Shown here: positions 1 through 64,000 of the stretch, one piece after another
Layout of the letters: every line of letters starts with the position of its first letter
Numbering within the stretch: the first letter of the stretch is position 1
Origin: a virus
Taxonomy: Duplodnaviria > Caudoviricetes
IMG/VR virus record: IMGVR_UViG_3300049581_000247
Coordinates: 7,815 to 71,814 of that record
Direction: 5' to 3' (one strand)
Length of the DNA stretch: 64,000 nt
Made by a program: the position numbers and the translations under genes
Notes under the pieces: generated by a model
Told to the model about the DNA's origin: nothing
What the model saw: the letters and a program-made list of their open reading frames with translations, nothing else
Databases searched by the model: none

Positions 1-3000
1 GAGCGCCTTCAGCTCGTTAACGACCGAGGAGAGGTTCTGCGCAAAGATGCCGGTCGTCAGCCCGTTGCGGCCAAATGCCCCGTTCATCGCCATCTGATAG
101 AGGAGTGTCCGGTTGCTGCCGGCGTCGTAGATGGCGTACTTCACGAACTCGGGGGGGAGGTCATCGGCTTGGCGGGTGTCCATGATCTGGCGCGGGAGGA
201 CCTCGATCCCGGAGTTCTGGGACTTCTGCCGCTCGTTGATGATCGAAGTGACCTTGTGGTAGAAGCCATTGAAAGCGCCAAGGGTCGACTTCATGTAGGC
301 CGCCTCGGTCGCTGGGTTGCCGCCTTCGAGGGTGTTGAGCGTCTTGGCGAAGGCCACCATGTCGCCGCCCGACTTTTCGTAGGCCTCCCGCACGTTCGCG
401 AGGTTGGCCATGCGGACCAGCCCATTGCCCTGGTCAACCGACTTGATGTACTGACGGTTGCTGTAGATCAGCGGCTCGACGAAGTTCTTGATGATCGTCG
501 GGGTGAACAGCGCCTTCACGCCATTGCTGAACGTGAGCGGGTCGTTCTTGGACAGAGTGTCGGCATCGGCGAAGATGTCGGTCTTGGCTGTGTTGGACCA
601 GACTGGACGCATTTCCTGGTGGACGCGCTCGAGTTGCTCCGAGATGGAGCGGCGTCCCGTGATGCTGCCCTGACGGATCAGCGTCCGCTGGAGATTCTCC
701 CTGATTACGGGGTCGGACACCTTAAGCCCGATGTCGTTGAAAATCTCCTTAATCAGGGCCTCGTTCTCGCGCGTCTTTCGCATCAACTCACGGAAGGCCG
801 ATTCGGCATGGGGAGGCACGGGCCGCTTGGCGATCTTGGCCATCGCATTCAGGATGGCGGAGGACGGGTCCTTGACGCCGTCCGGGATGTCTTCGGCGAA
901 GGCGAGAATCGTGTTCCAGTAGTTGCGGCGGAAGTCGGCGTCGGCGCCCTTCCAGCCGATGGCCTTCTTGAAGGCCTGGTAGGCAACGGACCACTGACCG
1001 CCGGAGATATTGAGCTTGTTGCCCCACTTCAGCATGTGGCCCTCGAACTCGTCGAAGCGGCCAGCCAGGTACTTGGCGTTCGGGGTGCCAATCGCGCGGA
1101 GGGAATTCCGCATCGAGTCGAAGAACATGTTCCGGAATCGGAACGTGTTAGCCGTGTAGGCCGGGTCCGTGGAGATCGTGCTCATCTTGAGCAGCTGGGA
1201 CTCGAGCTGGCCGTAGATGGCGCCCTGGTCGCGGTTGGCGGGATTGTCTAGCCATGCCTTGATCTTCAGCTGGTTGTTTAGGAATTCGCGCTTGGCCGGG
1301 GTGTCGAAGGCGAGGCCCGCCGGAATCTTCGCGCGGCTGCTCTCGACGGCTGCCGCATCGGCATCGGGCGTGGGCGGGACGAGATACTCGGCCCCCGGAG
1401 CGGGCGTCCAGAGGTAGGACGCACCCATCTTGCCCTCGAGCCGGGCGACTTGGTCATCCAGCCCGACATCCTTGAGGATTATCGTGCGCTCCAGCATCGG
1501 AATGAGCGAGTTGAGCTTGTCCAGCTCGCGCTTCTCGGCGGCCGTCAGGTTGTCGCTCCTGGAGTCAAGCTCCTGCTGGCGCTCGATCGAGTTGGCCAGG
1601 CGACGATTCACCATCGCCCGGACTTCGTTCAGCTTGATGAGGCTGTTGCGGATGGCCTTCTGCTGGCCGGATGATCCGTCTGGTGACGACGGCAGGGAGG
1701 CGACTGTCGCCATGGGGTCGAAATTAATCGGCAGATTGTCGTCAGCCGACCTAGCGCCGGACAATTCCTGCTGGATGGCATCACGCTTGATCTTCGGGTT
1801 CTTGCTCTCGGAGAGCTGGAGGAACTTGCCGAGGAAGTCGTCGAATGAAGTTCCGACGGGAAGAAACCGCTGCACGTCAGGATGCTTGAAGATATTCTGG
1901 TAGGTTTCCTCCTCGGAATTGACGGAGGCGAACTGGGTGTTGGCCTCGATGGTGGCGCCTTCCGCCGTCAGGGCTTCACTGGCCCGCTGGGTGTAGCGGA
2001 TATTATTCGTGGGCGTGAACGTGCGGTTGTAGATCGACTTGACTTGATTGGAGTCGAACGCGATCCACGCATCCGCCCCGCCCATGCCTTCGTGCGTGTT
2101 GACGTAAACCAGTCCGTCGACGCCCTTGCTCTTGAGGAGTGAAACCAGCTGAGCCCTCCCTTGGTCGCGTCCGTTCGGATCGAAGTTGGAGACCTCGTCC
2201 TGGGTCAGAATGCCCTTCTCGAAGAGCTCGGCCGCGATCTGATCCGCCGGCCAGTACCCGTAGTCGCGCACACGCACCGGGTTCTTGATGTCGAGGAAGA
2301 CGGGGTAGAGGCGGGCATTGTCGTCCCATTTCATCTCCGTTTTGACGCCCCGCGTGACCTTGTACTTGAAGATCACGTCCTCGGCTTGATCCGCGCTGCC
2401 GAAGTGGTGGCCGAGATGGCGGAATCGGTCGAACACTTCAAAGTCGCTGTCGGACGTGGTGCCATGGTACTGCACCGCCGGCTCTCCCGTCTCCGGGTCG
2501 ATGACCTTGGTGGAGTTCGCCGGATCATTCATCCAGTCGCCGAAGGCCTGCTTGAAAATGTCGGTCCGGACCATGCGGTAAACCCCCTCGGGGAGTTTTG
2601 AGACTCGGCCGTTGGGAGCGAGAAGCTGGCCCTGATCGTTGCGCTGCACGATGGCCCCGTCCATCTGGCGCTTCGACTCCTGCATCAGGGCAAGCTGCTG
2701 GTCTCTCGTGAGTTTCTCGAACGGCACATCGGCCGCAATCTCGGAGAGCGTGTGCGTCTCGGGTGCGGCAGTGAGAAGCGCATCATATTTCCCCTCCTGG
2801 ATGCCTTGGACGATCCGGCGCACCTGATCTCGCGTTGCCCGCACATCGTCTGTCACGAGGCCGTCAACCCTGGCGTAACCCGTGATCGGGTCGTACCAGA
2901 TGCTCGAAAGGTTGTCGCCCTCGATGTTGTCGTAAACCGGGATGCGCTCCTGGAGCGAGGCGGGGGCGCCGATCCACTGGCTGAGTTTGAGCGCGATGGC

Positions 3001-6000
3001 GCTGTTGCTGGCGGCGAAGTCACGATTCAACCACTGGAGAAACCGATTTTGGACGTAGGCGTTGACGAGCTCGGGGTTGACTGCATCGGGGCCTTTGAGG
3101 GCTTTCTGGAGCGAGATGCCGATCCGGTAGCCAATGTCCTTGATGAAGCGAATGAGCTGGGTGAAGAAGTCTCGGCTCTGTTCCTCGCTAACCCCGAAGA
3201 GGGCGAGATGCTCCGTCGCCTGCTCGACCGCCAGCTCCTCGGGCGAAATGGCGCGCGCCGCCTTGATCTCATCCGGGGTGGAGTGGATCAGCACATTGCG
3301 CTGGGCATCCGAGAGATATTCCGGGTTTGCGTTGGCAATGACACGCAGGTCATTCGAAAGGGGATTATTCAGATACATCCGATCCGTCCATGGCAGCTGG
3401 GCAACTGCCGACTGGTACAGCGAGTAATCATCCTGACTGATGTTGCTGTTCTCGAGGAAGACGTGAGCGGCCTCGTGGGCGGCCTTGATGAGTTCGGATT
3501 GACCTGGCTTGCCCTGCATCCAGTCGCCAACGATGCCAATCATCACGCGACCAGATTCATCCGAAACCGTCTTGAAGCCGTACCCCTTGCGAATGGCATC
3601 CCACTGTGATGCGATATCCCGCTGGACCAGCACCACGTCCGCTCCAGATGCCCTCACGGCATCGAAAAAGTTACCGATGGCGATATGCGAATCGGTGGCG
3701 GTCGCGACGTACCCATTGTCGGCTCGCTTGGTCAGCGCGATGGACTGGCCGCCCTGGGCGGCAACCTGCCTAGCCACGGCCTTGGCTGCGTCGGAAACGA
3801 GCGCATCGGCTGCCGGGTCGATGTCGGTCAGGCTGAGTCCGAGCACGCGGCGAGCCTGCGGGTTATTCAGGATAACCCTCTTCGCGGCCTCGATGACCCG
3901 CTCGGTTGATGCCCCTTCCTTCAGGAGCGCCCTGACTTCGGATAATGCCGACTGGACGGTCTCGCTGTAGCGCGGCGTGCGGCCGCCCATGAGCTTCGCC
4001 CCTGGGATAGGGGCGCCGCCCTCTTCGTTCTGTATCGCGATATCGGCAGGGCTCTCCAGGGTGACACCCTCGGGGCTGCTTTCGGCGGCAACCAGCTTGA
4101 CCTTGGCGGGCTTCTCGAAGCGAGTCCCCGGGATGGCGTCGTTGGCTTCGACCAACTTCTTGTATTCGGCGGGTTTCAGTTTCTTGCGATACGCCTTCAA
4201 TTCCTCGGGGCCGATCTTGGCGCCGGGATTGAAGTATGGGGCCAGCCTGCGCTGGATTATGGAGGATTCCCCTGCGCCGCGATTCTCGTAACGGCCGAAA
4301 GCGCGGACCATCGATGGGTGGGAATTCAGGTCATCGATCGATCCGAGCGTGTAAGAGATATTCGCCCTCGGCTTGTCATAGACGAGGTAGCCGATCGGCT
4401 CGAAACGGGGCAGCCCACGGTAATTCTGGCTGCTGACGAACTCCCACGGGGCGCGCTCGGAGCCGTAGACCGGGTCGATCCGGCGTTCCCCGGTCGCAGC
4501 CCGCGCTTTCGACTGCATCGAATCGATCATCTCGGTTTGGGCTCGCACCCCGCCGCGTTCAGACTGGTCGCGCCGGATGCCCCTCACCAGAATCTGGCCG
4601 TTCGCGCGGTCCTGGATGATGATGGCCTTGCGTGTGGTCGTCGGGAGATCACCCTTCACGTTGAATCCCGTGACGGCATCCTCGACCCGAAATTTCGGCG
4701 CGCCATCCTCTGGACTGAAGACGCGGCCAAACAGGGGGTCGCCACCGGGGATGCGCTGCTTCAGCTTGATTGCATCGGCAAGTGGCACATCCGGTCCTAC
4801 TTCTGCTTCACCTGTTTTGGCAGGCTCTTGGAAGGCTTCCCGTACTTTTTCTTCCACTTCCGGTACAGGTCGGGATGGTTCAGCCTCAGGAACATGGCTT
4901 GATTTTGGCTCTTGAACGGCATTGCTGGCTTCCTCCTTGGGACGGATGTTGCGTTGCGGGAAAAGATCGGCGGCGACCTCCTCGGGGGTGCGAATTTCAG
5001 CCCAACGCAGCCCTTCGGCGATGCGTGCCTGCGGGGTGAGAACATCGGGGGCGTCAGCCGCATAGGCCTCATTGCCCTCACCAAGGAGCGGCTTGTTGAT
5101 GTCATACCGGCCCGGCAGTGGCTGGGCGCCTTCAAGCGGCGGGATTCCTTCCGCAAACTGGCGTGTCCGCACCGGTTCGGATACATCGAAACCGGAAAGC
5201 CCACGCTCGATATTCCGGCCCCCGGCAAGAGCTGGTGCGGCTCCGCGTGGAGCCAGTCCAACTTCGCGGACAAGGCTGTCAAGGTCGGCATCGTCGGCTT
5301 CGATCTTGGCGTAATAAGCGCGGAGGGCGTTGTCGCGTTCAGCCTGGGATTGCGTGGCCTCGGCTTGGTCGGCCTCGAATCCGGAGATGAGATGCCGGGC
5401 GGCTGCGATCTCCGGCCTATCCTGGGACCGGCTGGCCAAGGCGGAATCAAACTCCTGCATCAGGGCATGCGTCGCCTCGAGGGCGGCATCGGCTGGCGTC
5501 TGCGGGGGTTGCGGAGCCGGGGGAGGTGGAGTGGCGCCATCCGAGGAATCGCCTCCATCCGGTTCGGCAATGTCCTTGGGCTGGGCGTCCGGGCTTTCCT
5601 TAGCCGGGATCAGCCCGCGAGCGCCGCCCATCGCAGCCCCGATAACGCCGCCCATCGCGGCGGCATTCTTGAGCCGACTCTTGATGATGTCATCCGGCAG
5701 CGAATCGCCCGTGGCATATTCCTCTTGAGCGATGTTGACCGCTTCCTGGACGGCCATCAGCGGCGCATCGGTGGCCGTGCTCACGGCCGCGCGGGTTGCA
5801 GCTCCCTTGAGGCCGCCACGGGCAAGCACCGAACCGACCAGAGTTTTCTTGAGCGCTTCCGGGAGATTGAGGAAGGGGACAAGCTCGGCGGCAGCTCCGG
5901 CCACGCCACCAACGACACCGGCCGCCAGGGCCGAGGCGGAACCTTTGCGTGTTTCCTGTTTTTCTCGGCTCAGCTGGCCAAGCGCGCCGCCGGCAGTCAG

Positions 6001-6519
6001 CGGGATGTTCGCCGCCGCCATGGCACCGAGCTTACCAAGGGTCGATTCAACCCCGATGCCGGGGATGAGGGTGACGCCGACCTGGGGGATATTTTCCGTG
6101 ATCTTCGTCGCAGCCCATCGGCCGAGATCGCCAGCGTCGTGGATATCCTCGATTGATGGGACGGATACCTCGCCGCGCCGAGCAGCACCTTCTTCTCGCT
6201 CCCGTTCCGCCTGGTCCAGGAGGTACTTTTGAGGGCTGCTTCCTGGAGAAACCGCGCCAACTGCCGCAGCTCCGGCCCGGAAGAGGTCTTCCGGCATGCG
6301 GTCCATCAAGGCAGAGCTGAAGGCCGACCCAAGTTCCGTGCTCAGGTCGGGACGGAGGGCCTTCTTGATTACGCGATACTCCTCGGTGAAGTCGGGGTTC
6401 TGGGCGAAGACGTCCGAGTTATTGCTTTGCTCCAGTTGCTGCCCGATATCCCAAGTGATGGCGGCCGCAGGCCGGTCATCGCCCGTGCGCGCCTTGAGAT
6501 CGTCAATCAGCTTGCTCAT
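1..6519 (-). CDS. Giant virion/ejection polyvalent protein (>2170 aa, 3' end beyond window) with zincin HExxH motif and ART-PolyVal-like domain
   Basis: ATG at 6519 (MSKLIDDLKART); frame spot-checked open at about 4800, 3450, 2540, 2000 and 1. HEAAH at 3463-3477. LLAPNG..YRMVRTDIFKQAFGDW..YHGT..HFG..YPVFLDIKNP..WIAFDSNQVKSI at about 1990-2640. Absent from the ORF track because there is no stop in the window. Confidence 0.85.
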   Translation of the reverse strand, partial: MSKLIDDLKARTGDDRPAAAITWDIGQQLEQSNNSDVFAQNPDFTEEYRVIKKALRPDLSTELGSAFSSALMDRMPEDLFRAGAAAVGAVSPGSSPQKYLLDQAEREREEGAARRGEVSVPSIEDIHDAGDLGRWAATKITENIPQVGVTLIPGIGVESTLGKLGAMAAANIPLTAGGALGQLSREKQETRKGSASALAAGVVGGVAGAAAELVPFLNLPEALKKTLVGSVLARGGLKGAATRAAVSTATDAPLMAVQEAVNIAQEEYATGDSLPDDIIKSRLKNAAAMGGVIGAAMGGARGLIPAKESPDAQPKDIAEPDGGDSSDGATPPPPAPQPPQTPADAALEATHALMQEFDSALASRSQDRPEIAAARHLISGFEADQAEATQSQAERDNALRAYYAKIEADDADLDSLVREVGLAPRGAAPALAGGRNIERGLSGFDVSEPVRTRQFAEGIPPLEGAQPLPGRYDINKPLLGEGNEAYAADAPDVLTPQARIAEGLRWAEIRTPEEVAADLFPQRNIRPKEEASNAVQEPKSSHVPEAEPSRPVPEVEEKVREAFQEPAKTGEAEVGPDVPLADAIKLKQRIPGGDPLFGRVFSPEDGAPKFRVEDAVTGFNVKGDLPTTTRKAIIIQDRANGQILVRGIRRDQSERGGVRAQTEMIDSMQSKARAATGERRIDPVYGSERAPWEFVSSQNYRGLPRFEPIGYLVYDKPRANISYTLGSIDDLNSHPSMVRAFGRYENRGAGESSIIQRRLAPYFNPGAKIGPEELKAYRKKLKPAEYKKLVEANDAIPGTRFEKPAKVKLVAAESSPEGVTLESPADIAIQNEEGGAPIPGAKLMGGRTPRYSETVQSALSEVRALLKEGASTERVIEAAKRVILNNPQARRVLGLSLTDIDPAADALVSDAAKAVARQVAAQGGQSIALTKRADNGYVATATDSHIAIGNFFDAVRASGADVVLVQRDIASQWDAIRKGYGFKTVSDESGRVMIGIVGDWMQGKPGQSELIKAAHEAAHVFLENSNISQDDYSLYQSAVAQLPWTDRMYLNNPLSNDLRVIANANPEYLSDAQRNVLIHSTPDEIKAARAISPEELAVEQATEHLALFGVSEEQSRDFFTQLIRFIKDIGYRIGISLQKALKGPDAVNPELVNAYVQNRFLQWLNRDFAASNSAIALKLSQWIGAPASLQERIPVYDNIEGDNLSSIWYDPITGYARVDGLVTDDVRATRDQVRRIVQGIQEGKYDALLTAAPETHTLSEIAADVPFEKLTRDQQLALMQESKRQMDGAIVQRNDQGQLLAPNGRVSKLPEGVYRMVRTDIFKQAFGDWMNDPANSTKVIDPETGEPAVQYHGTTSDSDFEVFDRFRHLGHHFGSADQAEDVIFKYKVTRGVKTEMKWDDNARLYPVFLDIKNPVRVRDYGYWPADQIAAELFEKGILTQDEVSNFDPNGRDQGRAQLVSLLKSKGVDGLVYVNTHEGMGGADAWIAFDSNQVKSIYNRTFTPTNNIRYTQRASEALTAEGATIEANTQFASVNSEEETYQNIFKHPDVQRFLPVGTSFDDFLGKFLQLSESKNPKIKRDAIQQELSGARSADDNLPINFDPMATVASLPSSPDGSSGQQKAIRNSLIKLNEVRAMVNRRLANSIERQQELDSRSDNLTAAEKRELDKLNSLIPMLERTIILKDVGLDDQVARLEGKMGASYLWTPAPGAEYLVPPTPDADAAAVESSRAKIPAGLAFDTPAKREFLNNQLKIKAWLDNPANRDQGAIYGQLESQLLKMSTISTDPAYTANTFRFRNMFFDSMRNSLRAIGTPNAKYLAGRFDEFEGHMLKWGNKLNISGGQWSVAYQAFKKAIGWKGADADFRRNYWNTILAFAEDIPDGVKDPSSAILNAMAKIAKRPVPPHAESAFRELMRKTRENEALIKEIFNDIGLKVSDPVIRENLQRTLIRQGSITGRRSISEQLERVHQEMRPVWSNTAKTDIFADADTLSKNDPLTFSNGVKALFTPTIIKNFVEPLIYSNRQYIKSVDQGNGLVRMANLANVREAYEKSGGDMVAFAKTLNTLEGGNPATEAAYMKSTLGAFNGFYHKVTSIINERQKSQNSGIEVLPRQIMDTRQADDLPPEFVKYAIYDAGSNRTLLYQMAMNGAFGRNGLTTGIFAQNLSSVVNELKAL

Positions 6520-6558
6520 TGGACCCTGTAAATACCCCGGGTCCAGCCCCGTCAAGCG

Positions 6559-8103
6559 TTAGTACGCAGGCGGTAGCATTCCGTAGGGCAATGCGGCCGG
6601 CGCGGTGGTTGGAATCGGCGTCGCTCCGGCTCCAATGATGGCGCGCCTGATGTCGTCCGGAAGCTGCTGCTGGCGCTGGGCTGCGATCTGGGCCGCGCGC
6701 TGGAGCAAGGCAATCCGGAGCGGGCTTTGCGGATCGTCGGCTGGGAGCGCACGAACCCGGTCATAGTAGATACTGGTCGGCAGGAGATAACTCGGATCGC
6801 CGGGTGATGCGCCGCCACGCATTGCCGTCGGATCGCTCATGAACGGGCTGCGGAGGGTATAAAAGAGCGCACGGGCCTTATCGGCAAGATAGTCGGTGTT
6901 GCGCGACTGACGGCTTCCCGGCGTGCTTAAAACACCGCCGGTTCTTGGATTCAAAACGGGGGGCGGCGTGGCTTGCTGCATCGTCCCCATATTCAGATTG
7001 AACAGCACATTGGGATCGACGGCTGGCGATGCATCTTGGGCTGGGGCTGGGACGGTTGCCGCCGGCGGCAACGGAGCGACGGAGGCCGACGGTTTCGGGC
7101 TAAGAATATCCTGGAGTGTGGCTCGACGCGGCTGTGTGGGTTTACCCTGGGTAGCATCATCCTCGGTATCCACCCCAAGGGCATAAAGCGCCAGGCGGGG
7201 ATTCTTGAAGTTGGCCACCGCATCCTCAAGCGACTTGCGCCTTCCTTGGAGGCTCTGCAATTCCCTGTCCTTCATCTGCCGCTCTGACACGAGGCCGCTC
7301 AGGCCTTGCGACACGGCGCCAAGGAACTTCTGGTAATCGGCCGGGGCAGTTGTCTTGAGTTTGTCAATGGCGGCCGCCGGGTCTTTCAATGCGCCGAGCG
7401 CCTTGTTGTAAGCATTCCGGCCCTCCTTCGACATCGTCTCGATTGCCGCAGCCTGGGCGGCTGCAATCTCGTCGCCGGTCGGCGTCGACTTGTTGGCGAT
7501 CTGGGCGTCAATCTTCCCGAGGAGGCTGCGAATCGAATTCGCGGCAGCCTTGTCCTGCTTCTCCTCGGCGGCTCCGGTCAGCTTGATGATGTTCTCTGCT
7601 CGCTCACGCGGGGTCTTGCCGAGTTCAGAGAGCTTCTTTGCGTCGCCACCGGCAATCGTGAGGTAGCGCTGATACAGTTTGGCCTCGGCGTCGCCGATGA
7701 CCGCCTCCTGGTCCAGTTTGCCCACAACCTGCTGGAGGTTGTTGTACTGCTCCTTCTCATCCTTCCCGAACGTGGCAAGCGGTTTGGCTTCCTCCGGGTT
7801 GAGGGCGGTGTACTTGCCGTAAAGCTGGCGAAGCGCAGCGGAGAGCTGACGGGCTTCCGTTGCGTCGGCCAGTGCAATGGCCCTATCGGTCCCCTCAGAG
7901 GCGATTTCTCGTTGGTTAGTCATCTGCTCGCGGGCGATCCCGAGCTGGAAGGCGCGCTGGGCATCCTGCTGGGCCTGCTCCTGGCGCTGTTTCCAGAACA
8001 TGAGCGCAAGCTGTCGCCGAGAGTCCATGGACTCCCGGAGTGGCTGCACGCCGTTGTTAAACAATCCGAGCGTGAATTGGGCGTTCTGGATGGGGTCGGC
8101 CAT
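6559..8103 (-). CDS. Putative internal virion/ejection protein (514 aa)
   Basis: Ala/Gln/Lys-rich helical protein between the pilot-like gene and the giant protein; position typical of podovirus ejection genes. Confidence 0.6.
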   Translation of the reverse strand: MADPIQNAQFTLGLFNNGVQPLRESMDSRRQLALMFWKQRQEQAQQDAQRAFQLGIAREQMTNQREIASEGTDRAIALADATEARQLSAALRQLYGKYTALNPEEAKPLATFGKDEKEQYNNLQQVVGKLDQEAVIGDAEAKLYQRYLTIAGGDAKKLSELGKTPRERAENIIKLTGAAEEKQDKAAANSIRSLLGKIDAQIANKSTPTGDEIAAAQAAAIETMSKEGRNAYNKALGALKDPAAAIDKLKTTAPADYQKFLGAVSQGLSGLVSERQMKDRELQSLQGRRKSLEDAVANFKNPRLALYALGVDTEDDATQGKPTQPRRATLQDILSPKPSASVAPLPPAATVPAPAQDASPAVDPNVLFNLNMGTMQQATPPPVLNPRTGGVLSTPGSRQSRNTDYLADKARALFYTLRSPFMSDPTAMRGGASPGDPSYLLPTSIYYDRVRALPADDPQSPLRIALLQRAAQIAAQRQQQLPDDIRRAIIGAGATPIPTTAPAALPYGMLPPAY

Positions 8104-8107
8104 GATC

Positions 8108-9637
8108 TTAAAGTCCAGCTAGGGAATTAGTCAGGCCGCCACCACCAGGATCACCGCCGGCCCCGACATAGGTTGTTGCGGTGCCGTAATTCGATTGCGG
8201 CCTCAGCGCATTCAACCAGGCCTGGGTCGTGTAGTAATCGGTGATGCCGGAGCCGATGCCGCTAATGGCGCTGCCTGCGATCTGGCCGCCGTTGATCGTT
8301 GGCTGAACCTGAGGTGTGATAACGCCGGGTGTCGCCGGCTGACCCTGTTTGAAGAAGCCGAGGGCCTGGAGGAGCGCATTGATATTGGCGTAGGGCGCAG
8401 CCGCCTGGGACTGGACGGTCGAGTTGTAGGTCGCGACCGGCTGATTGAGATTGGCGATCTGCCGGGCGATGTCGTTGGAGATGAGCGAGGCGTTGTCGGT
8501 CTGGCGCGCGAGATTGGCCTGCGCCACTTGGCTGGCGGCATCGGCGTCGAGGATGCCAGCCAACCGGCGGGCATTCTCGTCGTTATACTGGAGGCGGGCC
8601 TGGGCAGCCTCGTCCTGGGCGGAACCGAGCCTGGTGGCTTGATTGATCCCGGCCTGGGCGCGGGCGCCGCCGGCCTGCTGATAACCCGAGGCAAGGATGC
8701 GGGCGCGCGTGATGGCGTCTCCCGATCCGGCGCCGACGTAACCCTGCCTGGCTCGGGCCGCCAGCTGTTGGTTGAGCTGGGCCGCCGTCGCCTGCTTGAC
8801 CGCATTCTCGTAGGTGTCGGCGCCGAGGAGCTCCTGATCGTAAATATTCTTGATCGAGCCGGTCCGGGTATCGAGGACGTTCTGTACGCCAGTCAGATCG
8901 GTGTTGAGAATATCTCCCGACTTCTGGCGCATCTCCGTGTTGCGCTGGGCGGCAATGGCGGCAAGCGCATCCCGGGCGGCCGCGACCTGGTTCGCGGCGC
9001 CCTGCTCCTGAGTGAGGAAGCCGCCACCGTACACGCCGTTCGTGAGCACGCCGGGGGCGATGTTGAGCAGGCCATTCAGGGTGGCTGTATCGACAGTTGA
9101 TCCGGTGGCGGTATTCCTGGCAGCAACCTCCGAGGCCAGGAAGTCGTTGAATTTGGTCGTGAAGTCCGGGTTTGTGTCGCCCGTCGCGAGGTTCGCCAGG
9201 AACCACTGCTCCGGGGATCGGTTCTCATTCTCCCATCCTGGCTGGGCCTGGATAGCAGCGAGGATATCCGGGTTGGCCTGAAGATACCGGCGAACATCGT
9301 CGATCGTGGCGTTCTGATAGGTATGGGCTGGTCCCGTCTGGCCGGCGATACCGAGAATCTGCTGCAACAGGCCGGATTCGAGCGGCTGGCCGCTGGAGTC
9401 CACGAAATTAAGAGGCAGGAGGGTGTTGACCGAGGAGCCGTTGATTCCGGGAACATTGCCGGGGTTGATGCCTCGCGAAATCAGGTAGCGATTCCACTCG
9501 AGCTGGTTCGCATTATTGGCGATGGCTGCATTGGTCGCGTTGGCCGAGTCCTGGGCATTGCCGGTGGCGCTGGCAGTCAGCGCGCTGCCAGCCAATCCCA
9601 AGCCACCGCCGATAAGCGCTCCAATAATGATAGGCAT
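8108..9637 (-). CDS. Putative DNA pilot/ejection protein (509 aa)
   Basis: Gly-rich hydrophobic N-terminus MPIIIGALIGGGLGLAGSAL; Ala/Gln/Asn-rich body; synteny after the tail genes. Confidence 0.65.
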   Translation of the reverse strand: MPIIIGALIGGGLGLAGSALTASATGNAQDSANATNAAIANNANQLEWNRYLISRGINPGNVPGINGSSVNTLLPLNFVDSSGQPLESGLLQQILGIAGQTGPAHTYQNATIDDVRRYLQANPDILAAIQAQPGWENENRSPEQWFLANLATGDTNPDFTTKFNDFLASEVAARNTATGSTVDTATLNGLLNIAPGVLTNGVYGGGFLTQEQGAANQVAAARDALAAIAAQRNTEMRQKSGDILNTDLTGVQNVLDTRTGSIKNIYDQELLGADTYENAVKQATAAQLNQQLAARARQGYVGAGSGDAITRARILASGYQQAGGARAQAGINQATRLGSAQDEAAQARLQYNDENARRLAGILDADAASQVAQANLARQTDNASLISNDIARQIANLNQPVATYNSTVQSQAAAPYANINALLQALGFFKQGQPATPGVITPQVQPTINGGQIAGSAISGIGSGITDYYTTQAWLNALRPQSNYGTATTYVGAGGDPGGGGLTNSLAGL

Positions 9638-9639
9638 TC

Positions 9640-10158
9640 TTAGAATCTCCCAAGAGCCTTGCTGGCCATCTCCTCAATGTTCAGCAAGTTAAAAATGTTG
9701 AATCTCTCCTGGGACAATTCCGCCCCTACGCAGTGTCGGTAAACCCTCGCAACCGTCTCGTAGTCGTCTAGTTTCGCGAAGTCTATCGCCATGGCATGGG
9801 GCATCGAGCTGCGGAATCTCGCCAGGTTGTGGACCATATATTTCCACCCCCAATCGGTCAGGTCGCCGCCATTCAGGCGCATGAATGACCGGAAATTCTC
9901 CATGGCCGACTTCTCGTCCCGGTCCACGATCACTACTGGCTTATGCGAGTACAGCCTGATGGATAGGTCGGTGAAATAACAGGCCGCCGTGGGGTCCGAC
10001 CAGCCGGCGCTGTCAGTAGCCCCGAAGTAGCTTTCCAGACCGGCTTCGTTCTTAAACTCCACGAGCGCATCATGGTAACACGGGCGTTCGTTGGAGCCGA
10101 GGAGCGCCGCCAACCAGGCGGAGCGAATTCTCGGCAGACCTGTTACGAGATATCTCAT
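9640..10158 (-). CDS. Sulfotransferase-like P-loop protein (172 aa)
   Basis: N-terminal YLVTGLPRIRSAWL resembles the PAPS-binding xGxPRSGT/RT motif; later PVVIVDR strand. Confidence 0.5.
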   Translation of the reverse strand: MRYLVTGLPRIRSAWLAALLGSNERPCYHDALVEFKNEAGLESYFGATDSAGWSDPTAACYFTDLSIRLYSHKPVVIVDRDEKSAMENFRSFMRLNGGDLTDWGWKYMVHNLARFRSSMPHAMAIDFAKLDDYETVARVYRHCVGAELSQERFNIFNLLNIEEMASKALGRF

Positions 10159-11462
10159 CCGAGCAGGATTGGAGCCCCGCCGTTGACCCGCGCAAAAATC
10201 TGTCCGCCGGATTGCTGGAATTCGATCTTATCGCCAGCGGTGGAGTCATCTCCTGTGTAAAGCTCTGGGGTCCAGCCGTCAGCCGTTGTCTTTCCGATAT
10301 TACCCGCAGTGATCCGCGTATCTCCACTCAACAGGAATTTTCCCCCAACCGACAGATTTCCTGTCGTGCTAACAGAGGTATTTGTGATAATAGTATAGTG
10401 ACCAGAACTCCCTAACACGTAAATCTGGCCGCTATAGGCTCCCGGGGTAATGGAACCAGCATCAACCCCTTGGATGATTACAGCTGGATGCACCCCGACG
10501 GAGCAAATTAATGACGCTCCGGTAAACAGGCTACCAGTGTAGATATCATTTGTGACTCGAGCTGTGATATTACTTCCATATCCTCCGGTCAGACCGGTTG
10601 TATCAATGTGAATCCTATCGGGGCCGGTGCCGACGTCTATTGTCGCTAGCGCAGTAACACTGCCGGCTGTGACGATGCCAAGATCGGCGGTGATCGCCGA
10701 GAGCTGGGCGACCGATAGCTTGGAGGCGACAACAGTGCCAGTCACCAGCAGCGACCCATCGATGATGACGTTGGCGCTGATGGAAAGCTGGGTTCCAGTC
10801 AGATCGAATACCTCCTGACCGGTCACACTGTTCCAAATCTGGAAGCTGTTGGCCTGGAAGATGACATTCGAGATGTTGGTCCCCGAGCCGGTCGACGAGG
10901 TGATATTCATCCCGGTCACGACATTGCCGGCGACAACCGTCAGGGTGTACTTGCCCTGAAGGAATCCATCGGCGGTGGCCCTGGCGCTGGCCTCCGTGCT
11001 CACGGCTGCCGCGAGAACGCCGTCCTGCTTGTATTGCCAGGTTGCGCCATCCCAATACTTTGCCTTATTGTTGTCGCCCGTGTCGATCCAGAGGTCGTTG
11101 ACTGATGGCGAAGTCGGGGCGGTCGACTGGACGGAGATTTTTGCCTTACCGGCGGCCGTGGCGGCAACAGTGGAAATGGAGACAGCTAGGGCGGTATCGG
11201 CATCAGCCCGGACCTGTTCCTCGTGGGTGATGCGCGCGCTCAAGCCAGCATCGGATGTGGCGACCAGCTCGCTCAGCTTGGAGGTGACTCCGGTCTGCTG
11301 GTCGGACAGCCGCCAACGGACATCGTCACTCCATCGATTCAGGCTCTGCTGCCATTGAAAGAACCCGGGCAGGTCGAGCAGGTCAGCCGGAGCCTTGGGG
11401 AACTCCGGCCAGACATTGGGCGGGGTGGTCGCGCCCTGGAAGCCCTGTTTTTGCGGGATCAT
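10155..11462 (-). CDS. Tail fibre/host-specificity protein (435 aa) with lambda-J C-terminal-like (DUF1983-like) segment
   Basis: APTSPSVNDLWIDT..KYWDGATW repeat-type motif; YTLTVVAGNVVTGMNI..VIFQANSFQI; VASKLSVAQLSAITADLGIVTAG beta-rich motif. Confidence 0.65.
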   Translation of the reverse strand: MIPQKQGFQGATTPPNVWPEFPKAPADLLDLPGFFQWQQSLNRWSDDVRWRLSDQQTGVTSKLSELVATSDAGLSARITHEEQVRADADTALAVSISTVAATAAGKAKISVQSTAPTSPSVNDLWIDTGDNNKAKYWDGATWQYKQDGVLAAAVSTEASARATADGFLQGKYTLTVVAGNVVTGMNITSSTGSGTNISNVIFQANSFQIWNSVTGQEVFDLTGTQLSISANVIIDGSLLVTGTVVASKLSVAQLSAITADLGIVTAGSVTALATIDVGTGPDRIHIDTTGLTGGYGSNITARVTNDIYTGSLFTGASLICSVGVHPAVIIQGVDAGSITPGAYSGQIYVLGSSGHYTIITNTSVSTTGNLSVGGKFLLSGDTRITAGNIGKTTADGWTPELYTGDDSTAGDKIEFQQSGGQIFARVNGGAPILLG

Positions 11463-13924
11463 TATGCGTCAGAGATTCGCGTGATCGACCTGCTCTCGAC
11501 AACGCCAAAGTCAAAAATCCGGCCGCTGACCTGGAAGCCGATCGACTGGGTGGTGCTGATCTGGTCCTGGAAGTAAATTTTCCGATAGTACAGGGGCACG
11601 AGCCCGGGTCGCCCGGGCGGGTGGTTTAGGATGGTTTTGGTTTCGAGCGTGGTTGGAGGCTGGCTCGTATAGTCATAGCCGTAGAGCGTGAAAGTCATCG
11701 ATCCGACGGTGTCCGGCCTGGTCGCGATAAAGCACCACGAGCGCAGGTCCTTCTCGTTGAATCCGTCGCCGAAGTCGGTCAACCCCCACTTGAGCGTCGC
11801 ATCGAAGTCCACTCCGAACCGCTGGTAGGTGGAGACCTGGAGGTTGCTCGCCCCGTAAAGGACTACGGTTCCCGCCTTCTGGGCCATTGCGAGAATCACT
11901 TCCCGGTCATCAGACAGGTTCTTGCCAATCGGCTTATGGATGACGGCAGCGCACACCGCTCCATCATCGATGAAGGAGCACTTGTCATACCGGTAGTCGT
12001 AAGCGTAGGTGGAATAGTCCCCATCCTCATCCTTGGTGACAAAGAAGACCTCATTGGTGCATCCATTGTCCACGGCATAGACGTCCTGCTCGTCGGTCTC
12101 AACGACACGCGAATAGAACCCATCGACCTTGGACAGCTCCGTCTCGTCCATCTCCACAGGATAAGATGCACCCAGCTTGAACTGATAGAACGATCGGTCG
12201 CCGGCGAAGAGATGATAATCGCCCGATACGTTGACCAGGGTGTGGCGGAAGCGGGGGGTGCGCGTCCCATGGTAGGCTGGATCGAACTGGAACGGCTCGT
12301 CGACGTCTCCCGTGTAGTAGCCGACGAAGATCGAGGTCGTCTTGTAGACCACGATCCGATTTTGCAGGGTCTCCATCTTGGTGATGGCCGAGCCGTCATC
12401 CTCAATGTCGAAGAACCCGACAATTGAGCTCAGCGCGGTGGTCTTCGAGACAGAGGTGTCTGCGATGGTTGTCACCGCCGCATCCGTCATCGTCAGCGAG
12501 GTTGAGCCCGGCGTATAAGCCGCGACCGTCGTGACCAGGTTGCCTCCGCTGGTGCCGGCTCCGATAATCGTGATGCTGTCCCCGGCCTCGAGGGACATGA
12601 CGGGGTAGGCCAGGGTCAACGTCGTCGAGGTTGCCGTGGCCGAAGCGGGAATGACCGACGCCCAGTCCCTTGGGTCTCCGATATTCGACCAAAGGACGCG
12701 GTAGGCGATGCGGTTGACGCCGATTGAGACAGGGGTACCGGAAGTGTTGAGATACGGCCCAAGACCGCCCTGCTGCATGAGCGACGCGCCCCAGGCATAC
12801 AGGCCGGAACCGGCCGACCCGGCGTAGCTCGTGGTGCCGGCATTCTTCAGGTAGAGGCGCAGCTTGGTCGAGGTGGTGACGCCATCGAGCTCCACCAGCG
12901 CATACACATAGAACCAGCCGTTGCCCTTGTCGATGATCCCGGAGCCGGCGATGGTGGGGGTTCCGGCCGAGGCTGAGGCGACGATAGTCTTGGCGGAGAG
13001 ATCAAAATCGATGTCCACGGCCACCGAAGCCAGGGTTAAGTCACCAAATCTGATCTTTCCCGTGGTGCGCTCAGCCGCCTTGACGAACCATGAAACGAGG
13101 CAAGTCTTGCCGGCTCCGATGGTGATGGCCTGATCGGCCGCATGGATTCCGTTGGAGGAGTCCTCTGCCAGCTTGTCGGCCGTGGACGCGCCATTGGGTG
13201 CTGTGGCGGCATCAGCCGAAACGGTGGCGCCGGTCTTCGTCCAGGTGGCATCATCCAGGGCCTCCGAGTACAGGGCGGAATTAGTCCAGGTGTCTCCAGT
13301 CGGTGGCGATGTAATGCCTTGGTACGGGAGGGAGCCGTTCATCACCGTCGCAAGCGAGTCGGCCTCGATTTCGACTGCGTCCGCCGCCACCAGGATGCCG
13401 TTGTACTGCTTGATTGTGCCCACGCTGCCGTAGCCGGACTCGCGCAGCTCGTAGATCGGCACGCTGGCGGCATCCCCAACCTGATAGGTGAAGGGGAGAT
13501 CGATCCCGTTGTTGAAAACCCCGTAGGAGGCGCAGCCCTCGATCTCCCAGCGGCGCGGGTCTGGGGCTGGCATATAGCCGGACCCGACCTGCACCCACGC
13601 TCCGGCATCGTAATCGAAGGCCCAGATCGCCCCGGTGTCAGTGACCGCGCCGGGAACGGTCGACCCGTTGGCGCGCCTCACCTCACCGATCTGAACTGCC
13701 TTGACCCCGGCCGCGATGGTGAACTGCGAAGTTGTCGGCGCCAGGTTGTTGACGACAAAATCACCCCAACCTTCCCGCTTGAACTCGTAGTTCTGCCCGC
13801 GCCGCCAGTTTGTCTTCGTGACGTAGTTGGCCGCCCCGACATCCGCCAATGGCAGATCGGGTGCCCACCTGCCGCCGGAGGTGACCAAGACCTTCCCGGC
13901 GTTGAAATCGCGATTGACCGGCAT
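11462..13924 (-). CDS. Tail nozzle/stabilisation protein (P22 gp10/T7 gp12-like, 820 aa) with inserted beta domains
   Basis: Size, beta-propeller-like strands, position after the adaptor, C-terminal KDLRSW..YFQ..S..F.VSG; insertion WTNSALYSEALDDATWTK..ADKL. Confidence 0.65.
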   Translation of the reverse strand: MPVNRDFNAGKVLVTSGGRWAPDLPLADVGAANYVTKTNWRRGQNYEFKREGWGDFVVNNLAPTTSQFTIAAGVKAVQIGEVRRANGSTVPGAVTDTGAIWAFDYDAGAWVQVGSGYMPAPDPRRWEIEGCASYGVFNNGIDLPFTYQVGDAASVPIYELRESGYGSVGTIKQYNGILVAADAVEIEADSLATVMNGSLPYQGITSPPTGDTWTNSALYSEALDDATWTKTGATVSADAATAPNGASTADKLAEDSSNGIHAADQAITIGAGKTCLVSWFVKAAERTTGKIRFGDLTLASVAVDIDFDLSAKTIVASASAGTPTIAGSGIIDKGNGWFYVYALVELDGVTTSTKLRLYLKNAGTTSYAGSAGSGLYAWGASLMQQGGLGPYLNTSGTPVSIGVNRIAYRVLWSNIGDPRDWASVIPASATATSTTLTLAYPVMSLEAGDSITIIGAGTSGGNLVTTVAAYTPGSTSLTMTDAAVTTIADTSVSKTTALSSIVGFFDIEDDGSAITKMETLQNRIVVYKTTSIFVGYYTGDVDEPFQFDPAYHGTRTPRFRHTLVNVSGDYHLFAGDRSFYQFKLGASYPVEMDETELSKVDGFYSRVVETDEQDVYAVDNGCTNEVFFVTKDEDGDYSTYAYDYRYDKCSFIDDGAVCAAVIHKPIGKNLSDDREVILAMAQKAGTVVLYGASNLQVSTYQRFGVDFDATLKWGLTDFGDGFNEKDLRSWCFIATRPDTVGSMTFTLYGYDYTSQPPTTLETKTILNHPPGRPGLVPLYYRKIYFQDQISTTQSIGFQVSGRIFDFGVVESRSITRISDA

Positions 13925-13930
13925 AAGGCA

Positions 13931-14992
13931 TTACAGGGCGGAGTTGACAAAGACGTTCTTGTCGATCCAGAGACCCCTTAGGAAATTGGTGTATGAGACA
14001 TAGGCCGCTCCGGCTTCCCGGTCGTTCTCGCTCGTATTCTTGTAGATCATGTACCGCACGAACTCAGCCGCGCAGTTGAAACACCTCTCATCCAGCGTCA
14101 CCGTGTCGCCATCGGCGAAGGTCTGTTTGACGCCGTTCCAGAAGACAAGGATCGACACCTCATCGGAATCGAGCCTCGGGTAGGTCCAAAGTTCCCCGAA
14201 AGGAGAGAGAACGAAGTATGGGCCGTTCCCTGGCACCGTGCGGGTGACAAGCTGATCGCGGTCTTTCCAGTCGAGGGCGACGGCCGGTATTGTCCAGAGC
14301 CGCTCGACGAAGCGAAAAACGAGGGAGCCCAGGGTTTCGTCGGTTCCGTCGACCGAAGTAAGCCCGCCCCCAAGCTGGCCGGAGGTGAGGGTTCCGCCCG
14401 TCACCACCTCGTAGATGCGCGCGTTGGAAACCACCCGGTCGGTGGCCGCATAGAGCACCCCCTCGGCCAGGGCTGGAGCGTACTTTTGGTAGTACACCTC
14501 ATGGATCAGCTGGGTGCTTGGCGGGGTAATCAGCTTGGAGCAGAATCCGTTATCCTCGACATCGGCCATCAGGTACGAGTCCTGGTTGTTCTGCTGAAAG
14601 AATTCCACATGGCGCTGGATGCCGATGGCGGCCTCGATAAGGTACTTCTCCCACACCGCCTGCATCGCATTCAGGTCGTCCATCGCCTCTTGAATGGCGG
14701 CATCGATATAGCTCCCAATGGCGGTCCGATTGGCGTCCACCGTGATCCTGGTCTGCACTGCCGACTTCACTGTTGCGAAATTTGCCGTGATGGCCACCCC
14801 GGCCAGCTTCCGCTTGTACTCGAGGTAGTCGTTCATGTAGCTCTTCGCCAGCGGCAGATCGGAATCGACCTCCCGGCAAATGAGCGACTTCACGTAGGCG
14901 GCGACAGCGGCATAGACAAGCTTGTCCATCGCCGCCCCGTTGTTGTAGGCGGTGAGAACTCCGGCTCGGAACTGTGCCCAGGTAAGAGGCAT
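13931..14992 (-). CDS. Head-tail adaptor/tail tubular protein A-like (353 aa)
   Basis: Synteny between the capsid region and the nozzle; helical N- and C-termini flanking a beta domain (ELWTYP). Confidence 0.55.
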   Translation of the reverse strand: MPLTWAQFRAGVLTAYNNGAAMDKLVYAAVAAYVKSLICREVDSDLPLAKSYMNDYLEYKRKLAGVAITANFATVKSAVQTRITVDANRTAIGSYIDAAIQEAMDDLNAMQAVWEKYLIEAAIGIQRHVEFFQQNNQDSYLMADVEDNGFCSKLITPPSTQLIHEVYYQKYAPALAEGVLYAATDRVVSNARIYEVVTGGTLTSGQLGGGLTSVDGTDETLGSLVFRFVERLWTIPAVALDWKDRDQLVTRTVPGNGPYFVLSPFGELWTYPRLDSDEVSILVFWNGVKQTFADGDTVTLDERCFNCAAEFVRYMIYKNTSENDREAGAAYVSYTNFLRGLWIDKNVFVNSAL

Positions 14993-14993
14993 A

Positions 14994-15500
14994 TTAGAGG
15001 GTCTTCACCGCACGGATTGAATTGCGACGCTGGCGAAGGGAGGCTCCGTTGTTGGAACGCTCGGACTCGGCCACGATGGGGTCGGGCGAGTTAACCGATT
15101 CGATGCGGGGGATATCCAGAATGTCGCTGATCCGGGACGGCTGGTCAGAGGACTTGGGCGCCTGCTCGTTTTCTGCAAGCGTCACACCCTGGCGAGGTTC
15201 CACCGTCACCGACTTGCTGTCCTGGAGAACGCGATTTCGCTCGTAGTTCGAGGTCAAAGATGGCGCCGAGGCTCGGGTTGTTTTTTTTTGAGCCAGCTGC
15301 GTCTCGTAGTCGGTCTCCGTGATCTCCTCGACCCCGAGGCGCTGGTGGACGGCAGATTCCAGGACGGAGACCTCGGCCGGGTTGTTCGTTTTGTACACGC
15401 CGCAGATGTTGCTGCCGATGATGGCGGTTTTATCGAACTCGATGGACAAGCCGCCCTGTTGCAGGGCTCGTTGCGCGATCTGGGAATAAAAGTAGCGCAT
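14994..15500 (-). CDS. Hypothetical protein (168 aa); N-terminal domain shared with the adjacent glycosyltransferase C-terminus
   Basis: ORF track; AE..L.S..RLGVE.I.E.DY..L.Q.K motif also found in 15541..16542. Confidence 0.7.
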   Translation of the reverse strand: MRYFYSQIAQRALQQGGLSIEFDKTAIIGSNICGVYKTNNPAEVSVLESAVHQRLGVEEITETDYETQLAQKKTTRASAPSLTSNYERNRVLQDSKSVTVEPRQGVTLAENEQAPKSSDQPSRISDILDIPRIESVNSPDPIVAESERSNNGASLRQRRNSIRAVKTL

Positions 15501-15540
15501 GGGAATTTTGGTAGATACGAAAATCGCGGATTACAAGAAA

Positions 15541-16542
15541 TTAGAGACGCTTGGCCTGTTCCAGCATGGCGCCGTAATCCTCCTCCCCGATCGCCTCGAC
15601 GCCGAGCCGGCCCGCGTGGGACTTGAGGATCATCTCCTCGGCGGTGTCGCGCGGCCGGTAAATCGACCACCACGAACCGGAAACCGACCGCCCGCAGGGC
15701 ATGAATTTGAAGTGCCGTCCATCCAGGACGACGTCGGAGCCTGATGCCGTCAGCATGTAGTAGGTCGACGGCTTGGGGAGCATCTGCATGAAGGCGGGGT
15801 ATCGGCTCTCAGCCAGGGCGAAAACCAGACTCCCTCCCTTGTCTTGATGGAAGAGCCCAACCTCTGGCGGAATCAGCCCCAGGTTGCCGGCGTTGAACGG
15901 GGCCGGGCGCCAGATTTGATGAATCGTCTTGGCCCGGTGGAAGCTCTTCATGATTTCCGGACCGGCGTAGAGGTCCCAGGGGTAACCCATGCCGTCCGGG
16001 AACATCCCCCCCGAATCCTTGAGACCTAGCACGCTTTCGATCAACGGGGCCTTTTCGCGCCAATTTGGCCCATATACCCCGCATCCCGCCATGTGGTTGA
16101 TGTTGCACTCAACCAGGTGGCCCATGAAGGCCTTGTCGTGGGAGTTGTACTCCTCGACGATGTCGCGGAACCACGACGGCTTCATCACAACCGTATCGGC
16201 CTCGCAGTATAGGACGGCATGGCCGGGAAACGCCTTCTCGCAGTGTTGGAGGGCGCGGACAAACCCGTGGTCGGCCGAGAGGGGGTAGCCAATCTCGTTC
16301 TCGTCGTAGGCGGAAACGAGCTGGGTCTTGAAGAATCGAGGACTATCGTCATACCCCGCCCTCAGCCTGATCCATTGGTTCTTGGTGATCCGCTTGGTCC
16401 CAAACACGACAAGGTTGAACTCCGAGACATCGCCATGGTCATGATGGCTGAGGAACTTGGCCCACTTGAGCCAGAGCTCAGCCAGGTTGAAGTCAACGTG
16501 GCAGAACCCGAGGACACAGACGATGGGGCGCTTGTAGCTCAT
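15541..16542 (-). CDS. Putative GT-A glycosyltransferase (333 aa)
   Basis: VLYCEADTV (DxD-like), AFMG..HMAGCGVY, FHQDK C-terminal motif. Confidence 0.6.
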   Translation of the reverse strand: MSYKRPIVCVLGFCHVDFNLAELWLKWAKFLSHHDHGDVSEFNLVVFGTKRITKNQWIRLRAGYDDSPRFFKTQLVSAYDENEIGYPLSADHGFVRALQHCEKAFPGHAVLYCEADTVVMKPSWFRDIVEEYNSHDKAFMGHLVECNINHMAGCGVYGPNWREKAPLIESVLGLKDSGGMFPDGMGYPWDLYAGPEIMKSFHRAKTIHQIWRPAPFNAGNLGLIPPEVGLFHQDKGGSLVFALAESRYPAFMQMLPKPSTYYMLTASGSDVVLDGRHFKFMPCGRSVSGSWWSIYRPRDTAEEMILKSHAGRLGVEAIGEEDYGAMLEQAKRL

Positions 16543-17231
16543 TTCAGGCTAGCCTCCAATGCATTGAGCGTAAACTCGGTTTTGACGCCATGGATGAACG
16601 TTGCGCCAGTCCTAACCGCCTCACATGCGGTCTCGAGGTTGCGCTCGTCGATGGGGTTGCAGGCAAAACAGGCCCCTCTGGCCCAGAGATCGGTGCACCG
16701 GAGCCGGCCTTGGGACCGCTCGATCGCGAGGCCAACCGCCCGATCCCAGAACCCGCGCTCCACCCCCGGACCGTACTTTTTCAGCTCGTCCACAAGGACG
16801 GCGGCGGTCTTCCGGTTAAGGAAAAGCGGAGGGTGGCAATACAGGGTGCCCTCGAACCCGCGCTCCTCCCGGGTATCACCGAAGGCGGGCGCCATGACCT
16901 CTCCGTTGATCGGTCGGAATTTTGGGGGATCGAGCACCACGGCATCATACTCGCAGAATAGAATGTAGGGGTGCGGCTCTTTTGAGGCCCTTTCCAGGCC
17001 ATCCACGACCCGGAGGATAGCGTCTGGCCCAACGTGAGCCCGAGGCCTTGCGCGCCACTGTTCCGCCTCAATGCTGGGCAGTTCGGCATCAGTCGGGACC
17101 AGGTAGACCACCCGGCCGCATGCCTCCCAGTATTTCTTGTGGCGTTCAACGGCGCCCCGCGCGTCGGAATGGGCCATGACCACGACCAGGATATCGTCGA
17201 TTTTCTTGTCCAGGACAACTCCGTAGCTCAT
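16539..17231 (-). CDS. Putative GT-A glycosyltransferase (230 aa)
   Basis: Start reassigned to ATG 17231 (ATGA-type overlap with the upstream stop); YILFCEYDAV, HPPLFLNR, FIHGVK (Fringe/GT31-like pattern). Confidence 0.6.
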   Translation of the reverse strand: MSYGVVLDKKIDDILVVVMAHSDARGAVERHKKYWEACGRVVYLVPTDAELPSIEAEQWRARPRAHVGPDAILRVVDGLERASKEPHPYILFCEYDAVVLDPPKFRPINGEVMAPAFGDTREERGFEGTLYCHPPLFLNRKTAAVLVDELKKYGPGVERGFWDRAVGLAIERSQGRLRCTDLWARGACFACNPIDERNLETACEAVRTGATFIHGVKTEFTLNALEASLK

Positions 17232-18004
17232 TTTACAATTTCCTCCAATTCGTTGATGACCGGGTCGATGCCGCCGTGACTCCAAAAGGCCTTCACCTTG
17301 TCCCGCCCATGCTGGTAGGTGTAGCTTCCGTCGGGATTTGTGACAGTGAAGTCGACAAAGTGGTAGGCCCCGGGGAAGTGCTTGATGACCACGGCCCCGA
17401 TTGCCGGGAACTCGGCGAAGGTCTGCGGGAATGCGTTGGAGCAGGACAGGATATACGTCTCCGGACTGTGTCCGGTGTGGTCTCGGATCACCTTCCTGAC
17501 TTGGGCGTAAACCCAGCGGGGGTGAACGGCCGGATGCCGGACCATCGTCTCGTATTCCGGGTCGATGCCGGTCGCATCCAGGACGCACTTCTTCCAGGAG
17601 TACCGGGCGGCGTAGTGGCGGAAGTTCTCGAACCTCTCCCGGTAAAGAACGCACCTGCCGGCGACCACGAAGTCGCTGGGTGTACAGGTTTCCCAGAACA
17701 GGCAGTCGGCATCCATGTGGAGGATGAAGTCGCCCTTGCAGAACTGGTCGGCGCAGATCACCTGATACTCGTGGTGCAGCATGCCCTTGCCGGGGTGTTC
17801 GGAATAACCGAACACATGACAGGTTAAGCCGGTCGTGTTGACCTCGGACGCGAGTTGCTCGAACAGCGCCACATCGGCATCAGGGACAAGGATGACGACC
17901 TCATGAAACCCTGCGGCATATTTCGCGAGCGACCTCAGGGAGTAGCGCATGAAGGCGTAGTCGCGCCGGAAAGTGACGTAGAAAATTGAGACGGTCGGCA
18001 TCAT
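17228..18004 (-). CDS. Putative GT-A glycosyltransferase (258 aa)
   Basis: VSIFYVTF N-terminal strand, YSLRSL, FILHMDADCLF (DxD); start at the ATGA overlap at 18004. Confidence 0.65.
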   Translation of the reverse strand: MMPTVSIFYVTFRRDYAFMRYSLRSLAKYAAGFHEVVILVPDADVALFEQLASEVNTTGLTCHVFGYSEHPGKGMLHHEYQVICADQFCKGDFILHMDADCLFWETCTPSDFVVAGRCVLYRERFENFRHYAARYSWKKCVLDATGIDPEYETMVRHPAVHPRWVYAQVRKVIRDHTGHSPETYILSCSNAFPQTFAEFPAIGAVVIKHFPGAYHFVDFTVTNPDGSYTYQHGRDKVKAFWSHGGIDPVINELEEIVK

Positions 18005-18585
18005 GGCTTCTGGAACCACCAGCTAGTGCAAAACGTGACATGGGGGCGTTTGTCGATCTTGTTGTGACAGAAGTCCCATACGGCCTCCAGTACGCCGCAG
18101 TCCTGGAGCGAGTCATGCCGGGAGTAGAAGTCGTGGCCCCCGACGATCCCGCCGGGTCCGACCTTATTCCAGGCAAGATTGAGCTCGGCGGCGACGGTTT
18201 CCCGGCCATGGAATCCGTCGAGGTAGCAGAAGGTCAGGCTGCCATCGACCAGCTTCTCCAGCATCTCCGTGCCCTTGAGCCGGTGAATCTGGCAGCGGGA
18301 ACCAAACTCCTTCAACCGGCCCTCGGCCTCCTTTTTCAGCTTCTCCATGTCCAGCCTGGGGCGCTCCGGCGTGGAATGATCAAGGACGCAGCCATCCAGA
18401 TACCCGTCATAATGCTTCCAAGGGTCGCAGGTATGCAGCGTCTCGCCGTTCCAGGTCGAGAGCAGATGATGGGCGTACTCCCCCTTGAAAGTGCCAATCT
18501 CGACGCCGACCCCGCGCATATCGTTCGCGTTGAGCCAGTATCCGAGTTCGTCCCGGGAAAGCAGGGATTCGAGTGGTTGGTTCAT
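18001..18585 (-). CDS. Class I SAM-dependent methyltransferase (Methyltransf_24-like, 194 aa)
   Basis: GVEIGTFKGE motif I, TCDPW, YLDGFHG, VGPGGIVGGHDF. Confidence 0.8.
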   Translation of the reverse strand: MNQPLESLLSRDELGYWLNANDMRGVGVEIGTFKGEYAHHLLSTWNGETLHTCDPWKHYDGYLDGCVLDHSTPERPRLDMEKLKKEAEGRLKEFGSRCQIHRLKGTEMLEKLVDGSLTFCYLDGFHGRETVAAELNLAWNKVGPGGIVGGHDFYSRHDSLQDCGVLEAVWDFCHNKIDKRPHVTFCTSWWFQKP

Positions 18586-19196
18586 CTCAGAAGCTCCTTG
18601 GCGAGCGCCACCTTGTCCTTGCCCGCCCGCCGGCAGGCTCCAGTCGCAAGATGGATCAGCTTGCCGTTCTCCCACTCGACGCCATTATACTCGCGGCAGA
18701 GGCGGCTGTGGGGCCATTCCAGCGAATCCTGGAAGAAATACATGTCCGAGTAGTGATCGTCCCTCGGATTGGGCGCATGGGCCATCATCTTGGCCGCAAT
18801 GCCATCGGCGGCGGCGCGGCCGGCTTGGACGGCGCACGGGACCCGGTGCTGCTCCAGGATGTGCGGACCGCTGCCAGCCAGTTCGGGATCGTTGGGCGAC
18901 AGGCTCAGATTAATGACATCGTAGTCGGTCATCATGCCGCCGCCCTGATGTGAGAAGGCGAGCCACCTTGCCCAGCAAGAGAGGTCATAGCCATAGGGGT
19001 TGCGCGAAACGAAGGCATTGACCTTAAAAGTCCTGAATTTCGACCAGTCGGGATGTCGGGAGGCATGGCGCTCGTCGAGGACAACCGGGGTCCATCCGCA
19101 CCGAAGCCATGAGTGAGCCCAGAGCTGGATGAGCTCGGAGGGATATTCCCAACCGGGCAGCTGCTGGTAGTAGCTGTAAACGATGTTGTTGGTCAT
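18582..19196 (-). CDS. Putative glycosyltransferase (GT32/DxD sugar-binding-like, 204 aa)
   Basis: LWAHSW..GW, RWLAF..GGGMMTDYDV (DxD); start reassigned to ATG 19196. Confidence 0.65.
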   Translation of the reverse strand: MTNNIVYSYYQQLPGWEYPSELIQLWAHSWLRCGWTPVVLDERHASRHPDWSKFRTFKVNAFVSRNPYGYDLSCWARWLAFSHQGGGMMTDYDVINLSLSPNDPELAGSGPHILEQHRVPCAVQAGRAAADGIAAKMMAHAPNPRDDHYSDMYFFQDSLEWPHSRLCREYNGVEWENGKLIHLATGACRRAGKDKVALAKELLR

Positions 19197-19200
19197 GCTG

Positions 19201-19239
19201 GAAAAAGAAACGGGGGGCCGACGTCGTGCCGACCCCCCG
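19201..19239 (-). terminator. Intrinsic terminator after the major capsid gene
   Basis: Minus strand CGGGGGGTCGGC-ACGAC-GTCGGCCCCCCG (12 bp with GU pairs) followed by TTTCTTTTTC. Confidence 0.8.
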
Positions 19240-19272
19240 CTTGCGAACCACTTAAACCACGAACCAAGTCGA

Positions 19273-20937
19273 TTAGCCGGCGTAGACCGTGCAGCCAGAG
19301 CCCGAGAGAATCGGGCAGGCATCGGCGAAGTTCTTGACGATCAGGTGCCGCTCGGGACGGTAGAGGGCCAGCGTCCAAGTCTGGGAACTCAGGCGGTAGG
19401 TCTTCTCGTTGAGCTGAATCACGCACTTCCAGTCGGCCGGGATGACGCGGGCATCCGGGAACTTCCGGGTGACCGACGCCGACCGGGCGATGCCGACATC
19501 GATGTCGCTGTAGTCCAGGAACCACGCATACCGCACCGCATTCTTGTGCGCCGTCGGGGTCGCCAGGAGCAGGTCATGGAAGAACGGGTCGGAAACCACG
19601 TCCAGCTCCACGCCGGCTTCGTCGAAGTCGTAGGTGTTGATCGAGAGGCCGGAGGTCTGGGCGAACTTTTCCGCCGGACCCTTGCCAATCTCCTGCGTGT
19701 AGGTGATGCCATACTTGGCCTTGTACCACGCCGCGAAGAGCTGCTTCATGCGGTTGGCGGTATTGCGGTCAGTCTGCATCGGGATGACCTCGACCGAGTC
19801 GCCCATGTTGCCTTCGCCCTCGCGGTTACGCTTGAGCTGGTACAGGGTCTCCGTCAGGGCGTCGAAGTTGAGGCGCTGGCCGGCCAAATCCATGACACGG
19901 GAGCACTCAGAGAGCTGGTACTCGATGCCCTTTGCGTTGGCCTTGTACTCGAGGACGCAGGACGGGTCGTCGATGTCAGTCACCTGGGGGAGTTTGCCAC
20001 TGCCCTGCCAGTTGTTGACGTCCTGGTACTCGTTGATGGGCTTGCCCTTGAAGACGGACATCCACCATTCCTCGTAGAAGCGCTTGTCCTGCTGCTTCAG
20101 CTGTTCGGCATACGGCAGCATGTTGAACACCTTGAAGAACTCGTTCATGTTCGGCGCCTGAATCGCCTTCAGGTATTCGTCCGAAACGACGTGGGCCTTG
20201 CGGCTCGTCTGGAGCCAGTAGAACACCAGGTTGTTGGGGTTGTCGACCGCGCCGTTGTAGCACCAGGACTCGTAGTCCGAGATGGAATTGGTGCCGCACA
20301 TCACGATGCCGCCCGTGGGGCGCCACGCCGACTTCTGCTGGGTCGTGTAGGTGTTCCAGGTCGCCTGGGTGACGTTGGGCTCGAGGACGATGGTCGCCGA
20401 GGGGACGCTGCCGACGGTCGTGTCGGTCGCACTGATGATCTTGAAGGCCGAGCTGACAGCGGCACCGCTCGAGGCAACAAAGTCGACAAAGACGTAGTTG
20501 CCGGCGAGGAAGTACCGGTCGATTCGGGGCAGCGTCTGCTGCCAGGGAGACGAGGTGTTCGTCACCGAGAGATTCCAGCGGTAGCCGTTGTTGTCGGAGC
20601 CAGTCGCCACGGCGAAATAGCCGGAGTTGACGATGGTCTTCTGGCGGTACGGGACGTAGGGAGCCAGGATCGACTTGGGCTGGCCGATGTTGATCTCAGA
20701 GACCCGCTTGGTGAAGTCCTTGAGACGACCCATGAGGATCATCGAGATAGGGCGCTGGGCGACGCCGCGCATCCCGGCCTCCGTCGCGGAGGCATAAACG
20801 CGCTGGAGGTCCTCTTGGTCCCCGAGCGCGGCGAACTGATCAGGGGTCATCGGGACCGCGCTGGCTCGGGTAAACGAGCAGCCAGAGCCGTCACGGATGT
20901 CGACCACCTTCGGCAAGCATTGGTTGAAATAAGCCAT
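19273..20937 (-). CDS. Major capsid protein (554 aa, with insertion domain)
   Basis: Portal-scaffold-MCP synteny, strongly GC3-biased codons, followed by a terminator; WLQTSR..VSDEY and C-terminal TWTLAL..PERH fit HK97/SU10-like capsids. Confidence 0.75.
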   Translation of the reverse strand: MAYFNQCLPKVVDIRDGSGCSFTRASAVPMTPDQFAALGDQEDLQRVYASATEAGMRGVAQRPISMILMGRLKDFTKRVSEINIGQPKSILAPYVPYRQKTIVNSGYFAVATGSDNNGYRWNLSVTNTSSPWQQTLPRIDRYFLAGNYVFVDFVASSGAAVSSAFKIISATDTTVGSVPSATIVLEPNVTQATWNTYTTQQKSAWRPTGGIVMCGTNSISDYESWCYNGAVDNPNNLVFYWLQTSRKAHVVSDEYLKAIQAPNMNEFFKVFNMLPYAEQLKQQDKRFYEEWWMSVFKGKPINEYQDVNNWQGSGKLPQVTDIDDPSCVLEYKANAKGIEYQLSECSRVMDLAGQRLNFDALTETLYQLKRNREGEGNMGDSVEVIPMQTDRNTANRMKQLFAAWYKAKYGITYTQEIGKGPAEKFAQTSGLSINTYDFDEAGVELDVVSDPFFHDLLLATPTAHKNAVRYAWFLDYSDIDVGIARSASVTRKFPDARVIPADWKCVIQLNEKTYRLSSQTWTLALYRPERHLIVKNFADACPILSGSGCTVYAG

Positions 20938-20993
20938 GTGAAACCCTTTTGGGTGTCACAGGAATGGCTGACCACTGACGCCGGGGAAAGGAA

Positions 20994-21024
20994 AGCCCCC
21001 TAAACTTTTACAGTTTAGGGGGCT
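20994..21024. promoter_or_regulatory. Perfect 13 bp hairpin between the scaffold and capsid genes
   Basis: AGCCCCCTAAACT-N5-AGTTTAGGGGGCT; on the minus strand followed by TTCCTTT. Confidence 0.65.
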
Positions 21025-21057
21025 ACATGAGCGCCGCCGGCAAGATGGATGCAGATG

Positions 21058-22587
21058 CTAGTTAGCCTTCTCTCCTTTAGCGCCAGAAAGCCCCAGAGAT
21101 TTCATGAAATTCGGCTCCTTGCCCCCGGCGCTTGGCTTGCTCTGGGGACCGGGGGATTTTGTCACGCCGGCCTTGGGCGGTGGCGCCTCGGTTTTCTTGG
21201 CAGTCGGCTCAACTTTCTTTTCCGCACCTGCGGCTCCGGGAGCGGCCTTTTTCGCCGAGAGTTTTTCCGAGATTTTCTGATGCCGCTCGCGAGCGGCCTT
21301 GATCCCGTCGATCGCCGCCTGCTTGTGAGAGGCCGCGATCATGTTGACCACATCGGCATCGGTGAACGTCGTGTATCGGCTCACATCCTTCTTGGCCTCG
21401 ACCATCTGGCCGTAGGCCTCCCGGGAAATGATGACCTTGCCGTTGCGCTCGATGGCCTTGCCCTCCTTGACTCGGCGATCAACAAACTGGCCCTGGGCGC
21501 CGATGAACTTAATAACCGAGTTATGGACCGGGTTGTCCTTGTCGTATTGGTCCACGCCCTTGGCGAGACGGAGGTAGCCTTGGGTGAGCTGGGTAGCCTT
21601 GAGCAGCTCGTCGCCGATCACCGGAGCCTCGATCGGGAATTCCTCCGAGACCTTGCGCGGGTCGGACCGGTAGACCTCCTCAATCTCCTTGCCCACGCCG
21701 CTCAAGATATCGGCCTCGACGTTGGTCACGGTGCGCTGGATAGCCGGGGAAAACCGGAGCTCGGCGATTTCCCGGTCGCGCTTCTCGATCTCGGGCTCGA
21801 TCTCCCGGCGAGCACGCGCGGCCGCCCGATCCTCGGCCTGCATCATGAAAAGCTCCTCGCGGTCACCCGACTGATAGGTCGGTTTATTCTCACGCACGAA
21901 AGCGCGATACTGCTCGTCATCGGGGTCGAACTTGCCGTTCTCCTTGACGGCGTTGGCGACGAACTGACGCTGCTTGCCGATCCACTCGAGCTCCCGCTTC
22001 GGCATATCCCTGTACTTCTCCGGCATCGCCTTGGCAGCATACTCGGCGAATTCGAGGTTCTTGACCTCGACCGGATGGAATCCAGCCCTGGAGTCATCTT
22101 TGCGTTCGGCCGCATCCGTCTTCTTCTCCGCTGAAGCCTCGCGCACGGCCTCGCGCACCGCATCTTTGATGTCGTCGGCGAGAAGCGGCTCCTGCTTCTT
22201 CGCTGGCGCTACCTTGCGGGCGCGCTTCTCCGTTGCCGCCTGCTCGGGCTCCTTCTCGGAATCGTCTTGAGTGTCAGAATCTCCCTCAGCCTCCGCGTTG
22301 CCGGAGTCCTCGGTCTTCTCTTCGGCCGATTCCTCGCCGCCGGCATCGTCTTTCGGCTTATCCTCAGGAGCCTCCTCGATGGATTCCCCTGCCGCCTGTT
22401 CCCCCTGGTCTTCATCTTCGTTTTCCTCGGGGAGCTTTTCTGCGACCGCTGGATCGGCGTAGTACCCCAGTGACTTGAGCATAGCAGATACCTTGGGGTC
22501 GCCGGCATCCTTTTTCTCGGCTGGCGCCGCACCTTCGTGGGTGGCGGCTGCTGCGGGTTTCTTTTGGTCGTCGTTTTCTGTGGCCAT
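21058..22587 (-). CDS. Capsid scaffolding protein (509 aa)
   Basis: Acidic disordered N-terminus, helical core, Lys/Ala/Pro tail; lies between portal and MCP. Confidence 0.7.
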   Translation of the reverse strand: MATENDDQKKPAAAATHEGAAPAEKKDAGDPKVSAMLKSLGYYADPAVAEKLPEENEDEDQGEQAAGESIEEAPEDKPKDDAGGEESAEEKTEDSGNAEAEGDSDTQDDSEKEPEQAATEKRARKVAPAKKQEPLLADDIKDAVREAVREASAEKKTDAAERKDDSRAGFHPVEVKNLEFAEYAAKAMPEKYRDMPKRELEWIGKQRQFVANAVKENGKFDPDDEQYRAFVRENKPTYQSGDREELFMMQAEDRAAARARREIEPEIEKRDREIAELRFSPAIQRTVTNVEADILSGVGKEIEEVYRSDPRKVSEEFPIEAPVIGDELLKATQLTQGYLRLAKGVDQYDKDNPVHNSVIKFIGAQGQFVDRRVKEGKAIERNGKVIISREAYGQMVEAKKDVSRYTTFTDADVVNMIAASHKQAAIDGIKAARERHQKISEKLSAKKAAPGAAGAEKKVEPTAKKTEAPPPKAGVTKSPGPQSKPSAGGKEPNFMKSLGLSGAKGEKAN

Positions 22588-22592
22588 GTTGG

Positions 22593-25148
22593 TTATGTAG
22601 TTGGAGTGGGTCCTGCAAAGTCGAGTGCACCCGATTCCATCGGAAGTTGCAAGCCGTTAAGCGGCGGAGCCCCGTTAGGAATGGTCGGTGAAACCGCCCC
22701 AGCCGGAGTTGGGAGCCGATTGGTCGATGCGGCAACCGCCGCCTGCATCGTGCGAGCGATGTTTGTGACCGCTTGTGACACCTTGGCGAGATTCTGCCGG
22801 TCCTCCTGCTGGGCTTGGGCAAGGGTGGTGACGGCCTCGTTCATCTTGCCGATCACATCCTTCACCTGGCCGACGATATCGGGCTGGGCCGCCTCCTGGG
22901 GGGCCATGCCGTCGGGCAGCTGGAGCTTGAAGTCGAAGCCAGACCCGAGATTGCGGGCGATCTCATTGACGAGCGAGACCAGCTTATCGCGCGGCACAAC
23001 CTGGCTGAGCGTGGGGCTCTGGCCGATGATCTGGAGGAGCTGCGTCAGGCTGGCCGCCACGACGGTCGATTGTGGGCGGTCCAACCCGTCCCGGCTCGTG
23101 AAGACGTAGTCGTTGACCAGCATCTCGCTGTCGACGGAGAGAAGATACCTCCCGCTCTTGGCGGTCTCGATTGTATCCGGGTCGCCATCGGTTTCGATCA
23201 CCTCGGCACCGAGCTTCTTGACGACGGACAACGGGTAACGATCCATCACCGGCAGATTGATCTCGTCGGAACCCAGGGCGACCGTCGACTCGGAGATGAT
23301 GCGCTTCTTTGCAGCCAGACCCTCCTCGATTCCAACCGTATGAAAATCACGGATTCCGAGAGTGGTGTTGTTGACGATATTGGCCTCGGTCGCAGTGATT
23401 TCGCGCGGGGCCACCTGCCCCAGTTCCTGCGGGGAGAAGAATAGGAGCCGCTCGGCGAAGGACAGGAGCTGGACGATCGTGCGGAATATCTCCGTGGTCT
23501 TCTCGGTTGTGGAAATCTCCACCGTCCGGAGCCGCTGCGTGCGCGCCGGGTCGATGTTCATGTCCTTCAGCTGCTCCGAGGAGTACTTGATCAGAATCGC
23601 CTTGGCCGCGTCGTAGTGCCGATTGTTGATCGAGTCCTCGAACTTCTGGATGTCGGCATCCTGCATGCCGTCCTTATTCAGCTCAAAGATGCGGGTAAGC
23701 CCCTGCACCTGCACCTCCAGAATCTGGGTCAGCAGATTGGAAATCTGATCCTGAAACGGCATCACCGAATGCGCGAAGGACGGGGAGTAGATGCGCGAGT
23801 CGTTCTCGTTGTAGTGGTAAACGCAGCCCGGAAGGGACGGTAGGGGCTCGGCATAGATCACCGTCTTGGTGCCGCCAATGACGAAACGAATCCACACGTA
23901 GCCATCGTAGTCGCAAATGCCGAAGTCGCTCGGCCTGACCCGCTCATACATGTAGGTAAGCGAGCAGCCGATATCGTCGTCGGCCTGGGCGTAGAAGGAC
24001 AGCGACGCCTTGCGGTCGTTGGCCATGCCCTGGAGGTTACCGAGCCGGTTGTTCGACGGGAACACGATCGTATCCGGATAGTACATCTGGAAGTACGCCA
24101 TGTTGTTCATGAACAGCTCCCAGGCGGCCGGATCGAGCTCGACAGCATCCCGGTTGTAGTAGCTCGTGTTCATCCGGATGTTACCAAACCGGGTGATATC
24201 CCAGAAGAAGGCGAACTGGGGGCCGGAGTCGCTATTGAGCTTGGCCAGCGGGTAGTTGATATCCCAGCCAACGCGGGATGGGTGGGGGGCGATGAATTCG
24301 ACGCCCTCGCGAACGATAATCTCTTTCTCCTCGTAGTCAGTCTCCTCGGGACCGATGCCGGTCGTCCCGTCGCTAGCCCTCTTCACCCGGACCAGCTGTG
24401 TTTCCTTATCCCAGGAAGCCCGGACAAACTCGACCTGATGGCCGTAGCAGGAAGCGTCGCGAACGGACTGCACAACATCATGGCGGTAACCATACTGGTC
24501 GGACATGATTTCCGCCCGCTGCGTCATAAGGTCGGATCGCAGCTTGGCCACCTGGGCCGTCCCGCGCGCATCGTACTTGAGAAACGGGAAGCGGGTGCTG
24601 ATGGGTGTCGCCACGGCGGCGACGCGGCGCGTGGTGAGGGAATGGACCAGGTTGTACTGAATCTCCTGGAACTTCGGCAGATTAACCTTGAACGGCCTGC
24701 CCGATGTCTTGTCACACTCGAACAGGCGTTTGGACATGTCGGGGGACAGGCCATCGATCTCCCTGTGGCATTGGTTCAGGTCGATGTGCCCCTGCGCCAT
24801 CATCATCAGCGGCCAATTGTACCGGGTGATCGGGGTCGCATCCATCGCGATGTCGACGGGGCCATAAAGCCGGTAGCTGTCAAAGCTACGCTGCCAACCC
24901 TCCTGCATTCTTCGCTGAAAGCGCTCCTCGAAGAACTTGCGAATCTGGTAGTCGGTCGGATTCTCCGGGAGGTTCAGCACGCCGGACGACACCTGGGAGG
25001 CGCCAAGCTGCTCACCCGGCTCAGCGAACTTGGAGTTCTCCTGGGAGATGGGTTCAGTGCTGGCCTGATCGGGCTTAGCCGTGAAGATTTCCTTCAGACG
25101 ATCCGTCGTCAGTCCCTTGCTCTTGAGAACCTTGAAGTCTAGTCCCAT
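22593..25148 (-). CDS. Portal protein (851 aa)
   Basis: Size, position downstream of terminase, P22-like features (DASCYGH, helical wing, C-terminal coiled-coil barrel). Confidence 0.75.
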   Translation of the reverse strand: MGLDFKVLKSKGLTTDRLKEIFTAKPDQASTEPISQENSKFAEPGEQLGASQVSSGVLNLPENPTDYQIRKFFEERFQRRMQEGWQRSFDSYRLYGPVDIAMDATPITRYNWPLMMMAQGHIDLNQCHREIDGLSPDMSKRLFECDKTSGRPFKVNLPKFQEIQYNLVHSLTTRRVAAVATPISTRFPFLKYDARGTAQVAKLRSDLMTQRAEIMSDQYGYRHDVVQSVRDASCYGHQVEFVRASWDKETQLVRVKRASDGTTGIGPEETDYEEKEIIVREGVEFIAPHPSRVGWDINYPLAKLNSDSGPQFAFFWDITRFGNIRMNTSYYNRDAVELDPAAWELFMNNMAYFQMYYPDTIVFPSNNRLGNLQGMANDRKASLSFYAQADDDIGCSLTYMYERVRPSDFGICDYDGYVWIRFVIGGTKTVIYAEPLPSLPGCVYHYNENDSRIYSPSFAHSVMPFQDQISNLLTQILEVQVQGLTRIFELNKDGMQDADIQKFEDSINNRHYDAAKAILIKYSSEQLKDMNIDPARTQRLRTVEISTTEKTTEIFRTIVQLLSFAERLLFFSPQELGQVAPREITATEANIVNNTTLGIRDFHTVGIEEGLAAKKRIISESTVALGSDEINLPVMDRYPLSVVKKLGAEVIETDGDPDTIETAKSGRYLLSVDSEMLVNDYVFTSRDGLDRPQSTVVAASLTQLLQIIGQSPTLSQVVPRDKLVSLVNEIARNLGSGFDFKLQLPDGMAPQEAAQPDIVGQVKDVIGKMNEAVTTLAQAQQEDRQNLAKVSQAVTNIARTMQAAVAASTNRLPTPAGAVSPTIPNGAPPLNGLQLPMESGALDFAGPTPTT

Positions 25149-25458
25149 GGAATAATTCGCCTTTTGGTGGTAAGCCGGTGGTTACCTGCTCTACGAAACG
25201 CCAAAATAGCGCAAGCAAAATACCTTCGGAAAGTCGGAACGAATTATTCTCGAGCCTGGCCCTGGTCTCGGCCGGCATCAACCCGATGCGGGCGCCAAGC
25301 TCGGTTGGGGTTTCATTCAGGGCCGAGGCCAGCCGCAGGAATCTATCCCGCCCCCACCTGTCGCACCCCATCAGCCGGTAGTTGGCACGGATCAGCGCGT
25401 AGGTCGGCGAGTGATCAGACGGCGGCGGGATATCGTCCTTAGTCGTTTTCGCTGGCAT
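25075..25458 (-). CDS. Hypothetical HTH-like protein (127 aa)
   Basis: RLASALNETPTELGARIGL helix-turn-helix-like; last 74 nt overlap the portal start. Confidence 0.5.
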   Translation of the reverse strand: MPAKTTKDDIPPPSDHSPTYALIRANYRLMGCDRWGRDRFLRLASALNETPTELGARIGLMPAETRARLENNSFRLSEGILLALFWRFVEQVTTGLPPKGELFHGTRLQGSQEQGTDDGSSEGNLHG

Positions 25459-25831
25459 ACCCATCCCTCGGGCCGGACAGCACCGCCAACGCCGGGGAAC
25501 TCTCTTCATCCTCTTCATCATCCGAGCCATCGTCCTCATCGGAGGAAGAGTCAGTCATGTCGCCCATCTCGATGATATCGAACTTGATATCGTAGTGCGT
25601 CTTGCCGTTCTCGTCGGTCTTGGCGAGGCGCTTGACCTTCAACTTGAAGGGAGCCTCGACAACATCACCCTCGTTGAGATCGGCGGCGCCCATCAGCTCA
25701 GCGAGCTTGCCGCACGCATCGATGCTCGGGTAGATTTTCTCGTTGTCGTAGTCCTTCTTGCCTCCGGCAACGGTCTCTTCACGGGGATATTGATCCTTCC
25801 GCTTGATCCCGAGATCGGTCATGTCGCTCAT
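25439..25831 (-). CDS. Hypothetical protein with acidic tail (130 aa)
   Basis: ORF track; beta-rich core and poly-D/E C-terminus. Confidence 0.7.
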   Translation of the reverse strand: MSDMTDLGIKRKDQYPREETVAGGKKDYDNEKIYPSIDACGKLAELMGAADLNEGDVVEAPFKLKVKRLAKTDENGKTHYDIKFDIIEMGDMTDSSSDEDDGSDDEEDEESSPALAVLSGPRDGYASEND

Positions 25832-25871
25832 AGTGAGCCGAACTGACGGTCTTACCCCATGCCAGTCAAGG

Positions 25872-27485
25872 TTAAACCACGACCTCCACTGCGCCGGGCT
25901 TGGTCTCGAAGAAGCCCCGCTTCATGCAGTACTTTCGGAAGTACATCGGATAAGTCATGGCATCGAACGGATGCTTCCACTTCGATGTCGGATCGGGAGA
26001 GTCCGGCTGGTCCTTGGCGCGCGGAAGATTGAAGAACATGCCCTTGACGCCCTTGCAGGTGGCCGAGATCAGGATTTGCCGGTCCATCAGGAGCTCCACG
26101 GTCAAGCCAACGCGGGCCGGGACCGACCCGGGCGGCTTTGGGCATTCCACCATGCGGACGGCCTCCAGATTTCCATATCGCTCAGGGTTGCCGGCGATGA
26201 TCTCCTTGGTGTACTCGTAAATATCGGACGCATCGGTCGAGCCCTTGGCCGCCTGGAATTGATTGAAGGCGGAGTTGTCGGAGATGTGGCGGAATTGGAA
26301 TCCATACTTCATGCGCCGGCACCAGTAGGCCATCTTTTCCAGCATCGCATGCGACAGCTTGCGGTAAGGAAGGTGTTTTCCGGTGTAGTAGATTTCATCG
26401 AAGATAATCCAATACGGACCAAACTTGGTCTCCATGCACTGCATGAACACGATGCCGCTGTTCACCTTGCCGAGGTCGTATCCCATCACGATGGGATAAC
26501 CGGGATGCGGCACCAGCCCGCGCCCCATCTTCGCATCGCCGACCACGTGCTGCGCTTCCGAGAAGAACAACTTGAAGATGGCGTCACCCTTGGGGTAGGC
26601 CATCCATCGCCCATCGATGAGCCGCTTGTAAAGGATTGGGTCAGACCGGAAACTACGCTCCAGCTTTGCCCTGTAGCCAGCGGGCAGACGATGCGCGTTC
26701 TCTCCGAACGGGACAAAATAAACCGAGAGCGCGGGGTCTCGGACGATTCCCGGCCGCTCAGGGTCGTTCGGCCACACTCGGCCGCGCGGATCGCCTTCAT
26801 CAAGGACGTAGGCTTCGTCCTCGTAACACAGGGTATAGACCCAGTGATCCGGGTCTTCTGGATTGCAAGTTGCGAGGTACTGCTGGGGGCCGGTGATGCC
26901 CTGACGGCGCCCAAGCTGGGCGTGTGGGAATGTGAAATAATCCCGGCTGGAACAATTCGTTAGCTCCTCCACGTAAATCTGGGAGGGTGCAGGACCCTTG
27001 ATGCGCGACTGCACCATCGAAGCATGCGGGATGGATTTTAGCATCAGCTTGGACCATCCAGTCTGACGGTTGCCAACCCACATGTGGCGGTCCTTGGTCA
27101 CTGAGTCCATGCGCCAGGGCATCGCATCCAGTCCGATGCCGGAAACCCAGCGCGGGATAACCTGATTCTCTAGGTCATAACCAAAGCCCTCGTAACCCGT
27201 GGTCTGGGTTGGGGCGATAGCGATCGTCAGGGCGTTGTAGTTCTCGTAGAGATGGCGGATCACCTTATCTCCAGCCCCGTAGCTTTTCCCGCTGCCTTTC
27301 GGGCCTACCATGATGACGATTTCAGCCGGGTCCTCGAAGGCGAGTCGCTGAGTCGGATTCAGGTCGGGGTACCATCCGTCCGACCGTGTTCGCCTCGGCT
27401 TCTTGGCCGGCGGCGGCTCATCCGGCTCGTTCACGCTCTCAACCAGAGCACGGGCCATCAGATCATCATCGTTCTTGGAGGCCAT
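25872..27485 (-). CDS. terL: Terminase large subunit (537 aa)
   Basis: Walker A GPKGSGKS, Walker B IYVEE, coupling motif ATCNP, nuclease MGYDLG and KHPFDAMTY. Confidence 0.92.
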   Translation of the reverse strand: MASKNDDDLMARALVESVNEPDEPPPAKKPRRTRSDGWYPDLNPTQRLAFEDPAEIVIMVGPKGSGKSYGAGDKVIRHLYENYNALTIAIAPTQTTGYEGFGYDLENQVIPRWVSGIGLDAMPWRMDSVTKDRHMWVGNRQTGWSKLMLKSIPHASMVQSRIKGPAPSQIYVEELTNCSSRDYFTFPHAQLGRRQGITGPQQYLATCNPEDPDHWVYTLCYEDEAYVLDEGDPRGRVWPNDPERPGIVRDPALSVYFVPFGENAHRLPAGYRAKLERSFRSDPILYKRLIDGRWMAYPKGDAIFKLFFSEAQHVVGDAKMGRGLVPHPGYPIVMGYDLGKVNSGIVFMQCMETKFGPYWIIFDEIYYTGKHLPYRKLSHAMLEKMAYWCRRMKYGFQFRHISDNSAFNQFQAAKGSTDASDIYEYTKEIIAGNPERYGNLEAVRMVECPKPPGSVPARVGLTVELLMDRQILISATCKGVKGMFFNLPRAKDQPDSPDPTSKWKHPFDAMTYPMYFRKYCMKRGFFETKPGAVEVVV

Positions 27486-28414
27486 TATTCAGCCTTAGGT
27501 TGGCCATCATCATCCGGAACATCCTCGGTCTCGATCGCAGCGACCTTCACATCGCTGCCATCCTTCTGGTTGACCGAGACCATGACGCCAAACCCGGGCT
27601 TCTTCGGTCTGCTGCCGCCAGACCCCTTCGCGTCCTTCTCCATCTCCTTGGCCTTGAGCCGCAACATCTGAGTGCGCTGGACCTGCTGATTGATCTGCCG
27701 AATCTCAGCCGAGACTGCGACCATCGCATAGACCCAGTCCCGCTCGGTGTTGACCGGCATGCCGGCGCCATCCACCTCCTCGGGAAGTTGCTGTTTGTCG
27801 AGCTTGTCCTTGTAGGTCTTGAGCAGGTCGATCAGCTGCACAAAGCCGAACATGAGACCGCCATGAGTCAGGTTGAGCATGTCGCCGATTGGCCGCTGGG
27901 CGAACTTCTCCATCGAAATAAGCGTCTCAGCCTTGGCCGGCGAAATCCCGAGGTCGGCGAAGTCCCCTTTGGTCAGGGCCTTCTCCTGCACTGACATCGC
28001 CTCAATCTCCTTGATCTCCTCCGGAGCCAGGATAGCGGTGCGCGCGATCGTGTCGAGCTGCTCAACCGTCATCGCATCGGGGTCGCGAGACGGGTGGGTA
28101 GCCGACAGGAAGTTATTTTTCAGGACTAGTTTGTAGGCCGCCTGATAATTCAGGCCAAGCTTGGCTGCCGCAGCAGCGATGTTGCCGTTGACCTCCGGGA
28201 GCTGGAGCGTCCGGGCCAAGACTTTCGTGACGAGCTTCTTCGCCCTGTCCCGATCCATCTCGAGCAGGTCGGCGGCGGCGCTGATTGATCCATTTACGTC
28301 AGGGTGGCTCAAGGCCTCCATGACGATGGCAATCTCCTGCTCGCGGTATCTTACCGCCGGAGCGTTTGCAGGTTTATCCTGGGTTGGCGCTTCTGGTAGC
28401 TCGGTGGTTGGCAC
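27485..28414 (-). CDS. Probable terminase small subunit with two Fis-like HTH repeats (309 aa)
   Basis: VNGSISAAADLLEMD and VNGNIAAAAAKLGLN repeats; immediately upstream of terL. Confidence 0.55.
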   Translation of the reverse strand: MPTTELPEAPTQDKPANAPAVRYREQEIAIVMEALSHPDVNGSISAAADLLEMDRDRAKKLVTKVLARTLQLPEVNGNIAAAAAKLGLNYQAAYKLVLKNNFLSATHPSRDPDAMTVEQLDTIARTAILAPEEIKEIEAMSVQEKALTKGDFADLGISPAKAETLISMEKFAQRPIGDMLNLTHGGLMFGFVQLIDLLKTYKDKLDKQQLPEEVDGAGMPVNTERDWVYAMVAVSAEIRQINQQVQRTQMLRLKAKEMEKDAKGSGGSRPKKPGFGVMVSVNQKDGSDVKVAAIETEDVPDDDGQPKAE

Positions 28415-28444
28415 TGTTCCCGTCTAGGGACAGGCGGCCTACAG

Positions 28445-28717
28445 TCAACTTCCAGTTTTCACATTCTCCGGCTCAACAGCCAGTTCGATAAGCTCAATGT
28501 GTCCGTTACACATGTAGGACCTGCCGCACTCCGGACACTTAACTGCATAGGCAAAATCGCCGTCGAAGTGGGAGTGGCATCCGCAAATGCAATGAATGTC
28601 CATACAGACATCGGTTCCCTTCCACTGGACCCAACCGTGCGGTTTCCCGGGGAATGTCTCCTGGATGTCCCAGGCGTCTTTGATGGTTTCGGCCTTCTTG
28701 CTCATGTCCTTGCTCAT
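28445..28717 (-). CDS. Small zinc-binding hypothetical protein
   Basis: WVQWKGTDVCMDIHCICG..KCPECG. Confidence 0.7.
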   Translation of the reverse strand: MSKDMSKKAETIKDAWDIQETFPGKPHGWVQWKGTDVCMDIHCICGCHSHFDGDFAYAVKCPECGRSYMCNGHIELIELAVEPENVKTGS

Positions 28718-29016
28718 CGCCGGGTCCTCTTCCTCGAGGCGCACCTGACCCCGTACTCGCGCATGGCCAGGGCAACCTCGGTCAAGAGCTCAACCCCGAG
28801 GATGGAGACATCGTCACTCAAGACCCACTTTGCGATGCCGCCAAAGTAGCCCCTACTGTCGTAAGCCACAACCTGCCATTCGATCTGGCTCCAGTCGCTG
28901 TACTGCGGGATGTAGCGGAACCGGAGCTTGCAGCCCTTGAGCTTGCCCCAGCCCGACCGGTGGTGCTTGATAATGGGTAGGCTCACTTGTACTGCCCCTC
29001 CCGGGTCGTTGTCCAC
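28714..29016 (-). CDS. Hypothetical protein (100 aa)
   Basis: ORF track; stop overlaps the next start. Confidence 0.55.
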   Translation of the reverse strand: MDNDPGGAVQVSLPIIKHHRSGWGKLKGCKLRFRYIPQYSDWSQIEWQVVAYDSRGYFGGIAKWVLSDDVSILGVELLTEVALAMREYGVRCASRKRTRR

Positions 29017-29129
29017 CTGATCGACTTGCGGCAGCGATCCATGGCTGCATCCAGTCCGGCCCCCCAGTGGGACAGAATCTGGCGGTGATAGTTTTTACGG
29101 GACTTGGTGGTTGGTTTTTGCATGGGAAA

Positions 29130-29681
29130 TTAGCAACCGCAGCGGAAGCCGACTCCATCGCGGTGGGACTGCGAGAAACGCCGATCGAGGACGATCTCGA
29201 GCATGTCCCACAGTCTGTCGTAATCGGCGCCAAGCTCCTCCCTGCTATGCAGGTCGGTGCCGGCGTAGAAGTGGTCATTGCCGGCAGCGGCCGCTGCGAG
29301 CATGTCTTCGTAGGACATGCTCCACTCGGTAGCAAAATCACGCAGCCATTTCTCGGCCTCTGCCTTCCTGCCGGGTTCCATAGCCTTCGGTGTCGCATTG
29401 ACAAATGCGGGGTGGCTCCAGTGGTGCCGCATCCCGGTCACCGTGCCCGGAAAAAGGCAGAGCCAGAATCTCTGGCCCTGGCGCACATGCTCGGTGCGGA
29501 ACGGATCGACCACACCGATCGCCGCGACAGACTGAGACGCCCTAAGCGCCTTGCCATCGATCAGCCCCACCCGGTCGCCCGGCCTCAGGTCCATCGCCGC
29601 CAGGACCGGTGCCACCGCCATGTGGACGGCGTCTGTTTCTGCGTCATTCTCGGGCGTAACGCCCAGTTTTACATCGCTCAT
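29130..29681 (-). CDS. Conserved phage hypothetical protein (183 aa)
   Basis: DAVHMAVAPV..GVVDPF..QRFWLCLFPGTVTGMRHHWSHPAF, a pattern familiar from phage hypotheticals; start reassigned to ATG 29681. Confidence 0.7.
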   Translation of the reverse strand: MSDVKLGVTPENDAETDAVHMAVAPVLAAMDLRPGDRVGLIDGKALRASQSVAAIGVVDPFRTEHVRQGQRFWLCLFPGTVTGMRHHWSHPAFVNATPKAMEPGRKAEAEKWLRDFATEWSMSYEDMLAAAAAGNDHFYAGTDLHSREELGADYDRLWDMLEIVLDRRFSQSHRDGVGFRCGC

Positions 29682-29815
29682 TTTTGATTTGGGTTGAAAA
29701 GAGGGGGCCTGTGACGGCGGCCCGTCCGTGCTGTACCGGCTTTTGTGCATTCCTCCGCACGCATTTGCCTCACCGGTTTCGGTCTGAACGCTGGTGCAGT
29801 GATCGTTCGGAACCC

Positions 29816-29983
29816 TCACACAGGAGGCTTCGGGCTTCTAGGCCCGAGGTTGCTGCCATGCTGCTCCAGGGAAAAGGCTTGGGATCGGCCGCAACCATGC
29901 ATTACGATGATCGCGCCGATGGCAATCAGGATAAGGCAGAAAAATACCTCCATGGATATGCCATTACCAGGGTCGGTGTTCAT
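29816..29983 (-). CDS. Small membrane protein (55 aa)
   Basis: VFFCLILIAIGAIIVM transmembrane segment. Confidence 0.5.
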   Translation of the reverse strand: MNTDPGNGISMEVFFCLILIAIGAIIVMHGCGRSQAFSLEQHGSNLGPRSPKPPV

Positions 29984-30051
29984 AGAATCTGGAGATGTCG
30001 GAAAGTTGTCGGAATGGGATCGGGCGCGCCGGGAAAAACTTCGCCTTCGTT

Positions 30052-30702
30052 CTATGTGGCCCGTTGCTTGTTGATGAACGCCACGGCCTGACGGCCGAGA
30101 TGCTCCGAATAAGCGGGCGGGATCGCCTGACAAAGCTCGTGGCGTGTCTTCATCCAGTCGATCCCCATCGCCGCCTCCCACCGAGGGCGCTGAGCCGCGT
30201 AAGGGATTTTGTGGGTGCTGCGCTGACCTCCGCCGTGAACGCTCACGTAGGTTCCGTCCGCCACATTGCCCCTGTGCCTGCACGGACTTGGCGCAATCAG
30301 CGGGATGTTCGATTCAAAGAGTCGGTGCCGAATCACTCCGAGTCCGAACATGGTCCCGCAGAGCATGAGCGGCGATTCCAACGGGGCACCGGGCACGTTC
30401 TCCATGATCCACGGGCCGCCCCACGCCTTCAGTTTCTCACGGGTTGCGGCCACAAGCGACCCGAGTTCACCCTTCTTTGCGTGATTGATCGCGGTGTGCG
30501 CTTGGCATGGTGGCGATGCCCACACAAAATCAACGCCGGTCAGGCTAGCCGCGAGCGCATCCCCTAGGTTGAAACGGAATGGATAGCTGCGTTGGGGCTC
30601 GATGTCCCAGCCGTCTATGATTGTGAACCCGGCACGGTTCAGCCCCACGGCGGCACCGCCGGCACAGCAGAAAAGATCAACGGCGTGAAGTGGTGCGTGC
30701 AT
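30052..30702 (-). CDS. DNA cytosine-5 methyltransferase (216 aa, orphan)
   Basis: Motif I DLFCCAGG, IV ASPPCQ, VI MENV, VIII RHRLFE, X QAIPPAY. Confidence 0.88.
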   Translation of the reverse strand: MHAPLHAVDLFCCAGGAAVGLNRAGFTIIDGWDIEPQRSYPFRFNLGDALAASLTGVDFVWASPPCQAHTAINHAKKGELGSLVAATREKLKAWGGPWIMENVPGAPLESPLMLCGTMFGLGVIRHRLFESNIPLIAPSPCRHRGNVADGTYVSVHGGGQRSTHKIPYAAQRPRWEAAMGIDWMKTRHELCQAIPPAYSEHLGRQAVAFINKQRAT

Positions 30703-30716
30703 ACCTTTTCGTTCTC

Positions 30717-31181
30717 TCAGGCTTTGACCGCCGCTTTGAACTGCTCCCACGCGGCCGCGATACGCGCGTCCTGCTCAACCTGCTCAGCAGGGGTAAGCTC
30801 GCGTGGATCGCCACGGATGGCAGCGCCGACGATCAACGTCATGCGATCCGGGTCGGCGTTGAAGTCATAGCCCGAATGCACCCGCTGACTCAGCATCTCC
30901 AGAGCGCGGAGCCGGTCGGACTCGCGAACCGTCACGGCCTCGCCGTCCTCATCCGCCTCGCCGCCGATCGTGAGGAAAGGCTCGGTGTTGCAGCCTTCCT
31001 GTTTGTTTTCGGCGATTTCCTCATCGGAGAGACCGTCCTTCGGATCGACCTCCTCGACCACCGGATCGCTGATCGACGTATCGCGTTCATCGTCGCACCC
31101 GGCGCGGCTGGGATCGAAGTGGAAAATCGGGAGGTCAGGGCCGGCGAGCAGCTCGCGGGCGAATTGATGGGCTGTTTTCAT
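30717..31181 (-). CDS. Hypothetical acidic protein (154 aa)
   Basis: ORF track; GC3-biased codons. Confidence 0.65.
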   Translation of the reverse strand: MKTAHQFARELLAGPDLPIFHFDPSRAGCDDERDTSISDPVVEEVDPKDGLSDEEIAENKQEGCNTEPFLTIGGEADEDGEAVTVRESDRLRALEMLSQRVHSGYDFNADPDRMTLIVGAAIRGDPRELTPAEQVEQDARIAAAWEQFKAAVKA

Positions 31182-31204
31182 AGTTAAAGCTTTCATTCTG
31201 CTAG

Positions 31205-31354
31205 CTATTGCAGCGCCTCGCGCACGATGGCGCGGGCCTGTTTGAGCCGGGTTTTATCGCCAGCCCGCTTCTTTTCCTGCTCACGCAGCCATCGCCTTTG
31301 ATCGGGCGTCAGGTGCTTCGCGTGGTCGAGATAGATTCGGATACTGCGGCGCAT
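31205..31354 (-). CDS. Small basic protein, possibly DNA-binding (49 aa)
   Basis: Hand-translated MRRSIRIYLDHAKHLTPDQRRWLREQEKKRAGDKTRLKQARAIVREALQ. Confidence 0.5.
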   Translation of the reverse strand: MRRSIRIYLDHAKHLTPDQRRWLREQEKKRAGDKTRLKQARAIVREALQ

Positions 31355-31360
31355 AGTGGT

Positions 31361-31555
31361 TCAGGGTGCACAGTCCGGGCAATGGTCGGTAAGCGTCCCG
31401 TGTTTGCAGCGGTGCTCGTGAGAATGTTGTGAATGCGGTTTTCCCGGCGTGTCCCGGTCAGTGGCCGCCAACTGTTCGGCCTCCCGAGCCGATTGTTCCT
31501 GCAAGGCCCGTTCGCAGAGCTTCGAGTTGCGGATGATGCGGCCAGCGTATTTCAT
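31361..31555 (-). CDS. Hypothetical protein with C-terminal CxH..CxxC (64 aa)
   Basis: ORF track; RCKHG..HCPDC. Confidence 0.55.
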   Translation of the reverse strand: MKYAGRIIRNSKLCERALQEQSAREAEQLAATDRDTPGKPHSQHSHEHRCKHGTLTDHCPDCAP

Positions 31556-31573
31556 GGTTCGTTCTCGGTTGAA

Positions 31574-31753
31574 TTAACGGCCAGCGATGGAACACGCGGC
31601 ATTGTGTGCCGATTGCTCAATATTCGCACAGGCAGCATCCCAACGGCGGTTCATGTCGTTGATTGCCTCAATCGCCGCATCCGCAACCCTTTTGGAGTCT
31701 TCGGGCGTGAGCATTGAGTTTACGATTGGCGTGAAGTGTTCGGGTGGTGGCAT
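31574..31753 (-). CDS. Hypothetical protein (59 aa)
   Basis: Hand-translated MPPPEHFTPIVNSMLTPEDSKRVADAAIEAINDMNRRW... Confidence 0.45.
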   Translation of the reverse strand: MPPPEHFTPIVNSMLTPEDSKRVADAAIEAINDMNRRWDAACANIEQSAHNAACSIAGR

Positions 31754-31783
31754 GGGTGTCTTTCGTGTTTGGTGAGGTGGTGC

Positions 31784-31969
31784 TCACGACGCCCTCCCCG
31801 ACGGCACCGCCTCATCCGCGAACCCGTCGCGATGGACGAACCGGCACGTCGGCACCCACTTCGACATCGCTTGACCCGGCTTCGGCTGTGACCCGGAACA
31901 GACCCAGACCCCCTTGGCCTGCATGACGAGAATGTTGCCGCACTTCGGACACTTGTACTGTGGTTTCAT
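31784..31969 (-). CDS. Zinc-ribbon protein (61 aa)
   Basis: YKCPKCG..VWVCSG..TCRF. Confidence 0.6.
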   Translation of the reverse strand: MKPQYKCPKCGNILVMQAKGVWVCSGSQPKPGQAMSKWVPTCRFVHRDGFADEAVPSGRAS

Positions 31970-32009
31970 TTTTCTTGGTTGGTGTTGATGTTGTTTGGCT
32001 GGAACTGAA

Positions 32010-32459
32010 TTATCCGGAGAGCGGATGGACTATCCGCCTCACCACGTATTTGACCTGGTACCGATAGACCCATTCGTTCGCCGCCAAAGGGCCGGTCCCT
32101 GAGAAGTGAACCCGGTCGCCGTCAACCTCGTCGATCATGTGGCAGATTAGCTTCGGGGTGATCCCGCGTCGGCGGACCAGGGGCTGGTAGATCGCCACCA
32201 TGCCGGCCTGGAGCTGAACGCCATCGGCTGGTTCAACCAGGAGCAGGTCATCCTGGTGGATGAATGGCTCCATCGAATTGCCCCGCGACGAGATCAGGGA
32301 TATCTCGTCCGGTCGCGCGCCGGTCCATTCTCCGATGGCGCCGACGAAGTCGATGCCATTCAGGCCTTCACGGGAGACGATCGGCTTGATCGCCGGCCGC
32401 GTGGTGCAGCCGGCGATGAACAGGGCGATGCCGATCGTGATTAGCGGTATGTGGCGCAA
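32010..32459 (-). CDS. Lipoprotein with S24/S26 signal-peptidase-like domain (149 aa)
   Basis: Lipobox IAGC (Cys18); GNSMEP nucleophile motif; GMVAIY; KLICHMI. Confidence 0.7.
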   Translation of the reverse strand: MRHIPLITIGIALFIAGCTTRPAIKPIVSREGLNGIDFVGAIGEWTGARPDEISLISSRGNSMEPFIHQDDLLLVEPADGVQLQAGMVAIYQPLVRRRGITPKLICHMIDEVDGDRVHFSGTGPLAANEWVYRYQVKYVVRRIVHPLSG

Positions 32460-32851
32460 AACATTCTCTCGCCCCGGGCATCCAGCATGGATCGGGTTGA
32501 GATCAACATCCTGAGGTCAGCCCGAAGTTGTTCAAGCTCATTCTGGCTATACCAGAAACCGAGCTCCTCGATTTGCCTGACCATGTCGGTCTCGACCGGG
32601 CCGAGCATGTCGGAGGCGGTGCGGTAAATATTCTGGATGGAGGGGGCCGGCTGGGTTGCCGTCGGTTCGTCGCGCGGTTCGTCGCACTGGGATTTCACCT
32701 CAATACCGGGGCAGGCTGAACGTTCGGGGAATACCTGCCCGAGGATGGCGTAGATCAGCAGCATCGCGCAAAACAGCGCAAAGGCCAGGATGATAACCGG
32801 CGCCAACGGCAGGAGCAGGATGGTTAGGATGATTTTGACTGTTTGGTTCAT
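32441..32851 (-). CDS. Membrane protein (136 aa)
   Basis: Long N-terminal hydrophobic stretch. Confidence 0.65.
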   Translation of the reverse strand: MNQTVKIILTILLLPLAPVIILAFALFCAMLLIYAILGQVFPERSACPGIEVKSQCDEPRDEPTATQPAPSIQNIYRTASDMLGPVETDMVRQIEELGFWYSQNELEQLRADLRMLISTRSMLDARGERMFCATYR

Positions 32852-33035
32852 GGTGAAATTATTTGGCGCGCTTCCGCTTTTTCAGGATGCGGGCGATCAG
32901 CACGGCGCTGCGCTGTTCGATCTTGCGCAGGATTGATATGGCGGCTTCATTCCGGCCCCTCGACTCGGCGTAGGATTTTAGTTTGGTTTTAATGATGTCT
33001 CATTCTTTGGTCGATGCCGACCGGTTTTGTTCAGT

Positions 33036-33254
33036 TTATGAGTCACAAACCTCAACCTCGATGTTTGAGGCCGGATAGACGCGCCTGGAGCCGAGATCGC
33101 CATCCTCGAGCAGGCAGACACTATGGAATCCCTCCATGTGCAGGAAGGTCACGACCGTCCCTGTCCTGATGTTGCTGGCGATATCCGATTCGGAGCACTG
33201 GCGGTTCCAGATGAACCGGTCTCGGGGTTTCAGGGACCAGAGTTTGGCGGTCAT
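33036..33254 (-). CDS. Small beta-barrel-like protein (72 aa)
   Basis: ORF track; WSLKPRDRF..GTVVTF. Confidence 0.55.
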   Translation of the reverse strand: MTAKLWSLKPRDRFIWNRQCSESDIASNIRTGTVVTFLHMEGFHSVCLLEDGDLGSRRVYPASNIEVEVCDS

Positions 33255-33550
33255 CGGAGTTCCAGCATGAAGGTGATGCAGAACGTCGGCAGCTTGAATT
33301 TCGATTTTCTGGAGGTCAGGGCTCTGTCGAACCGATCGATGAATATGTCCATCTTCTTGGTGTGCTTGGCCACACTGTTGCCAACCAGGGTGTATCCGGC
33401 CACCTCGACCCTTAGCCCCGGGAACCTATCCTTGAGGGCAAGAGCAATTGGGCATAGGCTGCAATTGCATTGCTCGCCGTTGACCAGGTGCCTCCGCTTC
33501 AGGGTGATCTTGTATCGTCCGACCGGACTCTCGGTTGTTTTGGTTTTCAT
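33251..33550 (-). CDS. Hypothetical protein (99 aa)
   Basis: CSLCPIALALK..F pattern; ATGA coupling. Confidence 0.65.
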   Translation of the reverse strand: MKTKTTESPVGRYKITLKRRHLVNGEQCNCSLCPIALALKDRFPGLRVEVAGYTLVGNSVAKHTKKMDIFIDRFDRALTSRKSKFKLPTFCITFMLELR

Positions 33551-33720
33551 TTTCTTTGAGTGGGCTTAAGCAGCCCGAGTTTTCTGGCCTCGATGAATGC
33601 CTCGTTCAGGGCGCCGATATCACCCGTGGTCTTGCCAAGCCATCCCCGTGGCAGACTATCCATGAACTGGAGGAATAGCTTCAGGGTTTTCTCGAGGTGT
33701 TTCTCTCTGGTTGTTTTCAT
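33547..33720 (-). CDS. Hypothetical protein (57 aa)
   Basis: MKTTREKHLEK; A/C-rich leader CCAACCAACCAAC-ATG. Confidence 0.6.
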   Translation of the reverse strand: MKTTREKHLEKTLKLFLQFMDSLPRGWLGKTTGDIGALNEAFIEARKLGLLKPTQRK

Positions 33721-33744
33721 GTTGGTTGGTTGGGTGGGCCTCAC

Positions 33745-34235
33745 ATTCTGTATTACTCTGCCCCTTCCGGGGGCGGTGTGTTCCCAAAGCCCCCCTAACC
33801 CCCATTGGTATTTTGGGAGTTTGGGGAACTTCAGGCAGTGTATTGATCTGCCCCATTCCGTCGGGTGTGAACCTGCGCTTTCGCGCATTACCGTCAGGAG
33901 CTTCGGCGGGTACGGGCCTATCTTTGCCGATCTTTACCGCTCCCAACAGGCCAGGCGCTTTCTAAAGGCGCCTCCCATTTTTATGCTGCCTACCCCGGGA
34001 TTGCACCGTCTTCAGCAGCACCCTAAATTAGTCTTATCAGCCGTCGCCCCATCGTCGTTCGATATTCGCGGGATGGGATGCGGTCGAAGCCGTGACGCTG
34101 TGCGGCCTGCGCTGCTTGTTGAGGGCCATAAAGCAGAAGGCCCGACGTCGGTAAGTCCGTCGAGCCTCCTCTCCTAAGTTCTGGGTCTAGCCATTACCAG
34201 GGAAATTTCTCCACGCGCTTACCGGCGCTACCCCG
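33745..34235 (-). ncRNA. Candidate structured non-coding RNA region
   Basis: About 500 nt without a convincing ORF; hairpins GCGC-GAAA-GCGC, GGCGC..GCGCC, TGCTGC..GCAGCA; CCGGGGTAG occurs twice. Confidence 0.35.
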
Positions 34236-34284
34236 GTGAAGAAGTTGGGGATTGGCCCCATTGCAAGAACTAAAAACAAAAATC

Positions 34285-34356
34285 TGGAGCCCGCCCCTGG
34301 AATCGAACCAGACCACCAGCCATACAAAGAGCGGTGTTGGCGCCGGCCATGCGGGC
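34285..34356 (-). tRNA. Degenerate tRNA-Thr(UGU)-like element
   Basis: GCCCGC/GCGGGC acceptor, U73 plus CCA, T arm TCTGG-TTCGATT-CCAGG, loop TT-TGT-AT; D arm shortened, anticodon stem mispaired (72 nt). Confidence 0.55.
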
Positions 34357-34364
34357 TAAAGGCG

Positions 34365-35021
34365 TTATCGTGGCGTGCAGAGCACATCAATCTGGACCAT
34401 GTCGAAATTCAGCCAGGACTCGGCCGGCTTGACGTCGTAGCCCAAGGACTGGAGAGGGTCGATGATGTCGCTGTTGGTGTATCCGTTCAGGGCCAGGGCT
34501 TCCTTCTGGATTTCGATGAGCATGACCGGCCGATGGCGAGCAAGGGTCTTCATGGCCCCGGCGATGGCGTCCGGCTCGTACCCCTCGATGTCCATCTTGA
34601 TGAACTCGATTCTGGGTGAGTCGGGCTTGATGACATCGTCCAGTGCGTACATCGCAACATCGCCACCGGAGACAACCCGGGCCATGCCTAGGTTCTTGTT
34701 CTGGTGGTTTTCAACCCCGACGGTGCCGGTTTTCCTGCCCAAGGCGGCATTGACAGGGGTCACGTTGGGGTAGGCCTTCATGTTGTGCGCAAGGCATTCG
34801 TAGGCCAGCTTGTTCGGCTCGAAGGCGATAACCTGGCCATTGGGGCCGACCAGCTCCGAGTAGGTCGAGGTGTGGTCGCCCAGGCAGGCGCCGGCATCGA
34901 TCACGATTCCGCCCCGCGGGATCAGGTGCTTGAACATATCCAGGTACTCCTTGGCTACGTTCAGCCGGCGCTGCTCGATGATCCACTTGCTGAGGTGGGT
35001 GTCACCATCGACCACTGCCAC
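34365..35021 (-). CDS. FkbM-family SAM methyltransferase (about 218 aa)
   Basis: VIDAGACLGDHT, VIAFEP, IKMDIEGYE, PVMLIE. Confidence 0.88.
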   Translation of the reverse strand: MAVVDGDTHLSKWIIEQRRLNVAKEYLDMFKHLIPRGGIVIDAGACLGDHTSTYSELVGPNGQVIAFEPNKLAYECLAHNMKAYPNVTPVNAALGRKTGTVGVENHQNKNLGMARVVSGGDVAMYALDDVIKPDSPRIEFIKMDIEGYEPDAIAGAMKTLARHRPVMLIEIQKEALALNGYTNSDIIDPLQSLGYDVKPAESWLNFDMVQIDVLCTPR

Positions 35022-35049
35022 GCCGAAATCGGTGATAATTATGAAATTG

Positions 35050-35208
35050 TTACTTTACGCGCCGCAGGTTGGGGTTGGCCTTGGCCGCACCATTGGTGAC
35101 CGCCTTGCGCGTGGCCGCCGCAAGTATGGCGGCGGCATGCCGGTAGGGAATCTTCTGCTTGTGCGCGATCTTGGTCGCGGCGTTCTCAAAACCGTAATGC
35201 TTTGGCAT
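35050..35208 (-). CDS. Small basic phage protein (52 aa)
   Basis: Hand-translated MPKHYGFENAATKIAHKQKIPYRHAAAILAAATRKAVTNGAAKANPNLRRVK. Confidence 0.65.
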   Translation of the reverse strand: MPKHYGFENAATKIAHKQKIPYRHAAAILAAATRKAVTNGAAKANPNLRRVK

Positions 35209-35245
35209 GGGGGCACAATTTACCGCTATACCGGCATTGTCGAGG

Positions 35246-35273
35246 GGGAACTATAACCACCATTATGTTATGA
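35246..35273. other. dif-like Xer recombination site 1 (11-6-11)
   Basis: GGGAACTATAA-CCACCA-TTATGTTATGA; right arm matches the E. coli dif XerD arm TTATGTTAAAT at 8/11, left arm ends in ATAA. Confidence 0.5.
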
Positions 35274-35296
35274 ATTAACCCCAATTTTACTGTTTA

Positions 35297-35326
35297 AGCG
35301 ACCATAAACTGCGTATTATGGTCAAC
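35297..35326. other. cer/dif-like Xer recombination site 2 (11-8-11)
   Basis: AGCGACCATAA-ACTGCGTA-TTATGGTCAAC; 8 bp perfect inverted repeat; right arm 9/11 identical to the ColE1 cer arm TTATGGTAAAT. Confidence 0.55.
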
Positions 35327-35364
35327 GAACTTTCTGGACAAAACCGGCCCACAAAAGTCGTCGC

Positions 35365-35511
35365 TCACGTTTCCCACCCCGACGGCAGTGCCCTATTCGG
35401 GCACCAGCAGGTTTGGCCCCTCCCGTGGTCTATAAGGACGCCGCCAAGCGTGGAGGTCACTCGGCCCGTCCGGCGGCAAACAGGGCACTCCTTGGCCTTA
35501 ATTCCGACCAT
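35365..35511 (-). CDS. Small Cys-containing protein (48 aa)
   Basis: ECPVC..TCWCP. Confidence 0.45.
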   Translation of the reverse strand: MVGIKAKECPVCRRTGRVTSTLGGVLIDHGRGQTCWCPNRALPSGWET

Positions 35512-35516
35512 TACGG

Positions 35517-35945
35517 TCAAGGCTGAGCCGTCCAGCCCAGCTCGCGGCCGGATAGCCTGGCTTCCGGCTTCAGCACCGGGATAACCCGCTCGATGCTGAC
35601 CATCGTTACTCCCAGTTCGGTTTTGCATATTCTTGAGAAGGACCATTCAGACAGGTCGATGATGCGGTTTTCCCTCTTGACCAGCCGCCAGTCGGGACCC
35701 CGCGTTCGGACCGTGACAGTCACCGACCGGCCGGTCTGGAGGCAGGTGACCTTGAGCTCGGTGCCGAGCGGATAAAACCAGGAGGCGCAAGCCGAGCTGT
35801 ACCGGTCGAACTTGGTCCCGTCCGACATGATCTGACCCTCACACTCCCGCCCCATCCACGCCGCCCGTCCGATAACCTCGTCCGGCTCGAAGTTGAACAG
35901 CCGGGTCAGCGCCGCCGAGGCAAGGAAGAGGACTTTCATGTTCAT
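35517..35945 (-). CDS. RlpA-like double-psi beta-barrel protein (142 aa)
   Basis: GRAAW.G..MSDGTKFD..CASWFYPLGTELKVT..GRSVTVTVRTRGP..RIIDLS. Confidence 0.8.
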   Translation of the reverse strand: MNMKVLFLASAALTRLFNFEPDEVIGRAAWMGRECEGQIMSDGTKFDRYSSACASWFYPLGTELKVTCLQTGRSVTVTVRTRGPDWRLVKRENRIIDLSEWSFSRICKTELGVTMVSIERVIPVLKPEARLSGRELGWTAQP

Positions 35946-36886
35946 CTCGCCGCATTCGCCTCGGCCTCGTTCCCGTCGGCTTCAGCTTGGAGCTTGAGGA
36001 GCCTCGGGGTCCAGAACCCCTCCGGCACCTTGCCGAAGATGTCATTCAGGATGGCGGTCAGCTTTGGCCTGGCGGCATCACGCAGCCATATCAGGCCCTC
36101 CGCGTTGACCCTCAGGATCATGAGCGGCTTTCCCGACAGCTTGGCGGCCACGGCGTTGGCGATCTTGTAGAAGGCCACATCCGTCGTATCGCGGGTATTC
36201 TCGGCGTTCATCGCGTGGAGGTAGAGGTGGAGGGCGCGGGCCGGATCGCGCTCGGTGAATCCGATGGCGTCCTTGATCTGCTTCACGAGGACTCCGGCCT
36301 GCGCGGGGTTGACCATCTGCGCCAGCATCAGGGCTCCCGCCATCGGACGGGGGCAGAGCTTGCGGAGCTGGTTCTTGTAGTGGGCGGCGATCACCACGTC
36401 TGCCTCGATATGGGTCAGTATCTTTTTCGCCATCCACGGCTCGAAGGTGGCGCTGCCGCCGATGCCGTGCCGGTAGAGGGCACTGAGGACCGAGGCCATC
36501 AGGGTGGGATGGGGCAGGTCGCTGCGCGTCGTCGACAGCATGTCGCCCAGCGTGCGCTCGGCGCCCTGCCCGATCACCTCGAATTCCTCCGGTTCGCAGC
36601 CGAACCACACCGTCATCTCGGCGGCGACGCCGGCCTCGACCACCGCCCACAGGCGATGCTGGCCCTCGATCAGGGTTTCCTTGCAGTGGTTGCCGTTCGC
36701 GTCGGTGAACGGCTTGGAGAAGGCGATGGGCTCAGGAGTGAGCCTCCATTCCCCCCGCTTCATCGCCAGCGCATAGGAGTCCACCAGATGCTGGCGGATG
36801 GGTCGGTTGTGCGTGTTCTTTTCCAGCCATTTCGTGGCCACCTCCGGGGTGACCTGCATGATCTTTACTTTGCGCGTGTTGCTCAT
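35942..36886 (-). CDS. ParB/Srx-superfamily protein (314 aa)
   Basis: VTPEVATKWL..NRPI..YA..MKRGEW..PIAF..LIEGQHRLWAVV. Confidence 0.72.
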   Translation of the reverse strand: MSNTRKVKIMQVTPEVATKWLEKNTHNRPIRQHLVDSYALAMKRGEWRLTPEPIAFSKPFTDANGNHCKETLIEGQHRLWAVVEAGVAAEMTVWFGCEPEEFEVIGQGAERTLGDMLSTTRSDLPHPTLMASVLSALYRHGIGGSATFEPWMAKKILTHIEADVVIAAHYKNQLRKLCPRPMAGALMLAQMVNPAQAGVLVKQIKDAIGFTERDPARALHLYLHAMNAENTRDTTDVAFYKIANAVAAKLSGKPLMILRVNAEGLIWLRDAARPKLTAILNDIFGKVPEGFWTPRLLKLQAEADGNEAEANAAR

Positions 36887-37940
36887 TGGGTATGTTCGTT
36901 GGGTTGGCAGACAGGTAAATATCGGTGGTTCGGGTGGACGCATGTCCGACCTCGGCGGCAACCTCCCGCTTGGCAGCCATCTCCTCCATCTTGAGCTTCA
37001 CCCGGGATTGGATGTAGGTGGTGCGGAGGCCATGGAAGGTCTTGCCGGCGATCCCGTTTTTCCGGCAGAGTGAGGAGAACTCCGCTGAGATGCGGGCTGG
37101 CCCCCCGGGAGAAAGATACAGGGCTCGGTAGTAGGGGAAGAGGTAGGGCGTCCCATTCTCCATCACGGCGGCGAATACCTTCTTCAGGTCCTCGCTGATC
37201 TTGAGCTCGACGACCGCGCCGGTCTTGGAGGTCCGGCACCGCAAAGTATCGCCATCGAGGTTGTCCTTCTCGAGCTGGCAGATGTCGCCAAGCCGCATGC
37301 CCATGTACCAGGAAATGTGGACCGCGTACCCCCAGAAGGGGTGGAGCGTGCAGGCCTGGAGGATGTGGTGCGCCTCGGCATCGGTCCAGGGCTCATGGTG
37401 CTTCGTCAGCTTCTCGGACTGGCTGAGCTGGGAGGTGACGATTCCGGCCGAATCAGAGTGGTTTGTCAGCATCAGGCCGACTCCGATGCAAAAGGAGCAG
37501 AACGAGGAGCACGCGGCCTTGCGGTTGCGGAGGGTCCCGAGCTTCGTGCCGTCGCCCGGGTTGAAGAAGGCGCGGAAGTGCCTGCCGTCGACCGAGGTGG
37601 TCATCGCGTCCTGGAGTCCGGCCTTTTCGATCCAGGCAAGCAGGACCTTGCGGTAGCTGGCGATGGTCTGATCCGATCGGCCCCGCAGGTGGAGGCGGTC
37701 GAGGAACACGTCGACGGCAGCCGAGACGAGGCACTTCTTCTGTCCGCTGAGCCGGGTGACCAGGTCGCTTGTGATCCCGGCCGACTGTGCCGCCTTCTCC
37801 AGGACGATCAGGCCGCCTTCCCGCGCCATGCGCTTGGCGTCCTCCATGTTCTTCGTCTTCGTGGTCTTCCAGCGAATCCGGCCATGGGCCGGCTTGACCC
37901 CGACGTAGATGAACCCTGACTTGGAATACTTGAACTTCAT
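36732..37940 (-). CDS. Tyrosine recombinase (Xer/integrase family, 402 aa)
   Basis: Complete catalytic set: MRLGD (R), SKT (K), FHGLR (HxxR), VGHAS (H), TDIY (Y); C-terminus overlaps the next gene by 155 nt. Confidence 0.9.
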   Translation of the reverse strand: MKFKYSKSGFIYVGVKPAHGRIRWKTTKTKNMEDAKRMAREGGLIVLEKAAQSAGITSDLVTRLSGQKKCLVSAAVDVFLDRLHLRGRSDQTIASYRKVLLAWIEKAGLQDAMTTSVDGRHFRAFFNPGDGTKLGTLRNRKAACSSFCSFCIGVGLMLTNHSDSAGIVTSQLSQSEKLTKHHEPWTDAEAHHILQACTLHPFWGYAVHISWYMGMRLGDICQLEKDNLDGDTLRCRTSKTGAVVELKISEDLKKVFAAVMENGTPYLFPYYRALYLSPGGPARISAEFSSLCRKNGIAGKTFHGLRTTYIQSRVKLKMEEMAAKREVAAEVGHASTRTTDIYLSANPTNIPNEQHAQSKDHAGHPGGGHEMAGKEHAQPTHPPASGGLLCAGDEAGGMEAHS

Positions 37941-38245
37941 TGGGTCTTGGCGGCGCGGAGCCGGTACTTCGGGAGGCGCGGACTATCGCCATTGATCGGC
38001 TTCGCGCCCAGGAGGTCCCGGGCAAGCCGGATGGCGCGGCGTCCAATGAGCTTGCGGAGAATGGCGACCTGCCGGTTGAGGTCCCGGTTCCTCTCGTTGA
38101 TGGAGGCGACGATCTCCCGCATGTCGGCCTTGACCGACTCGATGGTTTCCTTGTTGCGCCTGATGGTCTCCAGCAAGGCCTGGATGCGCGGGTCGGAATC
38201 GACCTCCTTCGCCGCCTCAGGCGTTAGTGTGATTGACGAACTCAC
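37937..38245 (-). CDS. Coiled-coil hypothetical protein (102 aa)
   Basis: Heptad pattern; ATGA coupling to the recombinase. Confidence 0.6.
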   Translation of the reverse strand: MSSSITLTPEAAKEVDSDPRIQALLETIRRNKETIESVKADMREIVASINERNRDLNRQVAILRKLIGRRAIRLARDLLGAKPINGDSPRLPKYRLRAAKTQ

Positions 38246-38600
38246 GGTAAATGTGAACGAAATGACTGTCCCAGAGTTTGTTGCGCCGAAGGTACAGAAA
38301 CGATCCCTCCGCCATCATCTTGGAATGTTTTTGCAGGGCGTCGCGGTTGTCGAAGTCGACCCCGCAAGCGTTGCTGAATGCGAGCATGTCGGCGAACGGC
38401 ACCCCCGCCCAGCTCGGGGTATAGCTGAGCGCGAGGACCTGCCCACGGGTGAGCCCGGATCGGGCCATCAGCTCCTCGTCGGTCAGCGCCACCACTTGAT
38501 TGCCCGAGATGACCCGCCTCGCCAGCAGGCGGCAGACGATCGGGGTGAAGCGGCTGGCTTTCTGGAGGAGCGTCAGCTTATTGGGCGCTCGCTGCGTCAT
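38217..38600 (-). CDS. HTH-like protein (127 aa)
   Basis: LTDEELMARSGLTRGQVLALS..MLAFSNACGVDF, XRE-like. Confidence 0.55.
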   Translation of the reverse strand: MTQRAPNKLTLLQKASRFTPIVCRLLARRVISGNQVVALTDEELMARSGLTRGQVLALSYTPSWAGVPFADMLAFSNACGVDFDNRDALQKHSKMMAEGSFLYLRRNKLWDSHFVHIYREFVNHTNA

Positions 38601-39045
38601 CGGGAACGGATGATTCCTCGCCGCCCTGCACCGCCATGGACTCCAGGCCGGGGCGCTTCTTGCCGAAGAGCGATGCCTTCTGCGCGTCGATCAGGGAGAC
38701 CATGAGGATCGCCGCCTTGCAGACTGCCAGGGCGGGGGCATTGGCGGTGACGATGGCGTAGGCCGGGTTGCCCGCCCAATAGGGCCGCTCCGGGTTGTAG
38801 TAGGGGTCTCCGATGGCGGAGCGCCCAAATCCGATCGGGATATCCGTCTCGGCCACCACCGCCTCGAGGGCAAGGCCGAGGTTTTCCGAGTAGTGCTTCG
38901 GGGTTTTGCGATTGGCCCGCTTGAGGGCGTCGATGGCGAAGATCATGTCCAGCTCCCGGCCGGACCCCATCTTCATCATATCCTCGACCCGGATTTCCCG
39001 GGCGTGGAGCTCGATCGCTTTCTGTTCGTTTGGTTCTTCGCTCAT
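38578..39045 (-). CDS. Phage ABA-sandwich-domain-like protein (155 aa)
   Basis: SGRELDMIFA..HYSENLGLALEAV..TANAPALAVCKAAI. Confidence 0.6.
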   Translation of the reverse strand: MSEEPNEQKAIELHAREIRVEDMMKMGSGRELDMIFAIDALKRANRKTPKHYSENLGLALEAVVAETDIPIGFGRSAIGDPYYNPERPYWAGNPAYAIVTANAPALAVCKAAILMVSLIDAQKASLFGKKRPGLESMAVQGGEESSVPDDAASAQ

Positions 39046-39087
39046 ATGGTGGTTGCTTGACGAGACCAACCCCACTTGGGGTTGATG

Positions 39088-39507
39088 TCAACCAAGATTC
39101 CCGGCTGCGAATATCTTCGATTCCTCGATCACGCGCCGGGTGAAATAGTCGACCCCCAGGGGCATCTCCTCGGGTGTTCCGATCAGGAAGGTCCCCGGGG
39201 TGGGCTCGATGTAGTGCAGGTTGAGGGAGACCGGGGCATAGCGCCGGCTTTCGGTATAGAGGCAGGTCATCGCCTCGAAGGCGTGGATGGGGTTGGCCTC
39301 GAACCAGGCGTTCCCGCGATAAGCCCGGGCCTGCTGGAGCATCGTGGTGGTCGCGATGTTGCAGGCGTTCATGAAGTCGGCCGGGGAGCTGCTGTTAAAG
39401 TGCTGGGCGAGGAACTCCCGGATCAGGCCGACCGCGCCCGGCGTGAAGTCGAAGTGCTGGTTCGGCTTCTTCCCGTCCTGCGGGTGGCTTTCGTGTGGTG
39501 TAACCAT
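39088..39507 (-). CDS. Hypothetical protein (139 aa)
   Basis: ORF track; GC3-biased codons. Confidence 0.65.
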   Translation of the reverse strand: MVTPHESHPQDGKKPNQHFDFTPGAVGLIREFLAQHFNSSSPADFMNACNIATTTMLQQARAYRGNAWFEANPIHAFEAMTCLYTESRRYAPVSLNLHYIEPTPGTFLIGTPEEMPLGVDYFTRRVIEESKIFAAGNLG

Positions 39508-39512
39508 GGTAA

Positions 39513-40931
39513 TTATTCATCCCGGTGCTCCCGTTCGATCTGGTCCTGGGCGGCCGCGAGAGCCTCCTGCCTGGCGCGCGCCTCCTCGATGGCGATCTCC
39601 TCCATCAGCTCCTTCTCCCTGGCGCTGGCGGAGCGGGCGATCGCGGCATTGGCTGCATCCTCGGAGGGAATGTCGGAGGAGGCGGTTTCCCCGATGACCG
39701 TCTCCTCTTCCGCCAGCCGGTCAAGCCGTTTGCGGAACCGCTGGACATCGCCCGGCATCACGTAGTACAGGCCGGAAGCGGTCGGCAGGCCGATCATCCC
39801 GAGCCGCTGGACGAAGCGCCGGACGATCTCCGGGGTGTATGTCTTGTCGTTGTTTTTCCCAACCGCCGCCATGCTGACGTAGGGGATGTCATACCGGCCC
39901 TGGTCGTCGTTGAGAAACCCGAGCGCATGCCCGGCGGTCCAGGCCAGGGCGCCGGGGAGAAGGTCCATGACGGCAAAATCGGACCGCTCGAAGCCCACAT
40001 TGGAGGAGCCCGGGATTCGCACGATCTTCCCGGAACTGTCGAGGTAGTCCGGCCTGGCCGGCCCGCGAAGATTCAGGTGCGCCTGATGCGCCGGAGCCGG
40101 GGGACTGAGGTGTGTCGAACCCTTCTCGAGGAAGTAATCGGCGGGGCGCTGATAGGGATAGGAGTGTCTCGGGTATCCGTAGTCGTCGGCGAGGATGTTC
40201 GATCCGATTTGCGTCTGAAATCGGACGAGGTTTTCGTCCCACCTCGGGGGATAGGAGATGTCCTCTCCCACGGGATTTTTGAGCATGTACTCCAGGGTTG
40301 CCGCATGCAACCCCTTCGGGAGAATCTCGGCGATGTTCTCGGGCAGCTCGAACCAGGATGAGAGCGTCGCATTGAAGAACATCTGGGAGGCGGCGCGGAT
40401 CAGGTCGCCATTCTCCGCAATCTCCCCGGGCGATCGGATGCAGACCCGGGAATGCAGGTCGTGCGTCTCCTTGCCGAGATGACCGACGGTCAGGTGCAGG
40501 CCGACCACGCCGGCTTCGTCGGTGTGGTCCGTCCCTGATTGGAAGGCGGTGGCCGAACAGTGGTGATGAACCGAGCCCATCCTCTGCCACGGATCAGGGA
40601 AGAGCGCCATGTCCTCGTTGAAGTTGGGGTGATCGGGCAGCTCCCGTGTCGTCATCCCGGATGGATAGCGCTGGGGGAAGGCATGAGCCCGCCACTCCTT
40701 GGTCGCATCGTTGTAGTACAGGCGGACCTGGACCTCGTCCGACTTGTGCTTTTGGAAGAAGGCGATGATAGTCTGCCAGAGGGACATCTTGATTCTGCCG
40801 CCGTTCCACGCCATCCATGGGTCGGAGGAGGGGATTTCCCGGTCGGGGAAGTAGCCGTAGAATCCGTTGAGATTCTTGAGCTTGTAGACCTTGCCGTCCT
40901 TGATGATCTCGCCCGGAGTTGCCTTGCTCAT
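39513..40931 (-). CDS. JAB/MPN+ metallopeptidase (DUB-like) with long C-terminal extension (472 aa)
   Basis: DEVQVRLYY (catalytic Glu region) and GSVHHHCSATAFQSGTDHTDE (HxH..S..D motif). Confidence 0.85.
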   Translation of the reverse strand: MSKATPGEIIKDGKVYKLKNLNGFYGYFPDREIPSSDPWMAWNGGRIKMSLWQTIIAFFQKHKSDEVQVRLYYNDATKEWRAHAFPQRYPSGMTTRELPDHPNFNEDMALFPDPWQRMGSVHHHCSATAFQSGTDHTDEAGVVGLHLTVGHLGKETHDLHSRVCIRSPGEIAENGDLIRAASQMFFNATLSSWFELPENIAEILPKGLHAATLEYMLKNPVGEDISYPPRWDENLVRFQTQIGSNILADDYGYPRHSYPYQRPADYFLEKGSTHLSPPAPAHQAHLNLRGPARPDYLDSSGKIVRIPGSSNVGFERSDFAVMDLLPGALAWTAGHALGFLNDDQGRYDIPYVSMAAVGKNNDKTYTPEIVRRFVQRLGMIGLPTASGLYYVMPGDVQRFRKRLDRLAEEETVIGETASSDIPSEDAANAAIARSASAREKELMEEIAIEEARARQEALAAAQDQIEREHRDE

Positions 40932-40968
40932 ATTGGTTTTGGTTGTTGATGGTTATCCTGAACTTGGG

Positions 40969-42204
40969 TTACATCGCCCCGGCCTCGGCGGTCGGGGCGG
41001 GGGCGGCTGGAGCGGCGGGAGCGGGGGCCAGCATATCCAGCGTCAGGATGCCGGCTCCGGCGCGCTTCACCACCCCGCCGAGCTTCTCTGTGATGCCGCG
41101 CGGCTCCGTCACATCATCGGGGATGACAATCTTGTAGGCGCTGAACACCATTCCCCGCGTGATCGGGCTGGCCGGGAAGCCGGAGATGAGGGCGGCCATG
41201 TTCTTCGGCAACGCGGCCATGATCTCGTCGTGGCCAGCGTGGCCGGGCTGGTACGCCGCGTGGGCTTGCAGTTCCCCATCGGTCAGCGGTCGGATGTCGT
41301 TCATGGTGAGGAGGACGATTCCAATCATCCCCCCATCGGCCGAGATAGGCCTGGCGTAAATTTTGTGCCGATCTGCGGATTGGACCGAAAAGATCGGGCG
41401 CCGGGTGAGCGGGATACTGATCGCTCCCATCATGCTCCTCTCGTGCGTTCCCTTGGTTGTGACGAGGGTCCCGATGGGCGGCGGAACATGCGGCTTCAAC
41501 TTGTCCGGCGGGACCCGGCGAACGTAGCCATCGAGCGAGGTCAGGATGATCCTCCCATCGGGCTCATTCACCGAAGAGCAGATCATGACATCCCCGGGAT
41601 TTCCGGAGTAGCCGAATTCCACGCGGTCCATGTCGTTCTTGAATTCCACCAGCTGGAGCTGGGTGAATGCGTGGGCGGGGCCGGCCGGGGCGGCTGGAGC
41701 GGGCGCGGGGGCGGCTGGAGCGGGCGCGGGGGCGGCCGCCTCAGTCACAACCCCAGGGATGAGCGGGGAGAGAAGCCACTCGATCGGGACGTTCCACGTG
41801 CCGCCCGTCTCGTCGGCCCCGGTTTGGAGGGCGATAATCACCCCGACATCGTCCACGATTGAAACATCGATCGCGGGATGGGTCCGGTTCACGTCGATAC
41901 TATCATTCATCCAGCCACCGTCCGACAGCGTTGCTGCGTTCTGGATGACGTAATTGCGGAACTTGAGATCGGCATTCAGGTAGCATGCCCGAACCCCCTC
42001 GGGATTCCGGACGACCACGTGCTCCCTCTGGAGAACGAGGCGGGACCGGACTGGCGGATCGGACACCCCGTCGTGAAACAGGTCCACGATGACATAGTCG
42101 GTGGTTTCGACGGCAATGCTGTAGGCGCACAGCGGGTCGAACAGCTCGGACTGGCCGGTGTAGATTCCGCGATGTTCGGGTTTAACGTAAGCGACATTAT
42201 TCAT
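40969..42204 (-). CDS. Multidomain hypothetical protein with Pro-Ala linkers (411 aa)
   Basis: APAPAPAAPAPAP linkers separating beta-rich domains; lies inside the Ubl cassette. Confidence 0.7.
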   Translation of the reverse strand: MNNVAYVKPEHRGIYTGQSELFDPLCAYSIAVETTDYVIVDLFHDGVSDPPVRSRLVLQREHVVVRNPEGVRACYLNADLKFRNYVIQNAATLSDGGWMNDSIDVNRTHPAIDVSIVDDVGVIIALQTGADETGGTWNVPIEWLLSPLIPGVVTEAAAPAPAPAAPAPAPAAPAGPAHAFTQLQLVEFKNDMDRVEFGYSGNPGDVMICSSVNEPDGRIILTSLDGYVRRVPPDKLKPHVPPPIGTLVTTKGTHERSMMGAISIPLTRRPIFSVQSADRHKIYARPISADGGMIGIVLLTMNDIRPLTDGELQAHAAYQPGHAGHDEIMAALPKNMAALISGFPASPITRGMVFSAYKIVIPDDVTEPRGITEKLGGVVKRAGAGILTLDMLAPAPAAPAAPAPTAEAGAM

Positions 42205-42922
42205 GGTCTTTTCTGAGTTTGGTTTGGATTTTGTTGAAGTTGCTGATGTGGTGGAAGGCGGCGTATTCCCTGGCCTCCTTGGTCAGGCCCGGGACCTCCT
42301 GGGTCCAAATCCAGAGGAGATGGAGGCCGTAGCCTGCGGCCATGAAGTTGGCGATGGCGAGCTGCGGGGCGGCGGCCTGCGCCTCTCCGGTGCAGCCGAC
42401 CGGGGCGAGCGGGTCCCCGGTGTGGGTGGTCGCGATTTCCGGGTAGTACCGCCTCGGGTCCAGCTTTGTCCCCTTCCAGTCGGGGTGATAGAAGAACGCC
42501 TCCGCGTCCGTGTAACCGTTGCCGCATAGGATGCAGCGGAGCCGGTGCAGGTCGCAGGCCTCGAGCACCCGGAGCCGGCCGGGGTGGTTGTCCACGCAGC
42601 AGATCACCAGCGGGGGCTGATCGAATTCCTCCTGGCCGGTGAAGTACTCAGGCATCGCCCGAAGGTTCGGATAGTAGCTGGAATATTTGGAGACGAGCGC
42701 CTCGGCCTTGTTCGATCCGACATCGCTGTCGTCGAAGAGCTGGCGCTCCATGTTGCGCTTTTCCAGCGTGTCGCCGTCGAAGACCACGACGCCCGGAGAC
42801 TTGTCCGGATCGGAGTGGTTCCGGATGGTGCGGAGCAGGGTGGGCAACAGGAAGCTGCCGACACCGCCAGCGCCAACAAGGACGACGGGCGGGAAGGGGT
42901 GGAGTGATTTTGGTTTGTCCAT
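42197..42922 (-). CDS. E1-like ThiF/MoeB adenylyltransferase (241 aa)
   Basis: VLVGAGGVGS, FDGDTLEKRNMERQLF, VGSNKAEAL, CCVDN, PVGCT..PQLAIAN (candidate catalytic Cys). Confidence 0.9.
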   Translation of the reverse strand: MDKPKSLHPFPPVVLVGAGGVGSFLLPTLLRTIRNHSDPDKSPGVVVFDGDTLEKRNMERQLFDDSDVGSNKAEALVSKYSSYYPNLRAMPEYFTGQEEFDQPPLVICCVDNHPGRLRVLEACDLHRLRCILCGNGYTDAEAFFYHPDWKGTKLDPRRYYPEIATTHTGDPLAPVGCTGEAQAAAPQLAIANFMAAGYGLHLLWIWTQEVPGLTKEAREYAAFHHISNFNKIQTKLRKDHE

Positions 42923-42928
42923 GGCTGG

Positions 42929-43279
42929 TTAGGTTAGGGTGTCTTCGTCTCTTTCTCCGTCGGCATCATCCTCCACCTCCTCATCCTCCGCATCGGCGGG
43001 TTCCCCGGGGACGGGAATGACGGGCGCGACGGCCTCTTCCGCCTCATCCAGAAGGTTGAACAGGTCCCTGGAGCAATGGCCATGGGCGGAGCCGCGAATG
43101 GCGATGGCCAGGGCCCAAACATCCCTGGCCTTGGCCTTGTCTGCTTCGGGGATATCAAACAGGCTGGGGTCCCTCGTCAGGTTGATGAGTATTTCGCGAA
43201 GATCGGAAGCGATATCCCCCGTGCCGACCTGCCGCTCGGCCATCTCCACGACACCCATCTCGTCGATTGGCTGGCTCAC
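42929..43279 (-). CDS. Acidic hypothetical protein (116 aa)
   Basis: ORF track; D/E-rich tail; between E2 and E1. Confidence 0.65.
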   Translation of the reverse strand: MSQPIDEMGVVEMAERQVGTGDIASDLREILINLTRDPSLFDIPEADKAKARDVWALAIAIRGSAHGHCSRDLFNLLDEAEEAVAPVIPVPGEPADAEDEEVEDDADGERDEDTLT

Positions 43280-44043
43280 GGCACATCCCCCAGGTTGTGG
43301 GCCAGCTCGACGACCCAGTTATATCCGCTGCCGGCGATCTGCTTGCAGAGCGGTCGCCAGTCCGCAGCCGACGGGGGGAGCTGCTTCCCGTCGGGCGTGA
43401 ACCGGACCATCCGCGCCGCCTCCGTCCTCCGGCCATCCGTCAGGTGGGAGTTCCACCTCGCCCCGGAGAAGTGGGCCAGGGCCTGCTCGAGGTATTGCTC
43501 GGCCGAGATTCGCCCGGCCTCGTACTCGATCAGGCAGTCACTTGACGACCAGCCATCGCCCATGCAAATCCTGCCGTCGTCGAAGAGGTTCGAGAGCGGC
43601 AGGCGGTAGGAGAAGAAGTTGCCCTCCCTGCCCGGTCCGCCTGGGGAGATGAAGGACAGGTACGGATCGGTGCCGAGCCGCGTCACGAAGTACGCCGCGC
43701 AGCCAGGCATCGGAACCCAGTCGAACTGATGCTCGACCGTTCCGGGTCCCGGGACGAACTTCGGAACCAGCACCGGCTCGGCGGAGTTTTCGTCCATCCC
43801 CCAGGAGGTGTTGAGCCGGAGGAACGGGAGCCTGACGGCATAGACTGGATCGCCCGATGCCAGCATGTGCACGGGCAGGCCGCCGCCGATCTTGAAGACG
43901 TTGCGAAGCGGCGTCCCTGTCTTGTTAGCCGCCTGCTGGAGGAGGTCGTTCCTGACCCCGAGGTCACGCAGCGCGAGGCTGAGTGAGTACATCCGGCCAT
44001 CCGGACCGATCGCCACGCAGCGATCGAGAATGTGACTGCTCAT
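43276..44043 (-). CDS. Prokaryotic E2-like (UBC-fold) protein (255 aa)
   Basis: YRLPLSNLFDDGRICMG (Cys codon 43564-43566), ..FSGARWNSHL; resembles the Prok-E2 family D/PRTRC protein B pattern. Confidence 0.75.
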   Translation of the reverse strand: MSSHILDRCVAIGPDGRMYSLSLALRDLGVRNDLLQQAANKTGTPLRNVFKIGGGLPVHMLASGDPVYAVRLPFLRLNTSWGMDENSAEPVLVPKFVPGPGTVEHQFDWVPMPGCAAYFVTRLGTDPYLSFISPGGPGREGNFFSYRLPLSNLFDDGRICMGDGWSSSDCLIEYEAGRISAEQYLEQALAHFSGARWNSHLTDGRRTEAARMVRFTPDGKQLPPSAADWRPLCKQIAGSGYNWVVELAHNLGDVP

Positions 44044-44071
44044 GTTTTTGATGATGTTGCTTAAAGGTTAA

Positions 44072-44099
44072 GGGCGGCGCAGGCTGACCCACGCCGCCC
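44072..44099 (-). terminator. Hairpin (attenuator/terminator-like) between the Ubl and E2 genes
   Basis: GGGCGGCG-N12-CGCCGCCC followed on the minus strand by TTAACCTTT. Confidence 0.5.
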
Positions 44100-44156
44100 C
44101 ATAGCGCGCTATGGTGTGCGGGATTCACCCGGACACCGTGCCCTATCGGGCGGCCG

Positions 44157-44603
44157 TCAGGCCGCCTTTTCCTGGGCGCGGGTCTCGATGTCGATGGTCA
44201 TCCCGTCCGAGACGGTGAGGTCATCGTTCACGCTGGCGCCGTTGATCTTGGCGACGACACCGTCGGTGAAGCCCAGCGCCGCCCGGTACGTCGGGTTCTG
44301 GAGAACCGAACGGACCGTGGTGGCGGAGTCGACCTGGACCGACAGGACGTTCGCGGCGCCGTAGCGCAGCGTGATCCGGGAGGTCGCAGCCTTCTCCTGG
44401 GCCGCCTGTTCGACCGAGATGCTGTCACCCTCGCGGATGACATATCCGGTACCGACCGGCGCGCCGTTGATCTTGGCGACGACACCCGTGCCGAAGCCGA
44501 GGACCGCCTTGATCGTGACATCACCGAGGACCTGGGCGATCGTGAGACCGACGAGGTTCTTGGTGAGCTCGTTGCCGTAGCCGTAGCTGATCTTGTTGCT
44601 CAT
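44157..44603 (-). CDS. Tandem di-ubiquitin-like (beta-grasp) protein, both units ending in AQEKAA (148 aa)
   Basis: Two about 74 aa units: T(I/V)..VL..ALGF..GVVAKINGA.V..GD/G..I.(V/I)E..AQEKAA; 26 bp perfect repeat at 44236-44261 and 44461-44486. Confidence 0.85.
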   Translation of the reverse strand: MSNKISYGYGNELTKNLVGLTIAQVLGDVTIKAVLGFGTGVVAKINGAPVGTGYVIREGDSISVEQAAQEKAATSRITLRYGAANVLSVQVDSATTVRSVLQNPTYRAALGFTDGVVAKINGASVNDDLTVSDGMTIDIETRAQEKAA

Positions 44604-44689
44604 TATCTATCCTTTTTCTTTCCGTTCCGGCCAGTGTTGTTTGGGCCACCCGCACGGCTGGCTGGATTCCCCGTGCAGGTGGAAATGGG

Positions 44690-45211
44690 TCATGGGGTTA
44701 ACTGGAGGGCGATGTCGATCGACCTGTTCCCGATGAAGGTCCCCGCCAGTCCTTCGCGAATTCGCGAAACCACCCCCATGTCCAGGGTGACACGGGACAC
44801 GATGTCGTTGGTCCACGAGACGACGGCCTCGATCCTTTCGCGCTGCCGGGCGGTCTGAATCTGGCGGTGCATGTGGCCGATCTGGTTGAGGTGCTGCGCC
44901 AGCACCTCGGGCCAGTATACTCCGTCAACCGCATTGCCGGCATAATGGATCAGGAATTTCACGCGATAGTCATTCTGGCCGCGAATGGCGTTGATAAGAC
45001 AGCGCATCATAGTGATGCCGACGTCTCCGGCGTGGGCGACATTGATGTAGATGTCGCCAGCGGTCCGAAAGGCAATGAGGCTGTTGAAGTGATACAGCCT
45101 TTCGTAATGCCGGCTGAAATTAGTCCCGGCGTTGGAGCGAAGGATGGCCGGGGGGTCGCCCCGGGTGGCGAATCCTCCAAACACCCATCTGGCTGGTCCG
45201 GTGGTTCTCAT
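44690..45211 (-). CDS. Hypothetical protein (173 aa)
   Basis: ORF track; coupled to the upstream ORF. Confidence 0.6.
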   Translation of the reverse strand: MRTTGPARWVFGGFATRGDPPAILRSNAGTNFSRHYERLYHFNSLIAFRTAGDIYINVAHAGDVGITMMRCLINAIRGQNDYRVKFLIHYAGNAVDGVYWPEVLAQHLNQIGHMHRQIQTARQRERIEAVVSWTNDIVSRVTLDMGVVSRIREGLAGTFIGNRSIDIALQLTP

Positions 45212-45405
45212 GGCATCAGGAGCGGGGTTGAGTTGCGCTTCCGCCTAAGTCGGCGATGACGGTTGCCGGCCAGGACCGGAATCGACAGGGCGACGACCGC
45301 GATATTCCACCAGGCGATCCGGTCGAGGTAGGCTTCCAGGCCGATGACGAGGATATTAAGCAGGCACACCAGCCAGCCCAACGGCTCAAGGATATTGCGT
45401 GTCAT
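45208..45405 (-). CDS. Two-TM membrane protein (65 aa)
   Basis: ATGA overlap at 45405; two hydrophobic helices and a basic tail. Confidence 0.6.
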   Translation of the reverse strand: MTRNILEPLGWLVCLLNILVIGLEAYLDRIAWWNIAVVALSIPVLAGNRHRRLRRKRNSTPLLMP

Positions 45406-45965
45406 GATGTGACGGCCCACTCGTTCTCCGACGAGAAACGCTTCAGGTACATCCGGAGCGCGGTGTCGGCATGGCGCCAGGTCTGGGCGGTCAGGCTCGC
45501 CTCGCCCTTCTCGGCGATGGACGATTCGATCCCCTCCAGCACGCGCAGCATGATCCCGAGCCGCATGGCCGTCCGGCAGTCCCGGTCGTCGATCCTCGCG
45601 AGTGCCTCGATGATCTTGTCGTCGTCCCTCGAGGTCATGACCTGATCGACGAGCAGATTGTACACCGTGGACCACCGGATATCCACGTCGCCGCCCCCCA
45701 GCGAAGTCCACTCGAATGATTCATACAGGTGGTTGAGGAGCTCGGTGACGCGGGTTCCGATGATCATGGCCAGGCGCTTCCTGACGGAGGCCTGGAACTC
45801 AGGGGCGTACATGAGCTGGTACTGCCAGAAGAGCAAGACCAGCAGCTCGTGAACCTCGGGCAGCGTGTCGGTAGCGACGTCGTAGAACGAGTCGCCGTCT
45901 TCGATCGCGGGCTCGGTTTCCTTGGATGGCGTGGCCCCGGATGGGGTGGTTGCGATTTGGGTCAT
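45402..45965 (-). CDS. Hypothetical helical protein (187 aa)
   Basis: ORF track; GC3 bias; leader AAATCACC-ATG. Confidence 0.7.
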   Translation of the reverse strand: MTQIATTPSGATPSKETEPAIEDGDSFYDVATDTLPEVHELLVLLFWQYQLMYAPEFQASVRKRLAMIIGTRVTELLNHLYESFEWTSLGGGDVDIRWSTVYNLLVDQVMTSRDDDKIIEALARIDDRDCRTAMRLGIMLRVLEGIESSIAEKGEASLTAQTWRHADTALRMYLKRFSSENEWAVTS

Positions 45966-45971
45966 GGTGAT

Positions 45972-46193
45972 TTATTCGGTTGGGACCTTGATGAATTTAT
46001 CCGCATCGTACAGGCCTGCACTTTCATAGATTTGGATTGAATCGGAGCTGGCTTGGGCGCGAGTCATGATTCCCATCACTGTGTAGGCGGAAAACTGTTC
46101 GATTTTAAGGAATTTGGGCGTCAAGCTGATCCTGACCACCCGGTCGCCAGCCCCGATTGGATTTCCCTGCGCGTCCGGCACTGTGTTGTTCAT
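45972..46193 (-). CDS. Small SH3/KOW-like protein (73 aa)
   Basis: AGDRVV..YTVMGI..DKFIKV. Confidence 0.6.
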   Translation of the reverse strand: MNNTVPDAQGNPIGAGDRVVRISLTPKFLKIEQFSAYTVMGIMTRAQASSDSIQIYESAGLYDADKFIKVPTE

Positions 46194-46199
46194 GGCGAT

Positions 46200-46394
46200 T
46201 TAAGCCGGGACCTTGGTGAACCTGAAATCGCACCAGCCGCCCGTCACATTCCCCTGGCTATCCTCTACCTTGATATATTCGTTTCTCTCCTGGACGCGGA
46301 AGACGGTGTACACAGCGAATTCCTCCAGGTCTCCGTTCGGCGCCGTGCACACGACAATATCCCCGACTTTCAGGCCATGGGTCGATGCGGTCAT
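46200..46394 (-). CDS. Small SH3/KOW-like protein (64 aa)
   Basis: LKVGDIVVC..VYTVFRV..FRFTKV. Confidence 0.65.
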   Translation of the reverse strand: MTASTHGLKVGDIVVCTAPNGDLEEFAVYTVFRVQERNEYIKVEDSQGNVTGGWCDFRFTKVPA

Positions 46395-46401
46395 GGGCGG
46401 A

Positions 46402-46617
46402 TTAAGTGATGGATTTGAGCGGGATCAATCGGTCGCTAAACAGTGCGACCGGAGTTTTGTCTTGGTGGTTGAGCAGATGAAAGATGTCCCGATCGTGAGG
46501 AGATATCATGGTAAACTCATACACATCACCGATACTGAACAGTCCGTCGTTCAACTCGTTGGTGTCGACCAGCACGAACAGGTCGCCTGCAACAGGATTA
46601 ACGGGATTGTTGGACAT
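46402..46617 (-). CDS. Small SH3/KOW-like protein (71 aa)
   Basis: AGDLFVLV..IGDVYEF..FSDRLIPL. Confidence 0.6.
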   Translation of the reverse strand: MSNNPVNPVAGDLFVLVDTNELNDGLFSIGDVYEFTMISPHDRDIFHLLNHQDKTPVALFSDRLIPLKSIT

Positions 46618-46695
46618 TGGTTGGCTTGGCCATGCTCGCGGGCGCGAACTTTCCAGCCAGCCCAGGCCGGCAGGAGTCGTCGCTCGCGATTTAGT

Positions 46696-46799
46696 TGATG
46701 GCGGCGCGGGAATCGAACCCGCCTCGCAAGGAAAGCCCGGGAGGAATCTAGAATGATCCCGGCTGCGTGCTGCGATTGCCCGGTGATCCAGGGACCGCC
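46696..46799 (-). ncRNA. tRNA-like RNA with 6 bp acceptor and extended central arm (104 nt)
   Basis: GGCGGT/GCCGCC-A-TCA ends; perfect T arm GCGGG-TTCGATT-CCCGC; D-like hairpin CCCTGG-ATCA-CCGGG; central stem whose loop contains TTCTAGA. Confidence 0.55.
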
Positions 46800-46807
46800 G
46801 TGAAGGG

Positions 46808-47050
46808 TTATTCGGACAGGGTGACGGGCGGCTTGGCTGCGTCCTCGAGTTTGGCGATGCGGCCGTCCAGCCTGGCCTGTGCGATCAACAGGTCGGAATC
46901 GCATTGCATGTGAGTGATGTTGCTGGTGGATACCGTCCACTCCAGCTCCTCGAGCTGATCGCTCAGGCGCTCGTTCTCAATCGACAGGCAAAATGCGGCA
47001 ACCGCGAGAATGCCGATCAGGATGATAATGATGATGGTGATGATATCCAT
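46808..47050 (-). CDS. Membrane-anchored coiled-coil protein (80 aa)
   Basis: MDIITIIIIILIGILAVAAFCL transmembrane segment. Confidence 0.65.
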   Translation of the reverse strand: MDIITIIIIILIGILAVAAFCLSIENERLSDQLEELEWTVSTSNITHMQCDSDLLIAQARLDGRIAKLEDAAKPPVTLSE

Positions 47051-47202
47051 GTTGGTCTTGGTTGATGCTTGATTGTTGTGTCCCACCACAGCACGACGAA
47101 CCGCTTCTCGCCATGGGACTCGATGGCGGAGAGAAACCCGGTTAGGCTAGACCTGAACTTCTTCGCCGCGTCAAGCGTCGAGAAGACGTGGACTCGCATC
47201 AT
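47017..47202 (-). CDS. Hypothetical protein (61 aa)
   Basis: MMRVHVFSTLDAAKKF; leader CCACC-ATG. Confidence 0.5.
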   Translation of the reverse strand: MMRVHVFSTLDAAKKFRSSLTGFLSAIESHGEKRFVVLWWDTTIKHQPRPTWISSPSSLSS

Positions 47203-47221
47203 GGTGGCAGGTATGAAAGTT

Positions 47222-47598
47222 GCAGCGCAGGACCGGGGGCATCGCGTTTCCCTGTACCTGATTAACCCGGATCGCGCGGGTTCAGGCTGACTGCCGGGGT
47301 ACGTCCACCCGGGAGTCGACTGCCGATTGTTTGGTCTTTTAATCCCCCGTGGGGCCGAAGCCCGGGTGAGATGCCGCACGGCTGCACATGTCGCGGTCCT
47401 GCGCTGCGTTGTTTTGCGCCGGCCGAAGCCGGATCGCAAGGGGTGGGGATCGCCGGGCATGATCCGGCTTGGTCTGGTCGTTACCGGGCTACCAGCCCGG
47501 AGTGTCGGTGCAGCGAGACGACTTGGATTGTGGGTCAATGCTCGGTGCCCGCCAGTCGCACACTAATCACGTCGCACATTGCTGTGCGCCTAATCCCC
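47222..47598 (-). ncRNA. Candidate multi-stem non-coding RNA
   Basis: 14 bp helix 47222-47235/47394-47407; 10 bp helix AAGCCGGATC/GATCCGGCTT; two C-UUCG-G and one GCAA tetraloop on the minus strand. Confidence 0.55.
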
Positions 47599-47606
47599 GT
47601 AAAGTT

Positions 47607-47795
47607 TTAGTCGGCGTCGAAGGTCCAGATCATGCCGATGAAGCCGACAATAGATAAGGCCAAGGCGACACCCACCATCGCATGCAGCGTGGCCGGAAAC
47701 CTGGTGACGTAGCCAAGATCGGCACAGAGCGATACCCCAATGAACAGGGCGAACCCCGAGCACAGGGCGACGATGAACTTGGTGTTGGTTTTCAT
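47607..47795 (-). CDS. Two-TM membrane protein (62 aa)
   Basis: Two hydrophobic helices. Confidence 0.65.
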   Translation of the reverse strand: MKTNTKFIVALCSGFALFIGVSLCADLGYVTRFPATLHAMVGVALALSIVGFIGMIWTFDAD

Positions 47796-48019
47796 GGTGT
47801 TTTCGATTTATTCCGGCGAAAGCGCAACCAGAGCGGGAAGCCGGAGCCAGGATGGCACTTCCACCGGATTGCCTGGAACTCTTCGCCACGACCGGCAGCG
47901 TAGGCGAGGCGCATGGAGCTCATAAACAGGCATTGGTCCATAAGGAGAAGAGCCATGAGGACCGTCTCGATGGCGAGGATGTAGACGGTGATGTCGGTGG
48001 TGTCGGACGCAGTGTTCAT
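47792..48019 (-). CDS. Membrane-associated hypothetical protein (75 aa)
   Basis: Hydrophobic segment; coupled to the next ORF. Confidence 0.5.
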   Translation of the reverse strand: MNTASDTTDITVYILAIETVLMALLLMDQCLFMSSMRLAYAAGRGEEFQAIRWKCHPGSGFPLWLRFRRNKSKTP

Positions 48020-48026
48020 GGTAAAG

Positions 48027-48148
48027 GGTGAGCGGGCAGGGTTCGATACCTGCTAGTAGTGCTTAGACTTCGCGCTGGACTTAGAGCTAAAGCTGCACAT
48101 CCGGGAGCACCTTCCCTTGCGCTAGCGTGTCCTTCCACGCTGCCGCTC
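48027..48148 (-). ncRNA. tRNA-like RNA with 6 bp acceptor, D-like and T-like arms and long insertion (about 122 nt)
   Basis: GAGCGG/CCGCTC-A-CC; D-like arm GCGT-GGAAGGAC-ACGC; T-like arm GCAGG-TATCGAAC-CCTGC. Confidence 0.5.
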
Positions 48149-48394
48149 GTAAAGTTAATCCACGGGACCCGGCTTATGCGCTTACGGGTCTGAGTTGTCA
48201 GTTGACCAGGGCTTAAAGCTCCGGCGCAGTACTCCCTGTTTTTAAGCAGGCCGTGAAAGTTGTGGTGATTTTAAGCTATCGAGGTGTTTGCCTCAAGCGG
48301 GACAGCCATCCCCGCACGGCCGGTTTATCAGGTCCGGTGCTCTTTTGTTTTGCGATGGATTACCCGCCGCGAGAGTCCGGACTTAATCCTAGCT

Positions 48395-48416
48395 AAGGTG
48401 GTACGCGTACCACCTT
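48395..48416. repeat. Perfect 22 bp palindrome inside a structured intergenic region (48160-48500)
   Basis: AAGGTGGTACGCGTACCACCTT, flanked by GCGAGAG/CTCTCGC. Confidence 0.85.
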
Positions 48417-48515
48417 CAGTGCTCTCTCGCGCTTGGTCCCGCTCGCAGCCTAATCCCGTGTTATGGGACAAGCTCGCGGCCTCGGCCAGCACAGGCACGG
48501 GTAAAGTGAAATGGG

Positions 48516-48878
48516 TTAGAGCTGCGCTTCGATCAGGTCGGCGATCTCATGGAATGAGAAATAGCCGCTGTCGTTGAGTTCGCCAAGGCCAATGGACTTG
48601 CGACCAGCCGCAGCCACTAGCGGCTCCATAACAGTAATGCCGACCCAATCCTGGATTCCCTTGGATGGATACTTCGCCTCAAATTCTGCATCGGAATGGC
48701 CCTTGTATCGAGTGAGTCCTTTGTCGCTTTCCGCCAACGCAACACCGGCTTCAACTGCCAGCTCACACAGCACACCGAGGCAGCAGTACGTATTTCGATT
48801 GCACAACCAATGCCGGCCCTGCTGGTACTTGCCCGACCTCAGCGCTGCCACCCACCTGGCTTTGATTTCCTTGTTCAT
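48516..48878 (-). CDS. Conserved phage hypothetical protein (120 aa)
   Basis: WVAALRSGKYQQG..YCCLGVLCEL..LNDSG..SFHEIADLIE. Confidence 0.8.
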   Translation of the reverse strand: MNKEIKARWVAALRSGKYQQGRHWLCNRNTYCCLGVLCELAVEAGVALAESDKGLTRYKGHSDAEFEAKYPSKGIQDWVGITVMEPLVAAAGRKSIGLGELNDSGYFSFHEIADLIEAQL

Positions 48879-48885
48879 GGTGATG

Positions 48886-49089
48886 TTATTCGGCCACGAT
48901 ATAGCTGCCGGTCTGCTGCTCGGTCCAGCCCAAATCCTCGTCGAGCTCCGCACCGTTGCGCCGAGAGAACTCCCATGCCCCGCAGACAATCCGTTCCTCC
49001 GTGATCGAAGTGACCTTGAGCGGCATCGGGATGCCGCCGAGGTAGCGGATAACGGTGTCGCCGACCTTGATGTTGCTCAGTGCTTTCAT
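48886..49089 (-). CDS. Small SH3-like protein (67 aa)
   Basis: IKVGDTVIR..LKVTSIT. Confidence 0.65.
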   Translation of the reverse strand: MKALSNIKVGDTVIRYLGGIPMPLKVTSITEERIVCGAWEFSRRNGAELDEDLGWTEQQTGSYIVAE

Positions 49090-49096
49090 GATAAAA

Positions 49097-49387
49097 TTAT
49101 TCAGCCGGCTCCAGCATGGCCATCGCAGCCTGATAGGCATCGGCCTGCCCCTTGAAATACATCCGCCCTCCAACCGTATCGGCGAACATCGCCCCGTTCA
49201 GTTCGGCCCGCTCCTTCGCCCGCAGCAGGGACTCGCGCGCCCTGGTGTTGACGGCGATGGCCCGCCCGGCCCTGGCCTCGATCCCGGCCGGCCCCGGATT
49301 GGGGGCGGCGTTGTGCGTGGCAATGGCAATAATGCAGGCCAGGCCGACGAACAGCAGGATTATCGGTGGCAAGGGTATATTCTTCAT
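49097..49387 (-). CDS. Membrane-anchored protein (96 aa)
   Basis: N-terminal transmembrane segment IILLFVGLACIIAIA. Confidence 0.65.
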   Translation of the reverse strand: MKNIPLPPIILLFVGLACIIAIATHNAAPNPGPAGIEARAGRAIAVNTRARESLLRAKERAELNGAMFADTVGGRMYFKGQADAYQAAMAMLEPAE

Positions 49388-49570
49388 GGTGATGTGAAAT
49401 GAATCCCGAAGGCTGCATTAGGTTGCAGCACGGTTGCCTAAGGAGGGGCCGCACGGAACCGGATCACGGCGACTTGTCCAGGCTCAGCAGGCGGGGTCGC
49501 ATTCCTAGGATGCTTAGCGCAACGCTGACCGTCCAGGGGTTACTAGGTCCTGGCATCGGAAAGTGAAAAG

Positions 49571-49750
49571 TTATTCGGCGCGGGTCTTGCGGATGTAGAT
49601 CAGACCCATTCCGGACGGAGTCCTGCCAATCCTTTCGGAGAGTCTCCATTCAAATTCACCGACAACACACAGGAACTTGTCCCCGCACTTGATCTTTTGG
49701 TTATTCAGCAGCCTACGCCAGCCCTTGGGGATGATGACTTGTGCTTTCAT
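49571..49750 (-). CDS. Hypothetical protein (59 aa)
   Basis: Hand-translated MKAQVIIPKGWRRLLNNQKIKCGDKFL... Confidence 0.6.
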   Translation of the reverse strand: MKAQVIIPKGWRRLLNNQKIKCGDKFLCVVGEFEWRLSERIGRTPSGMGLIYIRKTRAE

Positions 49751-49757
49751 GGTGAAA

Positions 49758-49955
49758 TTAAATTGATCTGGCTGCCTCGCGCAGCTCCTTCATGTCGGCA
49801 TCGATGTAGGTGATCTTGTAAATGGGCGCCACGATTCCGTGCTGCCTGGCCCGATCGCATCCCGTAACCTCGATGTAGCGCCCAAGTTCGGGCGAGTAAT
49901 AGATCGAGTCGGGCGGAATCTCGACGGGTGAGTTGAACTGGTGGGTCTTGCTCAT
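49758..49955 (-). CDS. Hypothetical protein (65 aa)
   Basis: ORF track; leader TTTCACC-ATG. Confidence 0.6.
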   Translation of the reverse strand: MSKTHQFNSPVEIPPDSIYYSPELGRYIEVTGCDRARQHGIVAPIYKITYIDADMKELREAARSI

Positions 49956-50230
49956 GGTGAAAATGGACAGCCCGCTCGGCGGGTGTGGCTACTGTCATCG
50001 CCTCGGATTAGCACCGTGCTTGTGCGCATCTGACCGGTCGCACCCGGGCCTTTCTTATCCTGCACTTGCAGGGTCGCGAAGGCTGGCGGAAATTCAGCTG
50101 AGGCTGGGTCCGCAGGTCTTCAACCTGTCAGGCATGCCTCGCTTACAGCCGGGAATGCCCGGCAGCTGCTTTAACGTGATAGCTTAGCACGGAATGAATC
50201 CCCCGGCATGCATTTAACCATGCCTTGCTC

Positions 50231-50476
50231 TTAGCCATCGCCATAGCCATCGCCATAGCCATAGCCATAGCCATCGCCATAGCCATCGCCATAGCCATAG
50301 CCATAGCCATCGCCAGAGCCAGAGCCATCGCCAGAGCCAGAGCCAGAGCCATAGCCATAGCCATCGCCATAGCCATAGCCATAGCCATAGCCATAGCCAT
50401 AGCCAGAGCCAGAGCCATCGCCATAGCCATAGCCATAGCCATCGCCAGAGCCAGAGCCATAGCCAGAGCCACTCAT
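50231..50476 (-). CDS. Gly-Tyr/Ser/Asp repeat protein (81 aa)
   Basis: ATGA overlap with the upstream stop; MSGSGYGSGSGDGYGYG... encoded by GGCTAT/GGCTCT/GGCGAT hexamers. Confidence 0.75.
   Translation of the reverse strand: MSGSGYGSGSGDGYGYGYGDGSGSGYGYGYGYGYGYGDGYGYGSGSGSGDGSGSGDGYGYGYGDGYGDGYGYGYGDGYGDG
50234..50470. repeat. Hexanucleotide tandem repeat (AGCCAT/AGCCAG/CGCCAT)n
   Basis: About 40 units visible directly. Confidence 0.95.
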
Positions 50477-50850
50477 CGCGTCCAGACCGGCACCGAAGCC
50501 AGATTGGCTTGGGCCTTGGGGGAAACCGGGATGATCTCCACGGCTTGGGTTAGAGTGATCTCGGGGGCTGCGCACGAGAACCGGCATTCATTGGGCTTGC
50601 TCACGCCGCGCACCGCCATCTCCGTGATGGAGGCGGCGCCGTTCCAGTATTGGATACGCCGGGCGCTAACCAGGGTCACCTCCTGGCCATCCCTGCTCTT
50701 CAGGAATCCGAAATGGATTCCGCCGATGCCGGCCGCCACGATGACGCACGGAAGTCCGTCGCTGTTTGTGGCCGGCGAGGATGCGGCGATACAGTCCTTC
50801 CGGATGTACGCCACGCCGTTCAGTTCTATTTCAGTCACTTCTTGTTTCAT
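50473..50850 (-). CDS. DUF6948-like protein (125 aa)
   Basis: VIVAAG.GGIHFG.L..V.L..ARRI.YW.GAASITEMA..G..I.L..AVEIIP. Confidence 0.7.
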   Translation of the reverse strand: MKQEVTEIELNGVAYIRKDCIAASSPATNSDGLPCVIVAAGIGGIHFGFLKSRDGQEVTLVSARRIQYWNGAASITEMAVRGVSKPNECRFSCAAPEITLTQAVEIIPVSPKAQANLASVPVWTR

Positions 50851-51016
50851 GTTGGTTTGGGTTTCTCTGATTGATCGGAAACGGGGATAGCCAGGTCTCG
50901 GCATCGGAAAGTGAGCCAACGTCAGTCTGGGCAGCCTATGCCCGGGTTTAGCACTTGCACCCACCGCTCACTCGGTTCGCTGACGTTGGAAAATGAAACG
51001 AGAACGCGGGCCGCTT

Positions 51017-51056
51017 CAAAACAAAAAGCCCGGGCCAGTTTTACCCGGCCCGGGCT
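51017..51056 (-). terminator. Intrinsic terminator
   Basis: AGCCCGGGCC-GG-GTAAAA-CT-GGCCCGGGCT followed by TTTTGTTTTG. Confidence 0.85.
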
Positions 51057-51059
51057 CCC

Positions 51060-52040
51060 TCTGTTTGACCGTCGCATCGCGTTCTCTTCTGTCTCAAGGC
51101 ATGGCTAACATTGGCTTCCGCCATGCCTGAATTTGTTTCGCGCTGACATCCGGCGCAATGAACCGGGCGCGACCTGGCATCAAACTGCCAGGCAAAGTTG
51201 CTGTTTCCCGGCGTTTCACGCGGCCTCGTCGCCCACCGCACGGGTTTTCACCGTGACGGCGCAGCTTCGACCGCCCAGGGACAGTCTTGAAAAATAACTT
51301 CCATCGGCTTAATCCTATGCTGCTCCCAGCCGTGAGGCCATCGAGACTTTACCCACCCGTAGTTCAACAGCCGCAGGTTGCGCCGTAGCTCGTCTCTGAC
51401 AACACCGATTCTTCCGACCGCTCGCAACCGCCCCGCAAGGAGTCCTGTTGCTTTGCCATGTCGCTTTCTGCTGGCGGGACGTTGCCAATCCGTTCCGCCT
51501 TTTAATGCAGGCAACCCCTTGGATTCAATCCGTTTCGGGCATTTCCGCAGCATCCGACACGCGCTTGTGTCATGCGGGTTTCGGCTCCCGCCTACACTAT
51601 TTCACGCGGCCCATCACGCATCCTTCGCAAACACCGGAACCGCACGGCTCGCCCATCCCGCTTTTGGCAGGACGGTTCCGTCGGCATCGCAACCCAGGCG
51701 CGTGCTCATGGCTCCGCCCCAGGCTGTCCGGCATCCGCGCACCGTTTGCGCTTGCCGCTACACTATTTCGCTTCCGTCGCTTTTAGACCGGGCACGGAAT
51801 ACCCTGCGCAGGGGGGAGGCATCAAAGCCAGCGGTGCGCGTAGGCGCGTCCTAGTCATGCCGGCCCGCGAAAGGCCGGAGCATGCCCGCAACGTGTCGCC
51901 AGACGTGAGTCCGGCATGTCCATGCGAGGCGATCCCCTGCTAGTGGCGCTGTATGAGTCAGCCGCGAGGCTGGCGTGATTAGTGCGCCCACTACTGCGCA
52001 CCCGGGTCACCGTGCCCGTGTCTAGCCTGCGAAGGCTAAA
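51060..52040 (-). ncRNA. Candidate large (about 1 kb) structured non-coding RNA
   Basis: No credible ORF; many helices (CCTGGCA/TGCCAGG, GGCATGGC/GCCATGCC, GGAACCG/CGGTTCC, CGGGCACGG/CCGTGCCCG), frequent GAAA motifs, two pairs of 12 bp direct repeats; bounded by a hairpin and a terminator. Confidence 0.5.
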
Positions 52041-52044
52041 TCAG

Positions 52045-52072
52045 GTCCCCAAGGGGTAACTCCCTTGGGGAC
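52045..52072. promoter_or_regulatory. Perfect 11 bp hairpin downstream of the basic early gene
   Basis: GTCCCCAAGGG-GTAACT-CCCTTGGGGAC. Confidence 0.7.
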
Positions 52073-52099
52073 TAGACTTAACTGTCGCTGTCCTACCAA

Positions 52100-52789
52100 T
52101 CAGGCCGCGGCCGGAGCCGGAGCGGCCTCCGGCATCTTCGCCTTGCCGAGCGTGCGCTTGGCCGGCTTGCGACCGGTCTTGCCCAGCGTGCTGGCACTGG
52201 CCTTGACTTCATCGCCCTTGCCCTTCGCCTCGGCCTTAAGGTTGAAGACCGCGCCATGCGTGACGCGCTTCACCTTGCCGGCCTTGGTCCGGGTCAACTT
52301 GCCGCTGAGGAGCGCCTTGTCGCTCGGAAGCCGCGCCGCACGGGCCAAATACCCGCGCAACTCGGCCGCATGACGGCGGGCGAAGGAGTCGTGTAGCTTG
52401 TCGATTTCCTTCCGGACCGCACGCCACTCCACCCGCTGCCCATCGGTCAGGTCAGGAGCGAAGCCGAGCACCTTATTGAGGGTGCCTTTCAACTCGCCCT
52501 TGCTCTTGACCGTGATGTCCCGCGCCTTGCGCATCGCCGCACGGAATTTTTCGTCCGTGACCGCAACCCGCTCCGGCGCAACCTCGGCCAGCTTGGCGTT
52601 CGCCTCGGCCAGCTTGCGCTCAGCCTCGTTCAGCCGGCCCAGCAGTTCCTTGGCGTTGACCACGGGAGCTTGCCCGGGAGCCAAACGCGCCTTCCCCAGC
52701 TTGCCGCTCGGGACCGGCATCGCACTGCCCTGATTGGTGGCGCCAATAGTCGCGGTGGCGCCCGCCGCTTGGTTAGTCGTGTTGTTCAT
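52100..52789 (-). CDS. Lys/Ala/Arg-rich basic protein (229 aa), first gene after the non-coding gap
   Basis: MNNTTNQAAG; coiled coil then highly basic helices and a KA/PA tail. Confidence 0.75.
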   Translation of the reverse strand: MNNTTNQAAGATATIGATNQGSAMPVPSGKLGKARLAPGQAPVVNAKELLGRLNEAERKLAEANAKLAEVAPERVAVTDEKFRAAMRKARDITVKSKGELKGTLNKVLGFAPDLTDGQRVEWRAVRKEIDKLHDSFARRHAAELRGYLARAARLPSDKALLSGKLTRTKAGKVKRVTHGAVFNLKAEAKGKGDEVKASASTLGKTGRKPAKRTLGKAKMPEAAPAPAAA

Positions 52790-53461
52790 GTTTTGTCCCG
52801 TGTGCCGCGAGGCAACAGAGTCCGCACACCCACCCTCCCAACGGAGGCACAAAGTAGGGAGCGAAGTAACGCCCAGTGAGCACACTTCTGCACTGCGCGA
52901 GGTTGCGCTGGCCGATGCACTTGCACCCTATTCTGTGCCATCCGCCGGGAGTACCTAGCGGGTGTGACATGAGAGGAGACTTGTCAGAGAACGCGGAGGC
53001 GGTTCACCGCGAGGCGGACCGTCCTGAGTAGCGCCCCGGGAGAGACGCTACCCACCCTAGGCACGGCTGTAGTGGCTGCACCGATTTGACATAGGGGTTT
53101 AGCTAACCCCTTGATGTATAGTCCGCGTTAAGGGTAGTTCTAAACCCTAGGGAGTAGATTTACCCCCACCCCTCCCCGGGGAACGATAAGCGGCCCACCA
53201 TGGGAAGGATACACCCCGAACCCGAACTTTCCGCCTTACCCCCGGGTTTTACGGGGCTTGGCGGTATTTACGAGGGGGTTTTCGGCCGATGTTGACCTGC
53301 GGTCGCTTGGGCTCCCTGCGGTCACGTGTTTTGTCCTGGTCTTACAGACCAGTCAAATAGGGGGATGGGGGGGGATGGGCCATCCTGTCAAGCCATTTTT
53401 TAACTAGCCTGGGTTCAATTAAATTGGGCCACTGATCTCTCTCGGGACCTATGGCGTTCTT

Positions 53462-53626
53462 TTACAACCTTACTGAAGAACCTGTCGCGGGATGGTGGTA
53501 TTCGACGATGTAGCTCCGCCTGCAAGCATAGCAACCTTCGCCGTATCGCTTGGCAGAATCTATCCTAAGCCTATACCAGTGCATTGACTTAAGGTAATTC
53601 CGGTATGCCTTTTTATTGGTCTTCAT
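53462..53626 (-). pseudogene. Truncated HNH-endonuclease-like ORF
   Basis: YRNYLKSMHW..R..CYAC..EYHH, then an early stop; second half of the HNH motif absent; lower GC. Confidence 0.5.
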
Positions 53627-53703
53627 GACGGTGTTTTCTGTCACAAAAACAGTGCGGTTTTTCTTACGGGAAGGCGGGTCGATTATAGCCATCTTAGGGC
53701 GGT

Positions 53704-54093
53704 TTAGGCGGTGCTGCCGGCTTTGGCGAAGTGGGCCTTGGCTGCATCCATGGCGCGGTCGAGGTCGCCATTTATTGTGATCTCGAAGAGGAAGTGCCCG
53801 ACGCGGGCGGCGCAGTCCGACATCTGGTTGTGGGTCTGGATGAAGAATAGATTGTCGCTGTCATACTTGGCGAAGGATTCGGCCTGGCGATACCGGACGT
53901 TGGTGACGGCGGCGCAGTATTCCCAGACTTCGTGGATCAGGGTGCCCCAGATGTCGCGCTTGTCCTGCACATCGGCGCCGACCGTGATGTCTATCGTCTT
54001 CCCGTCGGGGGCCGTCCTGACTGAGCCGGAATTGCCCAGTTTGACGTTGAGGCGGAGCCGGGCCTTATCGTAGCTCAAAGGATATTCCCCCAC
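53704..54093 (-). CDS. Hypothetical protein with zincin-like LIHEVWE motif (about 129 aa; start uncertain)
   Basis: WGTLIHEVWEY; GTG start chosen to limit overlap. Confidence 0.5.
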   Translation of the reverse strand: MGEYPLSYDKARLRLNVKLGNSGSVRTAPDGKTIDITVGADVQDKRDIWGTLIHEVWEYCAAVTNVRYRQAESFAKYDSDNLFFIQTHNQMSDCAARVGHFLFEITINGDLDRAMDAAKAHFAKAGSTA

Positions 54094-54406
54094 CAGGATC
54101 AGGCCGTTCTTGTCCGGCTTCAACGGTGTCTTTCGGGCGCTCCTTGTGGCGGCCTTTCTTTTTGCCGCCGGCCTGCTCGCGAAGGTAGGCCTCGAGGCGT
54201 TCCGCGTCTTTTTCCGCTTGTTCTTTGGTTTCATGGTGGAAGTTGAGGCTGGAGGGCCAGTTGCCGCCGCAGAACAGCCTGGGGCCGGCCGGGGCTGGCT
54301 TGCCATCGAGGAAACCGATGCCGGTCAGCCAGAGGGAGAAGGTGGCCCCGCATGGCCTGACCTCAACCAGTGATGACTGAGATGACGTCTTGGGCGGATT
54401 GGGCAT
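54065..54406 (-). CDS. Hypothetical protein (start uncertain)
   Basis: ORF track; HETKEQAEKDAERLEAYL. Confidence 0.5.
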   Translation of the reverse strand: MPNPPKTSSQSSLVEVRPCGATFSLWLTGIGFLDGKPAPAGPRLFCGGNWPSSLNFHHETKEQAEKDAERLEAYLREQAGGKKKGRHKERPKDTVEAGQERPDPGGGISFELR

Positions 54407-54731
54407 GGATATCGGCCTCCTTGCGTCTCAGCCTTGCGACGGATTCCCTGGCGAGGTCGAGCAGTTCGATGGTGCCCGAGTTTGGGCCGGTGGGACCCGG
54501 CTTGATGCCGATGGGGGCTGGCGCGGCGGGACGATTAATCCGGTAGAGGCGCTCCATGAGGGCCTCGAGATTGTCGATGCCCCAGAACGCCTCGTCTCGT
54601 TGCGGTGCGCCGGTCGGAAGATTGGTTCGGGCAGCCAGCGTGGCCATTATTTCCTCGTGCCGCCCCATCCGGGCAAACTCTTCCGGTGTCATTGGACGAA
54701 TCATCGGCCCATTCCAGTTGAATTCATTCAT
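54363..54731 (-). CDS. Hypothetical protein (122 aa)
   Basis: ORF track; ATGA coupling. Confidence 0.6.
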   Translation of the reverse strand: MNEFNWNGPMIRPMTPEEFARMGRHEEIMATLAARTNLPTGAPQRDEAFWGIDNLEALMERLYRINRPAAPAPIGIKPGPTGPNSGTIELLDLARESVARLRRKEADIHAQSAQDVISVITG

Positions 54732-55054
54732 TCCTTGATCGCCAGTTCCGGCGCCCCCGATCTGACTGGCACGAGTTTGAAGTCATTGGGACCGGCCTGC
54801 ATGACGTCGGCCATGTAGGGCCAGTCGAACATGACGGATTGGCGCAGCTCCATGCAGAACCAGAGGGTGCGGTTGATGAACTTGTCAGCCTTCTGCCGGG
54901 CGCGGACCGGCCGGTTGGCGCTGAAGATCATGGCCGGGATGGCATTGGTGCAGAGCACCTTGCCGTTGATCCCACAGGGCTTCCCCTTGCAGGTCACGAT
55001 GTAGTGATCAATCTTGATGCGACGCTGACGTTTTGGTGTTTTTCCCTGATTCAT
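54728..55054 (-). CDS. Hypothetical protein (108 aa)
   Basis: ORF track; GC3 bias. Confidence 0.65.
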   Translation of the reverse strand: MNQGKTPKRQRRIKIDHYIVTCKGKPCGINGKVLCTNAIPAMIFSANRPVRARQKADKFINRTLWFCMELRQSVMFDWPYMADVMQAGPNDFKLVPVRSGAPELAIKE

Positions 55055-55214
55055 GTTGTTTGTTGCTGATGGTGGCTAGTTTGCGCTTCATGGAGGTGCT
55101 GGTGACCTCGGTCAGCACGCCATTGACGTACTTGAAGGTTCTCCGGCGCTTTCCGTTCTTGGCGCAAAAGGGGGTGTTGAACTTGCGGACGTAGGCGTTC
55201 TTCAGGGAGTTCAT
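55008..55214 (-). CDS. Small basic protein (68 aa)
   Basis: ORF track; ATGA coupling. Confidence 0.55.
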   Translation of the reverse strand: MNSLKNAYVRKFNTPFCAKNGKRRRTFKYVNGVLTEVTSTSMKRKLATISNKQHESGKNTKTSASHQD

Positions 55215-55456
55215 TGGGTGGAATCCGTGATGAACTCGCGAGCCGACTCGATGGCGGCGAAGACGTTGCCGTTGACGATGTGCATCTTGCGGTAGGAGTT
55301 GTGGTTCGGGTGCTTGACCGTGACGATGATGACCAGGCTTTCGCAGTGCTCGCAGATGCGAAGGGAGGCCTTCCGCATTTCCTCCATGAGCGGCGTCTCG
55401 GGGTTGTGGGGGAATTCCGCGCCGGCTGGGACGATGCCGATGTTGTTATGCGACAT
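55211..55456 (-). CDS. Hypothetical protein (81 aa)
   Basis: ORF track. Confidence 0.6.
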   Translation of the reverse strand: MSHNNIGIVPAGAEFPHNPETPLMEEMRKASLRICEHCESLVIIVTVKHPNHNSYRKMHIVNGNVFAAIESAREFITDSTQ

Positions 55457-55661
55457 GACCCAGGTCCTCCAGGATCAGGTACTCATTGCTCCGGCACCAG
55501 AACTGGTTGCCGCCCCGGTTCTCGAAGCGGTAGTTGAGGCCGGTCGGGCTGACCTCGCGCAGGATGTATTCAATCCGGACGCTGTCGTTGGCGGCGGGCT
55601 GGACGATCAGCCGGTGGTCCAGGAGCATCTTCGGATTTAGGGTGGCGGTCGGTTTGTTCAT
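55446..55661 (-). CDS. Small beta-rich protein (71 aa)
   Basis: MNKPTATLNP; A/C-rich leader. Confidence 0.6.
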   Translation of the reverse strand: MNKPTATLNPKMLLDHRLIVQPAANDSVRIEYILREVSPTGLNYRFENRGGNQFWCRSNEYLILEDLGHVA

Positions 55662-55701
55662 TTTCTTGCTGGTGAGGCCAGGTTGTGCTGGTTGTTGGTT
55701 A

Positions 55702-56040
55702 ATGTTCAAGGCATTTCGCAATTTAGGGCCGTTTCGTCTCAGGCGGTCGCGGGTGGCCGAGTGGCGACGGGTCATGGCGGTTGAGGTTGCCACACCAAAA
55801 TGGGGCCACATCATCCGGCTCATGCTGAGCCCGTGGCGGTGGCCGCGTCCGGGCGTCAGGCGCTTCCGGTATCGCGCGTGCCTGCGCTGCCCGGTGTTCG
55901 ACCGGAATCTCCGGCGCTGCCGCCCCTACAACGGGAGCGCGATTGGCTGCGGATGCTATGTCCCCTACGCGATCGCTGCCGGCCAGAAGTGCTGGCTGAG
56001 GAAGGCCGGGATTGAGCTGGAGGGTCATGGTTACGATTGA
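55702..56040 (+). CDS. Cys-rich putative metal-binding protein; only plus-strand gene supported (start 55702, 55774 or 55822)
   Basis: RYRACLRCPVFD..RRCRPY.GS.IGCGCY..KCW; third codon positions overwhelmingly G/C in this frame. Confidence 0.65.
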   Translation: MFKAFRNLGPFRLRRSRVAEWRRVMAVEVATPKWGHIIRLMLSPWRWPRPGVRRFRYRACLRCPVFDRNLRRCRPYNGSAIGCGCYVPYAIAAGQKCWLRKAGIELEGHGYD

Positions 56041-57389
56041 GGCTGGGTGGAGCGGTCGATCTCGAGGAACCGCGCGGCCGTCTTGTGGAAGTTCATGCCA
56101 AGGTAGTGGACGCCGACGTTGCGTCCTTTCTTCTGCATGAGATCGGCGTAAACCATCGAGACCGTGTCGTCGTCGGGTTTCTGCGGGTTCTTGGTGAGCG
56201 GGTTGGTGTCGGGCCAGTGGATGAAGATCACCCGGTCGGCGTCCTGCTCGATATTGCCCGATTCGCGCAGGTCGGAGAGCATGGGTTCGCGGTTGTTCTC
56301 CCTTTCCTGGGCGCGGTTCAGCTGGGAGAGGATCACGATCACGATGTTCAGTTCCATCGCGAGGTTCTTGAGCTGCCGGGTGATGCGGCCGATCATCATG
56401 TCGCGCGTCTCCCCCTTGGCCATCTTCTCCTCGATCAGCTGGAGGTAGTCGATGTACACCACATCCAGCGGCTTGGCGGCGTGCATCTGGCGGATGCGGG
56501 CGACGATGGCGGGGAACTTGCATTCGGTCGAGATGTATAGGCGGGGGCAGGAGCCGATATCCCTCATCCACTTGAGGTAGAGCTTCTGCTTCTCCGTGGG
56601 GTAGCTGGCTCCGTCCCGGTGATTCACCCCGCTGATCGCCTGCACGATATTCTGGACGACCTCGCGCTTGTCCGCCTCGAGCGAGAAGATGAGCGTCTCG
56701 CGCTCCGCCCGGTAGGCGTTGTGCGCGGCCGACATCCGCATGAAGGAGCTCTTGCCGCGCCCCGGACGGGCGGCGAGGACGACCAGCTCCTTCCGGCGGA
56801 AGGGGCGGAGGATTTGGTCGGCCCCCCGCCACCCGACCGAGATGTCGTTCTCGTCCCCCCTCACCCGGCCGGCGACGATCTCCTCGAACTCCTTCGCCGC
56901 CGCCTCGGCCGCCGGCTTGATCCGGACATTGTCGCTCTTCGTGTTCAGGCTGAAGAGGAGCTGGATGATGTCGTTGGCGAACTGGTCGGTGTCGCCGTCG
57001 AAGGCGTGGCACCGCTCGATCGCCTCGCCGCCCTGCCGGATGATCTGGCGCAGGACGGACATGTGCTTCACTTTCTCGATGAAGAACGGGCTGTCCGCCG
57101 TGGTGGGCACCCGGGAGCTGATCTTCATGACGTAATCCATGCCGCCAACCCAGTCCAGCTCATTGGCGATGCGAAGCTCCTCCACGAGCGAGGCCGTATC
57201 GATCGGCTTCCCATCCATCAGCATCTGGGAGAGCCGGGCGAAGATGACCCCGTTGGCATCGATGTAGAACGAGCGCTGGTCGATCTTTGCGTCGATCGCC
57301 CGCGAGATCACATCCGGGCCGTCGAGCAGGCAGCACGACAGCAGGTATTCCTCCGCCTCTACGCTGTGAGGTGGCAGACGTGGGGCCAT
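56031..57389 (-). CDS. dnaB: Replicative DNA helicase (452 aa)
   Basis: PPHSVEAEEYLL, AARPGRGKS, IFSLE, YIDYLQL, LSQLNR, LRESGNIEQDAD, KGRN. Confidence 0.97.
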   Translation of the reverse strand: MAPRLPPHSVEAEEYLLSCCLLDGPDVISRAIDAKIDQRSFYIDANGVIFARLSQMLMDGKPIDTASLVEELRIANELDWVGGMDYVMKISSRVPTTADSPFFIEKVKHMSVLRQIIRQGGEAIERCHAFDGDTDQFANDIIQLLFSLNTKSDNVRIKPAAEAAAKEFEEIVAGRVRGDENDISVGWRGADQILRPFRRKELVVLAARPGRGKSSFMRMSAAHNAYRAERETLIFSLEADKREVVQNIVQAISGVNHRDGASYPTEKQKLYLKWMRDIGSCPRLYISTECKFPAIVARIRQMHAAKPLDVVYIDYLQLIEEKMAKGETRDMMIGRITRQLKNLAMELNIVIVILSQLNRAQERENNREPMLSDLRESGNIEQDADRVIFIHWPDTNPLTKNPQKPDDDTVSMVYADLMQKKGRNVGVHYLGMNFHKTAARFLEIDRSTQPQS

Positions 57390-57397
57390 GGGTTGAT

Positions 57398-58003
57398 TCA
57401 GGCCCTGAGGTTCTCGGCGATGCGGGATGGCCTGGCTCCGGGGCGGACGGCACCGTCGTATCGGCCCTCCATGATGCGGAGGGCGTTGGTGGGGGCGGTG
57501 ATCCAGTCGAAGTCGCAGGAGTGCCACTTGCCGTCCTGGCCCGATAGGAACGGCGATACTCCGGCGCGGAGGAACAGGGCCGCGATGTCGATCTTCTCGT
57601 CGTGCAGGCGCTCGATGGCCTTTCTTCGGGACGGCGTGATCTTCAGCACTTTGGGCATCGTGGGGCAGAGGACATGGTACTCGTTGACGACCTTCTCGAA
57701 ATATCCATCCAGCATGGACGGGACCGGTTCCTTCCTGGCTTCGACCGGGGCACGGGAGCCGGTCTTCGTGATGATGCCGCCGTCATCCGAGACGACCCCG
57801 ATCTTCGCGAGGTTGGCGACGGATACCCCGATCTCGATCTCGGGGATTCCCATGTACCGGGCCAGGGCTTCGTGGGTCGTGTACTCGGGGTCGATCAGGT
57901 CGATGAAGGCGAACGCGCACTTGTCGGTCCAGGTCAGGTCTTTGTGCTGCCAAATCGCGGCGGGAATGAATACCCCCTTGAGGGGGAAGTGAATGCGGGA
58001 CAT
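57398..58003 (-). CDS. Replication initiator/replisome organiser-like protein (201 aa)
   Basis: N-terminal winged-HTH-like region, C-terminal DFDWI..N..RIMEGRYD; upstream of dnaB. Confidence 0.7.
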   Translation of the reverse strand: MSRIHFPLKGVFIPAAIWQHKDLTWTDKCAFAFIDLIDPEYTTHEALARYMGIPEIEIGVSVANLAKIGVVSDDGGIITKTGSRAPVEARKEPVPSMLDGYFEKVVNEYHVLCPTMPKVLKITPSRRKAIERLHDEKIDIAALFLRAGVSPFLSGQDGKWHSCDFDWITAPTNALRIMEGRYDGAVRPGARPSRIAENLRA

Positions 58004-58051
58004 GGGGAGTGTTGCTGGTGTTGTTGTTTTCAGGGCCGGGTCAACTGCCGC

Positions 58052-58522
58052 TTAGAACGGGGCGTCCTGATCGGTATCGACCGCTCCGCCGCCATGCGTG
58101 GCCGGCTTCGGCTCGGTCGGGGTGAACTCGCTCTGCTTGGGCGCTTCACCGGGCGATTCCCTCTCGGGCCACTTGACGACGCTGAACCGGTCGGCCGCAA
58201 CGCTGTAGTAGACCCGGGGCCGGTCCCGGCCGTCCTCTTTCTTGGAATACTGGCGAAGGGCGCCGGAGACGATCACCTCCATGCCCTTCTTGAGGTATTT
58301 GACCGCCTGCTCTGCGGTGCGGCCGACGAAGCGGACACCGAGGGCGACCTCCTCCTTCTCGTAGGGCGCGGCGCCGAAGACGCCGAAGAACTCGGTCATC
58401 TCGAGGGGGTTGGCGGGATCGCCGAGCTCGCGCATCGGCTCCATCTCGGTCATGATCCGGCAGTGGCCGATGAACTGGTGGAACCGGCGTCCCGGCTTGT
58501 ACTGTTTCTTTTCGTTACTCAT
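58052..58522 (-). CDS. ssb: Single-stranded DNA-binding protein (156 aa)
   Basis: VRFVGRTAE..YLKKGMEVIVSGALR; C-terminal DQDAPF tail. Confidence 0.8.
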   Translation of the reverse strand: MSNEKKQYKPGRRFHQFIGHCRIMTEMEPMRELGDPANPLEMTEFFGVFGAAPYEKEEVALGVRFVGRTAEQAVKYLKKGMEVIVSGALRQYSKKEDGRDRPRVYYSVAADRFSVVKWPERESPGEAPKQSEFTPTEPKPATHGGGAVDTDQDAPF

Positions 58523-58890
58523 TGGGTTTGATTTGGTTTGAGCTTTCGGATGATAATTTTTGTGCCCTCTTCGCAGCGGTGTAGAACCCTAACCTGACGC
58601 GCCGACGCCTTGACCGAATAGGGTTCGTCATTGGGGATGAGGTTGTGATATCTGAGCTGGTCGACGAAGGGCTTGATGAAGTGATTGTCTGAATCCTGGG
58701 GGCGGGTGGTGTATAGCACGAACTCCACTCGATACCGCGCGAGTCCAGAGAGGTCCGTAGCGCCCGCTGGATTCCCGTCTTCAGTGAGGCGAAAATCATC
58801 GGGTGGCACCCGATCAGGCGGTTCAGGCTGAGCACCCGGCAATTGAGCCAGAGCACCAGCGGCCTCTCCTCTGTGACTGCTTCGCGGCAT
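58519..58890 (-). CDS. RusA-like Holliday junction resolvase
   Basis: DSDNHFIKPFVDQL..IPNDE. Confidence 0.65.
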   Translation of the reverse strand: MPRSSHRGEAAGALAQLPGAQPEPPDRVPPDDFRLTEDGNPAGATDLSGLARYRVEFVLYTTRPQDSDNHFIKPFVDQLRYHNLIPNDEPYSVKASARQVRVLHRCEEGTKIIIRKLKPNQTQ

Positions 58891-58891
58891 G

Positions 58892-59131
58892 TCATGTCGT
58901 CGTGGTTGACGGCGCCGGGATTTGCTCGTCGGTGAGCGTGGTTTCGAAGACGGGCTCGAACTGGCCCACCTTCCATTGCGTCTTGAAGGTCGCCTTCACG
59001 AGCAGGTTCTTTCTCGGCGAGAGCAGCAGGGCCAGCCTGTCCCGGAAGGACGGATGGACGAGGTGCTCGGCCTGGATCATGAAGGTGAACTTGGGCGGGA
59101 GCGGTTTCGCATCCCTGTCGCGGCGGTTCAT
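58892..59131 (-). CDS. Hypothetical protein (79 aa)
   Basis: ATGA overlap at 59131. Confidence 0.6.
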   Translation of the reverse strand: MNRRDRDAKPLPPKFTFMIQAEHLVHPSFRDRLALLLSPRKNLLVKATFKTQWKVGQFEPVFETTLTDEQIPAPSTTTT

Positions 59132-59481
59132 TTGATGCGGATGCCGCCGACCGTCTCGCCGCCGCGCTTGACCGACGGGTCGAAGTACAGGGTGATCTTC
59201 TGGCCGCGCCACTTCTTGGTGTCGGTCCCGAACTTGCGGACCAGGGTCTTGCGGTTGACGGCGGCGCGCAGGACGAGCTGCTTCTGCTTGCCGGCGAACT
59301 TGAGGGCGGGGATATCCCGCTCCTTCCGGCCCGCCTCGAAGGCGACCTCGTCGTACACGAGCACATCCTCGATCGTGACCTCGACATCGCCGAGGCCGTT
59401 CAGGTCCTCCCCGGCGAGCCAGGGGGACGGTTTGCGGAGCAGGCCGCTGAGGCCCTCGAATGAATGAGCGTTGGGTTCCAT
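59128..59481 (-). CDS. Conserved OB-fold-like phage protein usually paired with recombination exonucleases (117 aa)
   Basis: WLAGEDL..VTIEDV..LKF..KQLVL..N..FGTDT..WRGQKITLY..GGIRI. Confidence 0.7.
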   Translation of the reverse strand: MEPNAHSFEGLSGLLRKPSPWLAGEDLNGLGDVEVTIEDVLVYDEVAFEAGRKERDIPALKFAGKQKQLVLRAAVNRKTLVRKFGTDTKKWRGQKITLYFDPSVKRGGETVGGIRIK

Positions 59482-59487
59482 GGTATT

Positions 59488-60414
59488 TTATGATTCTTCT
59501 TCGTCGTCGTTGGTGGCCGAGGTCATTCCGGTGAGGAGCGACTTGTCGGAGTAAGATGAGTCGGGCAGGTCGATGAAGCCCGGCCTGTCCGATGAATCCG
59601 ACCATTCCGGCCAGGTGTCGGTCATGCGGCAAGCCCGAAGTTTCGATATGTCCTTGTCGATCAACATATCGCCCGTATCCATGGCGGAGGCGGCAAGCTG
59701 CTTGACGTTGACCTTCGGGAGCCGCCCCTTCTCCAGGATGACAAAGAAATAGCGGACGCTCTTGGCGCCGAGCAGGGTCGCCAGCAGCCGATACATCGCG
59801 GCCTGCTTGTGATAAAACCGCTTCCTGATCTCCCACGAGAATGTGTTGGTGTCTCCAGCCTTGGCGGTCTTGAAGTCGGTGATGGTGATGATGAGCTGCC
59901 CGTCGCCGTCCCGCTCCAGCTGCATGTAATCCGGCCGGCCCTTGATGAGGAACCCGCAGCCCGGGTAGCGGGCGAAGAGCGAGACCTCGGCATAGCCGCC
60001 CGTCAGGAGCGGCTGGGCGAGCGGATGGTCGATGATGTACCGGGCGACGCTCTTGCTGGCATCGGCCTCCTCCTGGCTGATAATGGGCCGGTCCCTGTGC
60101 GCCTCGAGCCACGCCCTGCACTCGGAGGCTCCGGCGTGCCACTTCTTGTTTTCCGGCCCATAGGTGGCGGGCTGGACATAATAGGGCAGCTCCCTGCCCT
60201 CCAGGAGCTCGCTGTGGATGATGGAACCGAGCTCCATCTCATGGGAGCGGACGAAGGGCAGAAGGCCGAGGCGGGTCCGGTGATAGTCCAGCGGGGAGCG
60301 GGAGAGGATTCTCAGCTCCGAGTTGGAGATGCCGGGAGCCCGGCGGTAGACCTCATTGGGGACGTTGAGGAAGGCCCCGACCTTCTCGGGGATGAATTCG
60401 TGGAAGAGTTCCAT
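59488..60414 (-). CDS. RecE/exonuclease VIII-like PD-(D/E)xK nuclease (308 aa)
   Basis: GISNSEL, LGSIIH, EVSLF, KGRPDY, DFKT, YHKQAAMY. Confidence 0.88.
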   Translation of the reverse strand: MELFHEFIPEKVGAFLNVPNEVYRRAPGISNSELRILSRSPLDYHRTRLGLLPFVRSHEMELGSIIHSELLEGRELPYYVQPATYGPENKKWHAGASECRAWLEAHRDRPIISQEEADASKSVARYIIDHPLAQPLLTGGYAEVSLFARYPGCGFLIKGRPDYMQLERDGDGQLIITITDFKTAKAGDTNTFSWEIRKRFYHKQAAMYRLLATLLGAKSVRYFFVILEKGRLPKVNVKQLAASAMDTGDMLIDKDISKLRACRMTDTWPEWSDSSDRPGFIDLPDSSYSDKSLLTGMTSATNDDEEES

Positions 60415-60418
60415 CGTG

Positions 60419-61471
60419 TTACATGCACCTGCCGTTGATGATCTTCTTGTTCTCGACCTCGAAATCCGCCGATGGCGCCAGCGTGACGAAGGCGAACCCA
60501 TGGTTCCACTTGTTGAACGGGCGGTAGTTTGGATGCAGCTCGCACAGGCAGCCCAGCGACCAGCTGCCCAGCGTCTTGCCCTCCAGCGTGTTCTCGATGT
60601 GCTCGGAGCTGTGATGAAAGTGGCCGCAGGCCGAGTTGGCCTTGGCCCGCAGGAAGAGCCACCGGGCGGCATTGACCGGGGCGATGGTGGGCTCGGCGAA
60701 TTCGTGGCCGTGGAGGACCGAGAGCTTCCCAACGGCGATGGGCCGCTTGTCGGTGACATACTCGATGCCAAGGCCGGGCAGGCCGACGATCATCTCCAGT
60801 CGGAATTCGCGAATCCCGAACAGCTTCTCGGCGTTCAGCATCAGGTAGTGAACGTACCGCTCGTCGTGGTTGCCGTCCTTCCAGATGATTCGGGCCTTGG
60901 GGAAGTGCTCCCGGAGCGACTCGAGGAACTGCTTGCAGCACTCGATCTCGGAGGCGGGGTCCCGGCGGCGCGGGTCCTTGATGAAGCGGGAGAGCTGATG
61001 GAAGTCGAGCTGGTCCCCGTTCAGGATGATGCAGGTGACATCGCGCTTCCTGGCCTCCTCGATGGCGATCCGGATGGCGCCGACGCTGTGATACGGAAAG
61101 TGCAGGTCGCTCAGGACCAGGATGCTCTCGTTCTTTGTGCCGGCTGAGACAAAATGGGGAAGGAACTGGTTTTCCTCGTTCGGCGGGATGTAGAACGGAC
61201 TGGCCCTGAGGACCGAGACAGAGTTGGTCAACGGCGACGGCGGGGCCTTGAATCCGTTCCCCCTGTGCTTCCGGTTGGCGTTGCCGTGTGCGCCCCGGGC
61301 ATATCTCACGGCCTGGCGAACGGCGTCGAGGTTTCGCCAGACGGCGGGGTTCTGCTCAAGAAGGTGGCGGGCGATCGTTTGTGATGGGAGTTCCGGGGTC
61401 TCTGACAGGGCTTTCCGAATGAGTTCGGTTCCGATGGGGTTCGAGCTGCTGGTGGTTCGTGGCTGGATCAC
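60419..61471 (-). CDS. Calcineurin-like metallophosphoesterase with N-terminal HTH-like region (350 aa)
   Basis: SDLHFPYH, NGDQLD, GNHDER, LHGHE, GHFH. Confidence 0.88.
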   Translation of the reverse strand: MIQPRTTSSSNPIGTELIRKALSETPELPSQTIARHLLEQNPAVWRNLDAVRQAVRYARGAHGNANRKHRGNGFKAPPSPLTNSVSVLRASPFYIPPNEENQFLPHFVSAGTKNESILVLSDLHFPYHSVGAIRIAIEEARKRDVTCIILNGDQLDFHQLSRFIKDPRRRDPASEIECCKQFLESLREHFPKARIIWKDGNHDERYVHYLMLNAEKLFGIREFRLEMIVGLPGLGIEYVTDKRPIAVGKLSVLHGHEFAEPTIAPVNAARWLFLRAKANSACGHFHHSSEHIENTLEGKTLGSWSLGCLCELHPNYRPFNKWNHGFAFVTLAPSADFEVENKKIINGRCM

Positions 61472-61481
61472 GGGTTGATGG

Positions 61482-61766
61482 TTATTGTTTCTGGTTGCGG
61501 GCTCTGATTTCCGAAGTGATGTCGTCGAGGCTTTTCCTGATCCAGGAGATGTCGGTCTTCATGGTCTCGACAGATTGCAGGGTGACCGCCTGGGCGTCGA
61601 CGCGGGCGCGAAGGTCGTTGATCTGGATTTGGGCGAATTTGCTCTGGGCGTCGATCCCATCGTGCCAGCGAATATCCTGGACGATGACGCCGACGATGGC
61701 GATCAGGTTGGTGAGAAGAAATCCTTTGGCGATCTTGCCCCATCCCTTCGGAGCTGGCGTATCCAT
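61482..61766 (-). CDS. Single-TM coiled-coil protein, holin/antiholin-like (94 aa)
   Basis: FLLTNLIAIVGVIV transmembrane segment followed by a coiled coil; lysis-type position. Confidence 0.5.
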   Translation of the reverse strand: MDTPAPKGWGKIAKGFLLTNLIAIVGVIVQDIRWHDGIDAQSKFAQIQINDLRARVDAQAVTLQSVETMKTDISWIRKSLDDITSEIRARNQKQ

Positions 61767-61840
61767 GATTGATGCTGGTGGTGGCTGCGGTCGCGGGCAG
61801 CACGGTGCAGCTTCTCCGGGGCTTGGCAAGGGAAAATTAC

Positions 61841-62512
61841 TTAGGGTGTCGCGCTAGGGGCCGGTGGGGTGGGCGCCGGGGCCGGCGCTGCGGTCTTCTC
61901 CCCGCGCTCATGCCCGAAATATATCCCGGCCCCCAGGAAGAGCGATGCCACCGCCACGGCCCAAAACCACGGGGGAAGGCTCGACGATTTCCACATTGCG
62001 AAAAAAATGACCGCAGCTCCCGCGCTACAGATTGCCGGCGTGCGGTAGTGCAGCCAGACCTCGAAGGCGATGGCCAGGGCGATGGCCCCGATCGCGCAGT
62101 ACAGGAGCGGCTGGCTTGATTCGGTGTCGATGCGGTGCGCGGCGACCGTCGTGTCGACGGTCCCGGTGTTGGCATCAACCTTGGTTTCGTTGACGACGAG
62201 CTGGGTGTCGCGGGACGGCTTGATCTCGATGACCTCCCTGGCGGGCTGGGCCTGGACCCCGGGAGCAGCCTCGGTCGCGGGAATGGCCCGCACGGCCTCA
62301 GTTTTGGTCACCAGCACGCTCGAACCGGCCGGGATGGGCAAGGTGGCCCTTTTCTCGGATGAGGCCAGGGAAGCGGGCTTTCCTGCGTCTGCGACCCCCA
62401 CCACGGTTGCCGCCGGGGTTTGGATGCTACCCCGCTTCTTGAACAGGGTGCATCCGGAAAAGAAAACGGCCAGCATGAGGCTGGCCGTGATAAGCTGGAT
62501 TGTCCTTCGCAT
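61841..62512 (-). CDS. Lipoprotein with three C-terminal TM helices, u-spanin-like (223 aa)
   Basis: Lipobox FSGC (Cys21), beta-rich middle, three hydrophobic segments at the C-terminus; start reassigned to ATG 62512. Confidence 0.6.
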   Translation of the reverse strand: MRRTIQLITASLMLAVFFSGCTLFKKRGSIQTPAATVVGVADAGKPASLASSEKRATLPIPAGSSVLVTKTEAVRAIPATEAAPGVQAQPAREVIEIKPSRDTQLVVNETKVDANTGTVDTTVAAHRIDTESSQPLLYCAIGAIALAIAFEVWLHYRTPAICSAGAAVIFFAMWKSSSLPPWFWAVAVASLFLGAGIYFGHERGEKTAAPAPAPTPPAPSATP

Positions 62513-62892
62513 TACTCGATCAGGCCAAATGCCTTGAGCATGTCGAGGCTGTACTTGCCGGGCTGAATCTGCTGCTTCTCGACCAGGTGCCTGATGCACT
62601 GCTTGCAGGTGTCGCGCTGCTTCTCGGTCAGCTCGAAGGAGCTGGTGATGGCGCTGGCCCACTTGGCGTGGGCGGCCTTGAACTCGATCTTCTCCTGGGG
62701 CGAGGCGAGCATGTTGTTGGGCGCAATGGGCTCGCCTGGCACCTCCGGAACAATCTCGGCGAGCAGTTGTCCGCCCACGATGATGTCGGCAATGCCCTTG
62801 GCCCAACCCGATTGAGAGAGACAGTCGCGCAGGAGATTGATGGCGCCGACCGTGACGTTTTCGATTTTGTACGTTGCTGGTGTGTTGCTCAT
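62512..62892 (-). CDS. Hypothetical protein (126 aa), possibly a fibre chaperone
   Basis: ORF track; follows the fibre genes. Confidence 0.65.
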   Translation of the reverse strand: MSNTPATYKIENVTVGAINLLRDCLSQSGWAKGIADIIVGGQLLAEIVPEVPGEPIAPNNMLASPQEKIEFKAAHAKWASAITSSFELTEKQRDTCKQCIRHLVEKQQIQPGKYSLDMLKAFGLIE

Positions 62893-62901
62893 AAACGAGT
62901 G

Positions 62902-62928
62902 GGGCGGACAGTGATGAGCTGTCCGCCC
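62902..62928. promoter_or_regulatory. Perfect 10 bp intergenic hairpin
   Basis: GGGCGGACAG-TGATGAG-CTGTCCGCCC. Confidence 0.7.
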
Positions 62929-62941
62929 TAGTCAACCTTAA

Positions 62942-63814
62942 TTAAGGGGAATCGGCCGTGAGGTCGATGTAGGCCTGGGTCCCGGCGGGAACTCCGAGAA
63001 CGGCGATGCCGAGGACGCTGGTGCTGGGGAGGCTCAGGACCTTGATCGTGCATGAGGTATTGGTCTGCGTGCCATTGATCTGGGCATTGAGAGGGATAGT
63101 TCCGCCGCCCTCGACAACCACGCCGATCACCGGGACAACTCCGCTGGGGAATGCCGTGGGGTACGTCCAGGTGTAATTTCCGCTGCCGTCGGTCTGGACG
63201 CGAACTCGTTGGTGAAGGGCGGGAAGCCCATTCAGCTTGACCTTGTCCGCAGCGCTCATCGTGCCCGACGCACTCGTGGTCGCGTCACTGATGCCAAGAT
63301 CGGCCGATGTCGATGTGCCGCTATTGGTCAACGGGGCGCTGACGGAAATCACGCCGCTTGGACCCTGGGCGCCGTTGGAGCCGTTCGTTCCGTTCGTTCC
63401 GTTGGCGCCATCGGCTCCGTCATTGCCGGCATCCCCTTTATCGCCCTTATCCCCCTTGGGGCCGGGCGTAAGCTCGATTGCGGACAATGCCGTCTCGAGG
63501 TCGGCCGAACTCACCTTGTCCGACACGTCGATATCCATGACCTCGGAACCCGGCGATCCACTGAAGGTGAATCTGCTCGACAGTGTTGGCATGAAGAGCG
63601 TGCCGGTCGTGGTCCCGGTATTGCTCCTGGACTTATCGTGCACGATCAGGCTGAAATCCGCCGCCGGATCGGGCTTGATGACATAGCTGTACAGGTCGCT
63701 GGAATCCTCATTCAGCTGGAGGCCGCTGATGATGAGGCCGTTGTCGTATAGGCCGGCTTTGGCTGCGACGGAGACGCAAAGCGCCGCCATCAGTGAAACG
63801 ATGGGTTTCTTCAT
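62942..63814 (-). CDS. Collagen-repeat fibre protein with signal-peptide-like N-terminus (290 aa)
   Basis: GPKGDKGDKGDAGNDGADGANGTNGTNGSNGAQGPSG; SGTMSAADKVKL; C-terminal YTWTYPTAF domain; N-terminus MKKPIVSLMAALCVSVAAKA. Confidence 0.75.
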   Translation of the reverse strand: MKKPIVSLMAALCVSVAAKAGLYDNGLIISGLQLNEDSSDLYSYVIKPDPAADFSLIVHDKSRSNTGTTTGTLFMPTLSSRFTFSGSPGSEVMDIDVSDKVSSADLETALSAIELTPGPKGDKGDKGDAGNDGADGANGTNGTNGSNGAQGPSGVISVSAPLTNSGTSTSADLGISDATTSASGTMSAADKVKLNGLPALHQRVRVQTDGSGNYTWTYPTAFPSGVVPVIGVVVEGGGTIPLNAQINGTQTNTSCTIKVLSLPSTSVLGIAVLGVPAGTQAYIDLTADSP

Positions 63815-63820
63815 GGGAAA

Positions 63821-64000
63821 TTAGCCCAACTCGACGATGACGTAATTATACGTCGAATTATCCGTTTCGGCTCCCGCCACCACGAAACTCGTGCCCACGG
63901 TGATGGCGGTAAGCCTCGGCATCGATGAAATGGTGCCGCTGGCGGTCTTGAGGCCGAACAGGACGGTCGAGTTCGCGGTGATGGACGTATTGTTCACGGT
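63821..64000 (-). CDS. C-terminal end of a tail fibre/spike protein (5' end beyond window)
   Basis: TVNNTSITANSTVLF..GTSFVV..DNSTYNYVIVELG*. Confidence 0.65.
   Translation of the reverse strand, partial: TVNNTSITANSTVLFGLKTASGTISSMPRLTAITVGTSFVVAGAETDNSTYNYVIVELG

Follow-up and report, generated by a model that had tools for sequence, protein, structure and literature searches.

The sites described here lie in the genome of a temperate phage of 72 kb, available as a 71,814-bp IMG/VR virus record. Bases 7815-71814 of this record make up the 64-kb stretch of DNA that was analysed, hereafter the window. The record has direct terminal repeats and a completeness rating of 100%. The window has a GC content of about 60%, and with few exceptions its genes lie on the minus strand and point leftward. 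The phage encodes a terminase and a portal protein; the terminase gives only weak matches to actinophages, and among GenBank phages our searches returned neither a DNA match nor a protein match. In transcription order, the integrase gene is followed by the gene of a 314-aa ParB-fold protein, an RlpA/DPBB-like gene, a non-coding gap of 308 bp, a 52-aa ORF, an FkbM-family gene and a tRNA-like gene (Table 1). Four small genes are found just upstream of the integrase, and some 9 kb of other genes, the site-bearing gap included, separate it from the terminase.

Table 1. Coordinates of the features discussed, in window positions
Feature	Position	Strand	Remarks
Large terminase	25872-27485		Several kb beyond the tRNA-like gene, with a DNA methyltransferase and structural genes
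tRNA-Thr(UGU)-like gene, encoded CCA	34285-34356	-	Predicted by ARAGORN; T-run after the gene
FkbM-family methyltransferase	34365-35021	-	
52-aa ORF, no family assigned	35050-35208	-	First gene downstream (leftward) of the gap
Non-coding gap, 308 bp	35209-35516		Holds both sites; between two minus-strand genes; ORF-poor
Site 1, 11-6-11: GGGAACTATAA-CCACCA-TTATGTTATGA	35246-35273		Inner part …CTATAA-CCACCA-TTATGTTA…
Site 2, 11-8-11: AGCGACCATAA-ACTGCGTA-TTATGGTCAAC	35297-35326		
Two overlapping inverted half-sites, GACCATTACGGTC	35506-35518		Related to the arms of site 2; at the stop codon of the upstream gene
RlpA/DPBB-like lytic transglycosylase domain protein	35517-35945	-	Stop codon adjoins the gap
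ParB/KorB-fold protein, 314 aa, GQHR motif, phrog_5931	35942-36886	-	0.6 kb from the sites
Tyrosine integrase, 402 aa, lambda-type	36732-37940	-	1.4 kb from the sites, upstream in the leftward array
PRTRC_A match, weak	39513-40931		Upstream of the integrase in transcription order

A preliminary description of this DNA had placed two tandem Xer-like sites in an AT-rich intergenic patch. On re-reading the window, both sequences and their positions proved correct to the base, and no other 80-mer of the 64 kb is as rich in AT as the patch (33.8% GC versus about 60%). It occupies the left part of the gap, the right part being GC-rich. Two sizeable non-coding stretches are present within 4 kb of the integrase gene, and the 308-bp gap is the only one of them that is AT-rich. 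No credible ORF was found in the gap (35209-35516); a plus-strand ORF at 35318-35584, whose ATG falls inside site 2, was rejected, as its product is of low complexity and it overlaps the neighbouring gene. No Rfam family reached its gathering score there either; the sole match, to Actino-ugpB, is at chance level, and the corresponding RNA reading was rejected. Separately, an 11-bp inverted repeat, AGTGCCCTATT / AACAGGGCACT, encloses the GC-rich right half of the gap (35387-35489), and the minus strand of the whole gap folds more stably than shuffled sequences (z = -2.7); this right half may contain a small structured RNA or a terminator-like element.

The two sites are arranged in tandem, 23 bp apart, and both fit within 81 bp. 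Site 1 is a weak palindrome, since only its inner ATAA/TTAT pair is symmetric. The core of site 2 (35300-35323) is a perfect 8-N8-8 palindrome, GACCATAA-ACTGCGTA-TTATGGTC, which has an asymmetric 8-bp spacer and occurs once in the window. Perfect palindromes with 8-bp arms and spacers of 6-8 bp are as a class more numerous, with 13 in the window versus 4.6 in shuffles. One pattern, TTAT(R)(K)T, is shared by all four half-sites of sites 1 and 2. The related half-sites at 35506-35518 may represent an arm-type site or a chance occurrence. GACCATWA-like copies begin at 35258, 35300, 35316, 35506 and 35511; the same count was reached in 6 of 60 shuffles, and the enrichment of this repeat family within the gap, the half-sites at 35506-35518 included, is weak.

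The sites had been proposed to be dif/cer-like, a claim that holds for their inner part and fails for the arms as a whole. Over all 22 arm positions they score 14 to 15 against E. coli dif or ColE1 cer, and several coding positions of the window score equally. Against E. coli dif, site 1 has 6 of 11 positions in the XerC arm and 8 of 11 in the XerD arm, a sum of 14/22 that other, coding positions of the window reach or surpass. As coding positions match the whole-arm scores, the outer arm positions, which distinguish XerC from XerD binding, are not dif-like. Indeed, the distinction between outer XerC (…GCGCATAA-like) and outer XerD (…TTAAAT-like) arms is missing from site 1, where the outer XerD arm reads ATGA instead of AAAT.

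The inner positions behave otherwise. A published list of about 700 predicted dif sites displays a near-invariant ATAA-N6-TTATGT(A/C/T)A across phyla (PMC3025954, supplement), and we wrote IUPAC core patterns that follow these conserved positions; the patterns were written after the sites had been seen, which weakens the statistics that follow. Site 1 corresponds to ATAA-N6-TTATGTNA with 0 mismatches, where 0.06 occurrences per window are expected at up to 1 mismatch: it has ATAA and TTAT around a 6-bp central region, followed by the TTATGT(N)A start of a XerD arm. Site 2 is an exact ATAA-N8-TTATGKTNAA, a cer-like pattern expected 0.00 times and absent from 100 shuffles; it shares the 8-bp spacer and TTATGGT with cer, and its arms are identical over 8 bp. 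No further ATAA-N6-8-TTATG site was found in the whole 71.8-kb genome. A loose pattern occurred about 5 times in some 1.2 Mb of other phage loci, and 3 times in each of two Acinetobacter plasmid loci of 2.5-3 kb that served as positive control. Judged on these sequence comparisons, the resemblance to the core of Xer sites, outer arms excluded, is real and goes beyond chance.

Comparison with predicted dif sites, which the preliminary description had suggested, gave a mixed answer. The invariant core is matched, but the CCACCA spacer of site 1 is absent from all entries of the list of about 700. This spacer is found elsewhere: when a 93-bp patch was compared by BLAST with 72,556 plasmids, 104 records matched, 93 of them from Acinetobacter, and the aligned Acinetobacter site, which is unannotated, reads …CGTATAA-CCACCA-TTATGTTAAAT. 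The XerC/D 'pdif' sites of Acinetobacter have this form (PMC13141974). Site 1 is identical over 19/19 contiguous nucleotides, spacer included, to the pdif of A. variabilis pAV_175-3 and A. indicus p80-1-2-p3. As a separate observation, the 11-mer ACTGCGTATTA at 35308-35318, which covers the spacer of site 2 and the start of its right arm, recurs as the XerC arm in the list's predicted dif for Vibrio splendidus chromosome II; this is probably a coincidence, because no XerD arm is present in that register.

The complete tyrosine recombinase reported near the sites is confirmed, but it is of the lambda type, with a predicted arm-binding domain, and not Xer-like. It is the sole PF00589 gene of the genome, and it has the catalytic residues R216, K239, H303, R306, H333 and Y342, all six of which vary little or not at all across a family alignment of 40 members. 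Its best sequence relatives of solved structure are lambda integrase chains, residue 60 of the query being aligned with lambda residue 64. In the AlphaFold model (mean pLDDT 85; 82-96 in the N-domain block), residues 1-41 form three strands and a helix (beta-beta-beta-alpha), after which come a long linker helix, a core-binding domain made of helices and the catalytic domain. In the Foldseek ranking, full-length lambda Int (1z1b/1z1g/5j0n) takes first place, over some 350-390 columns, with XerA, XerH and XerD below it. By its modelled fold and its closest relatives, then, this is a heterobivalent, arm-binding integrase of the lambda type rather than of the Xer type, and the phage thus has an integration enzyme of its own. 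Heterobivalent integrases act on a composite attP.

The question arises as to what the two sites are for. Five scenarios are considered: an attP crossover region, substrates of host Xer recombinases, a promoter/operator region, chance resemblance, and binding sites of the ParB-fold protein.

Given a lambda-type integrase, the simplest reading of the AT-rich patch is that it is the attP crossover (core) region on which the phage's own enzyme acts, and this is the scenario that we tentatively favour, while recognising that it may well prove wrong. Part of what is expected of a lambda-type attP is present. Such an attP has a heterobivalent integrase encoded nearby and a core of inverted sites around an overlap of 6-8 bp, set in some 250 bp of AT-rich DNA; here there is a lambda-type integrase and, in site 2, an 8-N8-8 core within an AT-rich gap of 308 bp. 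No second integrase accompanies this complete enzyme in a genome that has direct terminal repeats and is rated 100% complete, its N-terminal beta-beta-beta-alpha domain is modelled with confidence, and lambda Int is its best match in both fold and sequence; the gap, for its part, is the only AT-rich non-coding stretch of any size within 4 kb of the gene. Site 2, unique in the window, is built like a recombinase core (an asymmetric spacer of 6-8 bp between inverted arms), its symmetric arms suit one recombinase species, and a single pattern covers all four half-sites. ParB/KorB operators are contiguous palindromes and fit this geometry poorly, and so would a simple helix-turn-helix dimer, because the half-site centres are about 16 bp apart.

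If the attP scenario holds, the patch would be a tyrosine-recombinase target, likely the attP core, with the integrase encoded 1.4 kb upstream in the same leftward array. Site 2 would be the best candidate place for strand exchange, because one recombinase species could bind both of its identical arms: each 8-bp arm would take up one core-binding plus catalytic module of the integrase, and direction would be set by the asymmetric 8-bp spacer as the overlap region. Site 1 could act as a second, weaker core-type site or as an accessory site, its half-sites also fitting TTAT(R)(K)T. The N-terminal domain of the integrase would bind arm-type sites elsewhere in the gap, and the AT-rich DNA would aid bending. 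The likeness to dif might mean that attB is itself dif-like, or might be no more than a feature that the cores of tyrosine-recombinase sites have in common. The data show the sites and their non-randomness, the domain build and catalytic residues of the integrase, and the arrangement of the genes; the identity of the binding protein, the position of strand exchange and integration at this locus are inferred.

Compared with lambda attP, which consists of a C-O-C' core plus arm sites, the phage locus is similar in its AT-rich non-coding DNA near int, in a dyad with an asymmetric spacer of 6-8 bp, and in an integrase that shares the three-domain build and catalytic residues of lambda Int. It differs in its candidate core, where perfect arms of 8 bp flank a spacer of 8 bp, whereas lambda has imperfect arms and a 7-bp overlap; in its second core-like site 23 bp away; in the two genes between int and site; and in its arm-type repeats, which are not demonstrable. 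Phage P1, where Cre acts on loxP (13-8-13) in cyclisation and dimer resolution, offers another comparison: symmetric arms, an asymmetric 8-bp spacer and a phage-encoded tyrosine recombinase are common to both systems. Cre, however, is without an arm-binding domain, the arms of loxP are 13 bp long versus 8 bp here, and P1 is a plasmid prophage with ParAB, whereas no partition NTPase was found in our phage.

Several observations argue against an attP at this place. None of attB, attL and attR was found, nor any lysogen junction. Two genes separate the gap from int, two core-like sites 23 bp apart are unusual in a lambda-type layout, and the candidate arm-type repeats are not significantly enriched, as the shuffles described above indicate. 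An exact Xer core together with a 19-nt identity to pdif would be unexpected in an unrelated integrase core, unless attB is dif-like. There is also a competitor, as the tRNA-like gene (34285-34356) is a plausible alternative candidate for attP. Rfam searches extended to E<=1 yielded no tRNA at this position, and the D-arm region does not look canonical; the element could be an odd phage tRNA, a tRNA-like RNA or the real attP.

Relatives of the integrase also weigh on the attP scenario. One homologue is above 40% identity, and an exhaustive profile-free search returned 790 more distant ones; viral, metagenome and genome collections, scanned with one protein or with two sequences, gave no usable close relative, and the sole match in the genome collection, from Helicobacter, was spurious. 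We compared 47 IMG/VR loci, taken with the 40-sequence integrase alignment, in which integrase identity is 25-32%. In about 20 of the 47, a homologue of the gene at 38217-38600 is followed by the integrase, a gene of about 225 aa, the terminase and the portal, the terminases being 42-47% identical to that of the phage. These operons are tight and co-directional, without a non-coding gap beside int, and neither a Xer-like motif near int nor related or conserved dyads in non-coding gaps were found in the 47 loci. Conservation of the sites in related phages, to which the preliminary description had tied its proposal, is thus not seen near int in these loci, nor beside the ParB-like homologues of three metagenome loci, short or differently organised, that a degenerate pattern for the C-terminal motif of the ParB-like protein had retrieved; all are distant relatives, and absence at 25-32% integrase identity carries little weight as to conservation. 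No exact copy of the 20-mer of site 2 turned up in IMG/VR. On many contigs of this integrase family (among loci L005-L043) int lies 1-2 kb from the contig end.

In the second scenario, the sites are substrates of host XerC/XerD, or of a single host Xer protein: site 1 would be a dif-like attP of the type used by IMEXs, or the pair would form a cer-like multimer-resolution site. We regard it as possible, although rather unlikely. Its strength lies in the detail of the match, that is, exact invariant-core matches in both sites, each expected at most 0.06 times per window by chance; a right arm of site 1, TTATGTTA, identical at 8/8 positions to the inner part of the XerD arm that dif has across many phyla; and the 19/19 identity, CCACCA spacer included, with Acinetobacter pdif, in line with the 93 of 104 plasmid matches from that genus. 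Relatives of the integrase have no non-coding gap next to int, so that its own site may lie elsewhere. Moreover, a partial, 17-bp dif-like attP is enough in known IMEXs (PMC12715192).

The arms speak a different language. The XerC arm reaches 6-7/11, which is at chance level, and the XerD arm is without the outer AAAT; the symmetric arms of site 2 suit one recombinase species and not a XerC/XerD pair; chromosomal dif sites are not known to have a spacer of 8 bp; and the published list of about 700 dif sites contains no CCACCA spacer. In plasmid multimer-resolution sites of the cer/psi type, the central region is of 8 bp (cer) or 6 bp (psi), the XerC and XerD arms are asymmetric, and about 180 bp of accessory DNA is bound by PepA together with ArgR or ArcA. 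The phage sites are like dif, cer and pdif in their inner ATAA / TTATG(T/G)T arms and in central regions of 6 or 8 bp, and unlike them in outer arm positions that are not conserved and in the symmetric arms of site 2; furthermore, they are carried by a tailed phage of 60% GC and not by a chromosome terminus or a plasmid.

The nature of the phage is a further argument against host Xer recombinases. IMEXs, as described, are filamentous or double jelly-roll phages that lack an integrase, depend on the host XerCD for integration and carry full or half (17-bp) dif mimics (PMC12715192). Like CTXphi, VGJphi, TLCphi and the dif-type double jelly-roll phages, our phage has a dif-like site on a temperate phage genome; unlike them, it is 72 kb long, with terminase and portal, and itself encodes a complete integrase. 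IMEX-like integration at the dif of the host, one of the two roles that the preliminary description had envisaged, is therefore weakened, both by this lambda-type enzyme and by the outer arms, which are not dif-like. CTXphi has two sites that are inverted, whereas the two sites of our phage are in tandem.

The other envisaged role, dimer resolution in a plasmid-like prophage, found no support either. Neither a partition NTPase of the ParA/CbiA or ParM type (PF13614, PF01656, PF06406) nor a ParB_N domain (PF02195) was matched in the complete genome, even at E<=1, and nothing else pointed to a plasmid lifestyle; without a partition ATPase, the idea of a plasmid prophage is left unsupported. The neighbouring gene that had been called ParB-like, 0.6 kb from the sites, deserves this name at the level of fold, but not at that of the Pfam and NCBIfam ParB families, none of which matched the 314-aa protein. 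In the ParB/KorB family, a ParB N-terminal domain precedes a helix-turn-helix DNA-binding domain. The model of the 314-aa protein (pLDDT 88) has ParB, Spo0J, Noc and KorB as top Foldseek matches over 210-240 columns, with weak E values of 0.01-0.1. The protein has 36 full-length homologues of 41-55% identity, several of them on contigs of 60-73 kb, and belongs to a family of phage proteins of about 300 aa in which a GQHRL motif is invariant and GFTERDPxRALHxY is conserved, and for which there is no Pfam or NCBIfam model. The N-terminal domain of this family is on its own very common in IMG/VR (>540 loci). A 51%-identical ParB-like gene on a 250,821-bp metagenome contig (Ga0302320_10000031, 3895-5743; locus L132) has no integrase upstream, and the next gene has a CxxxCxxC motif that is radical-SAM-like; members of the family thus also occur apart from integrases. 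In closer relatives, the pair formed by int and the ParB-like gene nevertheless looks conserved: the ParB-like homologue P0171 and the integrase homologue P0002 are both on contigs of 3,955 bp, and P0165 and P0012 both on contigs of 5,532 bp, so that each pair presumably shares a contig, as the equal sizes suggest.

A third scenario makes the patch the promoter/operator of a leftward unit that starts with the 52-aa ORF and continues with the FkbM and tRNA-like genes, the dyads being sites for a phage regulator. The preliminary description had already named this alternative, which we consider unlikely. The most AT-rich stretch of the window does lie directly upstream of the next co-directional gene, and on the minus strand TTAATT-17-TATAGT (weak) and GTAAAA-17-CATAAT can be read as promoters overlapping site 1. 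These candidates, found by hand, nevertheless reach only 8/12, and a consensus scan detected no sigma-70-type promoter in the gap. Dyad spacings of 6 and 8 bp would be unusual for the operators of one dimeric repressor, the motif is present nowhere else in the genome, and the detailed match to the Xer core is left without a reason.

Chance resemblance in an AT-rich spacer with no site-specific function, the fourth scenario, seems improbable to us, although it should be kept in mind. The finding was drawn from a very large scan, in which rare coincidences are expected, and the core patterns are post hoc; whole-arm similarity to dif and cer is at chance level, palindromes with 8-bp arms are common in the window, and no conservation was shown. 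Against this, two exact core matches within 81 bp have to be explained, when 1.2 Mb of other phage DNA yields about 5 occurrences of the loose pattern and no other such site exists in the genome, and their position is non-coding and close to the integrase.

Finally, the cognate sites of ParB/KorB-type proteins are often beside their gene, and ParB, Noc and KorB sites are contiguous palindromes of 13-16 bp. That the dyads are centromere-like or regulatory binding sites of the neighbouring ParB/KorB-fold protein is nonetheless highly improbable, because the conservation of its gene (36 homologues, on phage-sized contigs) and its top fold matches to ParB, Spo0J, Noc and KorB over 210-240 columns are set against the weakness of these matches (E 0.01-0.1), the 8-N8-8 dyad unlike the contiguous palindromes, a ParA partner that was not found, and the lack of a similar motif after the homologous genes in loci L132 and L134.

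What the locus would mean differs between these scenarios. Should the patch simply be the phage's own attP, the result would be an ordinary one, concerning a known kind of site, and it would fix the likely crossover site for an integrase family about which little is known and whose genes usually lie next to that of the terminase. It is also conceivable, if doubtful, that a tailed, integrase-encoding phage has working Xer-type sites, and would thus be the first tailed phage to use XerCD, or that its lambda-type integrase targets dif or a dif-like sequence. Xer involvement or dif targeting would be new here, because the IMEXs described are integrase-less filamentous or double jelly-roll phages (PMC12715192). 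Use of XerCD would mean integration at dif or the resolution of circular phage forms; working Xer-type sites or a dif-aimed integrase would widen the range of elements that exploit the site of chromosome-dimer resolution, and either would provide a test case for the evolution of recombinase target choice. As a last observation, another phage contig has a palindromic ATAA-N-TTATG site (L101:757-774) at 4.3 kb from a ParB-N-like gene.

What the first reader, a model, noticed from the sequence alone, without database searches (positions are those of the whole stretch)
44157..44603. Di-ubiquitin-like polyprotein whose two units both end in QEKAA, not Gly-Gly
Seen: units aa 1-73 and 74-148 share ALGF..GVVAKINGA and both end in AQEKAA (junction at 44385/44384), with a 26 bp DNA repeat. 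The conserved internal tail implies JAB processing into two monomers, like eukaryotic polyubiquitin. There is no C-terminal Gly. Established: ThiS/MoaD/Ub end in GG, PRTRC Ubls in KG, and some CBASS CD-NTases are conjugated through a C-terminal Ala. Inference: Ala-linked conjugation, with the Lys in EKAA possibly allowing chain formation. A hairpin directly downstream (44072-44099) could give excess Ubl over the enzymes.
Basis: partly seen in the sequence, partly recalled or inferred. Interest (0 to 1): 0.82.

Follow-up and report, generated by a model that had tools for sequence, protein, structure and literature searches.

The report
Phage poly-ubiquitin-like tag ending Lys-Ala
A complete 72-kb temperate phage from rhizosphere metagenomes encodes a ubiquitin-like tag as two head-to-tail copies, each ending in the same Lys-Ala tail rather than Gly-Gly, next to its own activating, carrier and trimming enzymes. 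This is an untested phage branch of a known kind of bacterial tagging system.

Summary
ORF 44157-44603 (-) encodes two beta-grasp units that are 44% identical (E 2e-16). The AlphaFold model (pLDDT 92) matches ISG15 and linear di-ubiquitin. Contigs from two other metagenome runs bridge the unit junction with no differences.

One correction: the conserved tail is x-K-A, not QEKAA. I scored 178 units from 124 relatives carrying 1 to 4 units. The penultimate Lys is invariant. The last residue is Ala in 131 units and Gly in 39. It is followed by 0-10 variable cap residues. A148 is therefore a cap, and the expected cut sites are A72|A73 and A147|A148.

Within one protein the tails are 86% identical, while the unit bodies are about 50% identical.

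The gene sits in a cassette conserved in about 25 viral loci: Ubl, an E2-like protein (invariant N152 and C160), a small acidic protein, a ThiF-type E1, a variable protein, and a JAMM peptidase with the full E..HxHx7Sx2D motif. A GC-rich hairpin follows the Ubl gene in 21 of 22 loci, usually with a U-tract.

The closest known system is the uncharacterised plasmid PRTRC cassette. Its Ubls also end in K-G or K-A, but curated cut-offs are not met and no ParB is present.

Processing, Ala activation and targets are inferred, not shown. Earlier AI notes of this scan report similar phage Ubl cassettes on at least 28 other genomes.

The parts
44157..44603 (-). Di-Ubl precursor gene, 148 aa, with an AAGGA ribosome-binding site 8 nt upstream
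   Evidence: AlphaFold pLDDT 92.4 with two beta-grasp domains. Foldseek top hits are ISG15 and linear di-ubiquitin, E 3e-8.
44388..44603 (-). Unit 1 (aa 1-72), ending EQAAQEKA. The predicted scissile bond A72|A73 lies between 44388 and 44387.
   Evidence: HMM unit boundaries and tail alignment. The residue after K-A varies in relatives (A, S, N).
44163..44387 (-). Unit 2 (aa 73-147, the linker starting at A73), ending ETRAQEKA
44160..44162 (-). Cap residue A148, predicted to be trimmed off
   Evidence: Close relatives carry A, AA, V, VA, S or L after K-A. 38 of 113 family members have no cap.
44236..44261 (.). Copy 1 of the exact 26-bp direct repeat (encodes GVVAKINGA). Copy 2 is at 44461-44486.
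44461..44486 (.). Copy 2 of the exact 26-bp direct repeat
44071..44100 (-). 13-bp GC-rich stem-loop between the Ubl and E2-like genes. It is terminator-like with a weak U-tract (UUAACCUUUAA).
   Evidence: Equivalent hairpins occur in 21 of 22 related loci, with a U-rich tail in at least 14 of 19.
43276..44043 (-). E2-like protein, 255 aa, motif LSNLFDDGRICMG. N152, C160 and G162 are invariant. The C160 codon is 43564-43566.
   Evidence: Alignment of 17-20 orthologues. Sub-threshold Prok-E2_D hits in 3 of 3 orthologues. hhalign against PRTRC_B gives E 2.5e-5, probability 75%. Model pLDDT 87; the top structural matches are UBC/E2 chains, Z 4.3-4.8.
42929..43279 (-). Small acidic protein, 116 aa. 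A small gene holds this position (85-116 aa, matched by an HMM) in the window, L001 and the L004-L006 group.
42197..42922 (-). E1, a ThiF-type adenylyltransferase of 241 aa, with GAGGVGS and invariant C177 in the motif GCTG
   Evidence: Pfam ThiF E 1.4e-15. Best NCBIfam hit is PRTRC_ThiF at 60.9 bits, below the 144.75 cut-off. Alignment A4.
40969..42204 (-). Variable 411-aa protein with Ala/Pro linkers. No family was found. A candidate adaptor or target.
39513..40931 (-). JAMM/JAB peptidase, 472 aa. Motif HHHCSATAFQSGTD at aa 122-135 (40527-40568). E66 is invariant. The C-terminal extension varies.
   Evidence: The complex with the di-Ubl gets weak support only: 0.45 against a best control of 0.13.

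Best explanation
The ORF is a polyubiquitin-style precursor of a phage-encoded ubiquitin-like modifier. It holds two complete beta-grasp units, each ending in the family signature [E]-x-x-A-[N/Q]-x-K-A.

Inferred steps, none shown:
1. The cassette's JAMM peptidase cuts after K71-A72 at the junction and after K146-A147 at the end, removing the A148 cap. This releases two modifiers of about 7.6 kDa whose C-terminal residue is Ala.
2. The ThiF-type E1 adenylates that Ala carboxylate, possibly forming a thioester on C177.
3. The modifier passes to C160 of the Prok-E2_D-like E2 and is joined to amino groups of unknown protein targets.
4. The JAMM enzyme can also reverse the conjugation.

Two features raise the amount of tag relative to enzymes: two units per mRNA, and a conserved hairpin/terminator between the Ubl gene and the enzyme genes.

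The cassette lies at the end of the early region, just upstream of the integrase, so it probably acts early in infection on host or phage proteins. That placement argument, and the role itself, are inference.
For: Shown by sequence or tools:
- Repeat and fold.
- 124 relatives with 1-4 units. In 178 units the penultimate Lys is invariant; the last residue is Ala in 131, Gly in 39 and other in 8. Cap length is 0 in 38 proteins, 1 in 45, 2 in 17, and 3-10 in 13.
- Tail columns are 0.86 identical between units of one protein, against about 0.5 for the body. Between proteins the figures are 0.43 and 0.31.
- In the P0001-P0006 clade, unit 1s and unit 2s form separate groups, and the tails co-vary: QQKA in both units of P0003, AN[RQ]KA in both units of P0005.
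- The cassette Ubl / E2-like / E1 / JAB recurs in about 25 viral or metagenomic loci, including tri- and tetra-Ubl loci.
- The JAMM motif is complete and invariant.
- The E2-like N152/C160/G162 are invariant and the fold matches are UBC-like.
- Hairpins are conserved in position and structure but not in sequence.
- The junction is bridged by contigs of two other runs.

Precedents from papers:
- The BilC JAB trims up to 9 residues after the conserved Gly of BilA (PMC10557695).
- CBASS cGAS is conjugated through a C-terminal Gly or Ala, and Cap3 cuts a tandem cGAS-cGAS fusion (PMC10097602).
Against: No cleavage, adenylation, thioester or conjugate has been observed for this family or for PRTRC. 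No functional paper was found.

Similarity of tails within a protein could partly reflect gene conversion. The exact 26-bp repeat shows that some homogenisation occurs.

Relatives were retrieved with a query that includes the tail, so some ascertainment bias is possible.

The E2 assignment rests on sub-threshold scores (Pfam E 0.004-0.31; structural Z below 5).

The window's own hairpin has a poor U-tract (4 U in 9).

Bil and Bub Ubls with 2-3 beta-grasp domains are used as intact proteins (PMC11601603).
Confidence: 0.6

Rival explanations
1. The protein is an intact tandem modifier like ISG15, type I BilA or Bub Ubl2/Ubl3. It is never split. Only the C-terminal tail is trimmed and activated. 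The internal tail persists through recent duplication or gene conversion, or serves as a linker.
For: The fold search ranks ISG15 first. Multi-beta-grasp bacterial Ubls that act unsplit are documented (PMC11601603). Units within a protein are on average more alike (52%) than units between proteins (31%). The 26-bp exact repeat points to homogenisation.
Against: In the window's clade the duplication is older than the divergence of six proteins and the bodies have fallen to 32-45% identity. The internal tail nevertheless stays intact and co-varies with the terminal one. All 65 internal units keep the Lys, and 64 of them keep A or G after it. By my own knowledge, not tested here, the N-terminal domain of ISG15 lacks the LRLRGG tail.
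Confidence: 0.22
2. The protein is a ThiS/MoaD-type sulfur carrier. The E1 makes a C-terminal thiocarboxylate for a phage-encoded thio-modification, and there is no protein conjugation.
For: The only Pfam hit of the Ubl family is ThiS (21.2 bits for the window; 13 of 58 monomers). The E1 is a minimal ThiF/MoeB-size enzyme. JAB-ThiS-E1 sulfur operons exist (PMC1779556).
Against: The tail has no Gly-Gly. No rhodanese, ThiG, MoaE or other sulfur-pathway gene was found in the cassette. An E2-like protein with an invariant Cys is always present. The poly-unit architecture with caps has no known use in sulfur carriers.
Confidence: 0.06
3. The protein is a non-covalent beta-grasp adaptor or decoy, for example a mimic that titrates host Ubl-based defence enzymes. 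The neighbouring enzymes act on something else.
For: Targets are unknown. Phage genes often mimic host defence components. The complex prediction with the JAB is only weak.
Against: An invariant C-terminal dipeptide with variable caps, and strict linkage to E1, E2-like and JAB genes in about 25 loci, are the hallmarks of an activated C-terminus.
Confidence: 0.08

Closest known systems
PRTRC cassette of plasmids and ICEs (NCBIfam TIGR03734-03742). Protein C is Pfam Prok_Ub PF14454; protein B is Pfam Prok-E2_D PF14460.
   Same: The E1 and JAB have PRTRC_ThiF and PRTRC_A as their best NCBIfam hits. The E2-like protein aligns to PRTRC_B over the catalytic loop. PRTRC_C proteins read here end in TKG, TKA, TKQ or AKG+SHA, the same Lys-[Gly/Ala] end with an optional cap. 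Both are carried on mobile elements. No functional study was found for either.
   Different: All scores are far below the curated cut-offs. The Ubl family shows no significant similarity to Prok_Ub. No ParB or protein F match was found in the complete phage genome. Gene order differs. The carrier is a phage. The Ubl comes in 1-4 tandem units. Ala is the majority end residue.
Eukaryotic polyubiquitin genes (UBB/UBC/UBI4 type)
   Same: Head-to-tail units each carry the full reactive tail. One or a few extra residues cap the last unit. A dedicated peptidase would be needed to release monomers.
   Different: There is no detectable sequence relationship beyond the fold. The tail is Lys-Ala, not Gly-Gly. 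The predicted protease is a JAMM metalloprotease encoded in the same operon. Units of one protein are 31-79% identical, not nearly identical as in polyubiquitin.
BilABCD (bacterial ISG15-like) anti-phage systems
   Same: The parts list is the same: Ubl, E2, JAB, E1. In Bil the JAB (BilC) pre-processes the Ubl by removing up to 9 non-conserved residues after a universally conserved residue (PMC10557695). The overall tandem beta-grasp shape matches.
   Different: In Bil the conserved residue is Gly. The Bil E1 has a separate CYS domain, whereas this E1 is only 241 aa. Bil is a host defence system and this cassette is in a phage. No Bil-family profile hits were obtained here.
Type II CBASS Cap2/Cap3 conjugation of cGAS
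   Same: It uses a C-terminal Gly or Ala as the activated residue. The JAB (Cap3) cleaves a head-to-tail fusion at the first C-terminus (PMC10097602). The E1 here gives weak PADLOC hits to Cap2-type E1-E2 proteins.
   Different: The conjugated protein in CBASS is a nucleotidyltransferase, not a beta-grasp Ubl, and the penultimate residue varies there. Here the penultimate Lys is invariant.
Tandem bacterial Ubls of Iyer, Burroughs and Aravind 2006 (mlr6139 type, 2-3 Ub-like repeats) and Bub Ubl2/Ubl3
   Same: Prokaryotic proteins with 2-3 tandem beta-grasp domains lie in E1/JAB neighbourhoods. They were already called 'reminiscent of eukaryotic poly-ubiquitin' (PMC1779556).
   Different: No Pfam Multi_ubiq hit was found. 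Ubl3 proteins act as intact filaments (PMC11601603). Here every unit keeps its own reactive tail.

Membership tests
PRTRC system (NCBIfam) | ThiF family protein reaching the TIGR03736 cut-off (144.75 bits) | tested here: not met
   It is the best hit, but at only 60.9 bits, E 1.1e-16.
PRTRC system (NCBIfam) | Protein A (JAB) reaching the TIGR03735 cut-off (101.8 bits) | tested here: not met
   24.1 bits, E 2.2e-5, over aa 41-166. The JAMM motif is nevertheless complete.
PRTRC system (NCBIfam) | Protein B, a Prok-E2_D-type E2 (PF14460, gathering score 25 bits) | tested here: inconclusive
   E 0.31, 0.076 and 0.0043 in three orthologues, always at the catalytic loop. hhalign against seven PRTRC_B-position proteins gives E 2.5e-5, probability 75%, over 65 columns.
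PRTRC system (NCBIfam) | Protein C, a Prok_Ub-type Ubl (PF14454 / TIGR03738) | tested here: not met
   No hit for the window or for 58 monomers. hhalign gives E 0.19. Only the K-[G/A] end is shared.
PRTRC system (NCBIfam) | PRTRC ParB family protein (TIGR03734) in the same element | tested here: not met
   No match at E <= 0.01 in the complete 71,814-bp genome, while the control genomes gave matches.
Polyubiquitin-type precursor | Head-to-tail units, each with the complete reactive tail | tested here: met
   Both units end in AQEKA. All 65 internal units of relatives keep the Lys, and 64 keep A or G after it.
Polyubiquitin-type precursor | Extra residue(s) capping the last unit | tested here: met
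   A148 in the window.
Polyubiquitin-type precursor | Proteolytic release of monomers | not testable with these tools
   Support is indirect only: a JAMM gene in every cassette, and weak complex support of 0.45 against a best control of 0.13.
Polyubiquitin-type precursor | Gly-Gly C-terminus | tested here: not met
   The tail is Lys-Ala.
ThiS/MoaD sulfur carriers | Pfam ThiS above the gathering score, a Gly-Gly end, and a partner sulfur-pathway enzyme | tested here: not met
   ThiS scores 21.2 bits against a gathering score of 22.5. There is no Gly-Gly. No ThiG, MoaE or rhodanese was found in the cassette.
ISG15 / BilA type I tandem modifiers | Two beta-grasp domains in one chain | tested here: met
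   Model pLDDT 92.4. ISG15 chains are the top Foldseek hits, E 3e-8.
ISG15 / BilA type I tandem modifiers | Only the C-terminal domain carries the reactive tail | tested here: not met
   The internal tail is identical to the terminal one over AQEKA and conserved across the family.
JAMM/MPN+ metalloprotease (the 472-aa protein) | E ... HxHx7Sx2D metal-binding and catalytic motif | tested here: met
   E66, H122, H124, S132 and D135 are invariant in 16 orthologues.
UBC-fold E2 (the 255-aa protein) | UBC fold with a catalytic Cys eight residues after a conserved Asn | tested here: inconclusive
   N152 and C160 are invariant. The structural matches are dominated by E2 and UEV chains, but only at Z 4.3-4.8, rmsd about 4.3 A, 112-128 residues, and Foldseek E 0.08-0.3.

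The most novel reading that the evidence does not exclude
Temperate and other phages run their own ubiquitin-like conjugation pathway. Its tag is a beta-grasp protein naturally activated through a C-terminal alanine preceded by an invariant lysine. The tag is produced in excess from poly-Ubl precursors and a terminator-attenuated operon, and it is used early in infection to modify host or phage proteins, for example in counter-defence or the lysis-lysogeny decision. This would be the first Ala-terminated beta-grasp Ubl, and the first prokaryotic or viral Ubl shown to be released from a true poly-precursor.
Probability: 0.4. Interest if true: 0.78.

Novelty: new variant of a known kind. Interest (0 to 1): 0.62.

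Why it matters
Ubiquitin-like conjugation in prokaryotes has so far been tested only as host defence (CBASS Cap2/Cap3, Bil) or as the uncharacterised Bub and PRTRC operons. This cassette puts the same chemistry in the hands of a phage. It also suggests two features usually taught as eukaryotic or exceptional:
- a polyubiquitin-style precursor in which every unit keeps the reactive tail;
- a non-glycine (Ala) reactive C-terminus on a genuine beta-grasp modifier.

The invariant Lys next to the end gives a practical handle. Trypsin would leave a single Ala (+71.04 Da) on modified lysines, so targets could be mapped directly.

The family-wide terminator after the tag gene is a clear example of stoichiometry control inside an operon.

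The system is small (two units of about 74 aa, E1 of 241 aa, E2 of 255 aa) and self-contained, which makes it experimentally tractable.

Tried and rejected
- PHROGs and PADLOC gave nothing for the Ubl, E2-like, acidic, 411-aa or JAB proteins.
- tblastn of the Ubl against 50,697 GenBank phage records found no match. The terminase also had no match. The E1 matched only weakly to unrelated large phages. No cultured relative is therefore known.
- The search for related loci with the monomer alignment failed because no stretch was conserved enough. The E1 alignment was used instead.
- The word-based homologue search for the E2-like protein found only itself. The same search for PRTRC_C found only 4 proteins.
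- The Atlas search of the 411-aa protein gave only low-score SH3/Tudor-like leads. BLAST of the small neighbouring ORFs against it found nothing.
- The consensus terminator scan did not flag the 44071-44100 hairpin, because its U-tract is interrupted.
- Complex prediction on JAB(1-240) plus the di-Ubl gave weak support only: score 0.45, best control 0.13, runs agreeing in at least 63% of contacts, partner pLDDT at least 79. No interface was returned.
- No RNA holder was listed among the public runs, so expression and termination could not be checked.
- Laid contigs showed no deletion joint between the two 26-bp repeats.
- PRTRC_F gave no match, but its control did not match anywhere either, so that blank is uninformative.
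- I could not verify the equation of PRTRC with operon class 6d of Iyer et al., taken from earlier notes. Class 6d is described there with a conserved C-terminal Gly. I do not use it.

Full report
**What is there**

The window is bases 7815-71814 of a complete 71,814-bp virus record with direct terminal repeats. All long ORFs lie on the minus strand. The record carries a large terminase subunit (25872-27485), a tyrosine integrase (36732-37940) and an exonuclease VIII-like gene (59488-60771), so it is a temperate tailed phage. Near-identical DNA occurs in several rhizosphere metagenome runs from different studies.

The ORF at 44157-44603 (-) encodes 148 aa with a plausible ribosome-binding site. 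Its halves align at 44% identity, E 2e-16. Both halves end in AQEKAA. An exact 26-bp direct repeat lies at 44236-44261 and 44461-44486.

An AlphaFold model built on 35 two-unit relatives has mean pLDDT 92.4. It shows two beta-grasp domains with unstructured tails at aa 67-73 and 142-148. Foldseek ranks ISG15 and linear di-ubiquitin first, at E about 3e-8.

Contigs from two other runs bridge the unit junction without a single difference.

**The tail, seen across the family**

An exhaustive profile-free search of 1.84 billion representative proteins found 124 relatives at E <= 1e-3. All of those checked come from metagenomes, and none carries an informative name.

An HMM built from the single-unit members splits them into 75 proteins with one unit, 41 with two, 8 with three and 2 with four.

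At the HMM position that ends the unit, 178 scored units give these counts:
- The penultimate residue is Lys in 178 of 178.
- The last residue is Ala in 131, Gly in 39 and something else in 8.
- After the last unit come 0 residues in 38 proteins, 1 in 45, 2 in 17, and 3-10 in 13. These residues have no conservation.
- After an internal unit the next unit follows at once or after a short linker.

In the window's closest relatives the terminal tails read KAA, KAAA, KAV, KAVA, KAS and KAL. The junctions read KA|ATS, KA|ADA, KA|SNV, KA|NTV and KA|NDN. The conserved end is therefore Lys-Ala. A148 is a cap, and A73 is the first linker residue.

**Is the internal tail kept by selection?**

Between units of the same protein, the eight tail columns are 0.86 identical and the body columns about 0.5. 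Between different proteins the values are 0.43 and 0.31.

Overall, units of one protein are more alike (52%) than units of different proteins (31%). About 40% of units have their own partner as nearest neighbour, so duplications or homogenisation have happened repeatedly.

The window's own clade (P0001-P0006) is different. Unit 1s group together and unit 2s group together, so the duplication predates the divergence of these six proteins. The bodies have fallen to 32-45% identity, yet the tails are 75-100% identical. The tails also change in parallel: QQKA in both units of P0003, and AN[RQ]KA in both units of P0005.

That pattern is expected if both tails are read by the same enzymes. It is not expected for an ISG15-like protein whose first domain has no reactive end. 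Gene conversion limited to the tail cannot be excluded. The exact 26-bp repeat shows that local homogenisation does occur.

**The neighbourhood**

Downstream on the same strand lie, in order:
- A 255-aa protein.
- A 116-aa acidic protein.
- A 241-aa ThiF-type E1. Pfam ThiF scores E 1.4e-15. The best NCBIfam model is PRTRC_ThiF at 60.9 bits, well under its cut-off.
- A 411-aa protein without any family.
- A 472-aa protein whose only hit is PRTRC protein A, E 2.2e-5.

The 472-aa protein carries HHHCSATAFQSGTD, which is HxHx7Sx2D. In 16 orthologues E66, H122, H124, S132 and D135 are invariant, so the JAMM motif is complete.

The 255-aa protein and two orthologues each have Prok-E2_D as their only Pfam hit, below threshold and always over the same loop. 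A bona fide PRTRC protein B scores 6.5e-60 on that model. A profile-profile comparison with seven PRTRC_B-position proteins gives E 2.5e-5, probability 75%. In 17-20 orthologues N152, C160 and G162 are invariant, in the motif LPLPNxYDDGxICxG. From my own knowledge, the Asn-to-Cys spacing of eight equals that of the HPN...C motif of eukaryotic E2s. Its model (pLDDT 87.3) finds mostly E2 and UEV chains, but only at Z 4.3-4.8. I read it as a divergent E2 with moderate confidence.

**Conservation of the cassette**

The order Ubl, E2-like, (small gene), E1, (variable gene), JAB recurs in:
- A 73-kb Logan contig.
- Three JGI contigs of 36-63 kb.
- About 20 IMG/VR viral contigs, mostly 40-60 kb, found with the E1 alignment.
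- Loci with three- and four-unit Ubls.

In the IMG/VR loci the Ubl has a single unit. It usually ends exactly in KA, once in KG, or in KA plus a 4-6-residue cap. No record among 50,697 GenBank phages has it.

**The hairpin**

The stem-loop at 44071-44100 is strong. The best 44-nt window has dG -29.3 against a control mean of -15.3.

An equivalent GC-rich hairpin of 11-14 bp lies within about 60 nt after the Ubl stop codon in 21 of 22 loci. The sequences differ but the structure is the same. In at least 14 of 19 distinct loci it is followed by five or more U in nine bases, which makes it an intrinsic terminator in form.

The window's own U-tract is weak. A terminator or attenuator between the tag gene and the enzyme genes is thus a family trait. 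Tandem units would add to the same effect.

**Comparison with known systems**

PRTRC is the nearest family by profile hits, and its own Ubls share the end. The PRTRC_C proteins read from plasmids end in GTKG, KTKG, GTKA, GTKQ and AKG+SHA.

Membership fails on tested features, however:
- No score reaches a curated cut-off.
- The Ubl family is not detectably Prok_Ub.
- The complete genome has no PRTRC ParB.

I found no functional study of PRTRC in the library.

Mechanistic precedents exist. BilC, a JAB, trims up to nine residues after the conserved Gly of BilA (PMC10557695). In type II CBASS the activated C-terminal residue is Gly or Ala, an Ala-ended cGAS is conjugated, and Cap3 cuts a tandem cGAS-cGAS fusion (PMC10097602).

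Tandem bacterial Ubls were noted in 2006 as 'reminiscent of eukaryotic poly-ubiquitin' (PMC1779556). Bub and Bil Ubls with two or three beta-grasp domains act unsplit (PMC11601603). What is distinctive here is the combination: a beta-grasp Ubl with a Lys-Ala end, a reactive tail on every unit, caps, and a phage carrier.

**Most likely mechanism, and its limits**

I rate the polyubiquitin-style reading at about 0.6. In that reading JAMM cleaves after A72 and A147, E1 adenylates the Ala, the tag transfers by thioester to E2 C160, and it is conjugated to unknown targets, with JAMM also acting as the deconjugase.

Shown: the architecture, the tail statistics, the catalytic motifs, the synteny and the hairpin conservation.

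Inferred: every chemical step, the timing (from the cassette's position upstream of the integrase at the end of the early region) and the biological role.

The complex prediction for JAB with the di-Ubl gave only weak support: 0.45 against 0.13 for the best control.

The main rival, an intact ISG15-like modifier, stands at about 0.2.

**Earlier notes of this scan**

The same window carries a sister note on the whole cassette (e1-5948719). My tests agree with it. By words, 33 earlier AI notes on at least 28 other genomes describe phage Ubl cassettes, several with poly-Ubl genes and Gly-ending tails. The general phenomenon has therefore been met before in this scan on other DNA. The Lys-Ala end, the 72-kb temperate carrier and the conserved terminator are what this locus adds.

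**Verdict**

It is a new variant of a known kind of system. Interest is moderate to high because it is untested, tractable and makes sharp predictions.

Noticed in passing
window 44236-44261 and 44461-44486: An exact 26-bp direct repeat lies inside units whose bodies are otherwise only about 38% identical at protein level. It suggests micro gene conversion. It could also mediate gain or loss of units, which vary from 1 to 4 in the family. No deletion joint was seen in four metagenome runs.
   Followed up: partly
L004:8298-9781 compared with L005 and L006: Among three near-identical JGI phage contigs, one (L004) has the E2-like gene split in two (164 + 116 aa), the E1 truncated to 175 aa and the large variable gene broken up. 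The Ubl gene is intact. The cassette seems to decay in some population variants.
   Followed up: no
L048:7188-8366: The four-unit Ubl cassette (tails all KKG) lies directly upstream of a reverse transcriptase gene (Pfam RVT_1). An earlier scan note on another phage also mentions a reverse transcriptase next to such a cassette.
   Followed up: no
window 44233 and 44299: One rhizosphere run (X4) carries two substitutions in unit 2 that I read as S124I and Q102R. Both fall at positions that vary among relatives. The tails are unchanged.
   Followed up: partly
window 34285-34356 (-) and 34365-35021 (-): A single tRNA-Thr (TGT) lies directly downstream of an FkbM-family methyltransferase gene (E 5e-27), between the integrase and the packaging genes.
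   Followed up: no
window 44044-44070: The E2-like gene starts 28 nt after the hairpin, and I saw no obvious Shine-Dalgarno sequence there. If so, its translation may be inefficient, which would add to the tag-over-enzyme ratio.
   Followed up: no
L044 (Deinococcus proteolyticus plasmid pDEIPR02), 5171-9284: This PRTRC locus carries two ThiF genes. One is preceded by an annotated PRTRC protein B gene and the other by a hypothetical gene in the same position. This suggests a duplicated enzyme module sharing one protein C.
   Followed up: no
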